From assembly GCA_965204175.1 (NCBI GenBank), contig OZ241978.1:4282728-4346727 (forward strand): 64,000 bases of DNA, read 5' to 3'. The translations under genes and the position numbers were made by a program. How positions within the stretch are numbered: the stretch's first letter is position 1; each line of letters begins with the position of its first letter. The notes under the pieces were generated by a model. It was not told where the DNA came from. It made no database searches and saw nothing but the letters and a program-made list of their open reading frames with translations. Positions 1-64,000 of this stretch are shown here, piece after piece. Origin of the DNA: Vicinamibacterales bacterium (GTDB lineage Bacteria > Acidobacteriota > Vicinamibacteria > Vicinamibacterales > UBA8438).

Positions 1-1902
1 CAACGCCCAGAATCGACACCATTTGTCGTCAGATCCGGAGTCGACGCACAGCAGCCTTGACGCGATATGCTTGAAATGACTTTCCGCCGACTCGAGGCTG
101 ACGCCGAGTTCTCGGAGCGCACGACGTGCGTCCGCATCGCTCGCCAGCCCTGTGTGCACTAGTTCGTCCGCGTTCGACGGCGATTCTGCATCCGTCATGT
201 CGCGCGGCAGGAACACGTGGTCCGGATCGACCGGTTTCCAGACGCAATTCTGTGTCAGGATGATCTTGCCGAGCGTGTGCGGGCTGCGCAAGCGCGGCGG
301 AATGGCCGCCGCCGTCAGCAGGGCGGCCCTGGATGCTTCGACCGCCTCATCCCCGGTCTTTCCCATCACAAGGGCCTCCAGCCACTGCTGTGCGGAGGCG
401 TTCCGCGGATGGTGCGGATATCCGTTTGCCGACTTCCACTGCTCGATCAATAGTTCGACGCGAGCGAGTCGTGTGCGCGGGACCGCCCGACGATGAAGCC
501 AGTTCGACGGTCGCCCAGAGTATTGCGCCCACTGTTCCAATATCTTCGTCCCGAGCGCACCGTCTGAAGTCAACTCTCTCGGCGGATAGTTGACGTTCGG
601 GATACTGCACAGGACTCCATTCTGGTCGGGGACTACGTCACGCTCGCACAGCCCGGAGAGCAAACGCGTGCGGAGCCGTTCAATCTGCGAGGAGTCGCCC
701 GCCTCCCGGCGACGCGGCAGCGCATCCAGATGCCTTGCAGGGTCGCTACGCGTTGCGAGGCTGGACAAGTTGGCGGCGATCATCTCCGCCGCCGTGTCGA
801 TCAGTTCCTCGTTGTACGGTCCCGGCAAGAGATTCTGGCGGTCTTCGTTCGTCTTCCAGGGCGCGTTCAGGATACCGGCGACGAGACTCGCGGTCTTGGT
901 GGGAAAATACGCCCAGAAGACGCCGGGATCGGTCAACCGATCAAGCGGCGCGGCCCACCAGATCGGTACTTCATCGCCGTCGTCGAGCGACCTCCGATCG
1001 CCTCTGGCGTCGCTCGACAGCCGATGGACGACCTTGAACAGCTTCCAGTTTCCCGCCGTACCGCCATCGATGAGCCGAAACTCGCCGTCGTCGTTTTCGA
1101 GTTCGAGAACCCTCTCCAACGTCGAGCCATCGTCGATCGTCAATTGTCTGACATGCTCGACGAACAGAAGGAACGCGGATGGGAAGTCCTTCATCTGCTG
1201 CCGGAGGTCGTCGGCCGTACCAGGCTTGAGCGGCAGGCGCACGACGTTCGTCGCCCAGTCCATGAACTCGCACAGAACGGGATCAACATCGCGCGCCTCA
1301 TGAGGGTCGATAGGCTCGGCGACTCGCAGCACCGGACAGCGGTCGGCGCGAGGCGCGACTTCCCGTATGCGTTCACTGGCACGCCGGCGATCGAAACGAA
1401 AAGAGCCCGCGCGGCTGAAGAACTCGGGGGCGTCAGTCACGCCGAGGACGGACTTGAAGCCGAGTCCGAACCTCCCGATCTCGCTGGTCCCGCGTTTTGG
1501 CGACATGTGGGAGAACATGAGAGCCGTCACGCCAGCCTCATTGATCGGTTCGCCGTCGTCGGCACAATACAGACAGCCGTCGGTAAGGCGAATCGCGATG
1601 CGTCCTCCGTCGGACACGCTACTGAGCGCATCGGCCCCGTTCTGGACCAGCTCGAACAGTTGGCGGTGGGCATAGCCTCCGCGTGCTGTGTCCTGTTCGA
1701 GGTTGGCATGTTCGAGGACAAGGCGCGGCTGGTCCTTGTAGGCCGCGATGGTCCTTCGAGACTCCTCCGCGATGTAGGCACCCAGGTCTGCTTCAGGTCC
1801 GGCCCAATCCAGCGCCACGTCCTGAACTGGCAGATTCAGCTTGGCGTTCGGGCGAAAGAACCTGCCGCGCTCACCCGTGGAGAAGTCGTACTCGGGCCTC
1901 AT
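1..1902 (-). CDS. GHKL/Bergerat-fold ATPase, sacsin/paraMORC-like. Partial: the C-terminus lies beyond the window start. The first ~35 aa look like a BrnA antitoxin.
   Basis: My own translation of the minus strand is open for 634 codons from the ATG at 1902 to the window edge. It is missing from the ORF track because it has no stop. Motifs 'GGYAHRQLFELVQNGADAL' and 'EIGRFGLGFKSVLGVTD' fit sacsin-type HATPases. The ATG overlaps the brnT stop (ATGA, 1899-1902). Confidence 0.7.
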   Translation of the reverse strand, partial: MRPEYDFSTGERGRFFRPNAKLNLPVQDVALDWAGPEADLGAYIAEESRRTIAAYKDQPRLVLEHANLEQDTARGGYAHRQLFELVQNGADALSSVSDGGRIAIRLTDGCLYCADDGEPINEAGVTALMFSHMSPKRGTSEIGRFGLGFKSVLGVTDAPEFFSRAGSFRFDRRRASERIREVAPRADRCPVLRVAEPIDPHEARDVDPVLCEFMDWATNVVRLPLKPGTADDLRQQMKDFPSAFLLFVEHVRQLTIDDGSTLERVLELENDDGEFRLIDGGTAGNWKLFKVVHRLSSDARGDRRSLDDGDEVPIWWAAPLDRLTDPGVFWAYFPTKTASLVAGILNAPWKTNEDRQNLLPGPYNEELIDTAAEMIAANLSSLATRSDPARHLDALPRRREAGDSSQIERLRTRLLSGLCERDVVPDQNGVLCSIPNVNYPPRELTSDGALGTKILEQWAQYSGRPSNWLHRRAVPRTRLARVELLIEQWKSANGYPHHPRNASAQQWLEALVMGKTGDEAVEASRAALLTAAAIPPRLRSPHTLGKIILTQNCVWKPVDPDHVFLPRDMTDAESPSNADELVHTGLASDADARRALRELGVSLESAESHFKHIASRLLCVDSGSDDKWCRFWAL

Positions 1903-2222
1903 CTGCCTGACTCGTACTGCCGGCGTTCGTGTTTCGCCGGCCGCCGTGCAGAGATGATCCGGACCTTGGCCGCGTTGACGCCGGCTACGCGATACGTGTG
2001 GCTGATCACGATCAACCTCCCGTTCCGTGCACGTCCCAACGTCACCCAGCGCTCCTCGGTGTCGCTGTGGTCGTCATCCGGAATCGACACGGCCAACGGA
2101 TCGTTGAACACCGTCGCTGCCTGCTCGAACGCGATGCCGTGCTTGCGCCAATTCCCACGTGCCTTGACCGGATCCCAATCGAAGCGATACTCGAACACGG
2201 CTGCGCTCCCGCAGGGTCGCAC
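1899..2222 (-). CDS. brnT: BrnT-family (DUF497) type II toxin
   Basis: The 107-aa ORF carries the BrnT pattern 'FDWDPVKARGNWRKHGIAFEQAATVFNDP...EERWVTLG...VRIISARRPAKHERRQY'. Confidence 0.85.
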   Translation of the reverse strand: MRPCGSAAVFEYRFDWDPVKARGNWRKHGIAFEQAATVFNDPLAVSIPDDDHSDTEERWVTLGRARNGRLIVISHTYRVAGVNAAKVRIISARRPAKHERRQYESGR

Positions 2223-2350
2223 GCATCCTCACCGGACGGTACCGGGAGCGCCTCGCGGGAGTCGCCCGCCAACAACCGCAACAGTCTGATGATACGCTCT
2301 CGTGAGCGGGCAGCGCACGGGGAGGTGTCCGAAACAGCAAGGGATTCGCA

Positions 2351-2575
2351 ATGGCGGCGCGAAAGAAGTTCTCCAGTCAGGTCGCGCCCGAGCTGTTGGC
2401 GGCGATGCGCGAGATCGCCCGGAGCGATGGACGTCACTTCCAGTCCGTGCTGGAAGACGCAATGACCGGCTACATCGCGACCAGGGCTCGCCAGAAGGTG
2501 CGCCCAGAGGCGATGGCGCACTATCGGGCGAGCGTCGAGCGCAACCGGCTCCTGGCCGAGCTGCTGGCGAAATGA
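2351..2575 (+). CDS. Ribbon-helix-helix (CopG-like) DNA-binding protein, an orphan antitoxin-like gene
   Basis: The 74-aa ORF has an RHH-like opening, 'KKFSSQVAPELLAAMREIARSDGRHFQSVLEDAM'. It is divergent from brnT and has no toxin gene downstream. A degraded paralog lies at ~19991. Confidence 0.55.
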   Translation: MAARKKFSSQVAPELLAAMREIARSDGRHFQSVLEDAMTGYIATRARQKVRPEAMAHYRASVERNRLLAELLAK

Positions 2576-2725
2576 GCTGCAACTTCCCCGAGCGCCGGGC
2601 GCGATTCGCCTCGGTTCGGCTTGAGTCGCGGCCGGAAACCGCGTAGATTGAGCACCCGTCAAGTCTGCACCACCCTTGCCGCGGCACTGGCCGGCGAGGT
2701 TGCTCTCGCAGGAGGCATTCGACCC

Positions 2726-4654
2726 ATGGCTACGAGCTTGCTGGCGTCAGTTCATCAAGCGGCCCGGCGTTCGCCGCGGTTGCCGATCGTGACCCTCGCA
2801 CTGCTGGCGGCGACTCTCGCAACGCAGCCGCTGCAAGCCCAGGACGACTGGCAGCACTGGGGGCGCGATGCCGGCAACCAGCGCCACTCGCCGCTGACGC
2901 AGATCGACGTCGACAACGTCTCGACCCTGGTGCCCGCGTGGCGGTACGAGATGACGAAGGTGGGCGTGCCGTCACGCCCGAGCCAGTCAACTCCGCTGAT
3001 GGTCGACGGCGTCCTGTACCTGTCGTTCCCGTACTACCGCGTGGTGGCGCTGGAGCCGGAGACCGGCGACGAGATCTGGGAGTACACGGCGCCGGGAGAC
3101 TGGAACTCCCCGGAGCACCAGTTGCACTGGACGGGCGGCTCGATGCGGGGACTGGCCTGGTGGGAAGGCGACGACCGAACGCCGCCGCAGATCGTGTTCG
3201 GCACCGAGGAGGGCGAGCTGATCTCGCTGAACGCCGCCACCGGCATCCCCAACCCCCGGTTCGGCAGCGACGGCTTCGTCGACCTGAAGACCCCCGACGT
3301 GATGAACGGCTTCCCGAACATGCACTACGGGATCTCGTCCGGGGTGGCCATCTGGAAGCACCTCGTGTTCACCGGCGTCCACAACGCGGACGAGACGGGA
3401 TCGAAGGGGCCGGCCGGCGACACGCGCGCGTGGGACCTGCGGACGGGCGAGCTCGTCTGGACGTTCCACACCGTGCCCCACCCCGGCGAGTTCGGCAACG
3501 ACACCTGGCTCGACGACTCGTGGCGCAACGTCAGCGGCGCCAACACGTGGTCGTTCTTCACGGTCGACGCCGAGCGCGGCATCCTGTACATGCCGCTGGG
3601 GTCCGCCCACAACGACTTCTACGGCATGGACCGCCCCGGGGACAATCTCTTCTCGGACTCCATCGTCGCCGTCGACGCCCTAACGGGGGAGCGGCTGTGG
3701 CACTTCCAGGCCGTCCATCACGACCTGTGGGACCTGGACATGCCGGCGCCGCCGATCCTGTTCGACGTCGAGCGGGACGGCGAGACGATACCGGCCGTCG
3801 GCGTCATGACCAAGTACCCGGTGCTGTTCATCTTCAACCGGGTCACCGGCGAGCCGATCTACGAGATCGAAGAACGACCCGTCCCGCGGGGGAACATGCC
3901 CGGGGAATACTACTCGCCGACGCAGCCGTTCCCGGTGAAGCCGCCGCCCTTCGGGCGCATCCGTTTCACGATGGACGACATCGCGACGGTGACGCCGGAG
4001 CACACGGCCGCGTGCCGCGAGCTGCTGATGCGCTTCGACGGCGGGCGCAACCGCGGCCCCTACACGCCACCCTCCGAGGAGGGCGCGCTCGTGTTCCCGT
4101 CGACCGGTGGCGGGACGGAGTTCACCGGCGGGACCTTCGATCCGAGCCTCGGGTACTACATCATCAACTACGCTGACACCGGCCACATCAGCCAGCTCGT
4201 CAAGGTGGAGGATGATCCCGATCGCCGCGGCTACGTCGGTCCCCCAGAGTCGCGCCGGATCTACTGGCACGTGGTCACCCGGCCGTCCGTCAACGGCTGG
4301 CCCTGCTGGCAGCCGCCCTGGTCGCGACTGGTCGCCGTTGACGTCAACAGCGGCGAGATCGCCTGGCAGATCCCGTTCGGCACGGTCGAGGGCGCCCCTC
4401 CCGGCCTGCTGACCGGCGCTCCCAACTCGCAGAAGGGCGGGCCGACCTCCACCGCGGGAGGCGTGCTCTTCATCGGCGGGGCCAGCGACCGGCGGTTCCG
4501 CGCCTACGAGACGAAGACCGGGCGCGAGCTGTGGAGCGTCGAGACCGAGCAGATGATCAGCGGCGCCAACCCGATCACCTACCTGGGGAAGGACGGCAAG
4601 CAGTACGTCACCGTCGCCGCGGGCACCACGCTGCTGAGCTACACGCTGCCGTGA
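2726..4654 (+). CDS. Secreted PQQ-dependent (quinoprotein) dehydrogenase, beta-propeller
   Basis: AGGAGG sits 10 nt upstream of the ATG at 2726. The product has a signal peptide ending 'PLQAQ'. Motifs 'WQHWGRDAGNQRHSPLTQI' and 'WHFQAVHHDLWDLD', plus repeated propeller motifs, support the family call. Confidence 0.85.
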   Translation: MATSLLASVHQAARRSPRLPIVTLALLAATLATQPLQAQDDWQHWGRDAGNQRHSPLTQIDVDNVSTLVPAWRYEMTKVGVPSRPSQSTPLMVDGVLYLSFPYYRVVALEPETGDEIWEYTAPGDWNSPEHQLHWTGGSMRGLAWWEGDDRTPPQIVFGTEEGELISLNAATGIPNPRFGSDGFVDLKTPDVMNGFPNMHYGISSGVAIWKHLVFTGVHNADETGSKGPAGDTRAWDLRTGELVWTFHTVPHPGEFGNDTWLDDSWRNVSGANTWSFFTVDAERGILYMPLGSAHNDFYGMDRPGDNLFSDSIVAVDALTGERLWHFQAVHHDLWDLDMPAPPILFDVERDGETIPAVGVMTKYPVLFIFNRVTGEPIYEIEERPVPRGNMPGEYYSPTQPFPVKPPPFGRIRFTMDDIATVTPEHTAACRELLMRFDGGRNRGPYTPPSEEGALVFPSTGGGTEFTGGTFDPSLGYYIINYADTGHISQLVKVEDDPDRRGYVGPPESRRIYWHVVTRPSVNGWPCWQPPWSRLVAVDVNSGEIAWQIPFGTVEGAPPGLLTGAPNSQKGGPTSTAGGVLFIGGASDRRFRAYETKTGRELWSVETEQMISGANPITYLGKDGKQYVTVAAGTTLLSYTLP

Positions 4655-4696
4655 CGGCGGGCACCACGCTGCTGAGCTACACGCTGCCGTGACGGC
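4619..4696. repeat. Perfect 38-bp tandem duplication (2 copies) covering the last 11 codons and the stop of the PQQ dehydrogenase gene
   Basis: Positions 4619-4656 and 4657-4694 are identical ('gcgggcaccacgctgctgagctacacgctgccgtgacg'). The next 2 nt also match. Confidence 0.95.
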
Positions 4697-4765
4697 TCGC
4701 GGTCCGCTCGTCAGGGCGGGAAACCGTCGTGGAGGAGGGCATGCTCCCGGCGCCGAGGCCGAAGG

Positions 4766-5140
4766 TTGCCTGCTGTGCGACAATGCCGCATGATGAATAC
4801 AGGCCAGATGTACCTGTACTTCACCCGTTCCTATGAACGCGCCATTCGCAAGCTGCTCTCGGAGGACGCCCGCAGGGAGATGGAGGCGGCGATCGTCGCC
4901 GCTCCCGATGCAGCACCGGTCGTCCGAGGGACGGGTGGCATCCGCAAGTTGCGCTGGGCCGGCTCCGGTCGGGGGAAGCGGGGCGGCATTCGCGCGCTCT
5001 ATTTCTGGTGTGTGGATCCCGGAGCCGTCTACATGCTGACGGCCTACGCGAAGGCGGATCGCGACGACCTCACCGCGGCGGACAGAAGGGCGCTGGCGCG
5101 GCTGGTAGCGGAAATCGAACGGGAGAGGCAGAAACGATGA
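4766..5140 (+). CDS. RelE/HigB-like toxin (COG4737-type)
   Basis: The motif 'GGIRKLRWAGSGRGKRGGIRALYF...YMLTAYAKADRDDL' fits this toxin family. The stop overlaps the ATG of the downstream HTH gene (ATGA at 5137-5140). The true start may be an internal Met at ~4790-4808. Confidence 0.75.
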   Translation: MPAVRQCRMMNTGQMYLYFTRSYERAIRKLLSEDARREMEAAIVAAPDAAPVVRGTGGIRKLRWAGSGRGKRGGIRALYFWCVDPGAVYMLTAYAKADRDDLTAADRRALARLVAEIERERQKR

Positions 5141-5499
5141 CGACGGACCGCACCGGAATCGGACAGGAAATCGAAGCGGCGCTGGGAGAAGTCGTCGCCC
5201 ATGTGCGCGGCGAGGCGACGCTGCCCTGCCGAATCGTGGATGCCCCCGCCGCCGACCGGGTCGTCGCCCTCCGCAAGCGGCTGAAGCTGAGCCGGCAGAA
5301 GTTCGCGGACCGTTTCGGCCTCGACGCGCGGGCCGTGCAGGAGTGGGAACAGGGCCGCCGAGTTCCGGACCGGGCCGCCCGCGTGCTGCTGACCGTGATC
5401 GACCGCGACCCGGAATCGGTCGTGCGGGCGCTCGCCGCAGAGGAATCCGGAACCGGCGAGACCCGACCTCAGGGAGCCGCGGCCTCCGAAATCCGGTAG
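5137..5499 (+). CDS. XRE-family HTH antitoxin (HigA-like)
   Basis: The HTH motif 'LRKRLKLSRQKFADRFGLDARAVQEWEQGRRVPDRAARVLLTVI' is present, and the gene is translationally coupled to the toxin gene. Confidence 0.8.
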   Translation: MTTDRTGIGQEIEAALGEVVAHVRGEATLPCRIVDAPAADRVVALRKRLKLSRQKFADRFGLDARAVQEWEQGRRVPDRAARVLLTVIDRDPESVVRALAAEESGTGETRPQGAAASEIR

Positions 5500-5778
5500 A
5501 GCTTCGACCGCGTCCGGATGAACAGGCTGCCCTGGGCGATGGCCGGCGTGGCCATCGTGAACTCGTCGAGCGGATTGCGGCCGATGACCTCGAACGTCCG
5601 GCCGGCGCGGATCGGCGACCCAGGCGACGTTCTCGGTGGTGCTCCAACGGGTCGGCAGTCCGGCGGCCTCGGAGACGCCGCGGGCGTCCGGGCCCCGGAA
5701 CTGCGGCCAGCGATCCTGGGCGGCGGCGGGCGCGCACAGGACCGCGACGAGCAGCAGCGCGCACGTGTATCGAGTCAT
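5469..5778 (-). pseudogene. Internally deleted, frameshifted remnant of a secreted BamB/PQQ-like beta-propeller gene
   Basis: The N-terminal piece reads 'MTRYTCALLLVAVLCAPAAAQDRWPQFRGPDARGVS...TRWSTTENVAW'. It joins, with a frame change near 5620, directly to a typical C-terminal end, 'IRAGRTFEVIGRNPLDEFTMATPAIAQGSLFIRTRSKLYRI'. The roughly 300 aa of propeller in between are missing. Confidence 0.55.
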
Positions 5779-5926
5779 CTCGTTCCCCTTCGCGTTGGTC
5801 ACGGTTGGTTCATCCGATCATGCCCGCCTGACCGGCTCGGTGCGCCATCCGTCGCTCGCCATGCCTCGCTCACTGGACCGATCGCGCAGCGACCGGACGA
5901 GTCACCACTGCCAGCCCGGCCGCCCC

Positions 5927-8011
5927 CTACGGTTCCTCGACGGTGATCTCCCCGATCGCCCACGGGTGTTCCGTGCTGTGGTACAGGAACGTGCCCGGCT
6001 CGTCGAAGGTGACATAGCCCGTCATGGCCGGCTGCAGCGTGCCGGTGGTCCAGCTTCCGTCCCGCGCCGCGATCGTGTGCGGCATCCTGCCGTTGTTGAC
6101 GAACCGTACCCGCGTCCCGACGGTGACGCGGGCCCGCACCGGGTTGAACGCGAACTCGTTGATCGCGTTGCGACGCCCGCCCACCGACCAGGCGATGGGA
6201 TTCTCGACCAGCGTCGCGGTCTCGATGACGTCGGTCGCGCGCGGCGGCGGGCCGATCCAGCGGACCAGGTCGTCCAGCGGCTCCTCGGCCGTCGGACGCG
6301 CCGCCACGTCGCCGTCGAGCGAGAACGCCCAGAGCTCGCCGCCCACCGCGATGGCCACGTGCTGCTCGCCGTCGATCGCGTACGAGACCGCCGGTCCGGG
6401 GCGCAGCCGCACCCCGGGCGGGCCGGCCTGGAACGCCCACAGCCGGTCGCCGGTGGCGGCGTCGTAGGCCTCGAGCTGCCCGTCGGCCGAGCCCCAGAAC
6501 ATCAGACCGCCCGCGGTCGTCAGCGGACCGCTGGTGGCGAGCCGCGCGCCGCGGAACTCGTTCTTCCAGACCACCTCGCCCGTGCGACCGTCGACGGCGG
6601 CCAGGATGCCGGCCGACTCGGGCAGCGTCAGCCGCAGGTAGCCGCTGCCGCGGTTGTCCGAGATCCACGGATCGTCGAAGCGGAACGCGCGACCGACGTG
6701 CGCCCGCCCCTGCGCGTAGATGTAGCCGGTCTGCGGGCTGAACGACATCGGCGTGACCCGCACCATCGGAATCGGCGCGCCCAGCGCCACGATGTCCTGC
6801 CGCTCCAGCGACGGCGGCGTATAGAAGCTGCAGCTCAGCTCGAAGGGCGGCGGCACCCGGTCGCGCCAGAACGAGCAATCCGGCAGGATGCTGTCCCCCA
6901 CCGGGAAGGGCTGCGTAGGCGCGGTCAGCAGGTACTCGTCCTGCGGCACCGGCCGCTCCTCGATCGGCACGATCGGCTCGCCGGTCTCGCGGTCGAGCAG
7001 GAACAGATGGCCGTCGGCCCGCATCGCGGCCAGCGCCTTGCGGGTCCGCCCGTCCGTCTCGGTCTCGTAGAGCAGCAGCGGCGTGGCGATGTCGGCGTCC
7101 CAGATGTCGTGCCGGACCACCTGGTAGTGCCAGCGCCGATCGCCGGTCTCCATGTCGAGGGCGAGCACGGACGCGGTGAACAGGTTGTCGCCGGCGCGGA
7201 TCTCGCCGCCGTACATCGGGACCGGGTTGCCGGTGACGAAATAGACCATCCCCAGGTCCGGATCGACCGCGCCCACCAGCCAGACGCCGCCCCCGCCCAG
7301 CCGCCACACCTCGCTGTCCTGCGGCCACGTCTCGTGCCCGAACTCGCCGGGCCGCGGCACGACGAAGAACGTCCACAGCCGCTCCCCGGTCGCCGCGTCC
7401 AGGGCGATGACGCGCCCCTGTCCGCCGCTGTCGCCGTTGGCGATGCCGATGAACACCTTGCCCCGCGCGTGCATCGGCGCCGTCGTGACCGATTCGCCCG
7501 CCTGCGGCGGCTCGCTGCCGACCGTCTCCACCCAGACCAGCTCGCCGGTGTCCTGCCGCAGCGCCGCCACCTCCGCGCTCCGCAGCGGGACGAAGACGAG
7601 CCCGTCGCCCAGGCCGACCCCCTGCCACGACGGCACCCGCGCCGCCTCGGCGCCGGAGCTCCCCGGCTGCCAGCGCCACACCGTCTCGCCCGTCCGGCCG
7701 TCGATGGCGAACACGTTGGCGCCGCCCGACAGGTACAGAACGCCGTCGTCGACCACCGGCGTCGCCCGCGACGACACGCCGCCCGGGAGCCGCGTCATCC
7801 AGGCGCCGCCCAGCCGGTCGATGGTCTCCGTCGAGATGTCGGCCAGCGTCGAATGGCGCGAGCCGGTCCAGTCGCCGCCCGCGTACGGCCAGTCCGCGGC
7901 CGGGTAGCCGCTCCCCTGCTCCTGCGCCTCCTGCCCCTGCAGGCTGCCCGTCAGGGCGGAGATGCCGGCCACGAGTACGACGGCGACGAATCCACGGTGC
8001 AGTCTGCGCAT
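5927..8011 (-). CDS. Secreted PQQ-dependent dehydrogenase fused to a C-terminal cupredoxin-like domain
   Basis: A strong SD (GAGGAGAGGAAG) precedes the ATG at 8011, and the product has a signal peptide. Propeller motifs include 'WHYQVVRHDIWDAD'. The C-terminus 'VRFVNNGRMPHTIAA...GTFLYHSTEHPWAIGEITV' follows the plastocyanin/azurin pattern. Confidence 0.8.
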   Translation of the reverse strand: MRRLHRGFVAVVLVAGISALTGSLQGQEAQEQGSGYPAADWPYAGGDWTGSRHSTLADISTETIDRLGGAWMTRLPGGVSSRATPVVDDGVLYLSGGANVFAIDGRTGETVWRWQPGSSGAEAARVPSWQGVGLGDGLVFVPLRSAEVAALRQDTGELVWVETVGSEPPQAGESVTTAPMHARGKVFIGIANGDSGGQGRVIALDAATGERLWTFFVVPRPGEFGHETWPQDSEVWRLGGGGVWLVGAVDPDLGMVYFVTGNPVPMYGGEIRAGDNLFTASVLALDMETGDRRWHYQVVRHDIWDADIATPLLLYETETDGRTRKALAAMRADGHLFLLDRETGEPIVPIEERPVPQDEYLLTAPTQPFPVGDSILPDCSFWRDRVPPPFELSCSFYTPPSLERQDIVALGAPIPMVRVTPMSFSPQTGYIYAQGRAHVGRAFRFDDPWISDNRGSGYLRLTLPESAGILAAVDGRTGEVVWKNEFRGARLATSGPLTTAGGLMFWGSADGQLEAYDAATGDRLWAFQAGPPGVRLRPGPAVSYAIDGEQHVAIAVGGELWAFSLDGDVAARPTAEEPLDDLVRWIGPPPRATDVIETATLVENPIAWSVGGRRNAINEFAFNPVRARVTVGTRVRFVNNGRMPHTIAARDGSWTTGTLQPAMTGYVTFDEPGTFLYHSTEHPWAIGEITVEEP

Positions 8012-8072
8012 GACTTCCTCTCCTCGGACGCGCGAGTGTACCAGGGTATTATCCAGCCCGCGGAGAGACCAC

Positions 8073-8813
8073 GTGACCGCGACAGCACGATTCGTAGGCT
8101 CCGGCGACTCCTTCGGCAGCGGCGGGCGCTTCCAGACCTGCATCCTCATCGATGCCGGCGGGACGCGCTTCACGATGGACTTCGGCGCATCCTCGCTGGT
8201 CGCCCTGCGGCAGCAGGGCGTCGATCCGAACTCCATCGACACGATCCTCCTGACCCATCTTCACGGCGATCATTGCGCCGGCGTGCCGTTTCTGCTGATG
8301 GACGCGATGCTGGGCGCAAGACGCCGGAGGCCGCTCACCGTCGCCGGCCCGCGGGACCTGCGCCACCGCATGTTCCTGATCGCCGAGGCGCTGTTTCCCG
8401 GCATGCACATCATGAAACCGAAGTTCGAGCTCAACTGGATAGAGCTGGAGCACGGCGCGCCGACCCCGGTCGGAGGCCTCCTGGTGACCGCCCGCCCGGT
8501 GAAGCACACCTGGCAGACCAACCCTACCGCCCTGCGGGTGGAAGTCGGCGGCAAGGTAGTGTGCTACACGGGCGACGGGGAGTTCGGCGACGAGATGGCG
8601 CTGGCGGCCAAGGGGGCCGACCTGCTCGTGGCAGAGTGCTATTTTCACAAGAAGCCGGTGCCCTGGCATCTTAACTATCCCGAGCTGATCGCGCACAAGG
8701 CGGATTTCGGCGCTGAGCGCATCATCCTGACCCACATGAGCCCGGAGATGCTCGCCCACGTCGACGACGTCCCCGAGGAGTGCGCCTACGACGGGATGGT
8801 GGTCGAGTTTTGA
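8073..8813 (+). CDS. MBL-fold metallo-hydrolase
   Basis: The metal-binding motif 'LLTHLHGDHCAG' (HxHxDH) is present. The GTG start at 8073 has GGAGAG upstream. Confidence 0.8.
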   Translation: MTATARFVGSGDSFGSGGRFQTCILIDAGGTRFTMDFGASSLVALRQQGVDPNSIDTILLTHLHGDHCAGVPFLLMDAMLGARRRRPLTVAGPRDLRHRMFLIAEALFPGMHIMKPKFELNWIELEHGAPTPVGGLLVTARPVKHTWQTNPTALRVEVGGKVVCYTGDGEFGDEMALAAKGADLLVAECYFHKKPVPWHLNYPELIAHKADFGAERIILTHMSPEMLAHVDDVPEECAYDGMVVEF

Positions 8814-8872
8814 TCCGGGTCAGTCAGTTGAACCTCACCGCACTTTCACGGGAGCATTCGCTGAGAACCGTC

Positions 8873-9565
8873 ATGCGAAAGACATGGACGCCATGGATCC
8901 TGGCAGCCTCGCTGGCCGGTTGCGGCGGCCCGCAGCAGGCGCCCGACGTCATCGTCGTCGATACCCCGGGCACGCTGTCGATCAAGGGCGAGGTCTGGGC
9001 CGACAACTGGTTTGCCTTGTACCTGGGCGAACGCCTGATCATCGAGGACTCGACGCCGATCACGACCGAGCGGTCGTTCAATGCCGAGGCGTTCGTCTTC
9101 AACGCCGAGTACCCCCTGCAATTGAATTTCGTTGCCAGGGACTTCAAGCAGGACGATACGGGTCTGGAGTACATCGGCCGCCGCAACCAGCAGATGGGCG
9201 ACGGCGGCCTCATCGCACAGTTCACGGACGTCGCCACGGGAGCAACGATCGCCGCCACGAATGCCGCTTGGCGGTGCCTGGTGATCCACGACGCGCCGCT
9301 CGACCGCGCCTGTGAAGACGAGGCCGAACCGGCGCCCGGCGTCGGGCCCTGCCAGTTCGCCGCGACGGCAGAGCCGGACGGCTGGCGCCTGCCTGGATTC
9401 GACGATGCGGAATGGCCGTCCGCGGTGGAGCACACCGAAGCCGAGGTGAGACCGCGAGGCGGCTACGACGCGATTGATTGGCGGGACGGGGCACGGTTGA
9501 TCTGGACGGCCGACCTCGAGACCCACAACACGCTGCTGTGCCGCCTTACCGTGGAGCAACCCTGA
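8873..9565 (+). CDS. Lipoprotein of unknown function
   Basis: The ATG at 8873 is followed by a lipobox, 'ILAASLAGCGG'. Composition is protein-like. I recognise no family. Confidence 0.6.
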   Translation: MRKTWTPWILAASLAGCGGPQQAPDVIVVDTPGTLSIKGEVWADNWFALYLGERLIIEDSTPITTERSFNAEAFVFNAEYPLQLNFVARDFKQDDTGLEYIGRRNQQMGDGGLIAQFTDVATGATIAATNAAWRCLVIHDAPLDRACEDEAEPAPGVGPCQFAATAEPDGWRLPGFDDAEWPSAVEHTEAEVRPRGGYDAIDWRDGARLIWTADLETHNTLLCRLTVEQP

Positions 9566-9655
9566 AGGCGGAAGCCGTACCTGCCGCGTGCAGACTGGCG
9601 GCGGTCGGCCGCGGCCGCCTCCGGGCAGGGATGTGCCGCGAGGTACGATCCCGCC

Positions 9656-10615
9656 ATGCGCATGCCGCTCGGGCTCCCGCCGGCAGGCAGACGTCCCTTC
9701 GACTTCGACGTCGTCGGGTTCGGGCTGAACATGACCGATCTGCTGGTCGTGCTCGAGCGCTTTCCCGAGCCCGACTCCAAGCAGCCCGTCCGGCGGCAGG
9801 CGTACTCGCCGGGCGGGCAGGCGGCCAGCGCCATGGTGGCGTGCGCGCGGCTCGGCTGGCGCGCCCGGTACGTCGGCTGCTTCGGCGACGACGAGAACGG
9901 CCGGCAGGGACGGTTGAGCCTCTCCGACGAAGGGGTCGACATCGGTGCGTGCCGGGTGGCATCCGACACTCCGAACGGGATGTCCGTGATTCTCGTCGAC
10001 GAACGGACCGGGGAGCGCACGGTCCTCTGGTCCCGCGACCCGGGGCTCAAGCTGCGGGCCGGCGATGTCGACCCTTCGGCCGTGTGCGCCGGCCGGGTGC
10101 TGCTGGTCGACTGCCACGACACCGCTGCCTCTACAGCGGCCGCCCGCCACGCGCGACGGGCCGGCGTCCGCACCGTCATCGACGTCGAGCGCGTCCGCGA
10201 CGGCATCGACGCGCTGCTGGCCGAGATCGACATGATCGTCACGGCGCGGGACTTCCCGGCCGCCCTGACCGGCAAGGGCGCGCCCGGCGCCGCGCTGCGC
10301 GCAATCCGCGACGCCTACCACCCGGCGCTGGTCTGCATGACGCTCGGCGCGGAAGGAAGCCTGGCCCTGGTCGGCGACGTCGAGATCAGGACGCCCGGGT
10401 TCCGCGTGCCGGTCGTCGATACCACCGGCGCCGGCGACGTCTTCCGCGGCGGGTTCATATCCGGCTGGCTGCGCAGCGGCGACGAGGCGGAGGTCGAGGA
10501 CGTGCTGCGCTACGCGAACGCGGTGGCGGCGCTCAAGTGCCGCGGCCTGGGCGCGCGAGAGGCGAGCCCGACGCCGGCGGAGGTCGATGCCCTGCTCGCC
10601 GGCGGCACGCGCTGA
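9656..10615 (+). CDS. PfkB-family carbohydrate/ribokinase-like kinase
   Basis: The N-terminal pattern 'FDVVGFGLNMTDLL' and the 'DTTGAGDVFRGGF' signature both fit PfkB kinases. Confidence 0.8.
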   Translation: MRMPLGLPPAGRRPFDFDVVGFGLNMTDLLVVLERFPEPDSKQPVRRQAYSPGGQAASAMVACARLGWRARYVGCFGDDENGRQGRLSLSDEGVDIGACRVASDTPNGMSVILVDERTGERTVLWSRDPGLKLRAGDVDPSAVCAGRVLLVDCHDTAASTAAARHARRAGVRTVIDVERVRDGIDALLAEIDMIVTARDFPAALTGKGAPGAALRAIRDAYHPALVCMTLGAEGSLALVGDVEIRTPGFRVPVVDTTGAGDVFRGGFISGWLRSGDEAEVEDVLRYANAVAALKCRGLGAREASPTPAEVDALLAGGTR

Positions 10616-10620
10616 CCCGC

Positions 10621-11661
10621 TCAGGGCTGCTTCGGAACCAGGTCCAGCGGCACGGTCGCATGCCGGATGCGCAGGCGGTTCCACGTGTAGGTGAGCTGCA
10701 GATCCCCGTTCGAGTCCTGGATCATCGCCGGATACGAGAGCTCGCCGCGCCGGCCCTCCTCGAGCTCCTCGACGACCAGGAAATCCTCCCAGGTGCCCCC
10801 GTCGTCGAACGACACTGCCAGCGACAGCGGCGAGCGCCGCGTGGCGGAGGGGTTGTACAGCAGGATGCAGCGCCCGTCGTCGAGCCGCACGGAGTCGATG
10901 CCGGCGCTCGGATTGTCCAGGCCGGTGAGCTCCAGCGGCGCCCAGGTACGCCCGCCGTCGCGCGAGATGGAGGTCGCGATCTTCCCCAGCCGGCGGGGCG
11001 TCCGCATGAAGGCGCGGATCACCCCCGGCTCGATCTCCAGCAGGGTCGGCTGGATGCTTCCCATGCGGTCCCGCTCCGGGTCGCCGAACAGCAGCGGCCC
11101 GTGCTTGCTCCACGAGGCGCCGCCGTCGGCGCTGATCTCCATCCACGACGACCACGTCCGGTAGCTCTCCAGCGAGGTGCCGGCCAGTATCTCGCCGCCG
11201 GCGAGCCGGATCGGCTTCGCCCGCACCGGCCCCAGCATGCCCGCAGGCAGCCAGACCGGCTCGGTCCACCGCTCGCCCGCCGTCGTGGACTGCATGTGGG
11301 CGCCGCTCCACGCGCGCGGGCTTGGGCCGATCTTGAAGTAGAGCCGGATGGTGTCCCCGTCGCCGCGGAACAGGACGGGGTTCCAGGCCGGCTGATCCGG
11401 CTCCTTGTAGAGCTGCGCGGGAAGCGACCAGTCGCCCCCCCGCGGCTTGCGCGACGACCAGACGCCGACATCCTTCTGCCCCTCGCCCGAACCGCCGAAC
11501 CAGGCGGCAACCAGCGTCCCATCCGTCGCTTCGACGAGGGTCGACGCGTGCGCCCGCGGGAAGGGCGCTTCGTCCCAGATGAAGTCGAGCGTGTGCTCCT
11601 GCGCCCCGGCGGTGGCCGCCAGCACGACGAAGACGAGGGAGAGAATCGCGCGTGTTCGCAT
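10621..11661 (-). CDS. Secreted BNR/Asp-box sialidase-like (exo-alpha-sialidase family) protein
   Basis: A signal peptide follows the ATG at 11661. Asp-box-like motifs 'SADGGASWS', 'SRDGGRTWA' and 'SFDDGGTWE' are present. Confidence 0.65.
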   Translation of the reverse strand: MRTRAILSLVFVVLAATAGAQEHTLDFIWDEAPFPRAHASTLVEATDGTLVAAWFGGSGEGQKDVGVWSSRKPRGGDWSLPAQLYKEPDQPAWNPVLFRGDGDTIRLYFKIGPSPRAWSGAHMQSTTAGERWTEPVWLPAGMLGPVRAKPIRLAGGEILAGTSLESYRTWSSWMEISADGGASWSKHGPLLFGDPERDRMGSIQPTLLEIEPGVIRAFMRTPRRLGKIATSISRDGGRTWAPLELTGLDNPSAGIDSVRLDDGRCILLYNPSATRRSPLSLAVSFDDGGTWEDFLVVEELEEGRRGELSYPAMIQDSNGDLQLTYTWNRLRIRHATVPLDLVPKQP

Positions 11662-11937
11662 GATCGTGTCCGTCCTTTCCGCGCCGGCGGGGCTCGCCGC
11701 GTGCCGCCTCACGGCTCCTCGACGCTTCCCCCTCGACGCCGAACATGAGGATACCGTTACGCCGAGGCACGAGTCGCGGGAACGATCCCGATCCGGCGCG
11801 GCAGTCTGCCCCGCACCCTGGCCTCGATGCCCCGGGTCGGTTGGAGTCGGTTGGGTCGGTTGGTTCGGCGGAGCCCGCGGCGGGTATGATGAGCGAAATA
11901 CCTTCCAGTAGACGCCTCTCGAACCGGAGGTAGCAAA

Positions 11938-12939
11938 ATGCGCAAGACATCCTTCGCGGCGTTCGCGGCAGCGGCGAGCGCGCTCGCGTTCGCGGCCCAG
12001 CCGGCCGCCGCCCAGTCGAACGGCGGCGACATGCCGATGCGGACGCCCGACGGGCACCCGGACATCTCGGGCACCTTCACCTTCCGGACGCTGACCCCGA
12101 TGCAGCGGCCGGCCCAGTTCGAGGGGCTCGAGACGCTGGGCCCCGAGGAGGCCGCGGCGTTCGAGGCATCGGAGCGGACGCGCCAGAACCGCGATCTGTT
12201 CGACCCCGAGACGGGGGCGCCGAACGCCGGCTACCAGTCGCGCGCCGACGGGGGCGTACTCTCCTACAACGAGTTCTGGTACGAGCGGGGCATCGAGCTG
12301 ACCTCCGACAAGCGGACGTCGCTGATCGTCGATCCGCCCGACGGACGCTATCCCCCGCTGACCGAGGCCGCCCGGCAGGCAGACCGCGAGCGGGCCGCCT
12401 ACCGCCGCGAGCACATGTACGACTCCTACGAGAACCGGAGCACGGGCGACCGCTGCATCGTGTTCGGCAAGTCGGGCCCACCGCTCCGGTCGGGGGCGTA
12501 CAACAACAACCTGATGATCTTCCAGACGGCCGACCACGTCGTGATTCTCACCGAGCAGGCGCGCCAGGCGCGGATGATTCCCCTGGAGGACACCGAGAAG
12601 CCGCGGTTCGAGCAGTGGGCCGGCGTGTCGCGCGGGCACTGGGAGGGAGAGACGCTGGTCATCGAGACCACGCAGTTCCGCGATTGGGGCAACGGCAGGA
12701 ACGGCCCGAGCGTGCACTTGATCGAGCGTCTGACCCGGCTGGATCCCGATACCGTCGCCTACGAGTACACCGTGACCGACCTGGAAAGGTACACGGCGCC
12801 CTATACGGTCATGATGCCGTTCCGGCGCATGGAGGGCGAAATCTACGAGTACGCCTGCCACGAGGGCAACATCGGGCTGTACGGCATCCTGGCCGGCGCG
12901 CGGAGGTTCGAGCGCGACGGGCGCGAGTTGCGTCCGTGA
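11938..12939 (+). CDS. Uncharacterised secreted 'CHEGN-motif' family protein, paralog 1
   Basis: The product has a signal peptide. Motifs shared with the other three paralogs are 'TSLIVDPPDGR.P', 'DRC', 'YNNN', 'W.G.TLV.ET' and 'YEYACHEGN'. Confidence 0.8.
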   Translation: MRKTSFAAFAAAASALAFAAQPAAAQSNGGDMPMRTPDGHPDISGTFTFRTLTPMQRPAQFEGLETLGPEEAAAFEASERTRQNRDLFDPETGAPNAGYQSRADGGVLSYNEFWYERGIELTSDKRTSLIVDPPDGRYPPLTEAARQADRERAAYRREHMYDSYENRSTGDRCIVFGKSGPPLRSGAYNNNLMIFQTADHVVILTEQARQARMIPLEDTEKPRFEQWAGVSRGHWEGETLVIETTQFRDWGNGRNGPSVHLIERLTRLDPDTVAYEYTVTDLERYTAPYTVMMPFRRMEGEIYEYACHEGNIGLYGILAGARRFERDGRELRP

Positions 12940-13084
12940 TCCGTCGGTTTCGTCGCAATCTTCCCGCCGGGCCTTTGGGCGTCGCGACGTGGCGAGCTAC
13001 TCGAAGCGGCAGTCACGCCCAGCGGCTCGAAGTGGCGTCCCCAGGAGCGGCCTCCCCACGAATCCACAGAAACAGGAGTCAGCG

Positions 13085-14143
13085 ATGAGTGGTCGTTCTC
13101 GCGTGCATGCAGCCTTCGGCGTGTTGGTACTGGCGGCAAGCGTAGTCCTGGCGCCATCCGCGGGATGGTCCCAGCCGGCGTCTCCGGAAGATTGGGCGGC
13201 GCCGCGGACCGCCTGGGGCGATCCCGACATCGGCGGCGTCTGGAACAGCTCCACCGTGACGCCGCTCGAGCGTCCGGAGGCGCTGGCCGACAAGGCGTTC
13301 CTGACCGCGGAGGAGGCGGCGGCCATCGAGCAACGTGTGGTGGAGGCCAACGCCCGCGCGAATGCGCCCAGCGTCGTGCGCACCGAGCCGCTGCCGGTGG
13401 GCGGCAACGTCGGCGCCTACAACGCCTTCTGGATCGATCGCGGGACCACCGTCGTCCCCACCCGGCGCACCTCGCTGGTCATCGACCCGCCGAACGGGCG
13501 CCTGCCCACGCTCACGGCCGAGCACGAGGCGCACGTCGCGTCGCCGGAGCGGCAGCGCTTGAAGGCGATCCGGGAGGGGGTGGTGCCGGCCGACTCGCAC
13601 GAGCAGTTCGACTACGGCGACCGGTGCATATGGTACCGCGGCGTCCCGTCGCTGCCGACCGCCTACAACAACAACTACCACGTCGTGCAGACGCCGGACG
13701 TCATCGCGATCGTGCAGGAGCACATCCACGACGTACGCTTCATCCACCTCGACGGCCGCCCGGCGATCGACGGGCGCATCAGCCAGTTCGGCGGCCATTC
13801 GCGGGGGCGCTGGGAGGGCGACACGCTGGTGGTCGAGACGACCAACTTCGGCCATCGCGCCTACCTGTTCTCGTCCGGCCCGGGACCGCAGGGCGGCATC
13901 AACTGGGACCTGAGCCCGGCCCTGCGGGTCGTGGAGCGCTTCACCCGCGTGGGACCGCGGACGCTCGACTACCAGTTCACGGTGGACGATCCGAACGTCT
14001 GGACCCGCCCGTGGACCGGCTCGTCGCCGTGGGCGCTCAGTGACCAGTCGATGTTCGAGTATGCCTGCCACGAGGGCAACTACGGCCTGACGAACATCCT
14101 GGCCGGCTCGCGCGCCGAGGAAGCCAGAGGCGCGGAGCGGTAG
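13085..14143 (+). CDS. Uncharacterised secreted 'CHEGN-motif' family protein, paralog 2
   Basis: AGGAG lies upstream of the ATG at 13085. The product has a signal peptide and the family motifs 'TSLVIDPPNGRLP', 'DRC', 'YNNN', 'QTPDVIAI', 'GRWEGDTLVVETTNF' and 'FEYACHEGNYG'. Confidence 0.85.
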   Translation: MSGRSRVHAAFGVLVLAASVVLAPSAGWSQPASPEDWAAPRTAWGDPDIGGVWNSSTVTPLERPEALADKAFLTAEEAAAIEQRVVEANARANAPSVVRTEPLPVGGNVGAYNAFWIDRGTTVVPTRRTSLVIDPPNGRLPTLTAEHEAHVASPERQRLKAIREGVVPADSHEQFDYGDRCIWYRGVPSLPTAYNNNYHVVQTPDVIAIVQEHIHDVRFIHLDGRPAIDGRISQFGGHSRGRWEGDTLVVETTNFGHRAYLFSSGPGPQGGINWDLSPALRVVERFTRVGPRTLDYQFTVDDPNVWTRPWTGSSPWALSDQSMFEYACHEGNYGLTNILAGSRAEEARGAER

Positions 14144-14153
14144 GAGCCCCCGG

Positions 14154-15071
14154 TCACTGTTCCATGCGGAGGTCGACGAAGAGGCGGATGTTGACACCGG
14201 GGCGCGCGCCCGCCGAGATCTGCGCGCCGCGCGGGTCCGGCGGCTCGTACAGCACGCGGTAGCGCTTCGACACCTCGGCGTAGTGGGCGTTCAGGCGTTC
14301 CGCGTACCGTCGCAACCACTCCGGCATGCCGGTGGCGGTGGTGATGGTCTCGTACACCCCGCCCGTGTTCGAGGCGATGTTGCGGGCGTACCCCGGCATG
14401 GTGCTGATGTTGCCGCCGCGGATGCTGCCGCCGCTGGCCGACAGTTGCAGGACGTTCACCATGACGCCGTCCGCGATGAGCGTCTCGACGAGGGCTCTGT
14501 AGGCCGTGTCGTTGTAGTTCCTGCTGGTCTCGCGGCCGTTGGTCAGGATGAGCACCATCACCGGGAGCGTCTCGTCGCCCTCGAAGTGGCGTTCCCACGT
14601 CTCCCTGATGCCGTCGAGGAGCACGGTGCCCGCGCCGGAATCGAGGACGATGTCGTCGACCGACGCCTGCAGCGCCTCGCGGTCCCGCGTGAAGTCGACC
14701 CGGCGCTGCAGGTTGCGGGCGATGGTGAACAGGGCCACCTCGTGCTCCGGCCCGAGCGTGTCGAGAAACGCCTCGGTCGCGTCCCGCAGCGGATAGAACG
14801 CGGCCAGCTCCGACATTCGGTCGCCGTTGTCGATCAGCAGCGCCACCTTCATCGGCCCGACCTGCTCGGCCGATACGATGTCGGCCCGCGCGTCGTCCTC
14901 CAGCACGATGAAGTCACGCGTGGTCAGGCCGGGAACCACCTGCCCCGCGGCGTCCAGCGCCTCGATGTACAACCGCCCGAGGGCCTGCGCCTCCGCCGCC
15001 GCGGGCACGGACACCGCCAGCGCGGCCACTGTGAACAGGACCAACCCGCCGCCGGTCACGGAACGCTGCAT
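14154..15071 (-). CDS. Secreted VWA-domain protein (TIGR03436-like)
   Basis: GGGAGGG lies upstream of the ATG at 15071. A signal peptide is followed by 'VALLIDNGDRM' and 'VLILTNGRE', which fit a VWA/MIDAS-like pattern. It resembles the gene at 58273..59229. Confidence 0.7.
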   Translation of the reverse strand: MQRSVTGGGLVLFTVAALAVSVPAAAEAQALGRLYIEALDAAGQVVPGLTTRDFIVLEDDARADIVSAEQVGPMKVALLIDNGDRMSELAAFYPLRDATEAFLDTLGPEHEVALFTIARNLQRRVDFTRDREALQASVDDIVLDSGAGTVLLDGIRETWERHFEGDETLPVMVLILTNGRETSRNYNDTAYRALVETLIADGVMVNVLQLSASGGSIRGGNISTMPGYARNIASNTGGVYETITTATGMPEWLRRYAERLNAHYAEVSKRYRVLYEPPDPRGAQISAGARPGVNIRLFVDLRMEQ

Positions 15072-15126
15072 CTGACCCTCCCTGCGCTCTTCCCTGCTCT
15101 CCCGGCCGCCGGGCGGCGCGGGCCCG

Positions 15127-16332
15127 TCAGCCGGAGAGCGCCGCGCACGCGCGCTGAATCCGCATGCAGGCCTCCCGGAGCCGCCCGGTCGCCAGCGCGT
15201 AGGAGACGCGGAAGTACGGCGACAGGCCGAACGCCTCGCCGTGCACCACCGCGACCTCCTCGCTGTCGAGAAGATACTTCGCGAAGTCGGCATCCGTCTC
15301 GATGGCCTGCCCCCCCACCGTGCGCTTGCCGACCGTCCCCCGGCAATCGACGTAGAGATAGAATGCGCCGTTCGGCGAGCGGCACGATAGCCCTTCGGCC
15401 TTGTTGAGCAGCGAGACGCCCAGGTCGCGCCGCTCGCGGAACGCCGCCACGTTGTCCTGGATGAACGCCTGGTCGCCGTCCAGCGCTTCCACCCCGGCCC
15501 ACTGGCTGATGCTCGACGCGCCGCTGGTGGTCTGCGACTGGATCTTCGCCATCGCGCCGATCAGCTCCCTCGGCCCCGCCCCGTACCCGATGCGCCACCC
15601 GGTCATGCAGTAGGCTTTCGAGAGCCCGTTCATGGTCAGGGTGCGCTCGTGCAGATCCGGCGCGACCTGGGCCACCGTCGAGAAGGGCTCTCCGTTGTAG
15701 ATGATGTGCTCGTAGATGTCGTCCGCGAGCACCCACACGTGCGGATGCCGCCGCAGTACCTCTGCGATACCCTCGATGTCCTGTAGCGAATAGACCGCCC
15801 CGGACGGGTTGCAGGGGTTGTTCAGGATCAGCCACTTCGTCTTCGCGGTGATCGCTGCCTCTAGTTGCGCCGGCTCCAGTCGGAACCCGTTCGCCGCGCC
15901 GGTGGGAACCACGACCGGGTCCGCGCCCGCCAGCAGCACCATGTCGGGATAGCTCACCCAGAACGGCGCGGGAACGACGACCTCCTGGCCGGGGTCGAGC
16001 GTCGCGGCCAGCGCGTTGTAGATGACCTGCTTGCCGCCGTTGCAGACGAGCACCTGGTCGGGGGCGTAGCGCAGGCCGTTCTCCCGCTCCAGCTTGCGGC
16101 AGATCGCCTCCCGCAGCTCGGGGATGCCGGTGAGCGGCGGGTACTTCGTCTTGCCTTCGCCGATGGCCCGTACCGCCGCGCGCTTGACGTGATCCGGCGT
16201 ATCGAAGTCGGGCTCTCCCGCCGACAGGGCGATGACGTCGCGGCCGGCCCGCGCCATCTCCATGGCCTGCGCGGAGATGACGGCGGCGGGCGAGGCCTTG
16301 ATGCGGCTCATGTGCCGCGCGACGATGGTCAT
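15127..16332 (-). CDS. PLP-dependent aspartate/aromatic aminotransferase (class I)
   Basis: Three motifs fit class I aminotransferases: 'LSAGEPDFDTP', 'NNPCNPSG', and the PLP-lysine motif 'SKAYCMTGWRIGY'. Confidence 0.9.
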   Translation of the reverse strand: MTIVARHMSRIKASPAAVISAQAMEMARAGRDVIALSAGEPDFDTPDHVKRAAVRAIGEGKTKYPPLTGIPELREAICRKLERENGLRYAPDQVLVCNGGKQVIYNALAATLDPGQEVVVPAPFWVSYPDMVLLAGADPVVVPTGAANGFRLEPAQLEAAITAKTKWLILNNPCNPSGAVYSLQDIEGIAEVLRRHPHVWVLADDIYEHIIYNGEPFSTVAQVAPDLHERTLTMNGLSKAYCMTGWRIGYGAGPRELIGAMAKIQSQTTSGASSISQWAGVEALDGDQAFIQDNVAAFRERRDLGVSLLNKAEGLSCRSPNGAFYLYVDCRGTVGKRTVGGQAIETDADFAKYLLDSEEVAVVHGEAFGLSPYFRVSYALATGRLREACMRIQRACAALSG

Positions 16333-16429
16333 GACAAGCTCTCGAAATCGTCTCGGATGGTTGCACCGAGAACCGATTCGGCTACCGGGCGACGCTCCGA
16401 CGCCAGCGTCCCCGAGCCGCCGCGTACGC

Positions 16430-17488
16430 CTACCGCCCTGCCTCCGCCTCCGCCCTGCGATTGCCGGCCAGGATGTTCTCCAGCCCGTAGTTGCCCTCGT
16501 GGCAGGCGAACTCGTAGATCGGCAGCTCGCTCCGTTGCATCGGCAACTCGACCGACCAGGGCCGCTCCCAGGTGTCCGGATCGGTCACCGTGAACTGGTA
16601 GAGCAGCGTATCGGCGTCGACGCGGGTGTAGCGCTCCACCAGCGTCCGGTTGCGGCTCGTGTTGCGCCACGTGGTGTGCGTCCGGTCGTCGTTGAAGTCC
16701 ACCGTCTCGACCACCAGCGTGTCGCCGTCCCAGTAGCCCCGCCCCTCGCCGACGTACTGGCGGATGCCGTCGGCCGGCGCGGGCCGGCCGTCGAGCGGAA
16801 TGACGCGGACGGTGTGCATCATCTCGTTCATGATGGCCACATGGTCGGGCGTCTGGAACAACTGCATGTTGTTGTTGTAGACGCCCGGCAGCATCGGCGG
16901 CCCCGCGTTGCCGCTCATCAGGCAGCGGTCGGAGTTGCTGAAGTCGAGGTACGACGCGGCCGTGCCGACGGTGTCGCTGAACGAAGAGCGGGACCCCATG
17001 GTCCGCGCCCGTTCCCGCCCCGCCGCGGTCAGCGCGGGCAGCCGGCCGTCCGGCGGGTCGACTATGAGCGACGTGCGCCGGGTGCTGACGGCGGTCGTCC
17101 CCCAGTCGAACCAGAAGATGTTGTACGACCCGGTCTGCCCCTGCAGGCTGGGATGATCCGGCGAGTCGAGCCACCGTCCGGGCCGGTCGGCGGCGGTCGG
17201 GATGGCGATGGTGCGCTGCGCCGGCCGCTCCTCCATCGCCTGGATCCGGGCGCGCTCGCGCTGCTCGATCTCCGCCGCCTCTTCCTCGGTCAGGAACTCC
17301 CGGCCGGCGTACTGCTCGGGGCGTTCCAGCGGGGTGCGGGTCTTGTACTCCCAGACGCCTCCGAGGTCCGGCTGGCCCCAGGCCGTGCGGGGCGCCGGCG
17401 CCGGCTCCCCGGTCTGCGCAGCCGCAGGCGCCGCGGCCAGGCAGGCAGTTGCAACGAAACAGGCAACCATGACGGACAGGTACCGCAT
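16430..17488 (-). CDS. Uncharacterised secreted 'CHEGN-motif' family protein, paralog 3
   Basis: GGAGGAG lies upstream of the ATG at 17488. The product has a signal peptide and the motifs 'TSLIVDPPDGRLP', 'DRC', 'YNNN', 'QTPDHVAI', 'GYWDGDTLVVETVDF' and 'YEFACHEGNYG'. Confidence 0.85.
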   Translation of the reverse strand: MRYLSVMVACFVATACLAAAPAAAQTGEPAPAPRTAWGQPDLGGVWEYKTRTPLERPEQYAGREFLTEEEAAEIEQRERARIQAMEERPAQRTIAIPTAADRPGRWLDSPDHPSLQGQTGSYNIFWFDWGTTAVSTRRTSLIVDPPDGRLPALTAAGRERARTMGSRSSFSDTVGTAASYLDFSNSDRCLMSGNAGPPMLPGVYNNNMQLFQTPDHVAIMNEMMHTVRVIPLDGRPAPADGIRQYVGEGRGYWDGDTLVVETVDFNDDRTHTTWRNTSRNRTLVERYTRVDADTLLYQFTVTDPDTWERPWSVELPMQRSELPIYEFACHEGNYGLENILAGNRRAEAEAGR

Positions 17489-17646
17489 CTCGACTCCTCC
17501 ACCGGCGGATGGACGCCGCCGATCACCGTGAACCGCAGCCGTTCCGGCAAGAATACCGTCAGGCGCGCCGCCATGGATCGACGCGAGGAAAGAACGACCG
17601 TCGGGTAACATCGGGCGGTGGAGCGGAGAACGCAGGCGACGACGAC

Positions 17647-19194
17647 ATGAGGCGCAAGCTGCCGCTCGGCATCCAGACCTTCCGCAAGATCCGGGAGCAG
17701 GACTGCTACTACGTCGACAAGACGGCCTACGCCCGGCGGCTGGTCGAAGAGGGGGACCACTACTTTCTCTCGCGCCCGCGGCGGTTCGGGAAGAGCCTGT
17801 TCCTGGACACGCTGAAGGAGCTGTTCGAAGGCAACGAGCCGCTGTTCCGGGGGCTGGCGGTCCATGCCGGGTGGGACTGGTCGGTGCGCCGCCCGGTGGT
17901 GCGGCTCGACTTCGGCAGCGGGAGTTACCGCCAGCCGGACGACCTGCACCGCGAGGTGCTCGCGCAACTCGACGCCGCCGCGGAGGACGCGGGGGTCGCC
18001 GGCCGCTACGACGTCGCGTCGCTGCGATTCCAGGACCTGCTGAAGACGCTGCACCGGCGGACCGGACAACGGGTCGCGGTGCTGGTGGACGAGTACGACA
18101 AGCCGATCCTCGATGCGCTGAAGACGCCGGAAGTCGCCGAGGCCAACCGCGACTACCTGCGCGGGCTGTACTCGGTCACCAAGACCGGCGACGCCCACAT
18201 CGCCTTCAGCTTCCTGACCGGCGTCAGCAAGTTCGCCAAGGTCAGCCTGTTCTCCGGACTCAACAATCCCACCGACCTCACGCTGGATCCGGCATGCGGA
18301 GCGATCTGCGGCTACACGGAGGAGGACCTGGACACGGTGTTCGCGGCCGAGCTGCCCGGCCTGGACCGGAACCGGATCCGCGAGTGGTACAACGGCTACA
18401 ACTGGCTCGGCGCGGAACGGCTCTACAACCCCTTCGACGTCCTCCAACTGTTCCGCAGCCGCCGCTTCCGGCCCTACTGGTTCGAGACCGGCACGCCGGC
18501 GTTCCTCGTCGACACGCTGATACGGCAGCGGGTCAGCATTCCGTCGCTGGACGGCCTGCGGGGCGACGACGATCTGCTGTCGAAGTTCGACGTGCGGGAC
18601 GCGGCGCCGGAGGCGTTGCTGTTCCAGACCGGTTACCTGACGATCCGGGAAGAGGAGACGGGCCTTCTCGGCGCGCCCCTGTACCGGCTCGGCTACCCGA
18701 ACCACGAGGTGCGCTGGAGCCTGAACAAGAACCTGCTGGCGGCGCTGACGCCGCCGGACTGCGCCCGCCGGAACCCGGACCCGCGTCTGGCCGAACGATT
18801 GCGCGCCCACGACTTCAAGGGCCTCGAGGCGTTGCTGCGGGGGCTGTTCGCCGCCATTCCGTACGAGTGGCACACCCGGAACGACATCGCCCGCTACGAG
18901 GGCTACTACGCGAGCGTGTTCTACGCCTGGCTGGCGGCGGTCGGACTGGACGTGACGGTGGAGGACAGCGGCGCCGCCGGGCGCGCGGACCTGGCGGTAC
19001 GGCTCGACGGGAACGTGTACCTGTTCGAGTTCAAGGTCGTCGAGCAGGCGCCGGAGGGGTCGGCGCTGGCGCAGTTGAAGACGAAGGGCTACGCCGACAA
19101 GCACCGCCACCAGGCGCAGGAGATCCACCTGATCGGGGTGGAGTTCAGCCGGCGGGAGCGCAACGTCGTGGCGTTCGAGACCGAGCGCGCCTGA
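17647..19194 (+). CDS. AAA-ATPase-like / PD-(D/E)xK (DUF1703-type) protein
   Basis: The N-terminus 'LPLGIQTFRKIREQDCYYVDKT...SRPRRFGKSL' and the C-terminal nuclease-like 'GRADLAVRLDGNVYLFEFKV' fit this family. The assignment is from memory. Confidence 0.7.
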   Translation: MRRKLPLGIQTFRKIREQDCYYVDKTAYARRLVEEGDHYFLSRPRRFGKSLFLDTLKELFEGNEPLFRGLAVHAGWDWSVRRPVVRLDFGSGSYRQPDDLHREVLAQLDAAAEDAGVAGRYDVASLRFQDLLKTLHRRTGQRVAVLVDEYDKPILDALKTPEVAEANRDYLRGLYSVTKTGDAHIAFSFLTGVSKFAKVSLFSGLNNPTDLTLDPACGAICGYTEEDLDTVFAAELPGLDRNRIREWYNGYNWLGAERLYNPFDVLQLFRSRRFRPYWFETGTPAFLVDTLIRQRVSIPSLDGLRGDDDLLSKFDVRDAAPEALLFQTGYLTIREEETGLLGAPLYRLGYPNHEVRWSLNKNLLAALTPPDCARRNPDPRLAERLRAHDFKGLEALLRGLFAAIPYEWHTRNDIARYEGYYASVFYAWLAAVGLDVTVEDSGAAGRADLAVRLDGNVYLFEFKVVEQAPEGSALAQLKTKGYADKHRHQAQEIHLIGVEFSRRERNVVAFETERA

Positions 19195-19246
19195 TGTCGA
19201 GCGGGAGCGCAGCGGGATTCCGGCTCGGCGCCAGGAGGCGTGGAGA

Positions 19247-19948
19247 ATGCTGCGCGCGCTGATCTTCGACTTCGACGGCCTGATCGTCGACACCGAGTCC
19301 TCCTCCCTGTCGGCGGTGCAGGAGGCGTACCGCCGCCACGGCCACGAGCTTCCGTCCGCACAGTGGCGGCAGTGCGTGGGCACCACCGTCGATCCCTATG
19401 ACCACCTGCAACGGCTCGTAGGCCCGGACGTCGACCTCACCACGTTGCGCGCGGAAATGGACGCTCGCCACCGGGCCGAGGTCGCGCAGCGCGGTGCACG
19501 TCCCGGCGTCGTGGAGCTGGTCGCCTCGGCGGTCACGGCGAAGTTGCGGCTGGCGGTGGCTTCTTCTTCATCGAGACGCTGGGTCGAGGGCCATCTGGAA
19601 CGCATCGGTGCACTGCGGTCGTTCCACGCCATCCGCTGCCGCGACGACGTGCGGCGGACCAAGCCGGCGCCGGACGTCTATCTGGCCGCGCTGGACGGCC
19701 TGGGAGTGCACGCGTCGGAGGCGGTAGCTTTCGAGGACTCCCCGAACGGCGTGCAGGCGGCCAAGGCGGCCGGCATCCATGCGGTCGCCGTTCCGAACCG
19801 CGTCACCCGCGGCTGGCCGTTCGACCACGCCGACCGGGTGATCGGCTCGCTGCGCGGGGTCACGGTCCAGGCCGTGGGCGGCTGGCTTGCCGCCGCATCC
19901 GGCTCCGGGCAGCCGGCGATGGCAAACAGGAGTCTTGACATTTCATGA
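19247..19948 (+). CDS. HAD-IA family hydrolase (beta-phosphoglucomutase-like)
   Basis: HAD motif I 'IFDFDGLIVDTE' and a later motif 'FEDSPNGVQAAKAAG' are present. Confidence 0.8.
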   Translation: MLRALIFDFDGLIVDTESSSLSAVQEAYRRHGHELPSAQWRQCVGTTVDPYDHLQRLVGPDVDLTTLRAEMDARHRAEVAQRGARPGVVELVASAVTAKLRLAVASSSSRRWVEGHLERIGALRSFHAIRCRDDVRRTKPAPDVYLAALDGLGVHASEAVAFEDSPNGVQAAKAAGIHAVAVPNRVTRGWPFDHADRVIGSLRGVTVQAVGGWLAAASGSGQPAMANRSLDIS

Positions 19949-19990
19949 AACGAGAAGTCCAATCGTCCGATGCGTGCAGGAGATGACGCG

Positions 19991-20110
19991 ATGCCGACGC
20001 GCCGGAAATTCGCGACCCAGGTGGACAGCGCCCTCCTCGACGAATTGCGGACCCTGGCGAGGGACGAGGGCCGCCAGATTCAGGCGCATGGCTTCGTGAC
20101 AACACGGTCC
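19991..20110 (+). pseudogene. Truncated or frameshifted RHH gene, a paralog of 2351..2575
   Basis: 'MPTRRKFATQVDSALLDELRTLARDEGRQIQA' parallels 'MAARKKFSSQVAPELLAAMREIARSDGRHFQS'. After that point the frame loses all similarity. Confidence 0.35.
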
Positions 20111-20190
20111 CGCGCAAGTGAGCCGCTCCCGACGAGCCCTTCCGCGAGCCGCTCATGGCATTGTGCGACTGATTGTGCAATGGTCTGCAC

Positions 20191-20337
20191 ATGGCAACGA
20201 ATCTGGTGGCGATCCGCCCGGAGCTGCTGGAGCGCGCCCTGGAGCTCAGCGGGAAGAGAACCAAGACTGCGGCCGTGACCCTGGCGCTGCAGGAGTTCGT
20301 TGCGCGGCGGGAACAACGCCGCCTGCTCGATCTGTTC
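20191..20337 (+). other. VapB-like (DUF2191-type) antitoxin N-terminal segment, in frame with and running into the serine-hydrolase ORF
   Basis: 'MATNLVAIRPELLERALELSGKRTKTAAVTLALQEFVARREQRRLLDLF' fits a DUF2191 antitoxin. There is no stop before the hydrolase signal peptide, and no VapC gene follows. Confidence 0.45.
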
Positions 20338-22224
20338 GTGGGAGGATTGCGTGCCATCCTGTCGGTGTTCGCGTGCGCGCTGCCGCTCGCGGCCGCGGCC
20401 CAGGAGCCGGAGCGGATCGCGCAGGATCCCGCGGGTGCGGGCATCGACATCCAGGCGCTCGAGGCCGAGATTCAGGACATCCTCGACGAGAACGGGATCC
20501 CCGGCGCCTCGGTCGCCCTGGTGGACAGGGACCGCACGATCTGGGCCGGCGGCGTCGGCAAGGCGGACATCGCCGCCGGGGTCGACGCAACGGAAGACCA
20601 CCTGTTCCGGATAGGGTCCATCTCGAAGAGCTTCACGGCCCTCGCGGTGCTTCACGCCGTGGAGGGCGGTCTTCTCGATCTCGACACGCCGGTCCGCGAG
20701 CTGGCGCCCGAGGTCGCCTTCACGAACCCCTGGGAGAGAACCCATCCCGTCACCGTGGCCATGGTCATGGAGCACACGGCGGGCTTCGACGACATCCATT
20801 TCCGCGAGTACGCAAAGGTGGACGATCCCGACATGACCCTGGCCGAGGGTCTGGCCTACAACCCCGGCTCGCGGGTCAGCCGCTGGCGGCCCGGCACGCA
20901 CATGTCGTACTCCAACTCCGGCCCGGCGATTGCCGCATATCTGGTCGAGAAGTTGACCGGAAGGGCCTTCGAGGACTACGTCCGCGAGCACGTGTTCGAC
21001 CCGCTCGGCATGGAAACTTCCACCTTTCACTTTCCGCGGGACGCGGCCCTGCCGGCGAAGGGCTACGAGCCGGACGGGGCAGGCGAGGCGGGCTACGACC
21101 ACATCATCGTCAGACCTTCGGGAGGAATGAACAGCTCGTCGCGGGAGATGGCCCGCTATCTGCGCATGATGATCAACCGGGGCACGCTCGACGGCGTCCG
21201 GCTGCTCGCGCCGGAGACCATCACCCGGATGGAGACGCCGGCGACGTCGCTTGCCGCGCGCGCCGGCTTCACCTACGGGTACGGACTCGGCAACTTCACC
21301 TCGCTCGTGAACGGTCATCTCTTTCACGGCCACAACGGGGGCATCATGGGATTCATGTCGACGAGCGCGTATTCCTCCGATCTCGGCGTCGGCTTCTTCG
21401 TATCCGTCAACGGGCCGAGCGGCGCGATCCGGAGCCTCGCGACACTCCTGGGCGAGCGCCTGACCGCCGGGATAGAGAAGCCGCAGGGCGCCGTCGCTGC
21501 GCTGCCCGACGATGCGCTGCGGGCGATGACCGGCTGGTATCGGAACGTGACGCCCAGACAGCAGCTCGGCTACGTGATCAGCCGCTTCTTCGACATCCGG
21601 CACGTCACCCTCGAGGCGGGAAGGCTCTTCACCGGACCGCTCGGCGGCGAGAAGAGGGAGCTCGTTCCGGTCACCGCGACGAGCTTCCGGTACGAGGATC
21701 AGCCGGTCGCTACCGTGTTCAACGTCGCCGACGACGACGGCAATCCGATCCTCCAGGGAGGACCGGCCGGCAACTACGAGAAGGTCAGCGGCGCCTGGCT
21801 GATCTTCCAGTTCGCGGTCGCCGCGACGACCCTGGCGCTGTTGCTCTCGGCCCTGTTCCTCGCGCCGGTGTGGGCGCTCGTCAAGGTCCTCGGCGGCATG
21901 CGGACGGCCCCCCTCCCGACGCTGCTCTTCCCGTTTCTGGCCGCACTCTCCCTCGTCGTCTCGTTCGTCCTGCCGTTCGCGCTGATCTCCGACGTGGTAC
22001 AGGATCTCGGCACCCTCTCGGGAGCGTCGCTCACCATCTTCGTCGGTTCGCTCGTGTTCACGGCTCTCACGGCGCTGAGCCTCCACGCTGCGTTCCGTTC
22101 TTATCCCGTTCGGACAAGCCGCCTGGTCCGGCTGGACAGCCAGCTCGTGAGCCTGGCGTGTACCGTCGCCCTGCTCTATCTCTGGAGCCACGGATGGATC
22201 GGACTCAGGACGTGGGCGTACTGA
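20338..22224 (+). CDS. Serine hydrolase (beta-lactamase/PBP-like) with a C-terminal multi-TM region
   Basis: The GTG at 20338 precedes a signal peptide, 'LRAILSVFACALPLAAAAQ'. The SxxK motif 'SISKSF' is present. The C-terminal ~150 aa are strongly hydrophobic. Confidence 0.8.
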   Translation: MGGLRAILSVFACALPLAAAAQEPERIAQDPAGAGIDIQALEAEIQDILDENGIPGASVALVDRDRTIWAGGVGKADIAAGVDATEDHLFRIGSISKSFTALAVLHAVEGGLLDLDTPVRELAPEVAFTNPWERTHPVTVAMVMEHTAGFDDIHFREYAKVDDPDMTLAEGLAYNPGSRVSRWRPGTHMSYSNSGPAIAAYLVEKLTGRAFEDYVREHVFDPLGMETSTFHFPRDAALPAKGYEPDGAGEAGYDHIIVRPSGGMNSSSREMARYLRMMINRGTLDGVRLLAPETITRMETPATSLAARAGFTYGYGLGNFTSLVNGHLFHGHNGGIMGFMSTSAYSSDLGVGFFVSVNGPSGAIRSLATLLGERLTAGIEKPQGAVAALPDDALRAMTGWYRNVTPRQQLGYVISRFFDIRHVTLEAGRLFTGPLGGEKRELVPVTATSFRYEDQPVATVFNVADDDGNPILQGGPAGNYEKVSGAWLIFQFAVAATTLALLLSALFLAPVWALVKVLGGMRTAPLPTLLFPFLAALSLVVSFVLPFALISDVVQDLGTLSGASLTIFVGSLVFTALTALSLHAAFRSYPVRTSRLVRLDSQLVSLACTVALLYLWSHGWIGLRTWAY

Positions 22225-22254
22225 TGCGGGCGTCGCTGGAATGAGAGGTTCTTC

Positions 22255-23631
22255 ATGAAACGACTTCACCCGGTACTGGCAGCAGGACTGGCCCTGATTC
22301 TCACAGGCTGCGGAGCGCCTGATGAAAGCCCCACTCCCGACGGGGCCGGCGCACTCGCGCTGGTGGGGGCGCAACTGATCGACGCGACCGGTGCGGCGCC
22401 GGTCGCCGACTCGGTCGTCGTCGTTCGCAACGGCCGGATCGAGAGCGCCGGCCCGCGGGACGCGACACCCGTGCCGGACGGTGCGGAGACACTCGACGTC
22501 ACCGGCAAGACGATCATCCCCGGCCTGGTGAACCTGCACGTGCACTACCGGGAGGGGCCGGAGGAAATAGAACGCCAGTTCCGGTCGCAGCTCCACTACG
22601 GCGTGACCACCGCGCGGAGCACCGGCAGCGATTCGCCCGAGCGGGTCGCCTACCTGCTCGAATCCGCCGGCCGCCCCGACGCCCCCCGCACCTATACCGC
22701 GGGAACGGGATTCTCGTACCCCGGCGGGTTCAACGCCGCCGGCCGCAACGCCCCGACCACCGAGGAGGAGGCGCGCGAGCTGGTGCGCAACCAGACCGCG
22801 CTCGGCGTGCACTTCATCAAGATGTGGGTCAACGAGGTCGCCGAGCCGGGCCTGAAGATTCCGGCGGAGATCCGGGCGGCCATCATCGACGAGGCCAAAC
22901 GGAACGGCGCCATCCCCGTCGCCCACATCGACGACGAGGCCGACGGCCGCCAACTGATCGAGGTCGGCCTGCGGGACTTCCTGCACAGCACGGTGCTGAC
23001 CTTCGGCCCGGGGTCCGGCGTCCCGATGGACGATCCCGACCCCTCGGCCGAGTTCATCCGGATGTGCCTGGACAACGACGTGTACTTCACGCCCACGCTG
23101 TCCATCGTCCAGAACCGCTGGCACTTCGCCGAGCATCCCGAGCTGCTGGACGACCCGGAGCTGCGCGCCGCATTCGACCTGTACAACCCGGACGCGCTGG
23201 CCGGTTGGGACGACCCCGCACGCCGGGCGGAAGTGCTCGACGCCCCGGGATTCGAGAACCGCAAGGCCGCGTTCGGGCAGTTGCTCGACTTCGTGAAGAC
23301 GATGCACGACGCCGGGGTCGCGGTCGCGCTCGGCAACGATGCCGGGACGCCCAACGTGCCGTTCGGCTGGGGCATGCACCACGAGATGGAGATGTACGTC
23401 GAGGCGGGGCTGACCCCGATGGACGCCATCGTCGCGGCGACCGCCACCGGCGCGGCGCAGATGCCGCCGGTGGGCGAGGCCGACTACGGCACCCTGGAGG
23501 CGGGCAAGGTCGCCGACCTGATCGTGCTGAACGCCGACCCGTTGGCCGACATCGCCAATACGCTGGAGATCGACCGGGTCATGCGCCTCGGCGAGTGGGT
23601 GGACCGCTCGGGATTCATGCCGGGGCCGTAG
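22255..23631 (+). CDS. Amidohydrolase-family lipoprotein
   Basis: A lipobox 'LILTGCG' is followed by the metal-binding motif 'LVNLHVHY' and a C-terminal 'GTLEAGKVADLIVLNADPL'. Confidence 0.8.
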   Translation: MKRLHPVLAAGLALILTGCGAPDESPTPDGAGALALVGAQLIDATGAAPVADSVVVVRNGRIESAGPRDATPVPDGAETLDVTGKTIIPGLVNLHVHYREGPEEIERQFRSQLHYGVTTARSTGSDSPERVAYLLESAGRPDAPRTYTAGTGFSYPGGFNAAGRNAPTTEEEARELVRNQTALGVHFIKMWVNEVAEPGLKIPAEIRAAIIDEAKRNGAIPVAHIDDEADGRQLIEVGLRDFLHSTVLTFGPGSGVPMDDPDPSAEFIRMCLDNDVYFTPTLSIVQNRWHFAEHPELLDDPELRAAFDLYNPDALAGWDDPARRAEVLDAPGFENRKAAFGQLLDFVKTMHDAGVAVALGNDAGTPNVPFGWGMHHEMEMYVEAGLTPMDAIVAATATGAAQMPPVGEADYGTLEAGKVADLIVLNADPLADIANTLEIDRVMRLGEWVDRSGFMPGP

Positions 23632-23842
23632 AACCGGCCCGGGCGCAAGACAGACGCGTCACTCGAGACCGGGACGTCGGAATCCGCGAAGCGCCGCCGG
23701 ACGCCAAGCGCAACGGTCGGCGACGCGCGGACGTCCGACGCTCTCCTTCCGACATGGACGCCCCGCATTCGGTTGCCGACCATTCAATGGGCTATCGTGG
23801 AATAGTTGCGACCAAAATACGACATTGCCGATAATGGTCGGC

Positions 23843-25051
23843 ATGCCGGCCCAGGATCGCGTATACGACGCGTTGCTGCTCGACCACTTCGCGAACAACC
23901 GGCAGATGGCCTTCGTCAGCGGGCCGCGGCAGGTCGGCAAGACCACCACGTGCCGGCGTCACGCGGACGCGTACTGCAACTGGGACAACCTGGACGACCG
24001 GGAACTGATTCTCGCCGGGCCGGCCCGCCTCGCGGCCGGCCTCGGCGCGAACCGCTTGTCCGCAACGAGCCCGCTGTTCCTCTTCGACGAGCTGCACAAG
24101 TTCCCGCGCTGGAAGCCGTTCCTGAAGGGGTTGTACGACACCTACGCGGACCGGCTGCGCATCATCGTCACCGGGAGCAGCCGCCTGGACGTCTACCGCC
24201 GCGGCGGCGACAGCCTGATGGGGCGGTACTTCGCGTATCGCATGCATCCCTTCTCGGTCGCCGAGACCGTGAGCCGCGAGCTTCCGGACCCGGACCGGAT
24301 CGTTCGTCCTCCCCGCGCGGTGGATCCGGTCGAGCTCGACGCGCTCTGGACGCACGGCGGCTACCCGGAGCCGTTCCTCAAGCGCGACGCCCGCTTCAGC
24401 CGGCGCTGGCGGTCGCTGCGCCTGCGGCAACTGGTCCGGGAGGACGTCCGCGACCTGACGCGGGTGCAGCAGATCGACCAAATGGAGATGCTGGTCCGAT
24501 TGTTGTCACACGGGTCGGGCCGCCAACTGGTGTACGACACGCTCGCGCGGGAAACGCGGGTCGCCGCCGACACCGTCCGCCGCTGGATCGCCGCCCTGTG
24601 CGACTTCCATCTCGGTTTCCTGATCCGGCCCTGGTACCGCAACGTCTCCCGCGCGCTGCGCAAGGAGCCGAAGTGGTACCTGCGGGACTGGGCCGGGATC
24701 GAGGATGCCGGCGCCCGATCGGAGACGTTCGTCGCGTGTCATCTCCTGAAGGCGGTGGACGGCTGGAACGACATGGGGCTCGGGCGGTTCGAGCTGGGCT
24801 ACCTGCGCGACAAGGACAAGCGGGAGGTGGACTTCGTGGTCGCGCGCGACGGGGAGCCGTGGTTTCTCGCCGAGGTGAAGCACCGCGAGACCAGGCCGAG
24901 CCCGGCGCTTGCGCACTACCAACGGCAGGTCGGCGCGCCGTTCGCGTTCCACGTCGTGGTGGACGCCGACCACGTGGACGCGGACTGCTTCGGGGCGCCG
25001 GGTCCGCCGCTCGTGGTCCCGGCCCGGACGCTGCTGTCCCAGCTCGTGTGA
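23843..25051 (+). CDS. AAA+ ATPase (AAA_14/DUF4143-type)
   Basis: The Walker A motif 'GPRQVGKTT' and Walker B-like 'LFLFDELHKF' are present. Alternative starts lie at 23825 and 23834. Confidence 0.75.
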   Translation: MPAQDRVYDALLLDHFANNRQMAFVSGPRQVGKTTTCRRHADAYCNWDNLDDRELILAGPARLAAGLGANRLSATSPLFLFDELHKFPRWKPFLKGLYDTYADRLRIIVTGSSRLDVYRRGGDSLMGRYFAYRMHPFSVAETVSRELPDPDRIVRPPRAVDPVELDALWTHGGYPEPFLKRDARFSRRWRSLRLRQLVREDVRDLTRVQQIDQMEMLVRLLSHGSGRQLVYDTLARETRVAADTVRRWIAALCDFHLGFLIRPWYRNVSRALRKEPKWYLRDWAGIEDAGARSETFVACHLLKAVDGWNDMGLGRFELGYLRDKDKREVDFVVARDGEPWFLAEVKHRETRPSPALAHYQRQVGAPFAFHVVVDADHVDADCFGAPGPPLVVPARTLLSQLV

Positions 25052-25109
25052 GGTCCTTCGTAGATGCTCGCCGGCACAGCCGGCCAGCCGGCAGTATCTC
25101 TCCGGCTTC

Positions 25110-25143
25110 ATCGCTGCCCACGCGACATCACTGCCCACGCGAC
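25110..25143. repeat. 17-bp tandem repeat x2 (one mismatch) in an intergenic region
   Basis: 'atcgctgcccacgcgac' is followed directly by 'atcactgcccacgcgac'. Confidence 0.8.
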
Positions 25144-25224
25144 GAACGGTCCCGCCCTGAGGTGGCCGACCTCTCGACGGGGCAGGACGCCAGCCGCTTC
25201 ACGCCCCCGCCCACAACTGTCGGT

Positions 25225-25885
25225 CTACGAACGAGGCCCGTAGTGCGGCGCGGCGACGCCGATCTCCAGTGCGCCGAGGTCGGGCGCGCTCCCTGTGAAG
25301 CCGTCCGTCACCGTCGGCAGCACCATTCCCCGGTCGGCGGCGGCCGAGCCGGGCCGCAGGCGGAAATCGAGGTCGTCGGCATCGTAGACGGCCTGCAGCG
25401 TGCTCGCGTCAAGGGCGTCGAGCGCGGGAACGTTCACGAACACGTCGTATCCCACCTCGACGCTGTTCCGGTCCTGCCCGGTCGCCGCGCTGTACTCCTC
25501 CAGCGTCGCGAACTCGCGCAACTCCAGCGCCGGGGCGTGATCCGGCGCCCGGAAGTCGGCGGCCACGGCGGGTACTTCGGACCGTCGGGCATCCCCGGCC
25601 CCGATGCGACGCTGCCGTCGGGATTGCCGTAGGTCTCGACGTTGATCCCGTCGTGGAAGTCGGCGATGTAGTTGTGGGCCACGACGTGTCCGGGGCCGTA
25701 GAGCTTCACCGCCACGTAGGACGCCATGACGGGGGGATGGACCTGCCCGTCGACGCCGTCGAACCGCCCCCCAGAGCGGCGCGTCGCTCCAGCCGATCGC
25801 CGCCGAGGTATGGCGCATCGATTGGGAACAGGCCCGACAGGACGACGATTGCCACTCGCGCGACGGTCTCACGCACGGGAAACCT
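25225..25885 (-). pseudogene. Degraded right-handed beta-helix (pectate-lyase-fold) protein gene
   Basis: Three frames each carry a piece: a signal-like N-terminus, then 'YVAVKLYGPGHVVAHNYIADFHDGINVETYGNPDG', then a typical C-terminus 'DLDFRLRPGSAAADRG...GSAPDLGALEIG...PHYGPR'. The total is only ~215 aa. The frame breaks lie at a C6/G6 run (25777-25782) and near 25570. Confidence 0.5.
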
Positions 25886-26025
25886 CTCTTTCCGCGGCTC
25901 GGCAGGCACGGCGGGACCCCGGGTTTCGGGCTATCATCCGACCGTCCGCCGAGGGAGTACGGCGGCAGGCCGCCGAAACCGGGTACACGGACGCACCGAA
26001 CGCGGGTTCGCCAGGAGGGAAAGCC

Positions 26026-27174
26026 ATGTCATCGCCACGATACCTGATGTCCACGTTGTTCGCCTGCGCCGCTCTCGTCCTGGGGGCGAGCGCCACCGAG
26101 GCCCAGTCCGATTCAGCCGCGGCGTACGGCAACACGATCACGGGTGAGGGGCTGCCGAACCCGACCGCGACCGTCATCGCGAACTGGGGCGACCTGCCGG
26201 AAGGCCGGGAGTGGGGCTCGACCGCGGGCGTCGACATCGACCCGCACGACGGCCAGGTCTGGGCCTACGAGCGCTGCGGCGCCGGCTCGTTCGGCGCCGG
26301 CGTGCCCGTCAACTGCGACTCGAACCCCGTCGACCCGATCTTCAAGTTCGACCGCCACACCGGGGAGGTGCTGGCGAACTTCGGCGGCGGCGTCATGGTC
26401 ACGCCGCACGGCATCCACGTGGACGCCGACGGCAACGTGTGGGTGACCGACTTCGCGGGGAACCGGGAGGGAACCAAGGGGCATCAGGTCCACAAGTTCA
26501 GCCCCGACGGCGAGCTGTTGATGAGCCTCGGCACGGCGGGCCAGCCGGGGACCGGCCCGAACCAGTTCAACCAGCCCAACGACGTGATCACCGCGCCGGA
26601 CGGCAGCATCTTCGTCGCGGACGGCCACGGCGGCCAGGGCATGACCACCGCGCGGGCGATAGAGGAGGGACGCGCGGCGGGCGCCACCGGCCGCATCCTG
26701 AAGTTCGCCGCCGACGGCACGTTCATCAAGGAGTGGGGACGCATCGGCACGCTGCACGGCGAGTTCCGCACGCCGCACGCCCTGGCGTTCGATTCGCAGG
26801 GGCGCCTCTTCGTCGCCGACCGCGGCAACCACCGCATCGAGATCTTCGACCAGGACGGCAACTATCTCGACTCCCTCTACTCCCACGGGCGCATCAGCGG
26901 CATCTTCATCACCGCGGACGACGTGCTGTACTCGATCGACTCCGAGTCGAGCCCGACCAGCCATCCCAACTGGGTGAACGGCGTGCGCATCGGGCCGGCG
27001 AACGAGGACCGCATCACGGGCTACATCCCGCCGTTCGAGGCGGACACCCGGCCGTACCAGGGCGCGGCCGGCGAAGGCGTCGCGGTCGATGCGGACGGCA
27101 ACGTGTTCGCCGCCGAGGGACCCAACTCGCTCCGCTTCGCGGGGGGCGCGTTCACGAAGTACGCGGTCGATTGA
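26026..27174 (+). CDS. Secreted NHL-repeat beta-propeller, peptidyl-alpha-hydroxyglycine alpha-amidating lyase (PAL)-like
   Basis: AGGAGGG lies upstream of the ATG at 26026, and the product has a signal peptide. NHL-like repeats include 'NQPNDVITAPDGSIFVADGHG' and 'FRTPHALAFDSQGRLFVADRGNHRIEIFD'. Confidence 0.75.
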   Translation: MSSPRYLMSTLFACAALVLGASATEAQSDSAAAYGNTITGEGLPNPTATVIANWGDLPEGREWGSTAGVDIDPHDGQVWAYERCGAGSFGAGVPVNCDSNPVDPIFKFDRHTGEVLANFGGGVMVTPHGIHVDADGNVWVTDFAGNREGTKGHQVHKFSPDGELLMSLGTAGQPGTGPNQFNQPNDVITAPDGSIFVADGHGGQGMTTARAIEEGRAAGATGRILKFAADGTFIKEWGRIGTLHGEFRTPHALAFDSQGRLFVADRGNHRIEIFDQDGNYLDSLYSHGRISGIFITADDVLYSIDSESSPTSHPNWVNGVRIGPANEDRITGYIPPFEADTRPYQGAAGEGVAVDADGNVFAAEGPNSLRFAGGAFTKYAVD

Positions 27175-27300
27175 TAGCGGCAGGCATTCGCCCGGGCTCG
27201 TCGGACGCGTCGACCACTTCGACATGCTCGTCCACGAGCCCGGCCTCTTCCCAAAGGAGTGAGATGAGCGGCCGGCGGCCGGCGGTGGCGCAACGGACCC

Positions 27301-27599
27301 ATGCTGCCCCATTTCGTGCGGAGCATGGTGGGGATGGACCGCGCCGCCGCGCAGGCGGCCTTCTCGGAGTTCCTGTCCAACCGAAGCCTGACCACTCCGC
27401 AGATCCGTTTCATCGAGATGGTGATCGACCAGCTCACGGCGGGCGCGTCATGGAGCCGTCCGCGCTCTACGAGGCGCCGTTCAGCAGCGTGCACGCCGGC
27501 GGTCCCGAGGCGTTGTTTGCCGGCAAGAGCAACGTCATCGAGGGAATCTTCGAGAAGTTGAAGACCCTTCGCCCCGAGCGCCTGGCCGAGGCCGGTTGA
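27301..27599 (+). pseudogene. hsdR: 3'-terminal relic of a type I restriction enzyme R-subunit gene (HsdR C-terminal domain), frameshifted
   Basis: 'LPHFVRSMVGMDRAAAQAAFSEFLSNRSLTTPQIRFIEMVIDQLTA' is followed, after a frame change near 27440-27448, by 'VMEPSALYEAPFSSVHAGGPEALFAGKSNVIEGIFEKL'. No helicase or nuclease part lies upstream. Confidence 0.55.
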
Positions 27600-27743
27600 G
27601 GCGCCGGCCTTCGACGATCCGGCGCGGCAGGGTGCAGGTCAGCAGCGTGGCTGAGGATGCCGAACTCGCGGCTCGGCAGCACATCGCCTGGCCGGGCTGT
27701 GCAGCCCGTCCGTAGTACGATTACCGACACGGGAGGGAAGCGC

Positions 27744-28034
27744 ATGCCTGCGGATGTCGAACCGGCGCCCCCACACTCGGACCCACAGCGGACGCTTGAC
27801 CTGGACACACTGACCCAGAGGCTACAGGCGACCGAAATGATGCTGATGCTACTCGCAAGCAGTGTACCGGACCCCGAACGGTTCGTGAACGCGCTGGAGA
27901 CGCTCCGCGAACTGCTTGCAAAGCCCATCGGATCCAGTCGACCGGAAGACAGCGCCGAGTATGTCGCCGCTGTCGAACGCACGCAGAACTTCGTCAAGGC
28001 GATGCTGGAGCGGCGCACACATCATGCTCAGTGA
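27744..28034 (+). CDS. Hypothetical protein (96 aa)
   Basis: GGGAGGG lies upstream of the ATG at 27744. Composition is helical and non-biased, and GC is lower than in the flanks. I recognise no family. Confidence 0.45.
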   Translation: MPADVEPAPPHSDPQRTLDLDTLTQRLQATEMMLMLLASSVPDPERFVNALETLRELLAKPIGSSRPEDSAEYVAAVERTQNFVKAMLERRTHHAQ

Positions 28035-28323
28035 TGATGTACAGGAGGCGCTGATCCGCCAGATCATCGACCAGGGCGGGACCGGCCGACCCCCGGCTCG
28101 TGAAGACCTTGGAGAGCTCGGACGCCTGTTCGGCGGGCGTTACGCCAGCACCAACATCGCCGGCCTCACGGTTATTGTGCTGCTGATACTGCTATTGCTG
28201 ATGGTGACGGTCGGCGCGTGGGCCAAGGTGACGCTCCCTTACGAGCGCGAGCTGGTCGCCAGCAGCTTCAGCGGAATCACCCTCGCGTTGGGCTATCTGT
28301 TCGGGTCCAGGGGGCGGCCGTAG
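28024..28323 (+). CDS. Hypothetical two-TM membrane protein (99 aa)
   Basis: The ATG overlaps the end of the preceding ORF by 11 nt. Hydrophobic stretches 'IAGLTVIVLLILLLLMVTVGAWA' and 'FSGITLALGYLF' suggest two TM helices. Confidence 0.45.
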   Translation: MLSDDVQEALIRQIIDQGGTGRPPAREDLGELGRLFGGRYASTNIAGLTVIVLLILLLLMVTVGAWAKVTLPYERELVASSFSGITLALGYLFGSRGRP

Positions 28324-28335
28324 GGCGGTCGCCGA

Positions 28336-28419
28336 GTCTCCGACATCGGCAACACGCTGGAGATCCACCGTGTCATGCGGCTCGGCGAGTCGGTGGACCG
28401 CCGGCGTTTCGTGCCGTAG
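28336..28419 (+). pseudogene. 3' fragment of an amidohydrolase paralog
   Basis: 'VSDIGNTLEIHRVMRLGESVDRRRFVP*' parallels the end of 22255..23631, 'LADIANTLEIDRVMRLGEWVDRSGFMPGP*'. Nucleotide identity is about 85% by eye. Nothing upstream matches. Confidence 0.65.
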
Positions 28420-28513
28420 TCGGTGGTCGGCTACCTGAGGTCCGGAGAGGCCGGCGGGTCGCGGCCGTCCATGCCGGACGGCGTCTCCGCGGAGGCCAAG
28501 CGCGCGCCGCGGC

Positions 28514-29704
28514 TTAACGCGCTCTCCGGGCGCCCGGCGACAACAGAGGCTGGAACGGCGCCGCCAGCGACAGCGTCTCGGTCCTCGGCGTATAGCAGAT
28601 CGTCTCGCTGCAGACCTGGTACAGGATCGACAACGGCACGTCGACCACCTCCGGCCGGGCCGGGTTCGACCGGTGGAACACCTCGGCGTTCGGCGTGACC
28701 GGAATCGCGACGTCGACGACGCCCTCGTAGACGTTGAGCGTCACGCCGAGCAGGGGGAACTCGCGCGGGTGCGTCGGCGGGTACTGCGCCGCCCCCACCC
28801 GCAGGCCGGGGGTGTCGGGAATCGTCACTTCCGAGGCGATGTAGTTGTCGGGGAGCGGCCGGCCGTACATGTGAAGACCGTCATCGAGCTCGAAGCGCAC
28901 GTGGACCGTCGACTGGGTCTCGAACGTCATCGACTCGTCGGACAGGAAGGCGGAGATCCGGACCTGATCCGTGCCGAGCTCGACCGCCGGGACCTCGTGA
29001 CGCGCGAGGATCCTGCCGAGCGCGGTGTCGCGAATCGTGCCGGCCGACTCCCGGGTGGCGTAGTGGCGGTGGAAGAACTTCTCGGTGACCACGCCGCTCT
29101 CGTCCGTCACGTAGACGCCGGGGAACGGCACGCCGTAGAAGCTGCGGCCGGCGCCCTGCTCCGGATCGTCCGGGGAGATCAGGGTGTTGAGGATGCCGAA
29201 CTCGCGGATGACCACCGAGTCGGCGTCGGACAGCAGATCGTAGGTCACGTCGTGCTCGTCCGCGAACGCCCGGAGCTGCTCCGGACTGTCATAGCTCACG
29301 CCGTAGACGCGGATGCCTGCCTCTTCGAAAAGCCCGAGGTTCGTTTGCAGCTCGACCAGCTGCGTTCGGCAGTACGGTCACCACACCGCCGAGCGATAGA
29401 ACACGACGATCGACCTGGAATCGCCGCGGTCCGCGTGGTAGTCGACGACCCGGCCGCGCTGATTCGGCAACGCGAACTCGGGAAGCCGATCGCCGATCGC
29501 CGGTCCGGTCGGGAACTCGTGCGACGCCGGGTAACGGCGCGCCGGATGACTGGCGGGGATGCCGATCGTGATGCCGAGGTCGTCGGTGCGGGTGCCCGGC
29601 TCCAGATCTTCGTGCGCGGAGCGGACCGGGCCGGCGTCCTGCGCCATGACGGGAATGGGAGCCATCAGCAGCGCAAGCGCCGCCACGAGTGTCCAGCGTG
29701 CCAT
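28514..29704 (-). CDS. Secreted AhpC/TSA-type redoxin (UxxC) fused to a DsbD-N-like domain. Candidate selenoprotein with in-frame TGA at 29378-29380.
   Basis: The ORFs 29378..29986 and 28514..29299 are in the same frame. Read-through gives 'FYRSAVW-U-PYCRTQLVELQTNLGLFEEAGIRVYGVSYDSPE', the WCPYC redoxin motif with TGA at the first Cys. A SECIS-like hairpin follows. A signal peptide follows the ATG at 29704. The C-terminus 'HMYG...YEG...YQVCSETICYTP' fits a DsbD N-terminal-like domain. Confidence 0.7.
29347..29363 (-). promoter_or_regulatory. Candidate bacterial SECIS hairpin
   Basis: The RNA is GCAGCU-GGUCG-AGCUGC: a perfect 6-bp stem with a GGUC-containing apical loop. The stem starts 18 nt after the U of UGA, putting the loop G/U at +25/+26. 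The outer CCGA/UCGG can also pair. Confidence 0.6.
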
Positions 29705-29835
29705 CGTCTCGTCTCCAGTAAGTCCGTCACGGCGACGGGAACGGTCGTCCGTGCTGTGGTTCGCGCCCATTCTATACACCAATTCCTCGAGCGCGGGATC
29801 CGCTGCCTCCAGGGGCGGCCAGGAACGAAGATACC

Positions 29836-29865
29836 TTGACAGTCGACAATCGAGAGGCGTATTGT
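29836..29865 (+). promoter_or_regulatory. Sigma70-like promoter candidate upstream of the PadR gene
   Basis: TTGACA (29836-29841) and TATTGT (29860-29865) are separated by an 18-nt spacer, ~20 nt upstream of the ATG at 29886. Confidence 0.35.
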
Positions 29866-29885
29866 AGGTAGTCGGGGCATCACTG

Positions 29886-30215
29886 ATGGGCAAGCCGACC
29901 GATCTCGTCCAGGGCACCCTCGACCTGCTGATCCTGCGGACCATCGAGCACCAGCCGAAGCACGGCTGGGCCATTGCCAAGCGCATCCAGCAGGTCTCGA
30001 ACGACGTGCTGAGAGTGCAGCAGGGCTCCCTCTATCCGGCTCTCTACCGCCTCGAGAAACGAGGCTGGATTGCCGGTCACTGGGCTGCGACCGAGACCGG
30101 CCGGGAGGCGAAGCTCTACTCGCTGACCGGCGCCGGGCGGGCGCATCTCAGGCAGGAGGTCGCGACCTGGGAGCGGCTCTCCGGCGCGATAGATCTCGTC
30201 ATCCAGGAGGCGTGA
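29886..30215 (+). CDS. PadR-family transcriptional regulator
   Basis: 'LDLLILRTIEHQPKHGWAIAKRIQQVSNDVLRVQQGSLYPALYRLEKRGWI' is a typical PadR winged-helix sequence. Confidence 0.9.
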   Translation: MGKPTDLVQGTLDLLILRTIEHQPKHGWAIAKRIQQVSNDVLRVQQGSLYPALYRLEKRGWIAGHWAATETGREAKLYSLTGAGRAHLRQEVATWERLSGAIDLVIQEA

Positions 30216-30320
30216 TGACCCTGTCGCGTTTGTTCGAGGCGCTGAGCGCCCGACTGCGCGCTCATTACCGGCGTGCGACTGGAGTCGATCCGGCTCGGGT
30301 GCTGCGAGCGGAGTAGTCGC

Positions 30321-33104
30321 ATGGGGTTGCGCGAACGTCTCGCTCGTCTGTTCCGGTGGGGGCGACGCGACCGGGTGGAGCGCGAGGTCTCACGAGAGCT
30401 CGCGTTGCACCTGGAGCTGGAGACGCGCCGGAACATCGAGCGGGGCCTGTCGCCGGAGGACGCGACCCGCGCCGCGCGCGCCGCGATCGGCAACGTGCCG
30501 CTGATCCGGGAGGATGTCCGGGCCGTCTGGTGCCCGCGCCGGCTCGATGCCCTCGTCCGGAGCCTCGTCCACATGCTCCGCTCGTTGCGCCGGACGCCGG
30601 GGTTAAGTCTCGCGGCGATCGGCGTGCTGGCGCTCGGAATCGGCGGGACGACCGCCGTCTTCACGCTCATCGACAGCGTGATGCTCCGGCCGCTGCCGGT
30701 GTCGGACCCGGCACGGCTCTACCGGATCGGCGACGGGGACGACACGGTCGCCACGGGCCGCCACGGCCGCTGGGGCGTGTTCCCGTTCCCGCTGTACGAG
30801 CGATTGCAGGCCGGAGCGCCGGAGTTCGAGGACGTCACCGCGTTCGACTGGGGCGGCACGCTGTTGAGCGTCCGGCGGCAAGGCGCGGAAGCGGCGGGCA
30901 GGCCCGTGCGTGCACAATATGTCACCGGATCGTATTTCTCCACGCTCGGCGTCGGCGCTTTCAGCGGCCGCCTGTTCGCGGCGGATGACGACCGGCCTGC
31001 GGCCCCTCCCGTCGTCGTGCTGAGCCGTCGCCTGTGGCAGGGCGTCTACGGGGCGGACCCGTCGCTCCTCGGCTCGACGCTGGTCGTGGAAGGTCACCCG
31101 TTCACGGTAATCGGCGTGGCGGCGCCGGGGTTCTTCGGCGAAACGGTTCGCGCGGACCCGCCGGACCTGTGGATCCCCTTGCAGCAGGAGCCGATGATTG
31201 CCGGCGACGGCTCGCTGCTGCGGCAGTCGATTTCGCCCTGGCTGTTCGTGATCGGCCGTCTCCGCGACGACGCCTCGATCGCGGGTCTGGCGCCGCGCCT
31301 GACCGGGATTCTGCACCGCTGGATCCAGTACGAGGCCGGCTACCCGGCAAACCGGATGCCGGACATCGTCCGCGAGCTCTCCAACCAGACGATCCAGGTG
31401 GTTCCGGCCGGCACGGGCATCAGTCTCGCGGGCCTGTCGATGAAGGACCAGTACGGACCCAGCCTGCGGATCCTGCTCGCCATCTGCGGTCTCGTGCTGG
31501 TCATCGCGTGCGCGAACGTCGCGAATCTGCTGCTGGCCCGGGCGGTCGCACGCCGGGCGCAAACGGCCGTGCGACTGGCGCTCGGCGCCACGCGCCGGCG
31601 GATCGTGGGGGAAGCTGTTGCGGAGGGATTGCTGCTCGCGGCGGCGGGAGGGGCCGCCGGGCTGCTGGTGGCCGTCGGGGCGGCGCGCCTGCTGGTCGCG
31701 CTGGTATTCCAGGACTCGCAGTTCGTGCCGATTGCGACGACGCCGTCGCTCGTCGTGCTGGCTTTCGCCGCCGGCCTGTCGCTCGTCACGGGCATCGCTT
31801 TCGGTATGGCGCCTGCGTGGCTTGCCACGCGGACCGATCCGATCGATGCGTTGCGCGGCCAGGGCCGCAGCATCGGCCGGCATTCGTTCCGCTTTCGCAC
31901 GGCGCTGCTGATCGTTCAGTTGTCGATTTCCGTCGCGGTCGTCGCCGGCGCGGTAATGCTCGGGCGAAGTCTCGTCAATCTCCAACGCCAGGACGTCGGC
32001 TACGAAGTACAGGGACGCGTGCTGATCAGCTTGAAGCGCCTGCCGTCCACGTACACGCCGGAGCGGCTGTCGACACTCTATCGCGACATGGAGCGGCGGC
32101 TTGCAAGCCTCCCCGGCGTGCGTGGAGCCGGACTCGCGCTGACCAATCCGCTCTTTTCGAGCTGGAGCGAGACCATCCTGGTGGCCGGGCGCCCGCCGAG
32201 CCCGAGCGACGAAGCGTCAGCGTCCTGGAACCGCGTCAGCGCCGACTATCTTCAGCACCTGGGCGTCACGCTCGCAAGGGGACGCTTGTTCGCGGAAACG
32301 GACGGCGAGACGACCGCTCCGGTTGCCGTCGTGAACGAGGCGTTCGTGAGACGTTTCTTCCGGGACGATGAAGATCCGCTCGGCCAGCACTTCGGCGTCG
32401 AGCGGCCCGAGAATGCCGATACGTTCCGCATCGTCGGTGTCATACGCGACACGAAGTTCCTGCGGTCGGGACTGAGCGAGCCGGCGGGTCCCATGTTCTT
32501 CGTTCCGCTCGCACAGCGTATCGAGTATGCGACCGACTACCGGAGGATGGTCGAGCGGCTCTCCCATTTCGTCCAGGGCATCGTGGTGGTCACCGACTCG
32601 GCGCTCGGCGAAATCGAACCGATGCTGAGGCGGACGCTGGCGGAAGCCGACCCCGACCTGACGATCATCAGCGTCAGAACGATGCAGCAGCAAATCGCGC
32701 GCTCGTCCGATCGAGAGCAGGCCGTCGCGAGCCTCGCAGGACTGTTCGCGATTGTCTCCCTCCTGCTGGCCGGAGTCGGCGTGTACGGCGTCACGGCGTA
32801 CATGGTCGCGCAGCAGGCCAACGAAATCGGCATCCGGATGGCGCTTGGCGCGGACCGCGCCAAGGTGATCGGGATGGTGTTGCGCCAGGCGTTTCGGCGC
32901 ATCGCGGTGGGGCTCGTTCTCGGCCTGCCTCTGGCCGTCGGCGCGGTCCGGCTGATGGCAAGCCAGCTCCATGGCGTGTCCTTCCGGGATCCCTTCTCCC
33001 TCGCCGTCGCCGCCGCTGCGCTCGCAGGGTGCGCGCTTGTCGCCGCCATCATCCCGGCGGGCCGTGCTGCCGCCATCGTGCCGCACGGCGGTCGGGCCGG
33101 GTGA
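30321..33104 (+). CDS. ADOP-family duplicated FtsX/MacB-like ABC transporter permease
   Basis: The N-terminal leader is 'LFRWGRRDRVEREVSRELALHLE...GLSPEDATRAARAAIGNV'. Two MacB-like periplasmic/FtsX halves follow. The gene follows PadR, as is usual for this family. Confidence 0.85.
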   Translation: MGLRERLARLFRWGRRDRVEREVSRELALHLELETRRNIERGLSPEDATRAARAAIGNVPLIREDVRAVWCPRRLDALVRSLVHMLRSLRRTPGLSLAAIGVLALGIGGTTAVFTLIDSVMLRPLPVSDPARLYRIGDGDDTVATGRHGRWGVFPFPLYERLQAGAPEFEDVTAFDWGGTLLSVRRQGAEAAGRPVRAQYVTGSYFSTLGVGAFSGRLFAADDDRPAAPPVVVLSRRLWQGVYGADPSLLGSTLVVEGHPFTVIGVAAPGFFGETVRADPPDLWIPLQQEPMIAGDGSLLRQSISPWLFVIGRLRDDASIAGLAPRLTGILHRWIQYEAGYPANRMPDIVRELSNQTIQVVPAGTGISLAGLSMKDQYGPSLRILLAICGLVLVIACANVANLLLARAVARRAQTAVRLALGATRRRIVGEAVAEGLLLAAAGGAAGLLVAVGAARLLVALVFQDSQFVPIATTPSLVVLAFAAGLSLVTGIAFGMAPAWLATRTDPIDALRGQGRSIGRHSFRFRTALLIVQLSISVAVVAGAVMLGRSLVNLQRQDVGYEVQGRVLISLKRLPSTYTPERLSTLYRDMERRLASLPGVRGAGLALTNPLFSSWSETILVAGRPPSPSDEASASWNRVSADYLQHLGVTLARGRLFAETDGETTAPVAVVNEAFVRRFFRDDEDPLGQHFGVERPENADTFRIVGVIRDTKFLRSGLSEPAGPMFFVPLAQRIEYATDYRRMVERLSHFVQGIVVVTDSALGEIEPMLRRTLAEADPDLTIISVRTMQQQIARSSDREQAVASLAGLFAIVSLLLAGVGVYGVTAYMVAQQANEIGIRMALGADRAKVIGMVLRQAFRRIAVGLVLGLPLAVGAVRLMASQLHGVSFRDPFSLAVAAAALAGCALVAAIIPAGRAAAIVPHGGRAG

Positions 33105-33235
33105 CGCGCACCGTCTCGTAGAGATCGATGGCGAGCCGTACCTTCTGCTGGACCGGCAGCATGGCCCTGCCCTTGCGCGCCAGCCGTTCCGGCAGCCCCC
33201 AGTCGCGGCTGGCGCAGCTTCGCAACTCGTCGTGG

Positions 33236-34540
33236 TCAAGCAAAGCGGTCCTCCATCTCGCGCCGCGCCTTCACCGCAGCGACGCTCGGATCGATTTCGA
33301 CATCATCCCAACGCACGACCTCACCCGGCCCGACGGGCCGCTTCAACGCTACCCCGTGTGCGAGTCCGATCGGCAGCGCCCCGCATTGAAGTGACGCCCT
33401 CGCCGGGAGCAGCTTGCCGTAGACGGTGAACCCGCCTTCCCCGTCGAGGGTCTCCCCCGCCGCGAGATCGCGCTTGGCGGTCGCCGCCACGTCGCCGACG
33501 AAGCCGCGGGTAGCGCCGGTCGGCTTCCCGAGCAGCCCGGCGGCGAGAATCGACACGTTCAGCTCCAGCCCGATGAGATGGAACGGCTTGTACATGGCCG
33601 AGTACCGGCCCGTCGCGTCGGTGTTCATGCCGTACTGGCGAAAGCAGGCCGCGGTGTAGTCGTTGGGCGCCTCGATGACGACGTAGACGCCCCAGCGCAG
33701 ATCGTTCGGCACGGGCCGGCCGTCGCGCTCCAGCGACGACACCACCTCGACCTGCCCCTTGTGGTGAAGCTGCCCCCCGTCCCCGGCGGGGCGCAGCACG
33801 TGCGCGAGGTCCTCCTTGCCGCAGGGCGGGAACCGCAGGCCGTCGGGCGGCGGCGCGAGGCTGGTGGCGTTGGCGATGGCGGCCATCTCGATGGCGGACT
33901 TCGTCCCGTCGAGGAACGAGTTGAACATCCGGCTGTTCATGCCCGCCGCGGCGGCCTGCCCGGCGGTGAGTCCGTAGTGGTCCCACACCGTGTCCGGCGT
34001 CGAGGCGTGGTACGACGGCAGGTACCTGGTGCCCTTCCCCGCCGCCACGACGTCGAAGCCGCACGAGCGCGCCCATTCCACCAGCTCGCAGGTGAGCGCC
34101 GGCTGATCGCCGTAGGCCATCGTGTAGACGACGCCCGCTTCGCGTGCTTCGTCCGCGAGCAGCGGCCCCGCAAGCACGTCGGCCTCGACGTTGACCATCA
34201 CGATGTGCCGGCGCGCCGCAAGGGCGGCGCGGGCGTGCGCGATGCCCGCCGCGGGGTCGCCGGTCGCCTCCACGACGACGTCGACGGCAGCGTCCCCGAT
34301 GGCGTCCACGGCGTCTGTCGTGAACCGCGTCCCGGCGATGCGCTCGGCGCTCCAGCCCACGGCGCGGCAGGCGGCGCGGGCGCGGTCCGGATCGAGGTCC
34401 GCGATCACGGGCACCTCCAGCCCGACCGCCGACGGCGCCTGGCTCAGGAACATCGAGCCGAACTTGCCGGCGCCGATCAGGCCGACGCGCACCGGCCGGC
34501 CGGCGGCGGCGCGCTCGCGGAGCTGGTCGTAGAGGTACAT
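33236..34540 (-). CDS. NAD(P)-binding dehydrogenase with a C-terminal SAF domain (COG4091-type, homoserine-dehydrogenase-like)
   Basis: The Rossmann motif 'VGLIGAGKFGSMF' is present. Length and C-terminal pattern fit this family, from memory. Confidence 0.7.
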   Translation of the reverse strand: MYLYDQLRERAAAGRPVRVGLIGAGKFGSMFLSQAPSAVGLEVPVIADLDPDRARAACRAVGWSAERIAGTRFTTDAVDAIGDAAVDVVVEATGDPAAGIAHARAALAARRHIVMVNVEADVLAGPLLADEAREAGVVYTMAYGDQPALTCELVEWARSCGFDVVAAGKGTRYLPSYHASTPDTVWDHYGLTAGQAAAAGMNSRMFNSFLDGTKSAIEMAAIANATSLAPPPDGLRFPPCGKEDLAHVLRPAGDGGQLHHKGQVEVVSSLERDGRPVPNDLRWGVYVVIEAPNDYTAACFRQYGMNTDATGRYSAMYKPFHLIGLELNVSILAAGLLGKPTGATRGFVGDVAATAKRDLAAGETLDGEGGFTVYGKLLPARASLQCGALPIGLAHGVALKRPVGPGEVVRWDDVEIDPSVAAVKARREMEDRFA

Positions 34541-34550
34541 CGCGTGCAGC

Positions 34551-35345
34551 TCAAGCCGCCGTGCCGGCGCGCACGAGCTCGGTGAGGCAGTCGTCCGCCA
34601 GTGGCTCGATGGGGTTGAAGTCGCGGTGCGCGATCCACGCGGCGCGCTTGAAGCGGCGGATGTGGTTGTCGACGTGGCAGAGCGACAGGTACACGATGCT
34701 GCGGCCGAACGGGCTGATGTTCGGCGGGCTCGCGTGGACCAGCGTCGAAGCGAAGACGATGATGCTGCCCGGCGGCCCGGTCGGGGCCACGCAGCCGCCC
34801 CGCTCGGCGAGCCGCGTCACCGTGGCGCGATCGAGCGTCCACAGCGGGTAGCTCGTCGTCTCCAGGTCGTGCCCGGCGTCAAACACCCCCTGCTTGTGGC
34901 TCCCCGGCAGGAACAGCAGCGGGCCGTTGGCGGCGGTCACCTCGTCGAGGAACACCGCGATGTTCATGGCCCGCGGCTCCGGCATCTCGTCGTCGCGGTG
35001 CCAGGTGCCGAAGTCCTGGTGCCACTGCCAGACCTCGCCGTCGAACGCGGCCTTGGCGTTCACCTTGTACTGATGCATGTAGACCGGGCCGTCGACGAGC
35101 TGCATCACCGGCTCGACCAGGCGTGGGTGGCGCCCGAGGCGGCGGAACGCCTCGTGGTAGGTGTGCGCGGCGAACGCGGTGCGGGCGACGCCGCTCGACT
35201 CGCGCCACACCTCCTCGCGGTCGAGGGCGTAGACCTCGTCCGCGGCGGCCCGCAGCACCGCCGCCTCCTCGGTCGAGAAGCGCGACGGGAAGAACAGGTA
35301 GCCCTGCTCGTCGAACCGCGCGATCTCCTCGGGGGTCAGCTTCAT
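34551..35345 (-). CDS. PhyH-superfamily Fe(II)/2-oxoglutarate dioxygenase, EctD-like
   Basis: 'WQWHQDFGTWHRDDEMPEP' resembles the ectoine-hydroxylase signature F-x-WHSDFETWH-x-EDGMP. The gene lies 10 nt upstream of the SAF dehydrogenase gene. Confidence 0.7.
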   Translation of the reverse strand: MKLTPEEIARFDEQGYLFFPSRFSTEEAAVLRAAADEVYALDREEVWRESSGVARTAFAAHTYHEAFRRLGRHPRLVEPVMQLVDGPVYMHQYKVNAKAAFDGEVWQWHQDFGTWHRDDEMPEPRAMNIAVFLDEVTAANGPLLFLPGSHKQGVFDAGHDLETTSYPLWTLDRATVTRLAERGGCVAPTGPPGSIIVFASTLVHASPPNISPFGRSIVYLSLCHVDNHIRRFKRAAWIAHRDFNPIEPLADDCLTELVRAGTAA

Positions 35346-35459
35346 GACGGTTCTCCCTCGCCCGGAAAGCCTCGCCTTGCGGCCGCGGCTCTCCACCCGA
35401 TCAACCCGCTCCAGGGTCCGCGTGGTTCACGCCGCGGACCCTGGCGTACACTGGGCGCC

Positions 35460-35837
35460 ATGCCCAACGCAGCGACCGTCACCAAGTTTACGTGGAACGA
35501 CATGCCGAAGGAGCGGGTCACCAACCGCATCGACCGCCGCATCGTGTGCGGGGACGGCACGATGGTGGCCCACGTCTACCTGCAGAAGGGCGCAATCGTG
35601 CCGGCGCATTCGCACCACAACGAGCAGCTCACCTACGTCCTGCAGGGCAGGCTCCGGTTCTGGGTGGGCGACGACCTCTCGCAGGTCTTCGACGTCGGCG
35701 CGGGAGAGATCCTGCACCTGCCGTCGAACGTGCCGCACAAGGCCGAGGCGCTGGAGGAGACGCTCGACGTCGACATCTTCAACCCGCCGCGGCAGGACTG
35801 GCTGGACCACACGGACGACTACTTCAAGGACCAGTAG
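35460..35837 (+). CDS. Cupin-domain protein
   Basis: 'GAIVPAHSHHNEQLTYVLQGRL...GEILHLPSNVPHKAEA' matches cupin motifs. Confidence 0.75.
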   Translation: MPNAATVTKFTWNDMPKERVTNRIDRRIVCGDGTMVAHVYLQKGAIVPAHSHHNEQLTYVLQGRLRFWVGDDLSQVFDVGAGEILHLPSNVPHKAEALEETLDVDIFNPPRQDWLDHTDDYFKDQ

Positions 35838-35847
35838 GGACAAGCGA

Positions 35848-36582
35848 ATGGCCCGACTGACCGACTACCGCGTTCTTACCTTCGACTGCTACGGCACGCT
35901 CATCGATTGGGAGTGCGGGATCTGGGATGCACTGCAACCGCTGATCATGCGCAACGGCGACTCGGGCAGTGAAGTCACGCGCGACGTCGGGCTCCGGGCT
36001 TTCGCGCAGTGCGAGAGCCGGCAGGAGCAGGCCACGCCCGGCCTGTTCTACCCGGAGCTGCTCGCCCGCGTACACCGGCGCATCGCGGAGAGCCTGGGTC
36101 TGGAGAGCAGCCCGGCGCTCGACGAGGCGTTCGGCGCCTCCGTGCCCCACTGGCCGGCATTCCCGGATACCGCCGACGCGCTACGCGCCCTCAAACGCCG
36201 CTACAAGCTCGTTATCCTGTCCAACGTGCACCGCGACGGCATCGCCGCCTCGAACCGCAAGCTCGGGGTGGAGTTCGACGCCATCTACACCGCCGAGGAC
36301 ATCGGCTCCTACAAGCCGTCGGACGCCAACTTCGAGTACCTGCTGGCCCACCTGCAGTCGGACCTGGGTCTGGAGCGGTCGGACGTGCTGCACACCGCAC
36401 AGAGCCTGCACCACGACCATGTGCCGGCGAAGCGCTTCGGCCTCGCCAACGCCTGGATCGACCGGCAGCACCTGTCGGAAGGCGGAAGCTGGGGCGCCAC
36501 GGAACGCGTCGCGGAGATGCCAACTACCGACTTCGTCTTCTTTTCGATGAGCGAGATGGCGGAAGCCGTGTCTGCCGGCTGA
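35848..36582 (+). CDS. Haloacid dehalogenase type II / HAD hydrolase
   Basis: HAD motifs 'LTFDCYGTLIDWE', 'LVILSNV' and 'SYKPS' are present. Confidence 0.8.
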   Translation: MARLTDYRVLTFDCYGTLIDWECGIWDALQPLIMRNGDSGSEVTRDVGLRAFAQCESRQEQATPGLFYPELLARVHRRIAESLGLESSPALDEAFGASVPHWPAFPDTADALRALKRRYKLVILSNVHRDGIAASNRKLGVEFDAIYTAEDIGSYKPSDANFEYLLAHLQSDLGLERSDVLHTAQSLHHDHVPAKRFGLANAWIDRQHLSEGGSWGATERVAEMPTTDFVFFSMSEMAEAVSAG

Positions 36583-36598
36583 ACCGGGCTCGGGCGAT

Positions 36599-37318
36599 TC
36601 AACGATCGAGAGACATCACACGCGCCAGCGCCGCGAAGTCCTCGACGATCAGATCCGGCTGGTGCGGCGAATCGCCGAAAGGGCGCCGGCGGCGGTCGAT
36701 GAACGCCGTACGCATCCCGTAGGCCTTGGCGCCGATGCAGTCGAACGCGTGGTTGGCGACGAAGAGCACGCTCGAACGGTCGACGCCGAGCAGCTCGCAC
36801 GCCTTCGCGTAGGTCGCATGGTGCGGCTTGAAGTAGCCCGCCTCCTCCACCGAGATCACCGCGTCGAAGTCGAATCCGATGTGCGGCTTCGCCGCCTCCA
36901 GCATGTCGCGGTCGCCGTTGGAGAGAATCGCCAGCCGATACCGCTGGTGCAGCCGGCCGAGCACCTCCAGCACGTCGGGAAACGGCTTCAGCCGCTCGAT
37001 GCAGGCAACGAGCCAGCGCACCTCGTCGTGGGTGTGTTCGATGCCGGAGCGCCGCAGGACCTGCGAGACCGCGCGGTGCCCGATCTGCCGGTAGGACGTG
37101 TGGCCGCGGTCGCACAACGCGTCGATCATCGAGTCTTCGAAGTGCGTGCGCCGCCACCAGGTCACGAAGCGGTGCGGGTCGCCCTGCCAGCCCTTTCCGG
37201 CCAGGAAGGGCGTCACCATCCCGGTCAGTCCGCCCTGCATGTCGACGACCGTGCCGTACTGGTCGAACATCAGGGTGGTGACTTCGCGGCGCAGCAGGCC
37301 GGCCTCGGTTGCGTGCAT
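36599..37318 (-). CDS. Haloacid dehalogenase type II / HAD hydrolase
   Basis: HAD motifs 'LMFDQYGTVVDMQ', 'LAILSNGD' and 'YFKPH' are present. The gene is convergent with the previous HAD gene. Confidence 0.8.
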   Translation of the reverse strand: MHATEAGLLRREVTTLMFDQYGTVVDMQGGLTGMVTPFLAGKGWQGDPHRFVTWWRRTHFEDSMIDALCDRGHTSYRQIGHRAVSQVLRRSGIEHTHDEVRWLVACIERLKPFPDVLEVLGRLHQRYRLAILSNGDRDMLEAAKPHIGFDFDAVISVEEAGYFKPHHATYAKACELLGVDRSSVLFVANHAFDCIGAKAYGMRTAFIDRRRRPFGDSPHQPDLIVEDFAALARVMSLDR

Positions 37319-37459
37319 GACCTGGCTATTCTGCCCGCAGGGCGGTCAGCGGGTCGAGTCCGGCCAAGCCGAGGAGCCTGGGACCGCGGCGAACGGCCGC
37401 TTCCAGCTACAGACAGGATCCGGTCCTTCCGATACCACTATCACAGGAGCAAGTTGCGG

Positions 37460-37720
37460 ATGTCGCAGTTCATGACCTGCCACGAAACCGGCAGCCGGCG
37501 CCCGCGGCAGATCCCCATTCGGGAGGTCGCCAAGGTCGAGCCGCAGGACCCCGCGTGGGCCATCTTCAGCCCCACGACGATCACGTTGAAGTCCGGCGAG
37601 CGGCTCAAGGTCATCGAGCCGCCGTGCACGGTGCGCGAGATGACCCGCGGCACGCTCGTTGCGAACGGCGCGCAGGCGCCTGCAGGTGATGGACGACGCG
37701 CGGCCGTCATCGCCCGGTAG
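37460..37720 (+). CDS. Small conserved-looking protein, tandem paralog A (86 aa)
   Basis: AGGAG lies 9 nt upstream. The product is 'MSQFMTCHETGSRRPRQIPIREVAKVEPQDPAWAIFSPTTITLKSGERLKVIE', about 60% identical to paralog B. Confidence 0.55.
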   Translation: MSQFMTCHETGSRRPRQIPIREVAKVEPQDPAWAIFSPTTITLKSGERLKVIEPPCTVREMTRGTLVANGAQAPAGDGRRAAVIAR

Positions 37721-37785
37721 TCGACCCGCCGGGCTACAGCTCCGCGCCGGAACTTCCGATACCCGCAACACACGGGAGGTTGCAG

Positions 37786-38001
37786 ATGTCACAGTTCATG
37801 GCCTGCCACGAAACGAGCACTCGGCGCCCCCGCTTGATCCCCATAGGCGAAGTCGCCAGGGTTGAGCCCCAGAACCCGGCACGGGCCGTCTTCGCCCCCA
37901 CGACGATCACGCTGAAGTCCGGCGAGCGGGTTCACGTCGTCGAACGACTGGCCACGGTGCAAGCCATGGCGTACAGCCCCCTGTTGACGCTCGACGCGTA
38001 G
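37786..38001 (+). CDS. Small conserved-looking protein, tandem paralog B (71 aa)
   Basis: GGGAGG lies 6 nt upstream. The product is 'MSQFMACHETSTRRPRLIPIGEVARVEPQNPARAVFAPTTITLKSGERVHVVE'. The stop abuts the next ORF. Confidence 0.55.
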   Translation: MSQFMACHETSTRRPRLIPIGEVARVEPQNPARAVFAPTTITLKSGERVHVVERLATVQAMAYSPLLTLDA

Positions 38002-38049
38002 GTGAGCACGTCCGTCACGACCCCTGCGGGCCTCGTGCGACCCAGCCGT

Positions 38050-39060
38050 ATGGCAATCCGGGTCCTTGCGGCCGCCGACATACGGCGCGCGCTCACCGCG
38101 CGCGACGCGGTGGACGCCATGCGGGTCGCGTTCGGGGAGCTGTCCGGCGGCACCGCCGCGGTCCCGGTTCGCGCCCACCTGGAGAGCCCCCGCGGCCTCA
38201 TGCTGGTCATGCCGGCCGTACTCGGCAACCACGGGGCGCTCGGCGCGAAGGTGGTGTCGGTGTTTCCGGACAACCCCGCGCGGGGCGCGCCGATGGTGCA
38301 GGGCGCCGTCCTGCTCCTCGATGCGGAGACCGGCCGCGCCCGCGCGTTGCTCGACGGGGCGGCGCTGACCGAAGTGCGCACCGCCGCCGGCAGCGCGCTC
38401 GCCACGGAGCTGCTCGCACCCCGCGACACCGACATCCTGGCCGTGTTCGGCGCCGGCGCGCAGGGACGAGCGCACGTCGAGCTGCTCGCGAGGACGCGCC
38501 GGCTGCGGGAAGTGCGGATCGTGTCGCGGTCGGGGACGAGCGCAGAGCGGTTGGCCGCCCGATTGTCGGAAGCCGCGGACACCTTGACGCCGGAGGACGA
38601 TCCGGGTCCGCCGCCGGTCCTGCGCGCGGTGCGGGATCCGGCCGCGGCCCTCGCCGGCGCGCGCCTGGTCGTGACCGCGACCGGCAGCACACGGCCGGTG
38701 TTCAACGCTCGCGACCTGGAACCCGGTGCGCACGTGAACGCCGTCGGCTCCTACCGCCCCGACATGCAGGAGCTCGATGCCGACGTGGTGCGGCGGGCCC
38801 GCGTCGTGGTGGATCACCGTCAGGCGGCCTGGGCCGAAGCCGGCGATCTCGTCATCCCGCTCGAAGCGGGCCTGATCGGCAGGGACGCCGTCGCCGCGGA
38901 GCTCGGCGAGATCGTCAACGGAAGGGCGCCCGGCGGACGCGGGGACCACGACTTCACGCTCTTCAAGTCCGTCGGGAACGCCGCCCAGGACATCGCCATC
39001 GCCCAGGCTGCCGTCGCGGGCGCCGAACGCGCGGGCCTCGGCGTCCTGGCGCCGTTCTGA
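38050..39060 (+). CDS. Ornithine cyclodeaminase / mu-crystallin family protein
   Basis: 'LTEVRTAAGSALATELLA' and the Rossmann motif 'LAVFGAGAQGRAHV' fit the family. An alternative GTG start lies at 38002. Confidence 0.85.
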   Translation: MAIRVLAAADIRRALTARDAVDAMRVAFGELSGGTAAVPVRAHLESPRGLMLVMPAVLGNHGALGAKVVSVFPDNPARGAPMVQGAVLLLDAETGRARALLDGAALTEVRTAAGSALATELLAPRDTDILAVFGAGAQGRAHVELLARTRRLREVRIVSRSGTSAERLAARLSEAADTLTPEDDPGPPPVLRAVRDPAAALAGARLVVTATGSTRPVFNARDLEPGAHVNAVGSYRPDMQELDADVVRRARVVVDHRQAAWAEAGDLVIPLEAGLIGRDAVAAELGEIVNGRAPGGRGDHDFTLFKSVGNAAQDIAIAQAAVAGAERAGLGVLAPF

Positions 39061-39184
39061 ACCCGCACGGCGGCAAAGGCGCCTCCGGACGCGGGTCGGG
39101 CGGCGTGGGGAACCGCGAATCGACGCGGTCCCATTCGAAGCGTTCAAAGGTCTCCAGAAGCAGCCCCCGCTCGTCCATGCGGGG

Positions 39185-39907
39185 TCAGGCGGGCGGCGGC
39201 GCTTCCTCCCAACGGCCGCCGACCAGCAGTTGCAGCGGCCGGTAGTCGATCTTGTAGCGCATCCTGGGCGACTCGGCGATCCAGAAGCCGAGATACAGGT
39301 GCGGCAGGCCGCGGCGCTGGCACTCCTCCACCTGCTTGAGGATCGCGAAGACGCCGAGGCTCCGGCCCGGCAGATCGGGATCGAAGAACGTGTAGATCGC
39401 CGAGAGCCCGTGATCGTGGGTGTCGGTGACGGCGGTGGCCACCAGCCGATCTCCGAGCCATGCGTTCAGGAAGAACGTCCCGGCCCAGTCCGACCGGGCG
39501 ATGTGGTCCAACTGGCTTCGCGACGGCGGGTACATCTCGCCGTCCCGGTGGCGGCCGACAATGTAGCGGGCGTAGAGATCGAAACAGGCATCGTCGACCT
39601 CCGCCGGTCGCGCGCCCACGGTCAGGTCCGCGTTCTTCTTCAGCACGCGGCGGAACCGGCGCCCCCACCGGAAGCGATCCACGGCGACGCGCGTGGGTAT
39701 GCAGGCCTGGCAGGCGTCGCAGCGGGGACGATACAGATCGGGGCCCGACCGGCGGAACCCGGCGCGCGCGAAGGTCGCGTAGTCCTCCGCGGAACGCGGC
39801 TCGTACGGATGGAGCAACTGCGTTCGCGCCTCCCGATCGGCGAAGTAGAGACACTGGTGGGAGGCGAGGAGAAAGCGCCTGGGTGCAGCGGTCGCCGATA
39901 CCGACAT
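39185..39907 (-). CDS. bpt: Arginyl/leucyl-tRNA--protein transferase (Bpt/ATE family)
   Basis: The motifs 'FRRSGPDLYRPRCDACQACIPTRV' and 'SAIYTFFDPD...SLGVFAIL...YLGFWI' fit the Bpt family. Confidence 0.8.
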   Translation of the reverse strand: MSVSATAAPRRFLLASHQCLYFADREARTQLLHPYEPRSAEDYATFARAGFRRSGPDLYRPRCDACQACIPTRVAVDRFRWGRRFRRVLKKNADLTVGARPAEVDDACFDLYARYIVGRHRDGEMYPPSRSQLDHIARSDWAGTFFLNAWLGDRLVATAVTDTHDHGLSAIYTFFDPDLPGRSLGVFAILKQVEECQRRGLPHLYLGFWIAESPRMRYKIDYRPLQLLVGGRWEEAPPPA

Positions 39908-39917
39908 CAGTCAACCC

Positions 39918-40973
39918 TCACCCCCGCGCTGCCGAGGCAATCTCGCGGATTGCGCCGAGCGCCCTCTCGACGCCCTGCCGGGAGACGTCCAGATGGGTAA
40001 CTGCCCGAATCTGCCCTCCCGCACCGCCCATTCGCACGCCGGCCGCGGCCAGGCGGTCGACGAACTCCCGGTTGCTCAGCCCCAGGCCGCTCACGTCGAA
40101 GAAGACCATGTTGGTCTCCGGCGCGGCGTTGCGCACCTCGATGCCGTCGATGGTCGCCAACCCGCTCGCCAGCAGGCGGGCGTGCTCGTGGTCCTCGGCC
40201 AGCCGGCCGACGTGGTGGTCGAGGGCGTACAGGCAGCCCGCCGCGGCGACGCCGGCCTGCCGCATCGCCCCGCCGAAGAGCTGCTTGTAGCGGCGCGCCG
40301 CGGCGATGAAGTCGCGCGACCCGGCCAGCACCGCGCCGATGGGCGCGCCGAGCCCCTTGGTGAAGTCGATCCAGAGGCTGTCCACCTCGGCCGCGAATGA
40401 CGCCGCCCCGATGCCGCTCGCCACGCTGGCGTTCATCAGCCGCGCGCCGTCCATGTGGAGGGGCACGCCGCGCGATCGCGCACAGGCCGCGACCGCGGCG
40501 AGCTCTTCCCGCGTCCAGACCGCGCCGCCGCCGAAGTTGTGGGTCTGCTCGACGCAGACCAGTCCGACCGGCTGGCCGTAGGGCACCGGGACCGCGACCA
40601 CCCGGTCCAGCGCCGCCTCCAGCTCGGCCGGCGTGAAGACGCCGCGCCCGGTGTGGATGCCCTGCACCATCACGCCGGAGGCGAGCGCCGCGCCGCCCGA
40701 TTCGGCGCGAATCACGTGCGCCATCGCCTCGGCCACCAGCGCGTCCCCCGGCCGGGTGTGCGTCTTGACCGCCACCAGGTTGCACATCGTCCCGGTCGGC
40801 AGCCACAGCGCCGCCTCCTTGCCGAGCAGGTCCGCCACCCGTTCCTGGAGCCGCGTGACGGTCGGGTCCTGTCCCTTCTGCTCGTCGCCCACCTCGGCCG
40901 CGGCCAGCGCCGCGCGCATGCCGGCCGTCGGGCGGGTCTCGGTGTCGCTGGCGAGCGAGACGACGGTATCCAA
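39918..40973 (-). CDS. ltaE: Low-specificity L-threonine aldolase (PLP-dependent)
   Basis: 'LASDTETRPTAGMRAALAAAEVGDE', 'PTGTMCNL' and 'DFTKGLGAPIGAVLAG' fit the family. A TTG start at 40973 has GGAAGGG/GAGGGA upstream. The conserved N-terminus rules out the first downstream ATG. Confidence 0.75.
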   Translation of the reverse strand: MDTVVSLASDTETRPTAGMRAALAAAEVGDEQKGQDPTVTRLQERVADLLGKEAALWLPTGTMCNLVAVKTHTRPGDALVAEAMAHVIRAESGGAALASGVMVQGIHTGRGVFTPAELEAALDRVVAVPVPYGQPVGLVCVEQTHNFGGGAVWTREELAAVAACARSRGVPLHMDGARLMNASVASGIGAASFAAEVDSLWIDFTKGLGAPIGAVLAGSRDFIAAARRYKQLFGGAMRQAGVAAAGCLYALDHHVGRLAEDHEHARLLASGLATIDGIEVRNAAPETNMVFFDVSGLGLSNREFVDRLAAAGVRMGGAGGQIRAVTHLDVSRQGVERALGAIREIASAARG

Positions 40974-40978
40974 TCCCT

Positions 40979-42969
40979 CTACCCTTCCGGCAAGGCGAAC
41001 GCCACGAGCCGCGCGTCGGGGCCGGCCCCGGTGGCGATCAGGACGAACTGCCGGCCCACGCGCGAGCGGTAGGTCATCGGGTTGCCGCTGGTCCGGAACT
41101 CGGTGGGCACGCGGCTCACCTCGCGGCCGGTCTCGGCGTCGAACGCATAGAGATACGGGTCGCCGCCGCCGAGCAGGACGAGCCCGCCGCCGGTGACCAG
41201 CGGACCCGGGGCGCCCGGCGTGCCGAGCCGCTCGGGCAGCTCGACGCCCCGCAGCAGCGGATGCGCGCGCATGACCCGGCTGCCCTCTCCGAACGGCACG
41301 CTCCAGGCGATGTCGCCCGCGTTCAGATCGATGGAGACGAGGCGCGCGTACGGGGGCTTGACGAGCGGTATCGGCCCGAGCCGGCTCCGCTCTGCCGGGA
41401 TGTACCCGCCCAGCCCGCGGAAGATGCCCGCCGAGCCGCCGCGCGGGCAGTTGTTCGTGTAGGCGACGTCGACGTCCGGGAGATCGGGATCGGTCTCGCA
41501 CACCTGGTTGGGCGACACCCCTTCCGACGTCCGCACGTAGAGCCGGTTGGTGGTCGGGTCGAACGCGGCCCCGCCCCAGTTGGCGCCGCCGTCCACGCGC
41601 GGCCGTTGCAGCGTTCCCTGCAGGCTGGGGGGCGTGAAGAGCGGCCCGAGCCGGTAGGTCTGCAGCTCCTCCACCGCGAGGCGGTGGATCTCGGGCGTCA
41701 GGTCGTTGGCGTCGTCCAGCGACACCCCCTGCGCGGCGAACGGCGGCGGCTTCGTCGGGAACGGCTGGGTCGGATACGGCACCTCTCCCGGCACGTCGGT
41801 CTCGGTGTCCACCGGCCGCTCCTCGATCGGCCAGACCGGCTCGCCCGTCACCCGGTCGAAGACGTAGGTGAAGCCCTGCTTGGAGACCTCGGCCACCGCA
41901 TCGATGGTCCGGCCGTCCACCTCCAGCGTCATCAGGTTCGGGGCGGATGTGAAGTCGTAGTCCCACAGCCCGTGGTGCACGGCCTGGAAGTGCCACTCGC
42001 GCTGCCCCGTCCGCGCGTCGAGGCAGACGAGCGACTCCGCGAACAGGTTGGCCCCGAGCCGCCGGCCGCCCCAGTAGTCGCTGCTCGGGGTGCTCGTGGG
42101 GACGTACAGCAGCCCGCGCTCGGCATCCAGGGACATCAGTTGGCGTGCCCGGTGAAGCGCCAGGAGGCGCCCTCCCAGGTGTCGGCCCCGAACGCGTCGT
42201 TCGACTGCGGCACGGTGTAGAAGACCCAGCGCCGCTCGCCGGTGTGGACGTCGAAGGCCTGCACCGAGCCCGGCGTGTCGAACCGCTGCTGGATGCGATC
42301 CGGCACGCGGCTGCCGACGATGACGAGGTCCTCGAAGACGACCGGCGGCGAGGTCTGGTCGAACATCTCGTGGGTGACGGGGTTCGGGAAGTTCTCGGTC
42401 AGCAGCACGCGGCCGTCCTCGCCGAACGAGCGGATCAGCGACCCGTCAGCCGCGTTCAGTGCATACAGGCTGTCGCGGCTGTTGATGAAGACTCGCATGT
42501 CATCGCCCGCGCCCGCCGCCCGGTTGCCGGTGGCCGGCCACACCGCGACGCCGCGGTGCTTGAAGCCGCCGGGAGGCCCGCCGTCCGGGCCGGTGCGCCA
42601 CGCCTCGGGATCGAACGCCCAGAGCTGCTCCCCCGTCTCGGCGTCGAGGGCGACCACCCGCGTGTACATCGTCGACACGTAGACGACGTTGTCGATCATC
42701 AGCGGCATCACCTCGAAGCTGCCCGGCCGCGTCCGGAACTCCTGGTTCGGCAGCTCGTTCGGCTCCCAGGTCCAGGCGATCTCGAGCCGGTCGACGTTCG
42801 AGGCGTCGATGTCGGCCAGCGGCGAGTACTTCGACGCCGCCTGGTCGGCGCCCACGTAGGGCCATTCGACCATCTCCGCGGGCTCCTGCGCCGCGGCGGG
42901 TGCGCCAGCCAGCAGCGCCGTCGCGAGCACGGCCGCCGCCGTCCTGATGATTCGTGTCGTCCTGTGCAT
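40979..42969 (-). pseudogene. Secreted PQQ-dependent dehydrogenase split by a single frame break
   Basis: The N-terminal ORF (signal peptide, '...WRFTGHAN*') and the C-terminal ORF ('MSLDAERGLLYVP...WHFQAVHHGLWDYD') overlap at TGATG (42134-42138). Adding one G restores 'GHANWMSLDAERG'; compare paralog 1, 'GANTWSFFTVDAERG'. This may be a sequencing error. Confidence 0.65.
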
Positions 42970-42997
42970 CTCCCGAAACTCCTCTCGATCCCGCCGT

Positions 42998-44059
42998 TCA
43001 GCGATCACGGGTGCGGGTGCGCCGCCTGGCACGCCGCCGCTGCTCCAGGCGGACCAGCAGATCCGCCTCATCGCGACAGGCCAGCGCGGCGGCGGCGAGC
43101 ACATTCGGATCCTCGCCCGCGATCCGTACGGCCAGCCGCTCGGAGACGGCCACCCCACGGTTCCGCAGGATTGCAAGGATGATCTCCATGCCCCCTTCCG
43201 CTCGACCGGCAGCCACCCCTTCCGCACGGGCGGCAGCTACCCCTTCCGCGCGGCCGGCAGCCACTCCCTCCGCGCGCGCTTCGCGGCGCTGCGCCCCCAG
43301 CCACACATCATCGTCCGGGCCGGTCCCCGCAGCCTCCCCCAGCACACGCCCGACCCGCTCCAGCACGGCGCACGTCGACTCCGACAGCGCCGCCTCGTTG
43401 AAAGCCGCGTGGATCTCCACCGCCGTCCAGCCGGGCAGCACAACGCTCGCCGCCACGGACCGGTAGCCGTCCGTCGACCGCCGGTGAATGGTCAGGCCCG
43501 GGCGCCGGCGCGGCGACCCACCCTCCGGCACCTCCACCCATACCTCCTGAAAACCCCACGCCTCGTACAGCCCCAGCTTGCCCCGCCGCACGTCGGTCGA
43601 GTAGTCGACCTCCAGCACCACGTCCGGCAGGTGGTCCGAGCCCACCTCGACGGCGGCGCCGCGGGGCCGCGTCTCCACCGGATCCAGAAAGACCACCTGG
43701 TCCGCCTGCAGGATGCGCTGCCGCTCGCCCCGTGCGTTGCGGAGCAGCAGGTCCGCCGCGCCCAGCGTCAGGATCGGCGCCCCGCGGATGGCCGCGATGC
43801 GCGTCAGCAGACCGCTGAGCACCTGCCCCGGACCCTCGTGGTAGACCGTGTTCGGCTCGCATGCCACCCAGGCCGTCTCGGTCGCCGCGTCCCAGTACTC
43901 GATGCGGCTCTCGTGGTCGGCGATGGCGTCGCGCGTGATGCGGATGGGCCGGCAGCCGGGGAATTCAGGGGTGGGTTCCGAGACGTCGGCCCGAGCAGAG
44001 ACGGGAGCCGACTCCGGGACGGCGGAACCGGACGGCGAGGCGAAGCGGCGGGAGGTCAT
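42998..44059 (-). CDS. Uma2/DUF820-like PD-(D/E)xK nuclease-fold protein with a DUF4351-like C-terminal tail, copy 1
   Basis: 'QADQVVFL...LPDVVLEVDYSTDVRRGKLGLYEAWGFQEVWVEVPE' fits the Uma2 core pattern. The C-terminus is 'MEIILAILRNRGVAVSERLAVRI...DLL'. Copy 1 is about 90% identical to copy 2. Confidence 0.55.
   Translation of the reverse strand: MTSRRFASPSGSAVPESAPVSARADVSEPTPEFPGCRPIRITRDAIADHESRIEYWDAATETAWVACEPNTVYHEGPGQVLSGLLTRIAAIRGAPILTLGAADLLLRNARGERQRILQADQVVFLDPVETRPRGAAVEVGSDHLPDVVLEVDYSTDVRRGKLGLYEAWGFQEVWVEVPEGGSPRRRPGLTIHRRSTDGYRSVAASVVLPGWTAVEIHAAFNEAALSESTCAVLERVGRVLGEAAGTGPDDDVWLGAQRREARAEGVAAGRAEGVAAARAEGVAAGRAEGGMEIILAILRNRGVAVSERLAVRIAGEDPNVLAAAALACRDEADLLVRLEQRRRARRRTRTRDR
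43191..43262. repeat. 24-bp tandem repeat (3 copies plus a partial) inside Uma2-like copy 1, encoding (RAEGVAAG)n
   Basis: The copies are 'ccccttccgctcgaccggcagcca', 'ccccttccgcacgggcggcagcta' and 'ccccttccgcgcggccggcagcca'. Copy 2 of the gene carries only one unit. Confidence 0.85.
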
Positions 44060-44201
44060 GCAGCCATGCTAACACCCTGCCGGTGACGGTCGGGATCCCG
44101 CGCGTTACCGGCGCCCGGGCGGCGTCACGGCCGCGTCCGAACGCGCGGCAGCGGCCGATTCCCCTTGCAGGGGAAACCGTGAAGCGATCGCAGCGTCCCT
44201 C

Positions 44202-45296
44202 TCATCGGTCACGGGTGCGGGTGGGCCGGTCGGCACGCCGCCGCCGGTCCAGGCGGGCCAGCAGGTCCGCCTCGTCGCGACAGGCCAGCGCGGCGGCGGC
44301 CAGCACATCCGGATCCTCGCCCGCGATCCGTACGGCCAGTCGCTCGGAGACGGTCAGCCCGCGGTTCCGCAGGATTGCAAGGACGATCTCCATGCACCCT
44401 TCCGCGCGCGCTTCCCGGCGCTGCGCACCCAGCCAGACATCGTCGTCCGGACCGGTTCCCTCGGCCTCGCCCAGCGCTCGGCCGACCCGCTCCAGCACGG
44501 CGCACGTCGACTCCGACAGCTCGGCCTCGTTGAAGGCCGCGTGGATCTCCGCCGCGGTCCAGCCCGGCAGCGCAATGCTCGCCGGCACGGCCCGGTAGCC
44601 TTCCGTCGACCGACGGTGGATGGTCAGGCCCGGTCTCCGGCGCGGCGACCCACTCTCCGGCACCTCCACCCATACCTCCTGAAAACCCCACGCCTCGTAC
44701 AGCCCCAGCTTGCCCCGCCGCACGTCGGTGGCGTAGTCGACCTCCAGCACCACGTCCGGCAGGTGGTCCGAGCCCACCTCGACGGCGGCGCCGCGGGGCC
44801 GCGTATCCACCGGATCCAGAAACACCACCTGGTCCGCCTGCAGAATGCGCTGCCGCTCGTCCCGTGCATTGCGGAGCAGCAGGTCCGCAGCACCCAGGGT
44901 AAGGATCGGCGCTCCGCGGATGGCCGCGATTCGTGTCAGCAGGCCGCTGAGCACCTGGCCCGGACCCTCGTGGTAGACCGTGTTCGGCTCGCACGCCACC
45001 CAGGCCGTCTCGGTCGCCGCGTCCCAGTACTCGACGCGGCTCTCGTGGTCGGCGATGGCGTCGCGGGTGATGCGGATGGGCCGGCAGCCGGGGAACTCCG
45101 GAGTGGGTTGCAGGACGTCGGCTCGCGCGCAATCCGAGGCTGGCGTCGCGGCAGTGGCCCCGGTGGGCACAGGGACGGACCCAGCGGGCGCGGAGTCGGG
45201 GGCAACGCGTGCAGAGACCGGGGTCACCCCCGCGGAGACGAGGGCGGTCGAGTCGGTAGCGGAAACGGCCGGCGCGGACACGCGACGGGAAGTCAT
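44202..45296 (-). CDS. Uma2/DUF820-like PD-(D/E)xK nuclease-fold protein with a DUF4351-like tail, copy 2
   Basis: This is a tandem paralog of 42998..44059. It has a longer Ala/Ser/Pro/Val-rich N-terminus and lacks the 24-bp repeat expansion. Confidence 0.55.
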   Translation of the reverse strand: MTSRRVSAPAVSATDSTALVSAGVTPVSARVAPDSAPAGSVPVPTGATAATPASDCARADVLQPTPEFPGCRPIRITRDAIADHESRVEYWDAATETAWVACEPNTVYHEGPGQVLSGLLTRIAAIRGAPILTLGAADLLLRNARDERQRILQADQVVFLDPVDTRPRGAAVEVGSDHLPDVVLEVDYATDVRRGKLGLYEAWGFQEVWVEVPESGSPRRRPGLTIHRRSTEGYRAVPASIALPGWTAAEIHAAFNEAELSESTCAVLERVGRALGEAEGTGPDDDVWLGAQRREARAEGCMEIVLAILRNRGLTVSERLAVRIAGEDPDVLAAAALACRDEADLLARLDRRRRADRPTRTRDR

Positions 45297-45492
45297 CGAG
45301 TCATCCTACCACCCGGGTCGGTGGTGGCTGGCCTCTCGTCGCTCGAATGCGGCGGGGCCTTCGCCGGGGGCTGCCAGGTCGACTGACCAACTTGCGACTC
45401 GGCTGCACGACCTCGTGCTGCTGTGTCGCCGGCATCATCGGGCCGGTCACAGACTGACTCCAGCGCGGCTGCAGTCGGCGCGCGGGCGTAGT

Positions 45493-45795
45493 TCAGCGAA
45501 TCACGAACCGGGTTACCTGTCGCCCGTCAGCAGCCAGAAACGCTCCGGCGTCGTTAATTTGAAACCGACCGCCTCGTGGCTGCACATACAAGACATCATC
45601 AACCATCTCGTCCAGTAGAGCGAGTCTGCCTTCCATGTACTCACGTTCACTCTCAGGCGTATATCCGTCGGTCGTGTACGGCCAAACTTGGTGTCTGCCA
45701 TTGCAACTGAACGTCGCCGGCCATCCGTACCGTGGCTTGATCTGACTGTCCTTGAGGTAGTCGAACTGGCGACGAGTCATGGTTCGGCTTCTCAT
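45493..45795 (-). CDS. Hypothetical protein (~100 aa), lower-GC islet
   Basis: The product is protein-like: 'RRQFDYLKDSQIKPRYGWPATFSCNGRHQVWPYTTDGYTPESEREYMEGRLALLDEM'. It lies directly downstream of the GGCT-like gene. The start is uncertain (45780, 45795 or 45891). Confidence 0.5.
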   Translation of the reverse strand: MRSRTMTRRQFDYLKDSQIKPRYGWPATFSCNGRHQVWPYTTDGYTPESEREYMEGRLALLDEMVDDVLYVQPRGGRFQINDAGAFLAADGRQVTRFVIR

Positions 45796-45897
45796 ACGGC
45801 CCCCCCGAATGACGTTCTCTAACGAGCACCTTACCCGCGCCCTCCAGAGACCGCCCGAGGGTCTGCGATCATCTTCGCAACACGCTGCCAACGCGAC

Positions 45898-46407
45898 TCA
45901 GCCATTGCTCTCGTATACCGCCAATTCCCTCTTCTCTCGTTCAGGATCAGGGTCATCCACGCCCTCGACCCGCTGCAGATCGTCGAGGTAGCCAACAGGT
46001 AGTCCCGCTTCCTCCGCGCCAACGAGCACATGCTTGACATACCAGGTGTACGGCTTCAGCGTGGGATCGATATACTCCTCACTGGCATAGTAGGTAAACG
46101 CCCGTACATGCTGCCCAGCAGCATCGGATACACCAACTTCCTTTTTCCGGTAGCCCTTGCCTTCAGCTTTATCCAGGCCTTTTTCTTCGTCCGCGTCGAT
46201 CTTGAAGAGCACGCCAACAACCCTGCAACCGCTGGAAGGCGCGATGTCACACTTCGTGGAACCATCCCGACTCTTCTTGCGGAACATCAACTGGTGGTCA
46301 TCCAGTGTGCCTACGCCGAGTCGCTTCGCAGACCGCACTCTGGCTTGCAGCCGCCGGGCGGACATGTTGGAACCGTACGCGAAGTGAATCCTTGGTGCCT
46401 CACCCAT
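45898..46407 (-). CDS. Gamma-glutamylcyclotransferase (GGCT/AIG2-like) family protein
   Basis: The N-terminal 'IHFAYGSNMSARRLQARV' matches the YGSL/YGSN motif, and length fits the family. GC is about 55%. An alternative TTG start lies at 46419. Confidence 0.65.
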   Translation of the reverse strand: MGEAPRIHFAYGSNMSARRLQARVRSAKRLGVGTLDDHQLMFRKKSRDGSTKCDIAPSSGCRVVGVLFKIDADEEKGLDKAEGKGYRKKEVGVSDAAGQHVRAFTYYASEEYIDPTLKPYTWYVKHVLVGAEEAGLPVGYLDDLQRVEGVDDPDPEREKRELAVYESNG

Positions 46408-46450
46408 TCGGCGTCCCAAAAAAGAACCTGCGCGACGATGCAGTCCGCGC

Positions 46451-47506
46451 CTACCGCGAGTCGAACCGCACCAGCTCGCGGTCGATCATGGCGATCGTCG
46501 GACGCCCGGAAGCGGCCATGTTGCGGGCCAGCTCGGTCTGCAGGATCTCGACCACGGTCTGCACGCCCTCTGCCCCGTAGGCCGCCAGACCCCACATGGG
46601 CGGGCGGGCCACCATGACGGCGGTGGCGCCGAGGGCGAGGCCCTTGAGGACGTCGGTGCCGCGGCGGAAGCTGCCGTCCACCAGAACCGGCGCGCGGCCG
46701 GCGACCGCGTCCGCCACCGCCGGCAACACGTCGATGGCCAGCGTGCCGGTACCGCGGTCGACGAGGCCGCCGTGGTTCGACACCACGAGCCCCTGCGCGC
46801 CGGCCGCCAGCGCGGTCTCGGCGGCGGCGACGCTCATGATGCCCTTGACGACGACCGGAACGTCCACCGCCTCGGCGAGCCCGGCGACCGCGTCCCAGTC
46901 CGTCGAGGTCGGCCGGTGATCGGAGGCCGACACCCCCACCGTGACGCACACCGCCCGGCAGCCGGCATCGACCGCGCGCGCCGCGTCAGCGCCCAAATCG
47001 CCGCTGTCGGCATAGAGCTGGTACCAGACCGGCTCGTCGCTCGCCGCGACGATCTGCTCGATCGGGTGGCTCGACTGCCGGGTCGCCACCATGACCGCCT
47101 TGCCGGCCGAGGCGCCGCGCGCGGTGGCCAGCTCGCCCTCGGGATGGATGTCCCCCTGGTTGCCGACCGGCCCGACGATGATCGGGGCGAACATGTCGTA
47201 CCCGTACAGGCTGGTGGTCAGGTCGAGGTCCATGGCGTAGACCATCAGCCGCTGCCGGAACGTCATCCTGTCGAAGGACGTGCGGTGGCCGCCGCCGATC
47301 GCCTCGAACCGCGCGGGTGCGAGCACGAGCCGTGCCTGCTCCTCGAACTCGGGAACGTTGACCAGCTCGAGCACCGGGGCTCGCCGTTCCGAGGGAGGTG
47401 CCCCGCCGCCGGGCTCGCCTTGTGCGAGCCGTTCCCCCTGGGCAAGGGGCGAGCCGGCCACGAACGCACGGAACTTCCGCAGAGACTCCCGCCTGTCGAC
47501 CTTCAT
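46451..47506 (-). CDS. FMN-dependent alpha-hydroxy-acid dehydrogenase/oxidase-like protein with a Tat-like leader; divergent copy
   Basis: The leader is 'DRRESLRKFRAFVAGSPLA'. 'VVVKGIM' and 'VVSNHGGLVDRG' are present, so Leu stands where the family has HGGR. The product is about 45 aa shorter than its neighbour. Confidence 0.7.
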   Translation of the reverse strand: MKVDRRESLRKFRAFVAGSPLAQGERLAQGEPGGGAPPSERRAPVLELVNVPEFEEQARLVLAPARFEAIGGGHRTSFDRMTFRQRLMVYAMDLDLTTSLYGYDMFAPIIVGPVGNQGDIHPEGELATARGASAGKAVMVATRQSSHPIEQIVAASDEPVWYQLYADSGDLGADAARAVDAGCRAVCVTVGVSASDHRPTSTDWDAVAGLAEAVDVPVVVKGIMSVAAAETALAAGAQGLVVSNHGGLVDRGTGTLAIDVLPAVADAVAGRAPVLVDGSFRRGTDVLKGLALGATAVMVARPPMWGLAAYGAEGVQTVVEILQTELARNMAASGRPTIAMIDRELVRFDSR

Positions 47507-47639
47507 CGCCGTGCGCCTTTCCTGTTCATGAACCGGCTCACCGGGCAACTCGCTGCAAGGCATCGCTGGATGCGTGGTGCAACGACCACCGCCGCGAGCG
47601 GGTAGATCCTTCCAGGTCCCCGATTCCCTTGGCCGGAGT

Positions 47640-48836
47640 CTACGGGAAGTTCGTCTTCACAATGCTGCGGTCGATCTTGCCGATCGAGCTCACGCCCGCC
47701 GCCGCCATCGCCTGCCGCAGCTCGGCGTTGAGGATCTCCAGCACCTTCTGGGCGCCCTCCTCGCCGAACGCGCCGAGCCCCCAGCGCGACGCGCGCCCGA
47801 AGCAGACCCCGTCGGCGCCCAGGGCCAGCGCCTTCAGCGCGTCGCTGCCGCGGCGGAAGCCGCTGTCGATGAGCACCGGCACCCGGCCGCCCACCGCCTC
47901 GACCACCTCTTCGAGCACCTCCAGGCTGGAGGGGCCGTAGTCGATGGCGCGCCCGCCGTGGTTGGAGACGATGATGCCGTCGCAGCCGTGCTCCAGGCAC
48001 TTCTTCGCGCCCTCGCCGGTCAGGATGCCCTTGGCGAGCATCGGCACCTCGCACATCGGCCGCAGGTCGTCGAACAGCTTCCACTCGTACCACAGGCGGC
48101 CGGCGTTGACCCGATACGGGTTCGGCGGGTTCGGCGGCGTGCGCCGCGTCACCCGGCGGGGGGTGCCGTCGAGGTGCCGGTCGTGCAGGTCGCGCTCGTA
48201 GTAGGAGGCCTGCTGGTCGATGGTGACGACGATGGTCTGCGAACCCACTTCCTGCGCATCGCCGAGCGCCACCCGGTTCGGCTCCATCTCGCGCGTGGCG
48301 TAGCGCTGGAACCAGAGCGGCCCTTCGGCCCCCGCCCGGGCGATTCTCGTGAACGGGAAGCTCGACGCGTTGCTGACGATCATCGTCGTCCCGGTGGTGG
48401 TCGCCGCCCGGTGCATCCCCAGCTCGCCGTCCGGGTGCAGGGTGCGCTGCCGGGCCGTCGGCGCGAGCATGATGGGGCTCGGCATGCGGTGCCCGAACAG
48501 CTCCGTCGACGTGTCGACGTCCTGCGCGTCGACCCCGCCCCGGTCGATGAGATCCACCCACTCGAAGGCATCGCGGTTGCGGTAGAGGGTGAACTCCGAC
48601 TCGGTGCCGTGCGCCGTGTAGTCGTAGACGGACAGCGGCACGTTGGCGCGGAAGATCGGCTCGAAGTCGAACACGTCGCGCATCTCGTCGAAGCCGAGGA
48701 AGCGGCGGTGCGGCCCGAGCGGCCACGGGTCGCGCTGCGCGTGCAGCAGCGGCGACGCGGCCAGGAACGACGCGAGCCCGCAGAGCGCCTCGCGGCGCGA
48801 CATGCCCGTACGCCAGCGTTTCTCGATCTTGCCCAC
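47640..48836 (-). CDS. FMN-dependent alpha-hydroxy-acid dehydrogenase/oxidase with a Tat signal
   Basis: The Tat-like leader is 'MSRREALCGLASFLAASPLLHA'. Family motifs 'MLAKGIL', 'IIVSNHGGRAIDYG' and 'DSGFRRGSD' are present. The start may be at 48803. Confidence 0.8.
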   Translation of the reverse strand: MGKIEKRWRTGMSRREALCGLASFLAASPLLHAQRDPWPLGPHRRFLGFDEMRDVFDFEPIFRANVPLSVYDYTAHGTESEFTLYRNRDAFEWVDLIDRGGVDAQDVDTSTELFGHRMPSPIMLAPTARQRTLHPDGELGMHRAATTTGTTMIVSNASSFPFTRIARAGAEGPLWFQRYATREMEPNRVALGDAQEVGSQTIVVTIDQQASYYERDLHDRHLDGTPRRVTRRTPPNPPNPYRVNAGRLWYEWKLFDDLRPMCEVPMLAKGILTGEGAKKCLEHGCDGIIVSNHGGRAIDYGPSSLEVLEEVVEAVGGRVPVLIDSGFRRGSDALKALALGADGVCFGRASRWGLGAFGEEGAQKVLEILNAELRQAMAAAGVSSIGKIDRSIVKTNFP

Positions 48837-48987
48837 GATGGCCTCCTGTAACAGAGCGGAACGGCTCCAATCACGCGGCTCGATCCCCGCGGATTCCGGA
48901 GTGTATCAGCATACGCGGAGCACGCCTGAATCCGTGGACCGGGCCGGGGGAATTCGGGCTTACAATGGCTGGGAGAGGAGAGCCCTC

Positions 48988-49248
48988 ATGCTTCCGGAAG
49001 ACGTTGATCCGCTCGCTGCCGAGATCGCGGCGTTCGAGAGACTGCGGCCCACGCTCGAGCCATCCTGTAGCGGCCAGTGGGTCGTGTTCCACGACGGAAG
49101 GCACGTCGGAACGTACGGGTCGTTCGAAGACGCCGCCGACGCCAGTGTTCGACAGTTCGGGCGCGGCCCCTACTTGATCCGCGAGGTCGGCAGCAGCCAA
49201 GTGACCTCGCTTCCGGCGTCACTCTGGGAAGAGCCGAATGGCTCGTGA
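48988..49248 (+). CDS. Small protein (86 aa) paired with the retropepsin-like protease
   Basis: GGGAGAGGAG lies upstream. 'GQWVVFHDGRHVGTYGSFEDAADASVRQFGRGPYLIREVG' is present. The 3' end overlaps the protease ATG by 11 nt. Confidence 0.6.
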   Translation: MLPEDVDPLAAEIAAFERLRPTLEPSCSGQWVVFHDGRHVGTYGSFEDAADASVRQFGRGPYLIREVGSSQVTSLPASLWEEPNGS

Positions 49249-49747
49249 TCCCGCGAAGGCCAAAGCGAGCCTTGTCGAGCGGGGACCGATCGTTCAAGTC
49301 CGGATCGGATTCGATCCGGAGTACAGGCGCGGCAAGCGTCCGCGTCTCGGTGAGGAGAGATTCGGCGCCCTGATCGATACCGGCGCCGATCAGAGCTTTG
49401 TCGACCCGGCCGTGGCCGATCGCATTCTGATGCCGCAGGTCGACTGGACGGTCTTGCGATCCACGGATGGAACCCGTCGGGCGCGCGTGCACCTTGCGCA
49501 AGTCTACATCGATCTTCCCGAGCTGACCCTCTATGGCCGGTTCGCCCAGTACCCGGTCAGCCGGAACCTTCCGTTCGACATCATCCTGGGACGCAGCTTC
49601 CTGCAACACGCCGTCATGCAATACGACGGACCGAACGGAACCGTCACGCTCGCCTTCGGCGACGACCTGGAGTGGACACTTCTCCCCGACGGGGGAATGT
49701 TCTCGATGAGATTCGGAGGCAAGGGACCGACCGACCTCACCGTGTAG
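49238..49747 (+). CDS. Retropepsin-like (clan AA) aspartic protease
   Basis: The active-site motif 'ALIDTGADQSFV' (D-T-G-A) and a later 'DIILGRSFL' are present. Confidence 0.7.
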   Translation: MARDPAKAKASLVERGPIVQVRIGFDPEYRRGKRPRLGEERFGALIDTGADQSFVDPAVADRILMPQVDWTVLRSTDGTRRARVHLAQVYIDLPELTLYGRFAQYPVSRNLPFDIILGRSFLQHAVMQYDGPNGTVTLAFGDDLEWTLLPDGGMFSMRFGGKGPTDLTV

Positions 49748-49803
49748 TCGTCACAGGATTCCGGTCCGGCTCATGATTCTCCGCCTACTCGGTACGGATA
49801 ACC

Positions 49804-50457
49804 TCACCCACCCGCCGCAGCAGCGACTTTCTCGAATCTCCGAAGTCCTTCCTCGGTAATCATCGGGTCTTGTGTGTAGTGGCTATTCCATAGTGCAGCG
49901 CTCTTGATGCGCTTCGAATATGCGTGGCGTCCAAGCCACGTCCGGCTGGCGATACACACGGAACACTGAGCTATTGTCGCGATCAGGCCCCCCTCAAAAA
50001 GACTCCGGTCGTTCTGGTCATCGATTCGCACACATGCGAAGGACATGTTCCTCTCGATGTACTCGGTAACCGTTCGCTCAACAGGTTCGCACTCTGGACA
50101 CTTGCTGTAGTCCTGACGTTCCCAATGGCCTTGTCCACTACCCGGCGTGGGCACAAGGCACGTCGAGCCGGGATCCCGCCGGCGAATGAACGCACCTCCC
50201 AGGTGCTTGCGAAACACGCTGCTGTTCTTCTCAGCGCCGAAGTGCTGGGACAGGCGCGTATTCAGCCGGCCGTTCTCCTTGTTCTTCCCGACCCGCACGA
50301 TTCGCCCATTGGGACCATGCGGGCTGTTCTCGCCTTGTTCGAAGACGAAGTACAACCCGTTGTCGAACGGCACACGGAAATCTGATCCAGCGTATTGCGG
50401 CAACCGTTCGACGGCCGCGTGGATGCGCTTGCATGCCTCCGACACGTCGAGACTCAC
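49804..50457 (-). CDS. GIY-YIG nuclease-family protein
   Basis: A GTG start has GGGGAGGGGG upstream. 'NGLYFVFEQGE...RIVRVGKNKENGRLNTRLSQHF...SVFRKHLG' fits the family. The segment has lower GC. Confidence 0.55.
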   Translation of the reverse strand: MSLDVSEACKRIHAAVERLPQYAGSDFRVPFDNGLYFVFEQGENSPHGPNGRIVRVGKNKENGRLNTRLSQHFGAEKNSSVFRKHLGGAFIRRRDPGSTCLVPTPGSGQGHWERQDYSKCPECEPVERTVTEYIERNMSFACVRIDDQNDRSLFEGGLIATIAQCSVCIASRTWLGRHAYSKRIKSAALWNSHYTQDPMITEEGLRRFEKVAAAAGG

Positions 50458-50508
50458 CCTACCCCCTCCCCCGGATCACATCTCAACAATACCTGTCGCG
50501 ATCGACGC

Positions 50509-51855
50509 TCAGATCAACCCGACGACCCAGAGCGCGTACACCACCATCATCGCGGTCACACCGTTCACCAGGGTGACCCCGCCGTAGGAGAGCAGCGCCG
50601 ACTTGAGCGGCATGCGCGACAGCGAGGTGCACACCCAGAAGTAGCTGGAGTTCACATACTTGATGATCATCGAGCCGGCGGCCCCGGCCAGCATGGTCGC
50701 CTCCGGGCTGAGTCCGAGGGTGTCCATCATCGGGGCGGCCACCGATGCGGCGGTGATCACGCCGACCGTCGTCGAGCCGGTGATCAGGTTGCCGGCTATG
50801 CCGAGCACGAACGGCAGGAAGATGGGGGCCAGTCCGGTCGCGGCCACCGCCTCGGCGATGGCGTCCACCGCCGGCGTGGCGCGCAGGATCTGGCTGAGCG
50901 AGCCGCCGAGCCCGGTCACCATGATGATCATGGCGGAGCCCCGCAACGCCTCTTCGATCCAGGTGCTGGTCCGGGCCCCGGCCTGGTCGGGCTTCGTGTT
51001 GCTGTAGGCGATGAGAATGCCGATGCCGAGCGCCACCACCGGCCAGCCCAGGTAGAGCATGGCCCGGTTGACGAGGTGCTCGGCCGGCAGGGCGAACGCG
51101 GTCACGCTCTGCCCCGCGATGAGCGCCAGGGGAATGAGAATCGGCGCGTAGGCGCGCCAGGTGGCCGGCAGCTCCGCTTCGCGCCCCTGCTCGATGAACG
51201 ACTGGCCGACGAACTCGTCGGACGGCGGCGACTCGATGTACGGCCCGGCCGCGCGCGCGTACACCCAGCCGGCGAGCGAGGCGATCAGGGTGGCGATGCC
51301 GCCGTACAGGATCACGCTCCCGATGTCGGCCCCCACCAGCGCCACCGCGGCGAGCGGACCGGGCGTCGGCGGCACCATGGCGTGCGTGAGCTGCATCGCG
51401 CCGACCAGCCCGGTCGCCATCACGCTCATGTTCAGGCCGCTGCTGATCGCGGCCGAATGCACCAGCGGATTGAGGATGACGTAGCCGACGTCGGAGAAGA
51501 TGGCCAGCCCGATGACGAAGCCGCTCAGGGTCAGGGCCAGCGGCATGCGTGACTGGCCGACCCAGCGGATCATCGACGCCGTGATCCGCTCGATGCCGCC
51601 GGTGTGCTTCAGCGCCTCGGCCAGCACCGAACCGAGGACGATGACCACCGCGATGCTCTGGATCGTGCGCCCGAAGCCCTGCTCGAAGGCGTCTATGAAC
51701 GTCTGCCGGTCGATGCCGGGAATCAGCGCGAACAGCACGATGGGCACGAGCAGCGACAGGAAGACGTGCCACTTGAAGCGGGTGATGAGCAGGAAGAGGA
51801 GGGCGACGATGGCCACCAGGCCGGCCAGGGCGACGAGCGCGCTCTCGGTGATCAT
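50509..51855 (-). CDS. GntP-family (gluconate/H+ symporter-like) permease
   Basis: GGAGGAGG lies upstream of the ATG at 51855. The product is polytopic and hydrophobic, with GntP-like 'FSDVGYVILNPL' and 'MVPPTPGPLAA'. Confidence 0.8.
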   Translation of the reverse strand: MITESALVALAGLVAIVALLFLLITRFKWHVFLSLLVPIVLFALIPGIDRQTFIDAFEQGFGRTIQSIAVVIVLGSVLAEALKHTGGIERITASMIRWVGQSRMPLALTLSGFVIGLAIFSDVGYVILNPLVHSAAISSGLNMSVMATGLVGAMQLTHAMVPPTPGPLAAVALVGADIGSVILYGGIATLIASLAGWVYARAAGPYIESPPSDEFVGQSFIEQGREAELPATWRAYAPILIPLALIAGQSVTAFALPAEHLVNRAMLYLGWPVVALGIGILIAYSNTKPDQAGARTSTWIEEALRGSAMIIMVTGLGGSLSQILRATPAVDAIAEAVAATGLAPIFLPFVLGIAGNLITGSTTVGVITAASVAAPMMDTLGLSPEATMLAGAAGSMIIKYVNSSYFWVCTSLSRMPLKSALLSYGGVTLVNGVTAMMVVYALWVVGLI

Positions 51856-51898
51856 CGGGCTGCCTCCTCCAATTCCTCGCACGATGAGCCCGATGGCT

Positions 51899-52144
51899 TC
51901 AACGTCGAACTCTTTCGAGGGTGGCGCGAACGAGCTCATCCGTCAGCACGGGAAGCTCGTGCTCCGGAACGGCCACCAGATGGCCCTCCCGTTTCTCCAG
52001 CCGCATCGGCGTAGCGGCCGGCTCGATCTCGACGGCGCCGTCCCGTTCCCGAATCTCGATCTTCTGCCCGCCGGTCAGGCCCAGGCTGTCGCGAATCGAC
52101 TTGGGGATTGCGACGCGCCCGGAAGCGTCGATGGTGCTCTGCAT
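51899..52144 (-). CDS. AbrB/MazE/SpoVT-family antitoxin-like protein (orphan)
   Basis: 'IDASGRVAIPKSIRDSLGLTGGQKIEI' is a SpoVT-AbrB swapped-hairpin motif. No PIN or MazF gene lies downstream; the next gene is the permease. Confidence 0.7.
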   Translation of the reverse strand: MQSTIDASGRVAIPKSIRDSLGLTGGQKIEIRERDGAVEIEPAATPMRLEKREGHLVAVPEHELPVLTDELVRATLERVRR

Positions 52145-52249
52145 GGCAGAAGACTACCATCGACGCGACGCCCCGGCGCGGTTGCAGACGGGTTCCCGAC
52201 GAAGTACTGTAAGTGACTCGCGCGGCAGGTTCTGAGGAGGAGTTCAGCG

Positions 52250-53659
52250 ATGAAGGCTCAGCACGTTCTCGGGTTCGCGCTCGTCGGTCTGGTCGGTCTC
52301 ACGGCGCCGCTCGCGGCGAGCGCCCAGTCGGGTGACGCCGCGGAGGTGACCTACGCGAAGGACATCGCGCCGATCCTCCAGCGAAGCTGCCAGCAGTGCC
52401 ACCGGCCGGCGTCGGTCGCGCCGATGTCGCTGCTCACCTACGAGCAGGTCCGGCCCTGGGCGCGCGCCATCAAGCTGCGGACCGGCCTGCGCAGCCAGCG
52501 CGGCGCCATGCCGCCGTGGTTCGTCGAGCGCGATCTGGGCATCCAGCACTTCAAGGACGATCCGTCGCTGAGCGAGGAGGAGATCGAGAAGATCGCGATC
52601 TGGGCCGACAACGGCGCCCCGCTCGGCAACCGCGCCGACCTGCCGCCGCCCATCGACTTCGGCGACGCGAACGAGTGGGCGATCGGCGAGCCCGACCTGA
52701 TCCTCGAATCGCCGATGGTGACCGTGCCCGCCGCCGCGCCCGACAAGTGGACCTCGCTCGGCACGATTCCGACCGGGCTGGCCGAGGACCGCTACGTGGC
52801 CGCGGTCGAGGTGAAGGAGTTCAACGACATACCGCCCGACGCCACCGGCGACACCGTGGGCGGCCGCTACGTGTTCCACCACATGACCTACGGCGCCGTG
52901 ATGCCCGAGGGCGCGGACGTCGAGTCGGCGACGCGGTTCCCGGTCCACGAGGTCGGACGCAACGCGGACATCTTTCCGGAAGTGGCCGGCCGGCTCCTCC
53001 CCGCGGGCTCCCACCTGGAGCTCGAGACGGCGCACCTGCACTCGAACGGCCGCGAGACGCGCGCGCACCTGAAGTTCGCGTTCAAGCTGCACCCGAAGGG
53101 CTACGAACCGGAGATCTCGCACTCGCGGACGTTCGTCGGCAACGGCGTCGACATCGACATCAAGCCGAACCAGGCGGACCAGGAGCTGCACGCCTACCGG
53201 GTGCTCGACAAGCACACCAAGGTCCTGTCGTTCGAGCCGCACCAGCACGCTCCCGGCATGCGCATGTGCGTGGAGGCGATCTGGGGCCACAACATCGAGA
53301 CGCTGAACTGCGTCGGCTACGACCACAACTGGGTCAAGCAGTACATCTACCAGGACGACTACGCGCCGCTGCTCCCGAAGGGGACCATCCTCCACATCAT
53401 CGGCTGGCTGGACACCACCGCGGCCAACCGCAACGTCGCCGACCCGCGCAACTGGTCGGGCGGCGGGCGCCGGTCGGTCGCCAACATGTTCATCGACCTC
53501 GGCGAGGCGCTGGAGCTGACCGACGAGCAGTTCGAGGCGGAGATGGCCGCGCGCCGCGAGCGGCTGGGCCTGACGCCGAACGACCACGTGATCGGCTGCC
53601 CGCTGTGCCTGGTGGAGTTCCCGTCGCAGGTCGACGCGGCGGACGACAACGACCAGTAA
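52250..53659 (+). CDS. Secreted protein with a CxxCH haem-binding motif and a PHM/DBH-like copper-monooxygenase-like ligand pattern
   Basis: GAGGAGG lies upstream, and the product has a signal peptide. The haem motif is in 'AKDIAPILQRSCQQCHRP'. Candidate Cu ligands appear in PHM order: 'FHHM', 'VHEV', 'AHLHS', 'HQHAPGMRM'. The function is inferred. Confidence 0.6.
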   Translation: MKAQHVLGFALVGLVGLTAPLAASAQSGDAAEVTYAKDIAPILQRSCQQCHRPASVAPMSLLTYEQVRPWARAIKLRTGLRSQRGAMPPWFVERDLGIQHFKDDPSLSEEEIEKIAIWADNGAPLGNRADLPPPIDFGDANEWAIGEPDLILESPMVTVPAAAPDKWTSLGTIPTGLAEDRYVAAVEVKEFNDIPPDATGDTVGGRYVFHHMTYGAVMPEGADVESATRFPVHEVGRNADIFPEVAGRLLPAGSHLELETAHLHSNGRETRAHLKFAFKLHPKGYEPEISHSRTFVGNGVDIDIKPNQADQELHAYRVLDKHTKVLSFEPHQHAPGMRMCVEAIWGHNIETLNCVGYDHNWVKQYIYQDDYAPLLPKGTILHIIGWLDTTAANRNVADPRNWSGGGRRSVANMFIDLGEALELTDEQFEAEMAARRERLGLTPNDHVIGCPLCLVEFPSQVDAADDNDQ

Positions 53660-53678
53660 TCGTGCGGAGGTCGGAGCG

Positions 53679-54608
53679 ATGTTGACGCAGTGGTACCGCT
53701 GGGGAGCGGCGGCGCTCTCCCTCCTGCTCGTCCTGGCGCAGTCGCAGGCCGGCGCCCAGACCCGGTTCACCTACTCGCGGGGGCAGAGCGTCTCGCCCGC
53801 CTACGAGGGGTGGTGGCAGAACGACGACGGCTCCTACACGATGTTCTTCGGCTACATGAACTCGAACTGGGAAGAGGAGCTCGACGTGCCGATCGGGCCC
53901 GACAACCACATCGAGCCCGGCGGCCCGGACCGCGGGCAACCCACGCATTTCTACCCGCGGCGCAACCTGTTCCTGTTCACGGTGGTGGTGCCGCCCGACT
54001 TCGGCGAGCAGGAAGTGATCTGGACGCTGACCACCAACGGCCGGACGGAGCGCGCCTACGGCACGCTGCGCACCGACTACCTGCTCGACCGGCAGACCAT
54101 CGCCACCGAGATGGGCGCGAACTTCGGCCGCGTGCGGGACGAGTGGCGCGACAACGAGTTCCCGACCCTGAGCCTCGCCGTCGACCAGCCGCGCCGCGTT
54201 CGCGCCGGCGAGCCGTTGCGCCTGGTGGCGTTCGTGAGCGACGACGGGCTGCCGTCCGGCAACTACGAGCCGCCGCCGGTCGAGCCCGGAAAGCCGCACC
54301 CGGCCTACACGCCGCCCCGGCAGATCGTGCCCGGCAACCCGCCCGGCCTACGGTTCGCGTGGATGGTCTACCGCGGCGACGCCTCGCAGGTCACGTTCGG
54401 GCCGCACCAGTTGAAGACGTGGCAGGACACGCGCGTCTACTCGAACTCGCCGTGGTCGCCGCCCTACATCCTGCCGCCGGTGCCGCCGGACGGGCGCTGG
54501 GAGGTGAACGCGACGTTCGACGAGCCGGGCACCTACGTGCTGCGCGCCGTCGCCGGCGACAGCGCGTTGCAGACCGGCGAGAACCTGACGGTCACCGTGA
54601 CGCGCTGA
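53679..54608 (+). CDS. Secreted protein of unknown function
   Basis: The start lies 19 nt after the previous stop. The product has a signal peptide ('LLLVLAQSQAGAQ'), is Trp/Tyr-rich and is not low-complexity. Confidence 0.65.
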   Translation: MLTQWYRWGAAALSLLLVLAQSQAGAQTRFTYSRGQSVSPAYEGWWQNDDGSYTMFFGYMNSNWEEELDVPIGPDNHIEPGGPDRGQPTHFYPRRNLFLFTVVVPPDFGEQEVIWTLTTNGRTERAYGTLRTDYLLDRQTIATEMGANFGRVRDEWRDNEFPTLSLAVDQPRRVRAGEPLRLVAFVSDDGLPSGNYEPPPVEPGKPHPAYTPPRQIVPGNPPGLRFAWMVYRGDASQVTFGPHQLKTWQDTRVYSNSPWSPPYILPPVPPDGRWEVNATFDEPGTYVLRAVAGDSALQTGENLTVTVTR

Positions 54609-54713
54609 GGGCCGGGCGGGAGGTGCCGGCGCCGCGCACCACGATCGCCGGCGCCGCCTGGACCGGGGACGTCGGAATCGTTCGTCGCAGCGTCGGACAA
54701 CCAGGAGAGACCG

Positions 54714-56381
54714 ATGGACATCCCCTACTCCCGCCGCTTTCTCGGAGGGTGCGTTGCGCTGACGCTCGCTGCGGTCCCGCCGGCGGCCGCGCCCGCTCAC
54801 CCGGGCGCCCCCGCGACCGCGGGCGGTCAGGATTCCCGGCTCGTCGCCGCCGCGACGGCGCAGGACGCGGCAGGCGTGCGTGCCCTGCTCGATGCCGGCA
54901 TCCATCCGGACACACCGCGGGCGGACGGCGCCACGGCGCTCCTCTGGGCAGCCCACCGGGACGACCTCGACCTGGTCGATCTGCTGCTGGCCGCGGGCGC
55001 CGACGTGAACGCGGCGGACGACCACGGCGTGACCCCGCTGCAGCGGGCCGCCGAGAACGCGAGCCTCGCCATGGTCGACCGGCTGCTGGCCGCGGGCGCC
55101 GACGTGGACGCGGCGCAGACCAGCGGCCTGACCGCGTTGATGATCGCCGCCCGCACGGGCGACGCCCGCGTGCTGAGCCTGCTGCTGAAGCATGGGGCGA
55201 ACGCCGACGCCGCCACCACCGAAACCCGCAGCACGGCGCTGATGTGGGCGGTGGCCGAGGCCCACCCGCACAGTGTCGTTGTCCTGCTCGACGCCGGCGC
55301 GAACCCGCACGCATCGACCGCCGCCGGCTTCACGCCGCTGCTCTTCGCCGCGCGCAACGGCGACGTCGCGATGGCCCGCCTGCTGATTGCCGCCGGCGTC
55401 GACGTGAACCACTCCGGCGCGGACGGCACGCACGCCCTGCCCTACGCGATCGTCAGGGGCCACGACGACTTCGCCCGATTCCTGCTTCAGCAGGGCGCCG
55501 ACCCCAACGGGGCGATGGGCGGAGTGCCCGCGCTGCACGCCGCCGCCGGCCGCGTCGACACGTGGCTCGCCGAGTGGAACCGGCGCCACGGCGGCGGTGC
55601 GCGGTACAGCACGCGGGGCAGCTCGGCCTTCGACCCGGTGCGGGCGCTGCCGCTGGTGAAGGCGCTGCTGGCGCGCGGCGCGGACCCGAACGGCCGCATC
55701 GCTTCATCCGCCATGTTCATGAGCTACATCGGCTACCCGAAGAAGGGCGCGTTCGAGCCGTTCGCCGTCGGCACCGGCGATCTGCTGGGCGCCACGCCGC
55801 TGTGGATCGCCGCCTACAGCGCGAACGCGCGGGTCAAGGACATCCGCTTCGGCAGGCCCGAGGGCACCGGGGCCGTCGAGGGCGCCGCGAGCCGCGCCAG
55901 CGCCGAGATCCTCAGGTTGCTCCTGGCCGCGGGAGCCGACCCGCACGGGACCACGGTCGACGGCACCACGCCGCTGATGGTGGCGGCGGGACTCGGCCGG
56001 TCGACGTATACGCCGCGGGAGCCGCGGGGCGCCCGGTCGCCGGGCGCGGAGCGGGCGGTGGAGATCCTGATCGAGGCGGGCGCCGACGTGAACGCGGTCA
56101 ACGAAGCAGGCTTCACGGCCCTGCACGGCGCCGCGTTCCGGGGGCTGAACGAGGTGATCGAGTACCTGGTGGCGCAGGGGGCCGATATCGACGCCCGCGA
56201 CTTCCGCGGCCGCACCGCCTATCGGATGGCCGAGGGATCCAAGCAGTCGTTCCAGTTCCAGAGCTGGCCCGAGACCGCGGCGTTCCTGAAGGGCCTCGGC
56301 GCCAACGCCCGGCTGGGAATCCCGGGTACCGTGCAGGAACGCCTGCGCGACGTGCCGGCGGCGGCAGCCGCCAACCAGTAG
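54714..56381 (+). CDS. Ankyrin-repeat protein with an N-terminal signal-like sequence
   Basis: AGGAGAG lies upstream. Multiple ANK repeats are visible, e.g. 'GATALLWAAHRDDLDLVDLLLAAGADVNAADDHGVTPL'. Confidence 0.8.
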   Translation: MDIPYSRRFLGGCVALTLAAVPPAAAPAHPGAPATAGGQDSRLVAAATAQDAAGVRALLDAGIHPDTPRADGATALLWAAHRDDLDLVDLLLAAGADVNAADDHGVTPLQRAAENASLAMVDRLLAAGADVDAAQTSGLTALMIAARTGDARVLSLLLKHGANADAATTETRSTALMWAVAEAHPHSVVVLLDAGANPHASTAAGFTPLLFAARNGDVAMARLLIAAGVDVNHSGADGTHALPYAIVRGHDDFARFLLQQGADPNGAMGGVPALHAAAGRVDTWLAEWNRRHGGGARYSTRGSSAFDPVRALPLVKALLARGADPNGRIASSAMFMSYIGYPKKGAFEPFAVGTGDLLGATPLWIAAYSANARVKDIRFGRPEGTGAVEGAASRASAEILRLLLAAGADPHGTTVDGTTPLMVAAGLGRSTYTPREPRGARSPGAERAVEILIEAGADVNAVNEAGFTALHGAAFRGLNEVIEYLVAQGADIDARDFRGRTAYRMAEGSKQSFQFQSWPETAAFLKGLGANARLGIPGTVQERLRDVPAAAAANQ

Positions 56382-56540
56382 GGGCCTGCGCCGGCTCGCT
56401 CCGCGACGCCGCCTGACGCGGCTCTCGCTCGGAGCCCAGACTGGAAGAGGAATCTCGGGGGCGACTCCGCGCCACCACCAGCAGAAGAACTCCCCGGAGA
56501 CATGGGCGGGCCTCCGGGGAGTTGCCCGATCATCCGAGCG

Positions 56541-57428
56541 TTACCCGGCGAGATGCCGCCGGAAGAAGCCCACGGTGCGGTTCCACGCCAAGCCCGCCGC
56601 CGCCTCGTTGTAGCGCGGCGTCGAGTTGTTGTGGAAGCCGTGCAGCGTCCCCGGGAACATGTGCATCTCGTAGTCGACGTTGTTGGCCTGCAACGCCGCC
56701 TCGTACTCGGGCCACATGGCGTTGATGCGCGGGTCGGACTCCGCGTAGATGACCATCAGCGACGCTTCGATCTTCGGCACGTCCGCGGTGGCCGCCGTGG
56801 CGCCGTAGAACGGCACGCCAGCCTGCAGATCGCCGCCGAGCTCCACCGCCAGCCGGTTGGTCATGCCGCCGCCCCAGCAGAAGCCGGTGGCGCCGAGCCG
56901 GCCGTTGGACAGGGCGTGGCTCTTCAGGAACCGGGCGCTGTTGATCATGTCCTGATCCAGCGTCGCCGGATCGATGCTCCGCTGCAGCGTGCGGCCGTCG
57001 TCGTCGTTGCCGGGATAGCCGCCGACCGGCGACAGCCCGTCCGGCGCCAGCGCCAGGAAGCCGGCGACCGCCGCGCGGCGCGCAACGTCCTCGATGTGCG
57101 GATTCAGGCCGCGGTTCTCGTGGATGACCAGCACCGCCGGGAACGGCCCGTCGCCGGTCGGCTGCACGAGGTAGCCGCGCATCTCGCCGGAGGTGCCGCC
57201 CGGCGAGGGGTACTCGACGTAGGTCCCCTTCATCCGCGGGTCGGTGAAGGAGATGGTCTGCGCCTCGGCGTAGCGCGGCATCAGCGCCTGCGCCATCCAC
57301 AACGCGGAGACGCCGCCGACGGTGAGGGCCGCGGCCCGGCTGAGGAACTCGCGCCGGTCGATGTAGCCGTGGCAGTACTCGTCGTAGAGATCGAAGACCC
57401 GGGGGTCGATCTTCTGCTGTTCTGTCAT
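56541..57428 (-). CDS. Dienelactone hydrolase-family protein with a Tat-like leader
   Basis: AGGAG lies upstream of the ATG at 57428. The leader is 'IDRREFLSRAAALTVGG'. 'VLVIHENRGLNPHIEDVARR' and 'GFCWGGG' fit the family. Confidence 0.8.
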   Translation of the reverse strand: MTEQQKIDPRVFDLYDEYCHGYIDRREFLSRAAALTVGGVSALWMAQALMPRYAEAQTISFTDPRMKGTYVEYPSPGGTSGEMRGYLVQPTGDGPFPAVLVIHENRGLNPHIEDVARRAAVAGFLALAPDGLSPVGGYPGNDDDGRTLQRSIDPATLDQDMINSARFLKSHALSNGRLGATGFCWGGGMTNRLAVELGGDLQAGVPFYGATAATADVPKIEASLMVIYAESDPRINAMWPEYEAALQANNVDYEMHMFPGTLHGFHNNSTPRYNEAAAGLAWNRTVGFFRRHLAG

Positions 57429-57549
57429 GGGTCGTGCTCCTGGGAACGGCGCACGCACCGCGCGCTCGTGACGGCGCGTACGGCTGGACGGGGTTGCCGC
57501 GGGAACACGGGGACGGGCCGGCTCGCGGCCGCCCGTCCCCGCACGAAGC

Positions 57550-58245
57550 CTACGAACGGACCTTGACTACGACGCGCCGGTTCTGCGCCCGGCCCTCGCT
57601 CGTGTCGTTCGGCGCCGCCGGCTGATCTTCGCCGAAGCTGATCGTGTTCATCTTGTGCAGCGGGACGTTGTGCTGCCGGTACAGGTAGTCCTTCACCGCC
57701 TCGGCGCGCTGCAGGCCGAGACGCATGTTGTAGGTCGCGTCGCCGGTGTTGTCGGTGTGGCCTTCGATCTCGATGAACCCGCCGTCACCGGCCGCGTGGA
57801 TCTGGGCTACCAGTTGATCGAGGCGGGTCTGCGCGGCCTGCGGCAGATCCGATCGGCCACTCTGGAAGTTGCCCTGCGCCTCGTTGAGCGTGACCTCCAT
57901 GATCAGCCGGCCGATCCGGTTCTCGACCGCCCCGACGCGGTTGCCGGCGTCGTCGGCGCTCATCTGCGCGGAGTCCGCCGCGCCCTGCGCCGTCTGGGCC
58001 GCCATGTTGGCCGCCTGCGCGCGCTGATCGACCTGGCCGATCTGCTCGGCGTTCTGGGTCGTCCGCTCCTGGACCTCCTCCACCCGGTTGTTCAGATCGT
58101 TGACGTTGTCCACGGTCTCGCCGAGCCCGGCGCCCGCGTCGCCGCCGTCGTTGACCACCCAGCCCCTGGTCGCGCAACCCGACGCGAGCAGCACGATCAC
58201 CGCCGCCAGCGCCATCATCTTCGCCGTCATCCGCATCTTCCGCAT
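57550..58245 (-). CDS. OmpA-family lipoprotein with a coiled-coil spacer
   Basis: AGGAGG lies upstream. The lipobox 'LLASGCA' is followed by the OmpA_C motif 'IEGHTDNTGDATYNMRLGLQRAEAV'. Confidence 0.85.
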   Translation of the reverse strand: MRKMRMTAKMMALAAVIVLLASGCATRGWVVNDGGDAGAGLGETVDNVNDLNNRVEEVQERTTQNAEQIGQVDQRAQAANMAAQTAQGAADSAQMSADDAGNRVGAVENRIGRLIMEVTLNEAQGNFQSGRSDLPQAAQTRLDQLVAQIHAAGDGGFIEIEGHTDNTGDATYNMRLGLQRAEAVKDYLYRQHNVPLHKMNTISFGEDQPAAPNDTSEGRAQNRRVVVKVRS

Positions 58246-58272
58246 GATTCCTCCTGAAACAACCGTGTGACC

Positions 58273-59229
58273 CTACCACTTCAGTCGGGCCCGGCCCGCC
58301 ACGTACCCGCTACGGGCCTGGACCACCAGATTATCATCAGCCGTCCGGATCTCGATGGGATGCCATCCGCGGCGGACGCTGGGCTGGAACGTAAGCACGT
58401 ACTGGTAACGCAGGCCGGGCAGCAATCCGTGCAGCGCGGCGTGCAGATCCTCGGGGCTGCGCGCGGCGTGCACGCTGCCGCCGGTCCAGCGCGCAAGGTC
58501 GGCCAGCGAGCCCGCCGCATCCGTAGCCCCGGCGTCGGCCGCGCGGCGGATTGCGCGCCGGGGCTGCGGTCGGGCCACCGTCAGCACATGCACCGGCACG
58601 GCGATGGCGCTCGCCGCGCCCGAGACCTCTCCCGCCGTGCGCCGGCTGCCGTTGTCCACTCCGTCGGTCACCACGAGCAGCGCGCGGTGGGGGTTGGCGC
58701 GCCGGCCCACCAGCGTCGCCGCGTCGGCAATCGCGTCGTAGAGGGACGTCTTTCCGTAGGGCGCCTCCCGCAGCTCCAGCGCGCCGACGCGATGCAGCTC
58801 GTTCGTGAAGGAGGTGACTTCCCGCAGCACCGTATCGAAGGTGAAGAGCGCCAGCTCGTCCCGGCCCGCCTGCAGCGACCCGGCTATCGCATCCACGGCG
58901 CGGCGGGCCCGGTCGATGTTGCGGTCGAGCGCCATGCTCCCGCTGATGTCGACGAGCACGGCGATGCTGAGCGCCGCGTCGCTGGGGTAGACGTGCTCGA
59001 TGCGACGGCCGTAGCCGCTGTCCTTCAGCCGGAAGTCCGCGGGGGAAAGATCGCGCACGATCCGCCCCCGGCGGTCGCGCACGGAGACGTTCACCGTGAC
59101 CATGTCGACCCCGGACGTGAACGTCGGGGCCGGATCGCGCTCGACGGCGGTCGGCCGGCCCTGCGCGGACAAGCCCGAAGCGAGCAGCGCCGCGAGGCCA
59201 ACGGTTGTGAATATCGTGCGAGCGCGCAT
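58273..59229 (-). CDS. Secreted VWA-domain protein (TIGR03436-like)
   Basis: The product has a signal peptide. 'VTVNVSVRDRRGRIVRDLSPADFRL', the MIDAS-like 'VLVDISGSM' and 'LLVVTDGVDN' fit the family. Confidence 0.8.
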   Translation of the reverse strand: MRARTIFTTVGLAALLASGLSAQGRPTAVERDPAPTFTSGVDMVTVNVSVRDRRGRIVRDLSPADFRLKDSGYGRRIEHVYPSDAALSIAVLVDISGSMALDRNIDRARRAVDAIAGSLQAGRDELALFTFDTVLREVTSFTNELHRVGALELREAPYGKTSLYDAIADAATLVGRRANPHRALLVVTDGVDNGSRRTAGEVSGAASAIAVPVHVLTVARPQPRRAIRRAADAGATDAAGSLADLARWTGGSVHAARSPEDLHAALHGLLPGLRYQYVLTFQPSVRRGWHPIEIRTADDNLVVQARSGYVAGRARLKW

Positions 59230-59344
59230 CGTGTCGGGTAGAGCCGGCCCCGCGCCGAAGGCCTCCTGCTGTTAATTCTACGGTTTTTTCGGGTTTCCCG
59301 CGCGGCGGCGTCAGCGCCGTGCCGACCGGCCCGGCGCCGCACCA

Positions 59345-61828
59345 CTAGAAGCGGAACAACCGGTTCACCTTCACCACGAGGCCGCGGTTGCGAAGCGCGG
59401 AGAAGCTGTCGAAGCGGTCCGGACGCAACGGGTCGCTGTCGCGGTCCTCGGTGTAGACGACGAAGAGCTCGCTGCCGGGGCTGTACTCCCAGCGCAGCCG
59501 CAGGTTGGTGCTCACGCTGTTGGCCGCCGAGTTGTACTGGATCAGCCCGCCGAAGAACATGCGGGGCGAGAACGTATAGGTGACGCGGGAGACGATCAGC
59601 CGCGTGTGGAACGAGCCGGACGGCGTGTCGATCCAGTTCTCCGACAGGGTCGGTTCGATGGACAGCTCCGGGGTCACCGCCAGACGTCCCTGGCTGAAGC
59701 CGACGGACCGGATGTTCCCGTTGAAGTACTCGCCGCCCCGTACCGTGACGGTCCCCGTCAGGCGGCGCTGCGCCCCGACCTGGTACGTCGCCTCGACGTC
59801 GCGGAACCCGTAGCCGCCCACCGGCAGCACGACGCCCGGTCCCGGTTCGAACGGCCGCACCAGGAACTCGTAGTTGTCCGCGACCGTCACGCCCAACCGG
59901 TCGCTGGTCTCGAACTCGGTGCTGAAGCCCACCTGCGCCTGCTTCGTCTCCAGGATGCCGGTGTCGGCGGTCAGTATGTGGTCGTAGCCCGCTTCGAGCC
60001 GGAACTGCCGCACCGCCGCCAGGGACGCCGGGCGCGGACTGAAGCGTCCCGCGAGGTACGAGCGCCGGAAGTTGTCGCGCCGTAGAAAGCCCACCTCGGG
60101 AATGAAGTTTTCCTCGACGACGAGGTGCTCGGCGGTCAGGCCGTAGCGATCCGCGGCGTACATGAACTGGCCCTGGTAGCTCGTGTCGCGCCCCTCGAAA
60201 CCGGGCGTTACGGTCCTGGCGGCGTAGCCCACCACGCTCACGTTCTCGTAGAACGCCAGGGTGGCGTCGGCGCCGAACACCCGGTTCGCACCGCCCTGCC
60301 CTTCTACCGAAACGGAACGGTTGGTGAACAGGGCGCCGACGGCGCTGCGGCGCAGGATGTCGCGCTTCAACCGCACGACGGTGAAGTTCGTCGACGCGGC
60401 GCCGGCCGGTCCCTGCGCCGCCGCGGCGCGCGCACCGGTCTGGATGTTCAGCAGGCCCACATCGAAGTCGCCGGCTTTTCCCGTGACCCGGCCGCCGCCG
60501 ACAATCGGCACCTCCGCGCCATCCTGCAGGCCGATCCGGCGCGAATAGAAGAGCGTCGGCGCGTTGCCGCTCCCGCGCGAGCTGCGGCCGCCGCCGCCGA
60601 TCTGGCGCAGCGCGCTGGACCGCGAGCTCGGGCCGCCGCCGCGGGCGAACTCGAAGATGCCCCGGCCTTCGAGAAAGAACTCGCGCTTCTCGGGGAAGAA
60701 CAGGCTGAAGCGGGTCAGGTTCACCTGCTGCTCGTCCACCTCCACCTGCGCGAAGTCCGTGTTGTACGTGAAGTCGGCCGTCAGGTTCTGGGTGATGCCG
60801 TACTTGAGGTCCACGCCGCCGTCGCCGTTCCATGCCGTCGGAGGGCTGACGTTGACGTCGGTCGTGGACCCGCCGATGCCGTACGGCTTGATTTCGAGGA
60901 CGTTGCCCTCGTTGGGCACCTCCAGGCCGACGAGCATGGCCGCGTCGGACACCCGGAAGAGCCCGCGCCGCCCCGCCGAGATGGGCACCGGCGTGAGGTA
61001 GGAGCGCTCGTTCTTCCGGCGCACCATGCGGCGGAACTGGATTCCCCAGACCGGCGCCGGTCCCGGCCGGTAACGCACCGACTTGAAGGGAATCTCCATC
61101 TCGACCGTCCAGCCGCCCGCGAAGCGTCCCGTGCGCACGTCCCACACCGGGTTCCAGTCGCCGTTCGGATTGCCCTCGTTGGTGATCTGGAAGTCCCCGA
61201 GCGCGCCGAGCGGGTTCGTGTAGAACGCGATGCCGTTGCGCCGGTCGTTGAACGTGTCGAAGGCCACCCAGAAGGTGTCGTTCTCGCGGAGCTGCGGCGT
61301 GTCGCGCTGCATCTCGTTCGCCACCCAGGCGCTCGGCGGGGCCGAGTCCCACAGGCGGGCGGCGACGTAGATGCTCGCCGCGTCGAAGAAGACCCAGGCC
61401 TCGGTTCTCTCGCTGGCCGGCGCGCCCTCGTTCGGCTCCTGCTGGATGAAGTCGTCGATGGCGGGGACGATCTCGTACGCCGGCTCGTCGAGGACGCCGT
61501 CCAGACGCAGCCCGGCGGTCAGCCTGACGGCGCGGACGGTGGCGCGTCGCAGCGCATCGCGCGCGATCACCGCGGGCGGCGACGGCGGGGGCGGGCGATC
61601 GACCGCCCCGGTCACTGCGAACCCGGCCCCGGCGGCGGCTACCGGGTCCGTCGTCTCGAGCAGATCCGGCGTGCCCGGAACGGGATCGGACTGCGCGTGG
61701 GCGATGCTGCCGATGCCGGCCGAGGCAAGGAGGGCCAAGACCGTCGCGAAACCGGCAGCACGCCGGCAACGGCCGGACCGGCGCAGGGGCCTCGGCGAGC
61801 GACGGCAGCGCGGGGCAGAGGGGGTCAC
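59345..61828 (-). CDS. Outer-membrane/secreted CBM9-like + DUF5916-type protein
   Basis: The GTG at 61828 lies 13 nt after the upstream stop. 'LDGVLDEPAY...', 'FYTNPLGA' and a C-terminal beta-barrel-like end '...VVKVNRLFRF' fit this type. The family name is from memory. Confidence 0.65.
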   Translation of the reverse strand: MTPSAPRCRRSPRPLRRSGRCRRAAGFATVLALLASAGIGSIAHAQSDPVPGTPDLLETTDPVAAAGAGFAVTGAVDRPPPPSPPAVIARDALRRATVRAVRLTAGLRLDGVLDEPAYEIVPAIDDFIQQEPNEGAPASERTEAWVFFDAASIYVAARLWDSAPPSAWVANEMQRDTPQLRENDTFWVAFDTFNDRRNGIAFYTNPLGALGDFQITNEGNPNGDWNPVWDVRTGRFAGGWTVEMEIPFKSVRYRPGPAPVWGIQFRRMVRRKNERSYLTPVPISAGRRGLFRVSDAAMLVGLEVPNEGNVLEIKPYGIGGSTTDVNVSPPTAWNGDGGVDLKYGITQNLTADFTYNTDFAQVEVDEQQVNLTRFSLFFPEKREFFLEGRGIFEFARGGGPSSRSSALRQIGGGGRSSRGSGNAPTLFYSRRIGLQDGAEVPIVGGGRVTGKAGDFDVGLLNIQTGARAAAAQGPAGAASTNFTVVRLKRDILRRSAVGALFTNRSVSVEGQGGANRVFGADATLAFYENVSVVGYAARTVTPGFEGRDTSYQGQFMYAADRYGLTAEHLVVEENFIPEVGFLRRDNFRRSYLAGRFSPRPASLAAVRQFRLEAGYDHILTADTGILETKQAQVGFSTEFETSDRLGVTVADNYEFLVRPFEPGPGVVLPVGGYGFRDVEATYQVGAQRRLTGTVTVRGGEYFNGNIRSVGFSQGRLAVTPELSIEPTLSENWIDTPSGSFHTRLIVSRVTYTFSPRMFFGGLIQYNSAANSVSTNLRLRWEYSPGSELFVVYTEDRDSDPLRPDRFDSFSALRNRGLVVKVNRLFRF

Positions 61829-61841
61829 AACCTTGCCGCGG

Positions 61842-62900
61842 TTATCGGGCGCCGGCAGCGGTCGCCGCGGCCTCCCGCTCTTCCGCGCGGTGTCCGGCCA
61901 GGATCCCCTCCATGCCGATGTTGCCCTCGTGGCAGGCGTACTCGAAGAGCGCCTCGTCCTTGCGCGCCAGCGGAATCATGGCCGTCCACCGGCCCGCGTA
62001 GGTGCCCGGATCGTCGACCGTGAACTCGTGCTCGAGCGTATCGGGACCGACCCGCGTGAAGCGCTCGACGAGGCGCAAGCGCTCCGCGGACCCGCGCTGC
62101 CGCTGGTAGAGAGCGGCCGGCGACTCGCTCCGGACCGAGAAGTTCCTCGTCTCGACCACCAGCGTGTCCCCGTCCCAGTAGCCGCGCGCGTCGCCGTGCC
62201 ACTGGCGGATGGCGTCGTCGACGTGCGGTCCCGCGTCGATCGGGATGATGCGCGCGTCGTGAATCATCTCGTGCAGGAAGGCCACGTGGTCGGGCGTCTG
62301 GATGATCTGGTAGTAGGTGTTGTAGCCGGCGAACAGGTTCGGCATCCCGAACGTGATGCAGCGTTCCTGCAGCCGCCGGTCGGTCCAGGACGACGCGGGG
62401 TTGTCCGCGAGATGGGCGATCCGGGCGTCGATCCGCTGCTGCGTCTCCGGCGTGAAGGCCGGCAGGCGTCCGCTCGGCGGATCGATCACCAGCGAGGTCC
62501 GGTTGTCGAACTCGCGGTCGACCAGCCAGAACTGGTTGTAGTTGCCGGTGGCCGTGTCGCGCGACGAGAAGTCGTCCGAATCGCCGAGGGCGGCGACGAA
62601 AACGCTGTCCGCGAACGCCGCGTCGCTCTCGCCGCTGGCGAAGAGCTCCGCGTAGCGCGCCTCCAGCCGGGCCAGCTCCTCGTCGGTGAGCGTCGCCTTG
62701 TCGCCCAGGATCTCCGGCCGTTCCAGCGGCGTGGCGGTGTTGTTCGCCCACACGCCCTGCAGGTCGGGCCGGCCCTCCGGCGTGCGCGGCACGGTCCACT
62801 GCTCTTCTTGCGACTGCGCCTCGCCCGCTGCCGGCCCCGCGAGCAGCGCTCCCGCGAGCAGCGCCCCGACCACACGGCGCACGGTTCGTGACTGACTCAT
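61842..62900 (-). CDS. Uncharacterised secreted 'CHEGN-motif' family protein, paralog 4
   Basis: GGGAGGCAGGGG lies upstream. The product has a signal peptide and the motifs 'TSLVIDPPSGRLP', 'ERC', 'QTPDHVAF', 'GYWDGDTLVVETRNF' and 'FEYACHEGNIG'. Confidence 0.85.
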   Translation of the reverse strand: MSQSRTVRRVVGALLAGALLAGPAAGEAQSQEEQWTVPRTPEGRPDLQGVWANNTATPLERPEILGDKATLTDEELARLEARYAELFASGESDAAFADSVFVAALGDSDDFSSRDTATGNYNQFWLVDREFDNRTSLVIDPPSGRLPAFTPETQQRIDARIAHLADNPASSWTDRRLQERCITFGMPNLFAGYNTYYQIIQTPDHVAFLHEMIHDARIIPIDAGPHVDDAIRQWHGDARGYWDGDTLVVETRNFSVRSESPAALYQRQRGSAERLRLVERFTRVGPDTLEHEFTVDDPGTYAGRWTAMIPLARKDEALFEYACHEGNIGMEGILAGHRAEEREAAATAAGAR

Positions 62901-63045
62901 CCCCTGCCTCCCGGGTTCGGATCCCCCGAATTATACGGTGCGGTCTGTAACCACGCGCCGTCGTATCGGTTGTACGCCCTTCTCGTCGTGCACCGGCATC
63001 CTACAATAGTTATGACTCAGGCTTGATGTCGCACTGGAGACGCCG

Positions 63046-63279
63046 ATGCCAACCACCACTTCAGCGACCAGAACACGGGTCACCATCTCGGTGCCGCCCG
63101 ACATCGCACGGTACCTCCGATCGACCTCCAACGCCAGCGCCCTGGTCTGCGAGGCGATCAGGATGTACCGGGCCCGCGATCTGGCGCGCCGCCTCGAGGA
63201 AGCGTACCGGGCCGACCGCACCGAGGCGGAGCGGATCAACCAGGAATGGGAAGGCGCCGACGCCGAGGTGTCGGAATGA
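63046..63279 (+). CDS. MazE/RHH-like antitoxin
   Basis: The 77-aa ORF contains 'RVTISVPPDIARYLR'. Its stop overlaps the ATG of the MazF-like gene (ATGA at 63276-63279). Confidence 0.6.
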   Translation: MPTTTSATRTRVTISVPPDIARYLRSTSNASALVCEAIRMYRARDLARRLEEAYRADRTEAERINQEWEGADAEVSE

Positions 63280-63631
63280 ACCCATCGTTGGAACGGGGTA
63301 TCGTCGTGAGTGTTCGCTTCGATCCCACGAAGGACGCGAGATCCGGAAGACGCGACCGGCGATCGTCGTCTCCAACGACGTCGCGTGCCGGTTCGACGCC
63401 GTAGTCCAGGTCGTGCCGGTGACGAACCTGCCCGCCAGAGCACTGCGGCCCTACGAGTCACGTTGCGGGTCTCGCGCCAGCGGTCTCGCCCGACCCTCGC
63501 GGGCGGTTGCCAACCAGATTCGCACGGTGTCGCGGAACCGGATCGGCCAGACGATCGGACGCCTGGCTCCCGACGAGACCGCGGACCTCGATCGGGCGCT
63601 CCGGATTCAGTTGGCGCTCGACGCGCAGTAG
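63276..63631 (+). pseudogene. mazF: MazF/PemK-family toxin gene with a 1-nt frame break near 63331
   Basis: Frame 1 reads 'MNPSLERGIVVSVRFDPTK'. Frame 2 then reads 'REIRKTRPAIVVSNDVA...VQVVPVTN...ANQIRTVSRNRIG'. One extra G would give 'DPTKGREIRKTRPAIVV'. Length is 356 nt. Confidence 0.6.
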
Positions 63632-63709
63632 AGCAGACCGCCCCGGCACGCTATCGCTTCAGGGCGCCTGCGGCAGAATGGGGCTATCGTCGATCCGTAC
63701 AATGGACAG

Positions 63710-63871
63710 ATGGCGGACAAGGGCGCGACGAACGCGGGGATTGGATTCTGGGGCTTCGGCAGCGCATTGGCGATCACGATTTCATGGTCGCTCCACGAGT
63801 CGGTCCTGTGGGCGATCGTCCATGGCGTCTTATCGTGGTTCTATGCCGTCTACTACGTCGCCACCCGGTAG
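63710..63871 (+). CDS. Small hydrophobic membrane protein (53 aa)
   Basis: The ORF is below the track's 60-aa cutoff. 'GIGFWGFGSALAITISWSLHESVLWAIVHGVLSWFYAVYYV' is Trp/Tyr/Phe-rich, which is unlikely by chance in 70% GC DNA. Confidence 0.45.
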   Translation: MADKGATNAGIGFWGFGSALAITISWSLHESVLWAIVHGVLSWFYAVYYVATR

Positions 63872-64000
63872 TCGGGGCGTGGGAAGCTGCGTCCTGCTCG
63901 TCAAGCGCAGCATCGAGCCGGCCGCTGGCGAGCATGCCGATCAGCGCGGCGACCACGACGACGCGCGCCGGGCTGGCGGCAGCAGGCTTCCCGGGCGGCA

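Follow-up and report, generated by a model that had tools for sequence, protein, structure and literature searches.

A brnT toxin gene overlaps the gene for an antitoxin-tagged, sacsin-type ATPase-helicase: a candidate toxin-plus-sensor module

Results

A brnT gene overlapping a long reading frame

The window considered here, namely the whole 64,000-nucleotide stretch of the Vicinamibacterales bacterium genome that was analysed, opens with two minus-strand genes, these being brnT and, directly downstream, the first part of a gene encoding a large ATPase-helicase. The longest ORF assignable to brnT (1899..2222, minus strand) matches the Pfam BrnT_toxin family (PF04365/DUF497; E=1.6e-25; 89.6 bits, cut-off 34.5) across the full profile (positions 1-77 of 77). 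The true start of the gene is likely the GTG at 2198, giving a protein of 99 residues (1899..2198, minus strand), since a GGGAG motif (2206..2210, minus strand), read directly from the sequence as a putative Shine-Dalgarno element for brnT, lies 8 nt upstream and a 99-residue gene call in P0121 is 99% identical. In a search of PDB sequences, BrnT matched 7vd7_A (E=1e-16), and the AF2 model of the protein (pLDDT ~95 over BrnT) could be superimposed on the same chain with a TM of 0.90 and an rmsd of 1.6, while also matching the 3u97 BrnT. As every family-invariant residue is kept, BrnT is predicted to be an active, toxic RNase of the RelE fold, as assigned by family. A scan for promoters and terminators detected no minus-strand site 5' of brnT, with neither promoter nor operator being identified, and a viral_contigs scan for BrnT yielded no confirmed locus.

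The TGA of brnT (1899..1901) and the ATG of the following minus-strand gene (1900..1902) have two bases in common, forming an ATGA (1899..1902, minus strand), as the earlier note on this DNA had read. The same junction recurs in related loci and in most canonical brnT/small-antitoxin pairs. From this ATG, a frame of 634 codons (1..1902, minus strand) remains open to window position 1; its absence from the ORF list, also pointed out earlier, is due solely to the frame leaving the end of the window. The initial description of the product as an ATPase of more than 630 residues was correct as to the ATPase but incomplete: Leftward extension, as had been proposed, through a contig that is 99% identical (ortholog L179) recovered the C-terminus and gave a full-length protein of 1,521 residues that contains a C-terminal SF2 helicase. 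Because independent contigs from other samples (L179 and runs X1 and X3) span the junction with 0-1 differences, an assembly artefact is excluded.

Divergent from brnT lies a 74-residue ORF (2351..2575, plus strand) of ribbon-helix-helix (RHH) appearance that is identical in L179 and was considered as a split-off antitoxin body. It belongs to no Pfam or NCBIfam family, and was rejected as part of the module on the grounds that it is not matched by the antitoxin HMM described below and is absent from all other ATPase loci; it is probably a mere neighbour. The surroundings in the window include PQQ dehydrogenases and a hydantoinase-like gene, and do not constitute a defence island.

The N-terminal tag of the ATPase

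Residues 1-26 of the ATPase-helicase (MRPEYDFSTGERGRFFRPNAKLNLPV; 1825..1902, minus strand) make up what is here called the tag. When an HMM built only from 35 small BrnT-cognate antitoxins was searched against 20,299 ORF segments, its positions 1-26 matched ATPase residues 1-26 (E=1.8e-10). Matches were obtained for 48 ATPase ORFs (those of 47 loci together with that of the window) and otherwise for one true small antitoxin only; in the ATPases, they are limited to the first 25-26 residues and stop at position 26 of the ~66 in the model. By this profile match, the tag is homologous to the N-terminus of an antitoxin.

As to its source, RHH proteins of 66 residues follow the closest relatives of BrnT in 65 of 79 metagenome loci, mostly via an ATGA overlap, and take the form MKxEYDFSKGERGKFYRPxAxLxLPIYLD followed by the RHH. 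Judging from sequence, the direct donor class of the tag is this uncurated group of EYDFS-type antitoxins and not canonical BrnA, with which the group has the RGKF[FY] core alone in common. Pfam PF14384 (BrnA/DUF4415) matched neither residues 1-65 nor the whole protein even at E<=10, while a plasmid BrnA serving as positive control scored E=3e-20. Pfam and NCBIfam returned nothing for the first 65 residues, leaving the tag with no match to any curated antitoxin family, and a search of PDB sequences returned a chance HDAC7 match only for the 40-residue tag and nothing for a small EYDFS antitoxin. The earlier suggestion that the first ~35 residues resemble BrnA was therefore right in placing an antitoxin-derived piece directly after brnT but not in its extent or family, as the piece spans ~26 residues and is not matched by PF14384. 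The 'DV..W' at one time taken for a BrnA helix is coincidental, given that the antitoxin HMM reaches no further than residue 26 and that W33 lies in the 'DWAGP' with which the ATPase core begins, in tagless homologues as well. Such homologues start near residue 30, past which the protein is the ATPase core common to them; a C-terminal RHH of the BrnA type is absent.

Altogether, 48 homologues (50-82% identity) have the tag, and they belong to Acidobacteriota, Binatia, Latescibacterota, Alpha- and Gammaproteobacteria, Spirochaetia, and Gemmatimonadota. Across these 48 loci, nucleotide differences within the tag amount to 0.15, 0.24 and 0.47 at codon positions 1, 2 and 3, respectively, a pattern which, together with the conservation of the tag, points to a translated peptide under purifying selection. 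These data bear on the possibility that the locus is a one-off chimera or pseudogene of this genome, such as a rearrangement inside brnA might leave, or that the ATPase starts at a downstream Met and overlaps brnT fortuitously. This was the first impression gained, and the start of tagless homologues is in keeping with it. Yet the same tag recurs across several phyla with variation in excess at the third codon position, no second in-frame Met occurs ahead of the conserved core (residues 1-128), and independent samples reproduce the junction, such that either version can be given virtually no weight.

Occurrence of tag and toxin in other genomes

Tag and toxin were sought together in 80 species-representative genomes, which provided 47 tagged and 31 tagless ATPase homologues. 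brnT ends at the ATPase ATG in 44 of the 47 tagged loci (34 intact and 10 decayed), as compared to none of the 31 tagless homologues (Fisher p~1e-18), and co-occurrence of the tag and brnT is thus near-obligate. This answers the question raised in the earlier note as to whether ATPases elsewhere carry the tag and sit downstream of brnT and, of the two options put forward at the time, argues for a conflict module and not a chimera. The idea that the ATPase keeps an antitoxin-derived tag for docking the toxin is likewise supported by the antitoxin HMM homology and by recurrence beside brnT.

In 13 tagged loci, brnT is decayed and the ATPase kept, which suggests that the large protein is of value without the toxin; some of the 'decayed' copies may reflect long-read indel errors. 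The ATPase family is patchily distributed across at least 8 phyla, with about 20% of the copies being pseudogenised.

The tag seen in the window is not the only one. Some ATPases bear a canonical BrnA-type N-terminus (PDDEIDTTDIPEVRDWSGAVRG; DIPE..DW..AVRG) that was matched to plasmid BrnA by BLASTP (3e-10) and to PDB 7vd7_B (E=0.0015), with the gene overlapping brnT upstream. Other ATPases begin with a segment that aligns to positions 3-52 of the profile for the HI1420 antidote (HI1420/HigA-type), and a Gp49/HigB-type toxin gene (PF05973, above cut-off) ends ~10 nt upstream; such a toxin was found in 5 of 5 HI1420-type loci and in no others. Accordingly, three matched combinations of tag and toxin exist within a single ATPase family.

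These combinations help in weighing whether the locus serves addiction or stabilisation only, that is, whether it is a type II-like toxin-antitoxin (TA) pair whose antitoxin role sits on the N-terminus of the large gene and which is kept by post-segregational killing, with ATPase-helicase activity being tied to neither sensing nor release. The tag is, after all, a bona fide antitoxin N-terminus in the gene order and with the overlap of brnTA, the two-gene cassette moves among unrelated neighbourhoods, and natural BrnT-antitoxin fusions reveal a pair tolerant of odd architectures. Nonetheless, that three toxin/tag pairs were recruited to one ATPase-helicase family indicates the large protein to be the point of association and not a passive carrier. 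Moreover, truncated ATPase genes with intact tag and brnT exist (L011, L017, and L057), and as these would still make the tag, addiction would leave the 4.5-kb gene unprotected from decay, while a stable 170-kDa enzyme would make a poor labile antitoxin. We thus regard addiction alone as an unlikely explanation.

The ATPase-helicase

The domain order of the large protein is tag, sacsin/Tiamat-type GHKL ATPase, a middle of ~650 residues, and a C-terminal SF2 helicase of the ResIII/DEAD type. The GHKL module (residues ~41-442; 577..1782, minus strand) is delineated by TmtA, NF047352 and SACS matches. Nine PADLOC TmtA models match, with PDLC03964 being the best (E=4.1e-52), its positions 10-416 of 1538 aligning with residues 41-442. 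NCBIfam NF047352 (P_loop_sacsin) matches residues 80-161 above its cut-off (E=1.1e-18, 67.4 bits against 50), and Pfam SACS scores under its own (E=2.2e-6, 28.1 bits against 32.8). Both ATPase motifs quoted in the earlier note are present (QLFELVQNGADAL, residues 81-93, and GRFGLGFKSVLGV, residues 143-155). In a 37-sequence alignment, E84, L85, Q87, N88, A90, and D91 of the Bergerat N-box ELVQNGADA (residues 84-92; 1627..1653, minus strand) are invariant, as are F145, G146, G148, F149, and K150 of the glycine-rich ATP-lid GRFGLGFKS (residues 143-151; 1450..1476, minus strand), the latter motif being covered both by the match to Pfam SACS and by that to the NCBIfam sacsin model. Of the original assignment as a sacsin/paraMORC-type Bergerat ATPase, the sacsin part is borne out by NF047352 and the intact motifs, whereas membership in paraMORC was not supported, the match to the MORC-type profile HATPase_c_3 not being significant (E=0.27; 11.7 bits, cut-off 25). 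As judged by these profiles, the nearest relative among defence proteins is TmtA of Tiamat and not paraMORC, with the homology limited to the N-terminal 400 residues.

In a homologue of 1,533 residues, the TmtA model aligns only over positions 11-415 of 1,538, and the C-terminus matches instead ResIII/DEAD/Helicase_C and the helicase parts of PbeA/mREase_IV. In L179, the helicase motifs GSGKT, DEAH, and QMIGRGLRG lie in the part of the protein outside the window, and helicase profiles match homologue L003 (ResIII, 4e-24; DEAD, 1e-15; Helicase_C, 8e-14). Pfam returned no match for the ~650-residue middle, nor for the extensions at the N-termini of distant members.

Neighbours of family loci include McrBC, GmrSD (twice), a ResIII helicase, and a RES toxin. 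Since tagless relatives are autonomous single genes, often adjoining genes for restriction or for toxins, the ATPase-helicase is most likely a defence protein in its own right, a role with which the TmtA homology, the neighbours listed, the patchy spread, and the pseudogenised copies are all consistent. Some of these features can also be set against chaperone-type control, as in toxin-antitoxin-chaperone (TAC) systems, whereby an Hsp90/sacsin-like ATPase would keep tag or toxin folded or assembled, with no sensing of nucleic acid. Sacsin-type GHKL modules are indeed Hsp90-related, the GHKL motifs are intact and eukaryotic sacsin has been described as a chaperone (PMC3710099). An SF2 ResIII/DEAD helicase is, however, always found in the protein or in a protein paired with it, the closest match in the defence database is TmtA and the neighbours are restriction systems, none of which a protein chaperone would lead one to expect, making control of the chaperone type distinctly improbable.

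Modelling of BrnT with the tag

Co-folding of BrnT with the tag, as called for in the earlier note, gave an AF2 model with a mean pLDDT of 87 and with tag residues 12-21 at 94. The multiple sequence alignment included 6 natural BrnT-antitoxin fusions, amounting to a shallow paired part, and long ATPases were left out, as the tag was otherwise mis-aligned to the FEYRFDW of BrnT; modelling from single sequence gave a pLDDT of 40. The core of the tag is confidently placed in the model, and the contact with BrnT that this suggests is read from the confidence values alone.

The antitoxin chain of 7VD7 (7vd7_B) is a 44-residue N-terminal fragment that ends in WSEAVRGKFF and lacks the RHH, and the RGKF[FY] core of the tag is also present in this toxin-bound fragment. 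The RHH of BrnA is C-terminal (PMC11980606), and in toxin-first modules an N-terminal peptide of ~20 residues is enough for neutralisation, as with VcHigA2 (PMC5416850). By sequence and by analogy, this suggests that the piece retained in the ATPase is the toxin-binding piece of the antitoxin. The AF2 model, together with the analogy to 7VD7 and VcHigA2, supports physical tethering of BrnT by the tag, which would presumably also neutralise the toxin.

Discussion

We consider it probable that the ATPase-helicase of this locus is of a defence type and keeps BrnT, as its RNase effector, tethered and masked until activation sets the toxin free. In such a two-gene toxin-plus-sensor module, with the ATPase gene translationally coupled to brnT, the ~26-residue peptide from the neutralising N-terminus of a small antitoxin would bind and mask BrnT and tether it to the large enzyme, the RHH body responsible for DNA binding and dimerisation having been discarded. 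The ATPase-helicase itself would be the nucleic-acid-sensing defence protein, with BrnT serving as an added abortive-infection effector. The trigger could be a conformational change driven by ATP or nucleic acid, or else an invader degrading or inhibiting the large protein, whereupon BrnT would come free of the tag and, as an RNase, bring translation to a halt.

More tentatively, sacsin-type ATPase-helicases of ~1,500 residues might represent an unrecognised, widespread defence sensor, encountered particularly often in symbionts of sponges and of marine habitats, that recruits interchangeable classical TA toxins (BrnT twice and Gp49/HigB once) via grafted neutralising peptides, in what could be a general, modular use of an antitoxin peptide as effector leash by which TA systems would be connected to immunity driven by NTPases.

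Several known systems offer points of comparison. The BrnT/BrnA type II system (Brucella abortus; PF04365, PF14384; 3U97, 7VD7) relies on the same toxin family, with toxin-first order and stop/start overlap, and its downstream protein likewise opens with a toxin-binding segment containing the RGKF[FY] core. Here, by contrast, RHH body and PF14384 match are lacking, and the 'antitoxin' comprises 26 residues of an ATPase-helicase; relative to classical type II TA systems, the partner is not a small antitoxin but a protein of 1,521 residues with no DNA-binding antitoxin domain. VcHigB2/HigA2 and HI1419/HI1420-type systems are also toxin-first, with the antitoxin neutralising via a short N-terminal segment (PMC5416850); the HI1420-type segment is found on an ATPase sub-branch with a Gp49-type toxin upstream, a pair other than that of the window, with the C-terminal HTH of the antidote replaced by the ATPase. 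Tiamat TmtA (PDLC03964-72), a single-gene anti-phage system listed among the PD-(D/E)XK single-gene systems (bioRxiv 10.1101/2024.10.26.620412), has a homologous N-terminal ATPase of ~400 residues in a similarly large protein (~1,500 residues), and tagless members of the present family are also single genes in defence-type neighbourhoods. The two differ in that the family described here ends in an SF2 helicase and that Tiamat has neither partner toxin nor antitoxin tag. With eukaryotic sacsin and prokaryotic paraMORC, the Bergerat fold and sacsin-type motifs (NF047352) are held in common, whereas HEPN, DnaJ, and repeated SRR are absent here and HATPase_c_3 reaches only E=0.27.

In PARIS (AriA-AriB) and Hachiman (HamB-HamA), the toxic effector stays bound to a large ATPase or helicase until a trigger arrives. 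The logic proposed here would be analogous, with an NTPase acting as sensor, keeping a nuclease effector sequestered and freeing it on infection, but there is no sequence kinship; in the present case, the effector is a classical TA toxin that would be held by a recognisable, swappable antitoxin peptide forming part of the sensor. A literature search found no description of BrnT arranged with an antitoxin-tagged, sacsin-type ATPase-helicase.

If true, the model would present a clean natural case of TA parts being rewired into larger immune machines, with a neutralising peptide of ~25 residues alone having been kept and the regulator body swapped for an ATP-driven sensor. The model is directly testable, with the three matched tag/toxin combinations amounting to a natural swap experiment, and short, portable toxin-masking peptides could find use as tools. 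It would also offer a functional handle on Tiamat-like, sacsin-type bacterial ATPases and on the EYDFS-type antitoxin class, members of which accompany many BrnT toxins.

The brnT gene and the ATPase-helicase gene

The brnT ORF (1899..2222, minus strand) yields a full-length match to the Pfam profile PF04365 (E=1.6e-25). The likely start is a GTG at 2198, with GGGAG ahead of it, giving a 99-aa product, the length that gene callers assign to P0121, a 99%-identical BrnT. The brnT TGA overlaps the ATPase ATG at 1902, and the ATPase frame remains open for 634 codons, up to the window edge. The earlier description of a BrnT ORF overlapping a long GHKL ATPase frame is thus correct as written. Because contigs of two further runs span the junction with 0-1 differences, it is not an assembly artefact.

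In the ATPase, the NCBIfam model NF047352 detects, above the cut-off (E=1.1e-18), a GHKL ATP-binding domain of sacsin type. The Bergerat N-box (ELVQNGADA) and glycine-rich lid (GRFGLGFKS) of this domain are invariant in an alignment of 37 sequences. The MORC-type profile HATPase_c_3 gave no significant match (E=0.27), which leaves the paraMORC-type reading of the earlier note unsupported. Over residues 41-442, the protein aligns with the N-terminal module of TmtA from the single-gene anti-phage system Tiamat (PADLOC, E=4.1e-52); with only this ATPase module matching, the protein is not a TmtA.

The remainder of the gene was recovered, using P0121, from L179, a 6.8-kb contig of another sample that is 99.1% identical to window positions 1..3200 over 3,200 bases and extends further left. 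This leftward extension, proposed earlier as a means of obtaining the ATPase C-terminus, revealed a protein of 1,521 aa, identical to the window part at 631/634 residues and ending in an SF2 helicase (motifs GSGKT, DEAH and QMIGRGLRG). In a homologue of 1,533 aa (82% identical), residues ~1100-1500 match ResIII (4e-24), DEAD (1e-15) and Helicase_C (8e-14), and the ~650 residues between ATPase and helicase match no profile. In some lineages, the helicase is encoded by a separate downstream gene. Since the gene downstream of the ATPase in L179 is hydantoinase-like and upstream neighbours vary between loci, the module comprises two genes.

An antitoxin-derived N-terminus

Among the best 120 homologues, many that are only 50-77% identical share the start M[KR]xEYDFSxGERG[KR]F[FY], with others beginning ~30 residues later, at DWAGPxGxLGxYI. 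Across 48 tagged loci, nucleotide differences over codons 2-18 amount to 0.15 at the first, 0.24 at the second and 0.47 at the third codon position; hence, the peptide is translated and selected in the ATPase frame. W33, taken earlier for a BrnA helix residue, is instead an ATPase-core residue.

As the tag (residues 1-26) matches nothing in Pfam or NCBIfam, its origin was sought among genes following the closest BrnT relatives. A scan of metagenomes provided 80 brnT loci at 45-62% identity, 79 of them usable. In 65 of the 79, the next gene, usually sharing an ATGA overlap with brnT, encodes a ~66-aa protein (MKxEYDFSKGERGKFYRPxAxLxLPIYLDxDV..., then a ribbon-helix-helix (RHH)-like body) of a class with no curated family (best match CopG_antitoxin, E=0.2). 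An HMM built from 35 such small BrnT-linked proteins, ATPase sequences being excluded, was run over 20,299 ORF segments drawn from 82 ATPase loci and the window. HMM positions 1-26 aligned with residues 1-26 of the window ATPase (E=1.8e-10); 47 other ATPase N-termini and, beyond these, only one genuine small antitoxin were also matched. Judged from this homology, the tag is the first ~26 residues of the small antitoxin of BrnT itself, stopping where the RHH strand would start. The ATPase is not itself a BrnA, having neither a profile match nor an RHH.

Co-occurrence of tag and brnT

When one genome per species was surveyed, the ATPase turned up at 80 loci, mostly from marine or sponge-associated MAGs (Vicinamibacterales, Binatia, Latescibacterota, Alpha- and Gammaproteobacteria, Spirochaetia, Dehalococcoidia and Acidimicrobiia). 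At 47 loci with an EYDFS-tagged ATPase, brnT lay at the ATPase ATG as an intact gene (34) or as a frameshifted or truncated remnant (10), with no trace in three, as compared to none of 31 tagless loci (Fisher p=1e-18). The earlier note had looked to homologous ATPases for both the tag and a position downstream of brnT, and both were found. Tag conservation, the antitoxin-HMM origin and brnT co-occurrence together refute a one-off chimera or a wrong start codon, readings to which we assign next to no probability.

In L075 (5623..7257), loss of the brnT stop fuses BrnT in frame to the tag-ATPase, a decay product, as are the homologues P0041 and P0086, where part of BrnT has been joined by internal deletion to the tag or straight to the ATPase core. 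In L080, the tagless ATPase is preceded, at a distance of ~700 bp, by a separate, complete canonical pair of brnT and PF14384-type BrnA (4610..5186), which could be a pre-fusion arrangement or coincidence.

Two further types of N-terminal piece occur within the family. Homologues P0099 and P0112 open with a BrnA-type piece (...LPDDEIDTTDIPEVRDWSGAVRG) that matches a PF14384 BrnA from a plasmid (BLASTP, 3e-10) as well as the antitoxin chain in PDB entry 7VD7 (E=0.0015). At both loci, an upstream brnT overlaps the ATPase gene, and McrBC is adjacent. In P0094, P0116, L063 and L071, the first ~55 residues align with the HI1420 'antidote' profile over its positions 3-52. A Gp49/HigB-type toxin (PF05973, 29.3 bits vs. 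a cut-off of 23.9) ends ~10 nt upstream in five of five HI1420-type loci and no others, displaced by an IS element in one of the five. In a rough neighbor-joining tree of the ATPase core, HI1420 forms make up one clade and EYDFS-tagged forms fall into at least three. Because these interleave with tagless forms, the tree, albeit not robust, suggests that tags were gained, lost or exchanged repeatedly.

In L175 and L176 (2450..7100), pairs of IS630/DDE_3-type transposases flank the HI1420-tagged ATPase on both sides, splitting off the helicase part and, in L175, also separating the ATPase from its Gp49 toxin.

Predicted toxin binding and proposed mechanism

The RHH of BrnA is C-terminal (PMC11980606). 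The antitoxin chain in 7VD7, a Salmonella BrnT-type complex, is a 44-residue N-terminal fragment without RHH (LSAQHEAELKALAKKSDDEIDYSDIP...WSEAVRGKFF), the RGKFF end of which is the same core as in EYDFSxGERGKF[FY]. In VcHigBA2, likewise a toxin-first module, a 20-residue N-terminal peptide is enough to neutralise the toxin (PMC5416850). The retained N-terminal piece is the toxin-binding piece of the antitoxin. An AF2 model was made of the window BrnT linked to residues 1-33 of the tag, from an alignment comprising 67 BrnT proteins and six natural BrnT-antitoxin fusions (mean pLDDT 87, pTM 0.82). The BrnT part superposes on 7vd7_A (TM 0.90), residues 12-21 of the tag (RGRFFRPNAK) reach a pLDDT of 94 and residues 21-23 form a short strand; these confidence values predict contact between tag and BrnT.

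Beyond the observed tag homology, co-occurrence, matched swaps and domain architecture, a putative mechanism can be offered. BrnT would be synthesised first, with translational coupling then supplying the ATPase-helicase, whose N-terminal peptide would bind, mask and neutralise BrnT through an interface working as in BrnTA. The presumed trigger, either activation of the large protein or its loss, would free the RNase, leading to translation arrest and hence defence by abortive infection. A plain addiction module, with the large protein as carrier, seems unlikely, and a TAC-like chaperone arrangement more unlikely still. PARIS and Hachiman are systems in which a sensor holds an effector; by analogy rather than on any sequence basis, the module probably works similarly.

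A 2025 survey of RelE/ParE-superfamily toxins lists a PtuA-like tripartite operon as well as fusions of BrnT with BrnA, the brnT/tag-ATPase arrangement being absent. Literature searches for BrnT with sacsin, DUF497 with helicase and sacsin-like with helicase returned nothing relevant. The module is of clear interest to the toxin-antitoxin and phage-defence fields.

The ATPase family and its surroundings

An exhaustive search returned 3,089 relatives with E<=0.001 and, at the stricter E<=1e-30, 454 clusters of 50% identity. The majority have a length of ~1,540 aa and align only from ~residue 32 onwards, and are thus tagless. No conserved upstream partner of tagless genes was found; they adjoin GmrSD-type restriction enzymes (twice), a ResIII helicase subunit, a RES toxin and an HNH-like protein. 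Approximately one in five ATPase copies is truncated. Because of these restriction and toxin neighbours, the truncated copies and the TmtA homology, the large protein is probably an autonomous defence-type NTPase, a reading to which context points without amounting to proof.

In many tagless Chloroflexota/Dehalococcoidia members, a Lys/Arg-rich N-terminal extension of 30-60 residues (MAKRKKRNRKQ...) replaces the antitoxin tag (L034, L041, L045, L046, L059, L062, L069, L070, L074 and L080; ATPase N-termini at ~5820-5990). The distant members P0298, P0302 and P0305 bear an extension of ~280 residues (1-~285) without Pfam match that may represent a further partner or effector fused to the ATPase.

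Divergent from brnT in the window is a 74-aa ORF of ribbon-helix-helix appearance (2351..2575, plus strand; KKFSSQVAPELLAAMREIA...), identical in L179, absent from all other ATPase loci and assigned to no curated family. It may serve to regulate, in this lineage only, the intergenic region shared with brnT. A separate toxin-first pair lies 2.5 kb from brnT (4766..5499, plus strand), with a 124-aa RelE-family toxin (Pfam RelE, 2.6e-6) whose gene overlaps that of a 120-aa HTH/MqsA-like antitoxin (HTH_3, 1.2e-5; MqsA_antitoxin, 2.2e-6). By eye, the translations of two long ORFs at 2621..4654 (plus strand) and 5927..8242 (minus strand) resemble secreted PQQ-dependent dehydrogenases; the immediate surroundings of the module in this genome are metabolic rather than a defence island.
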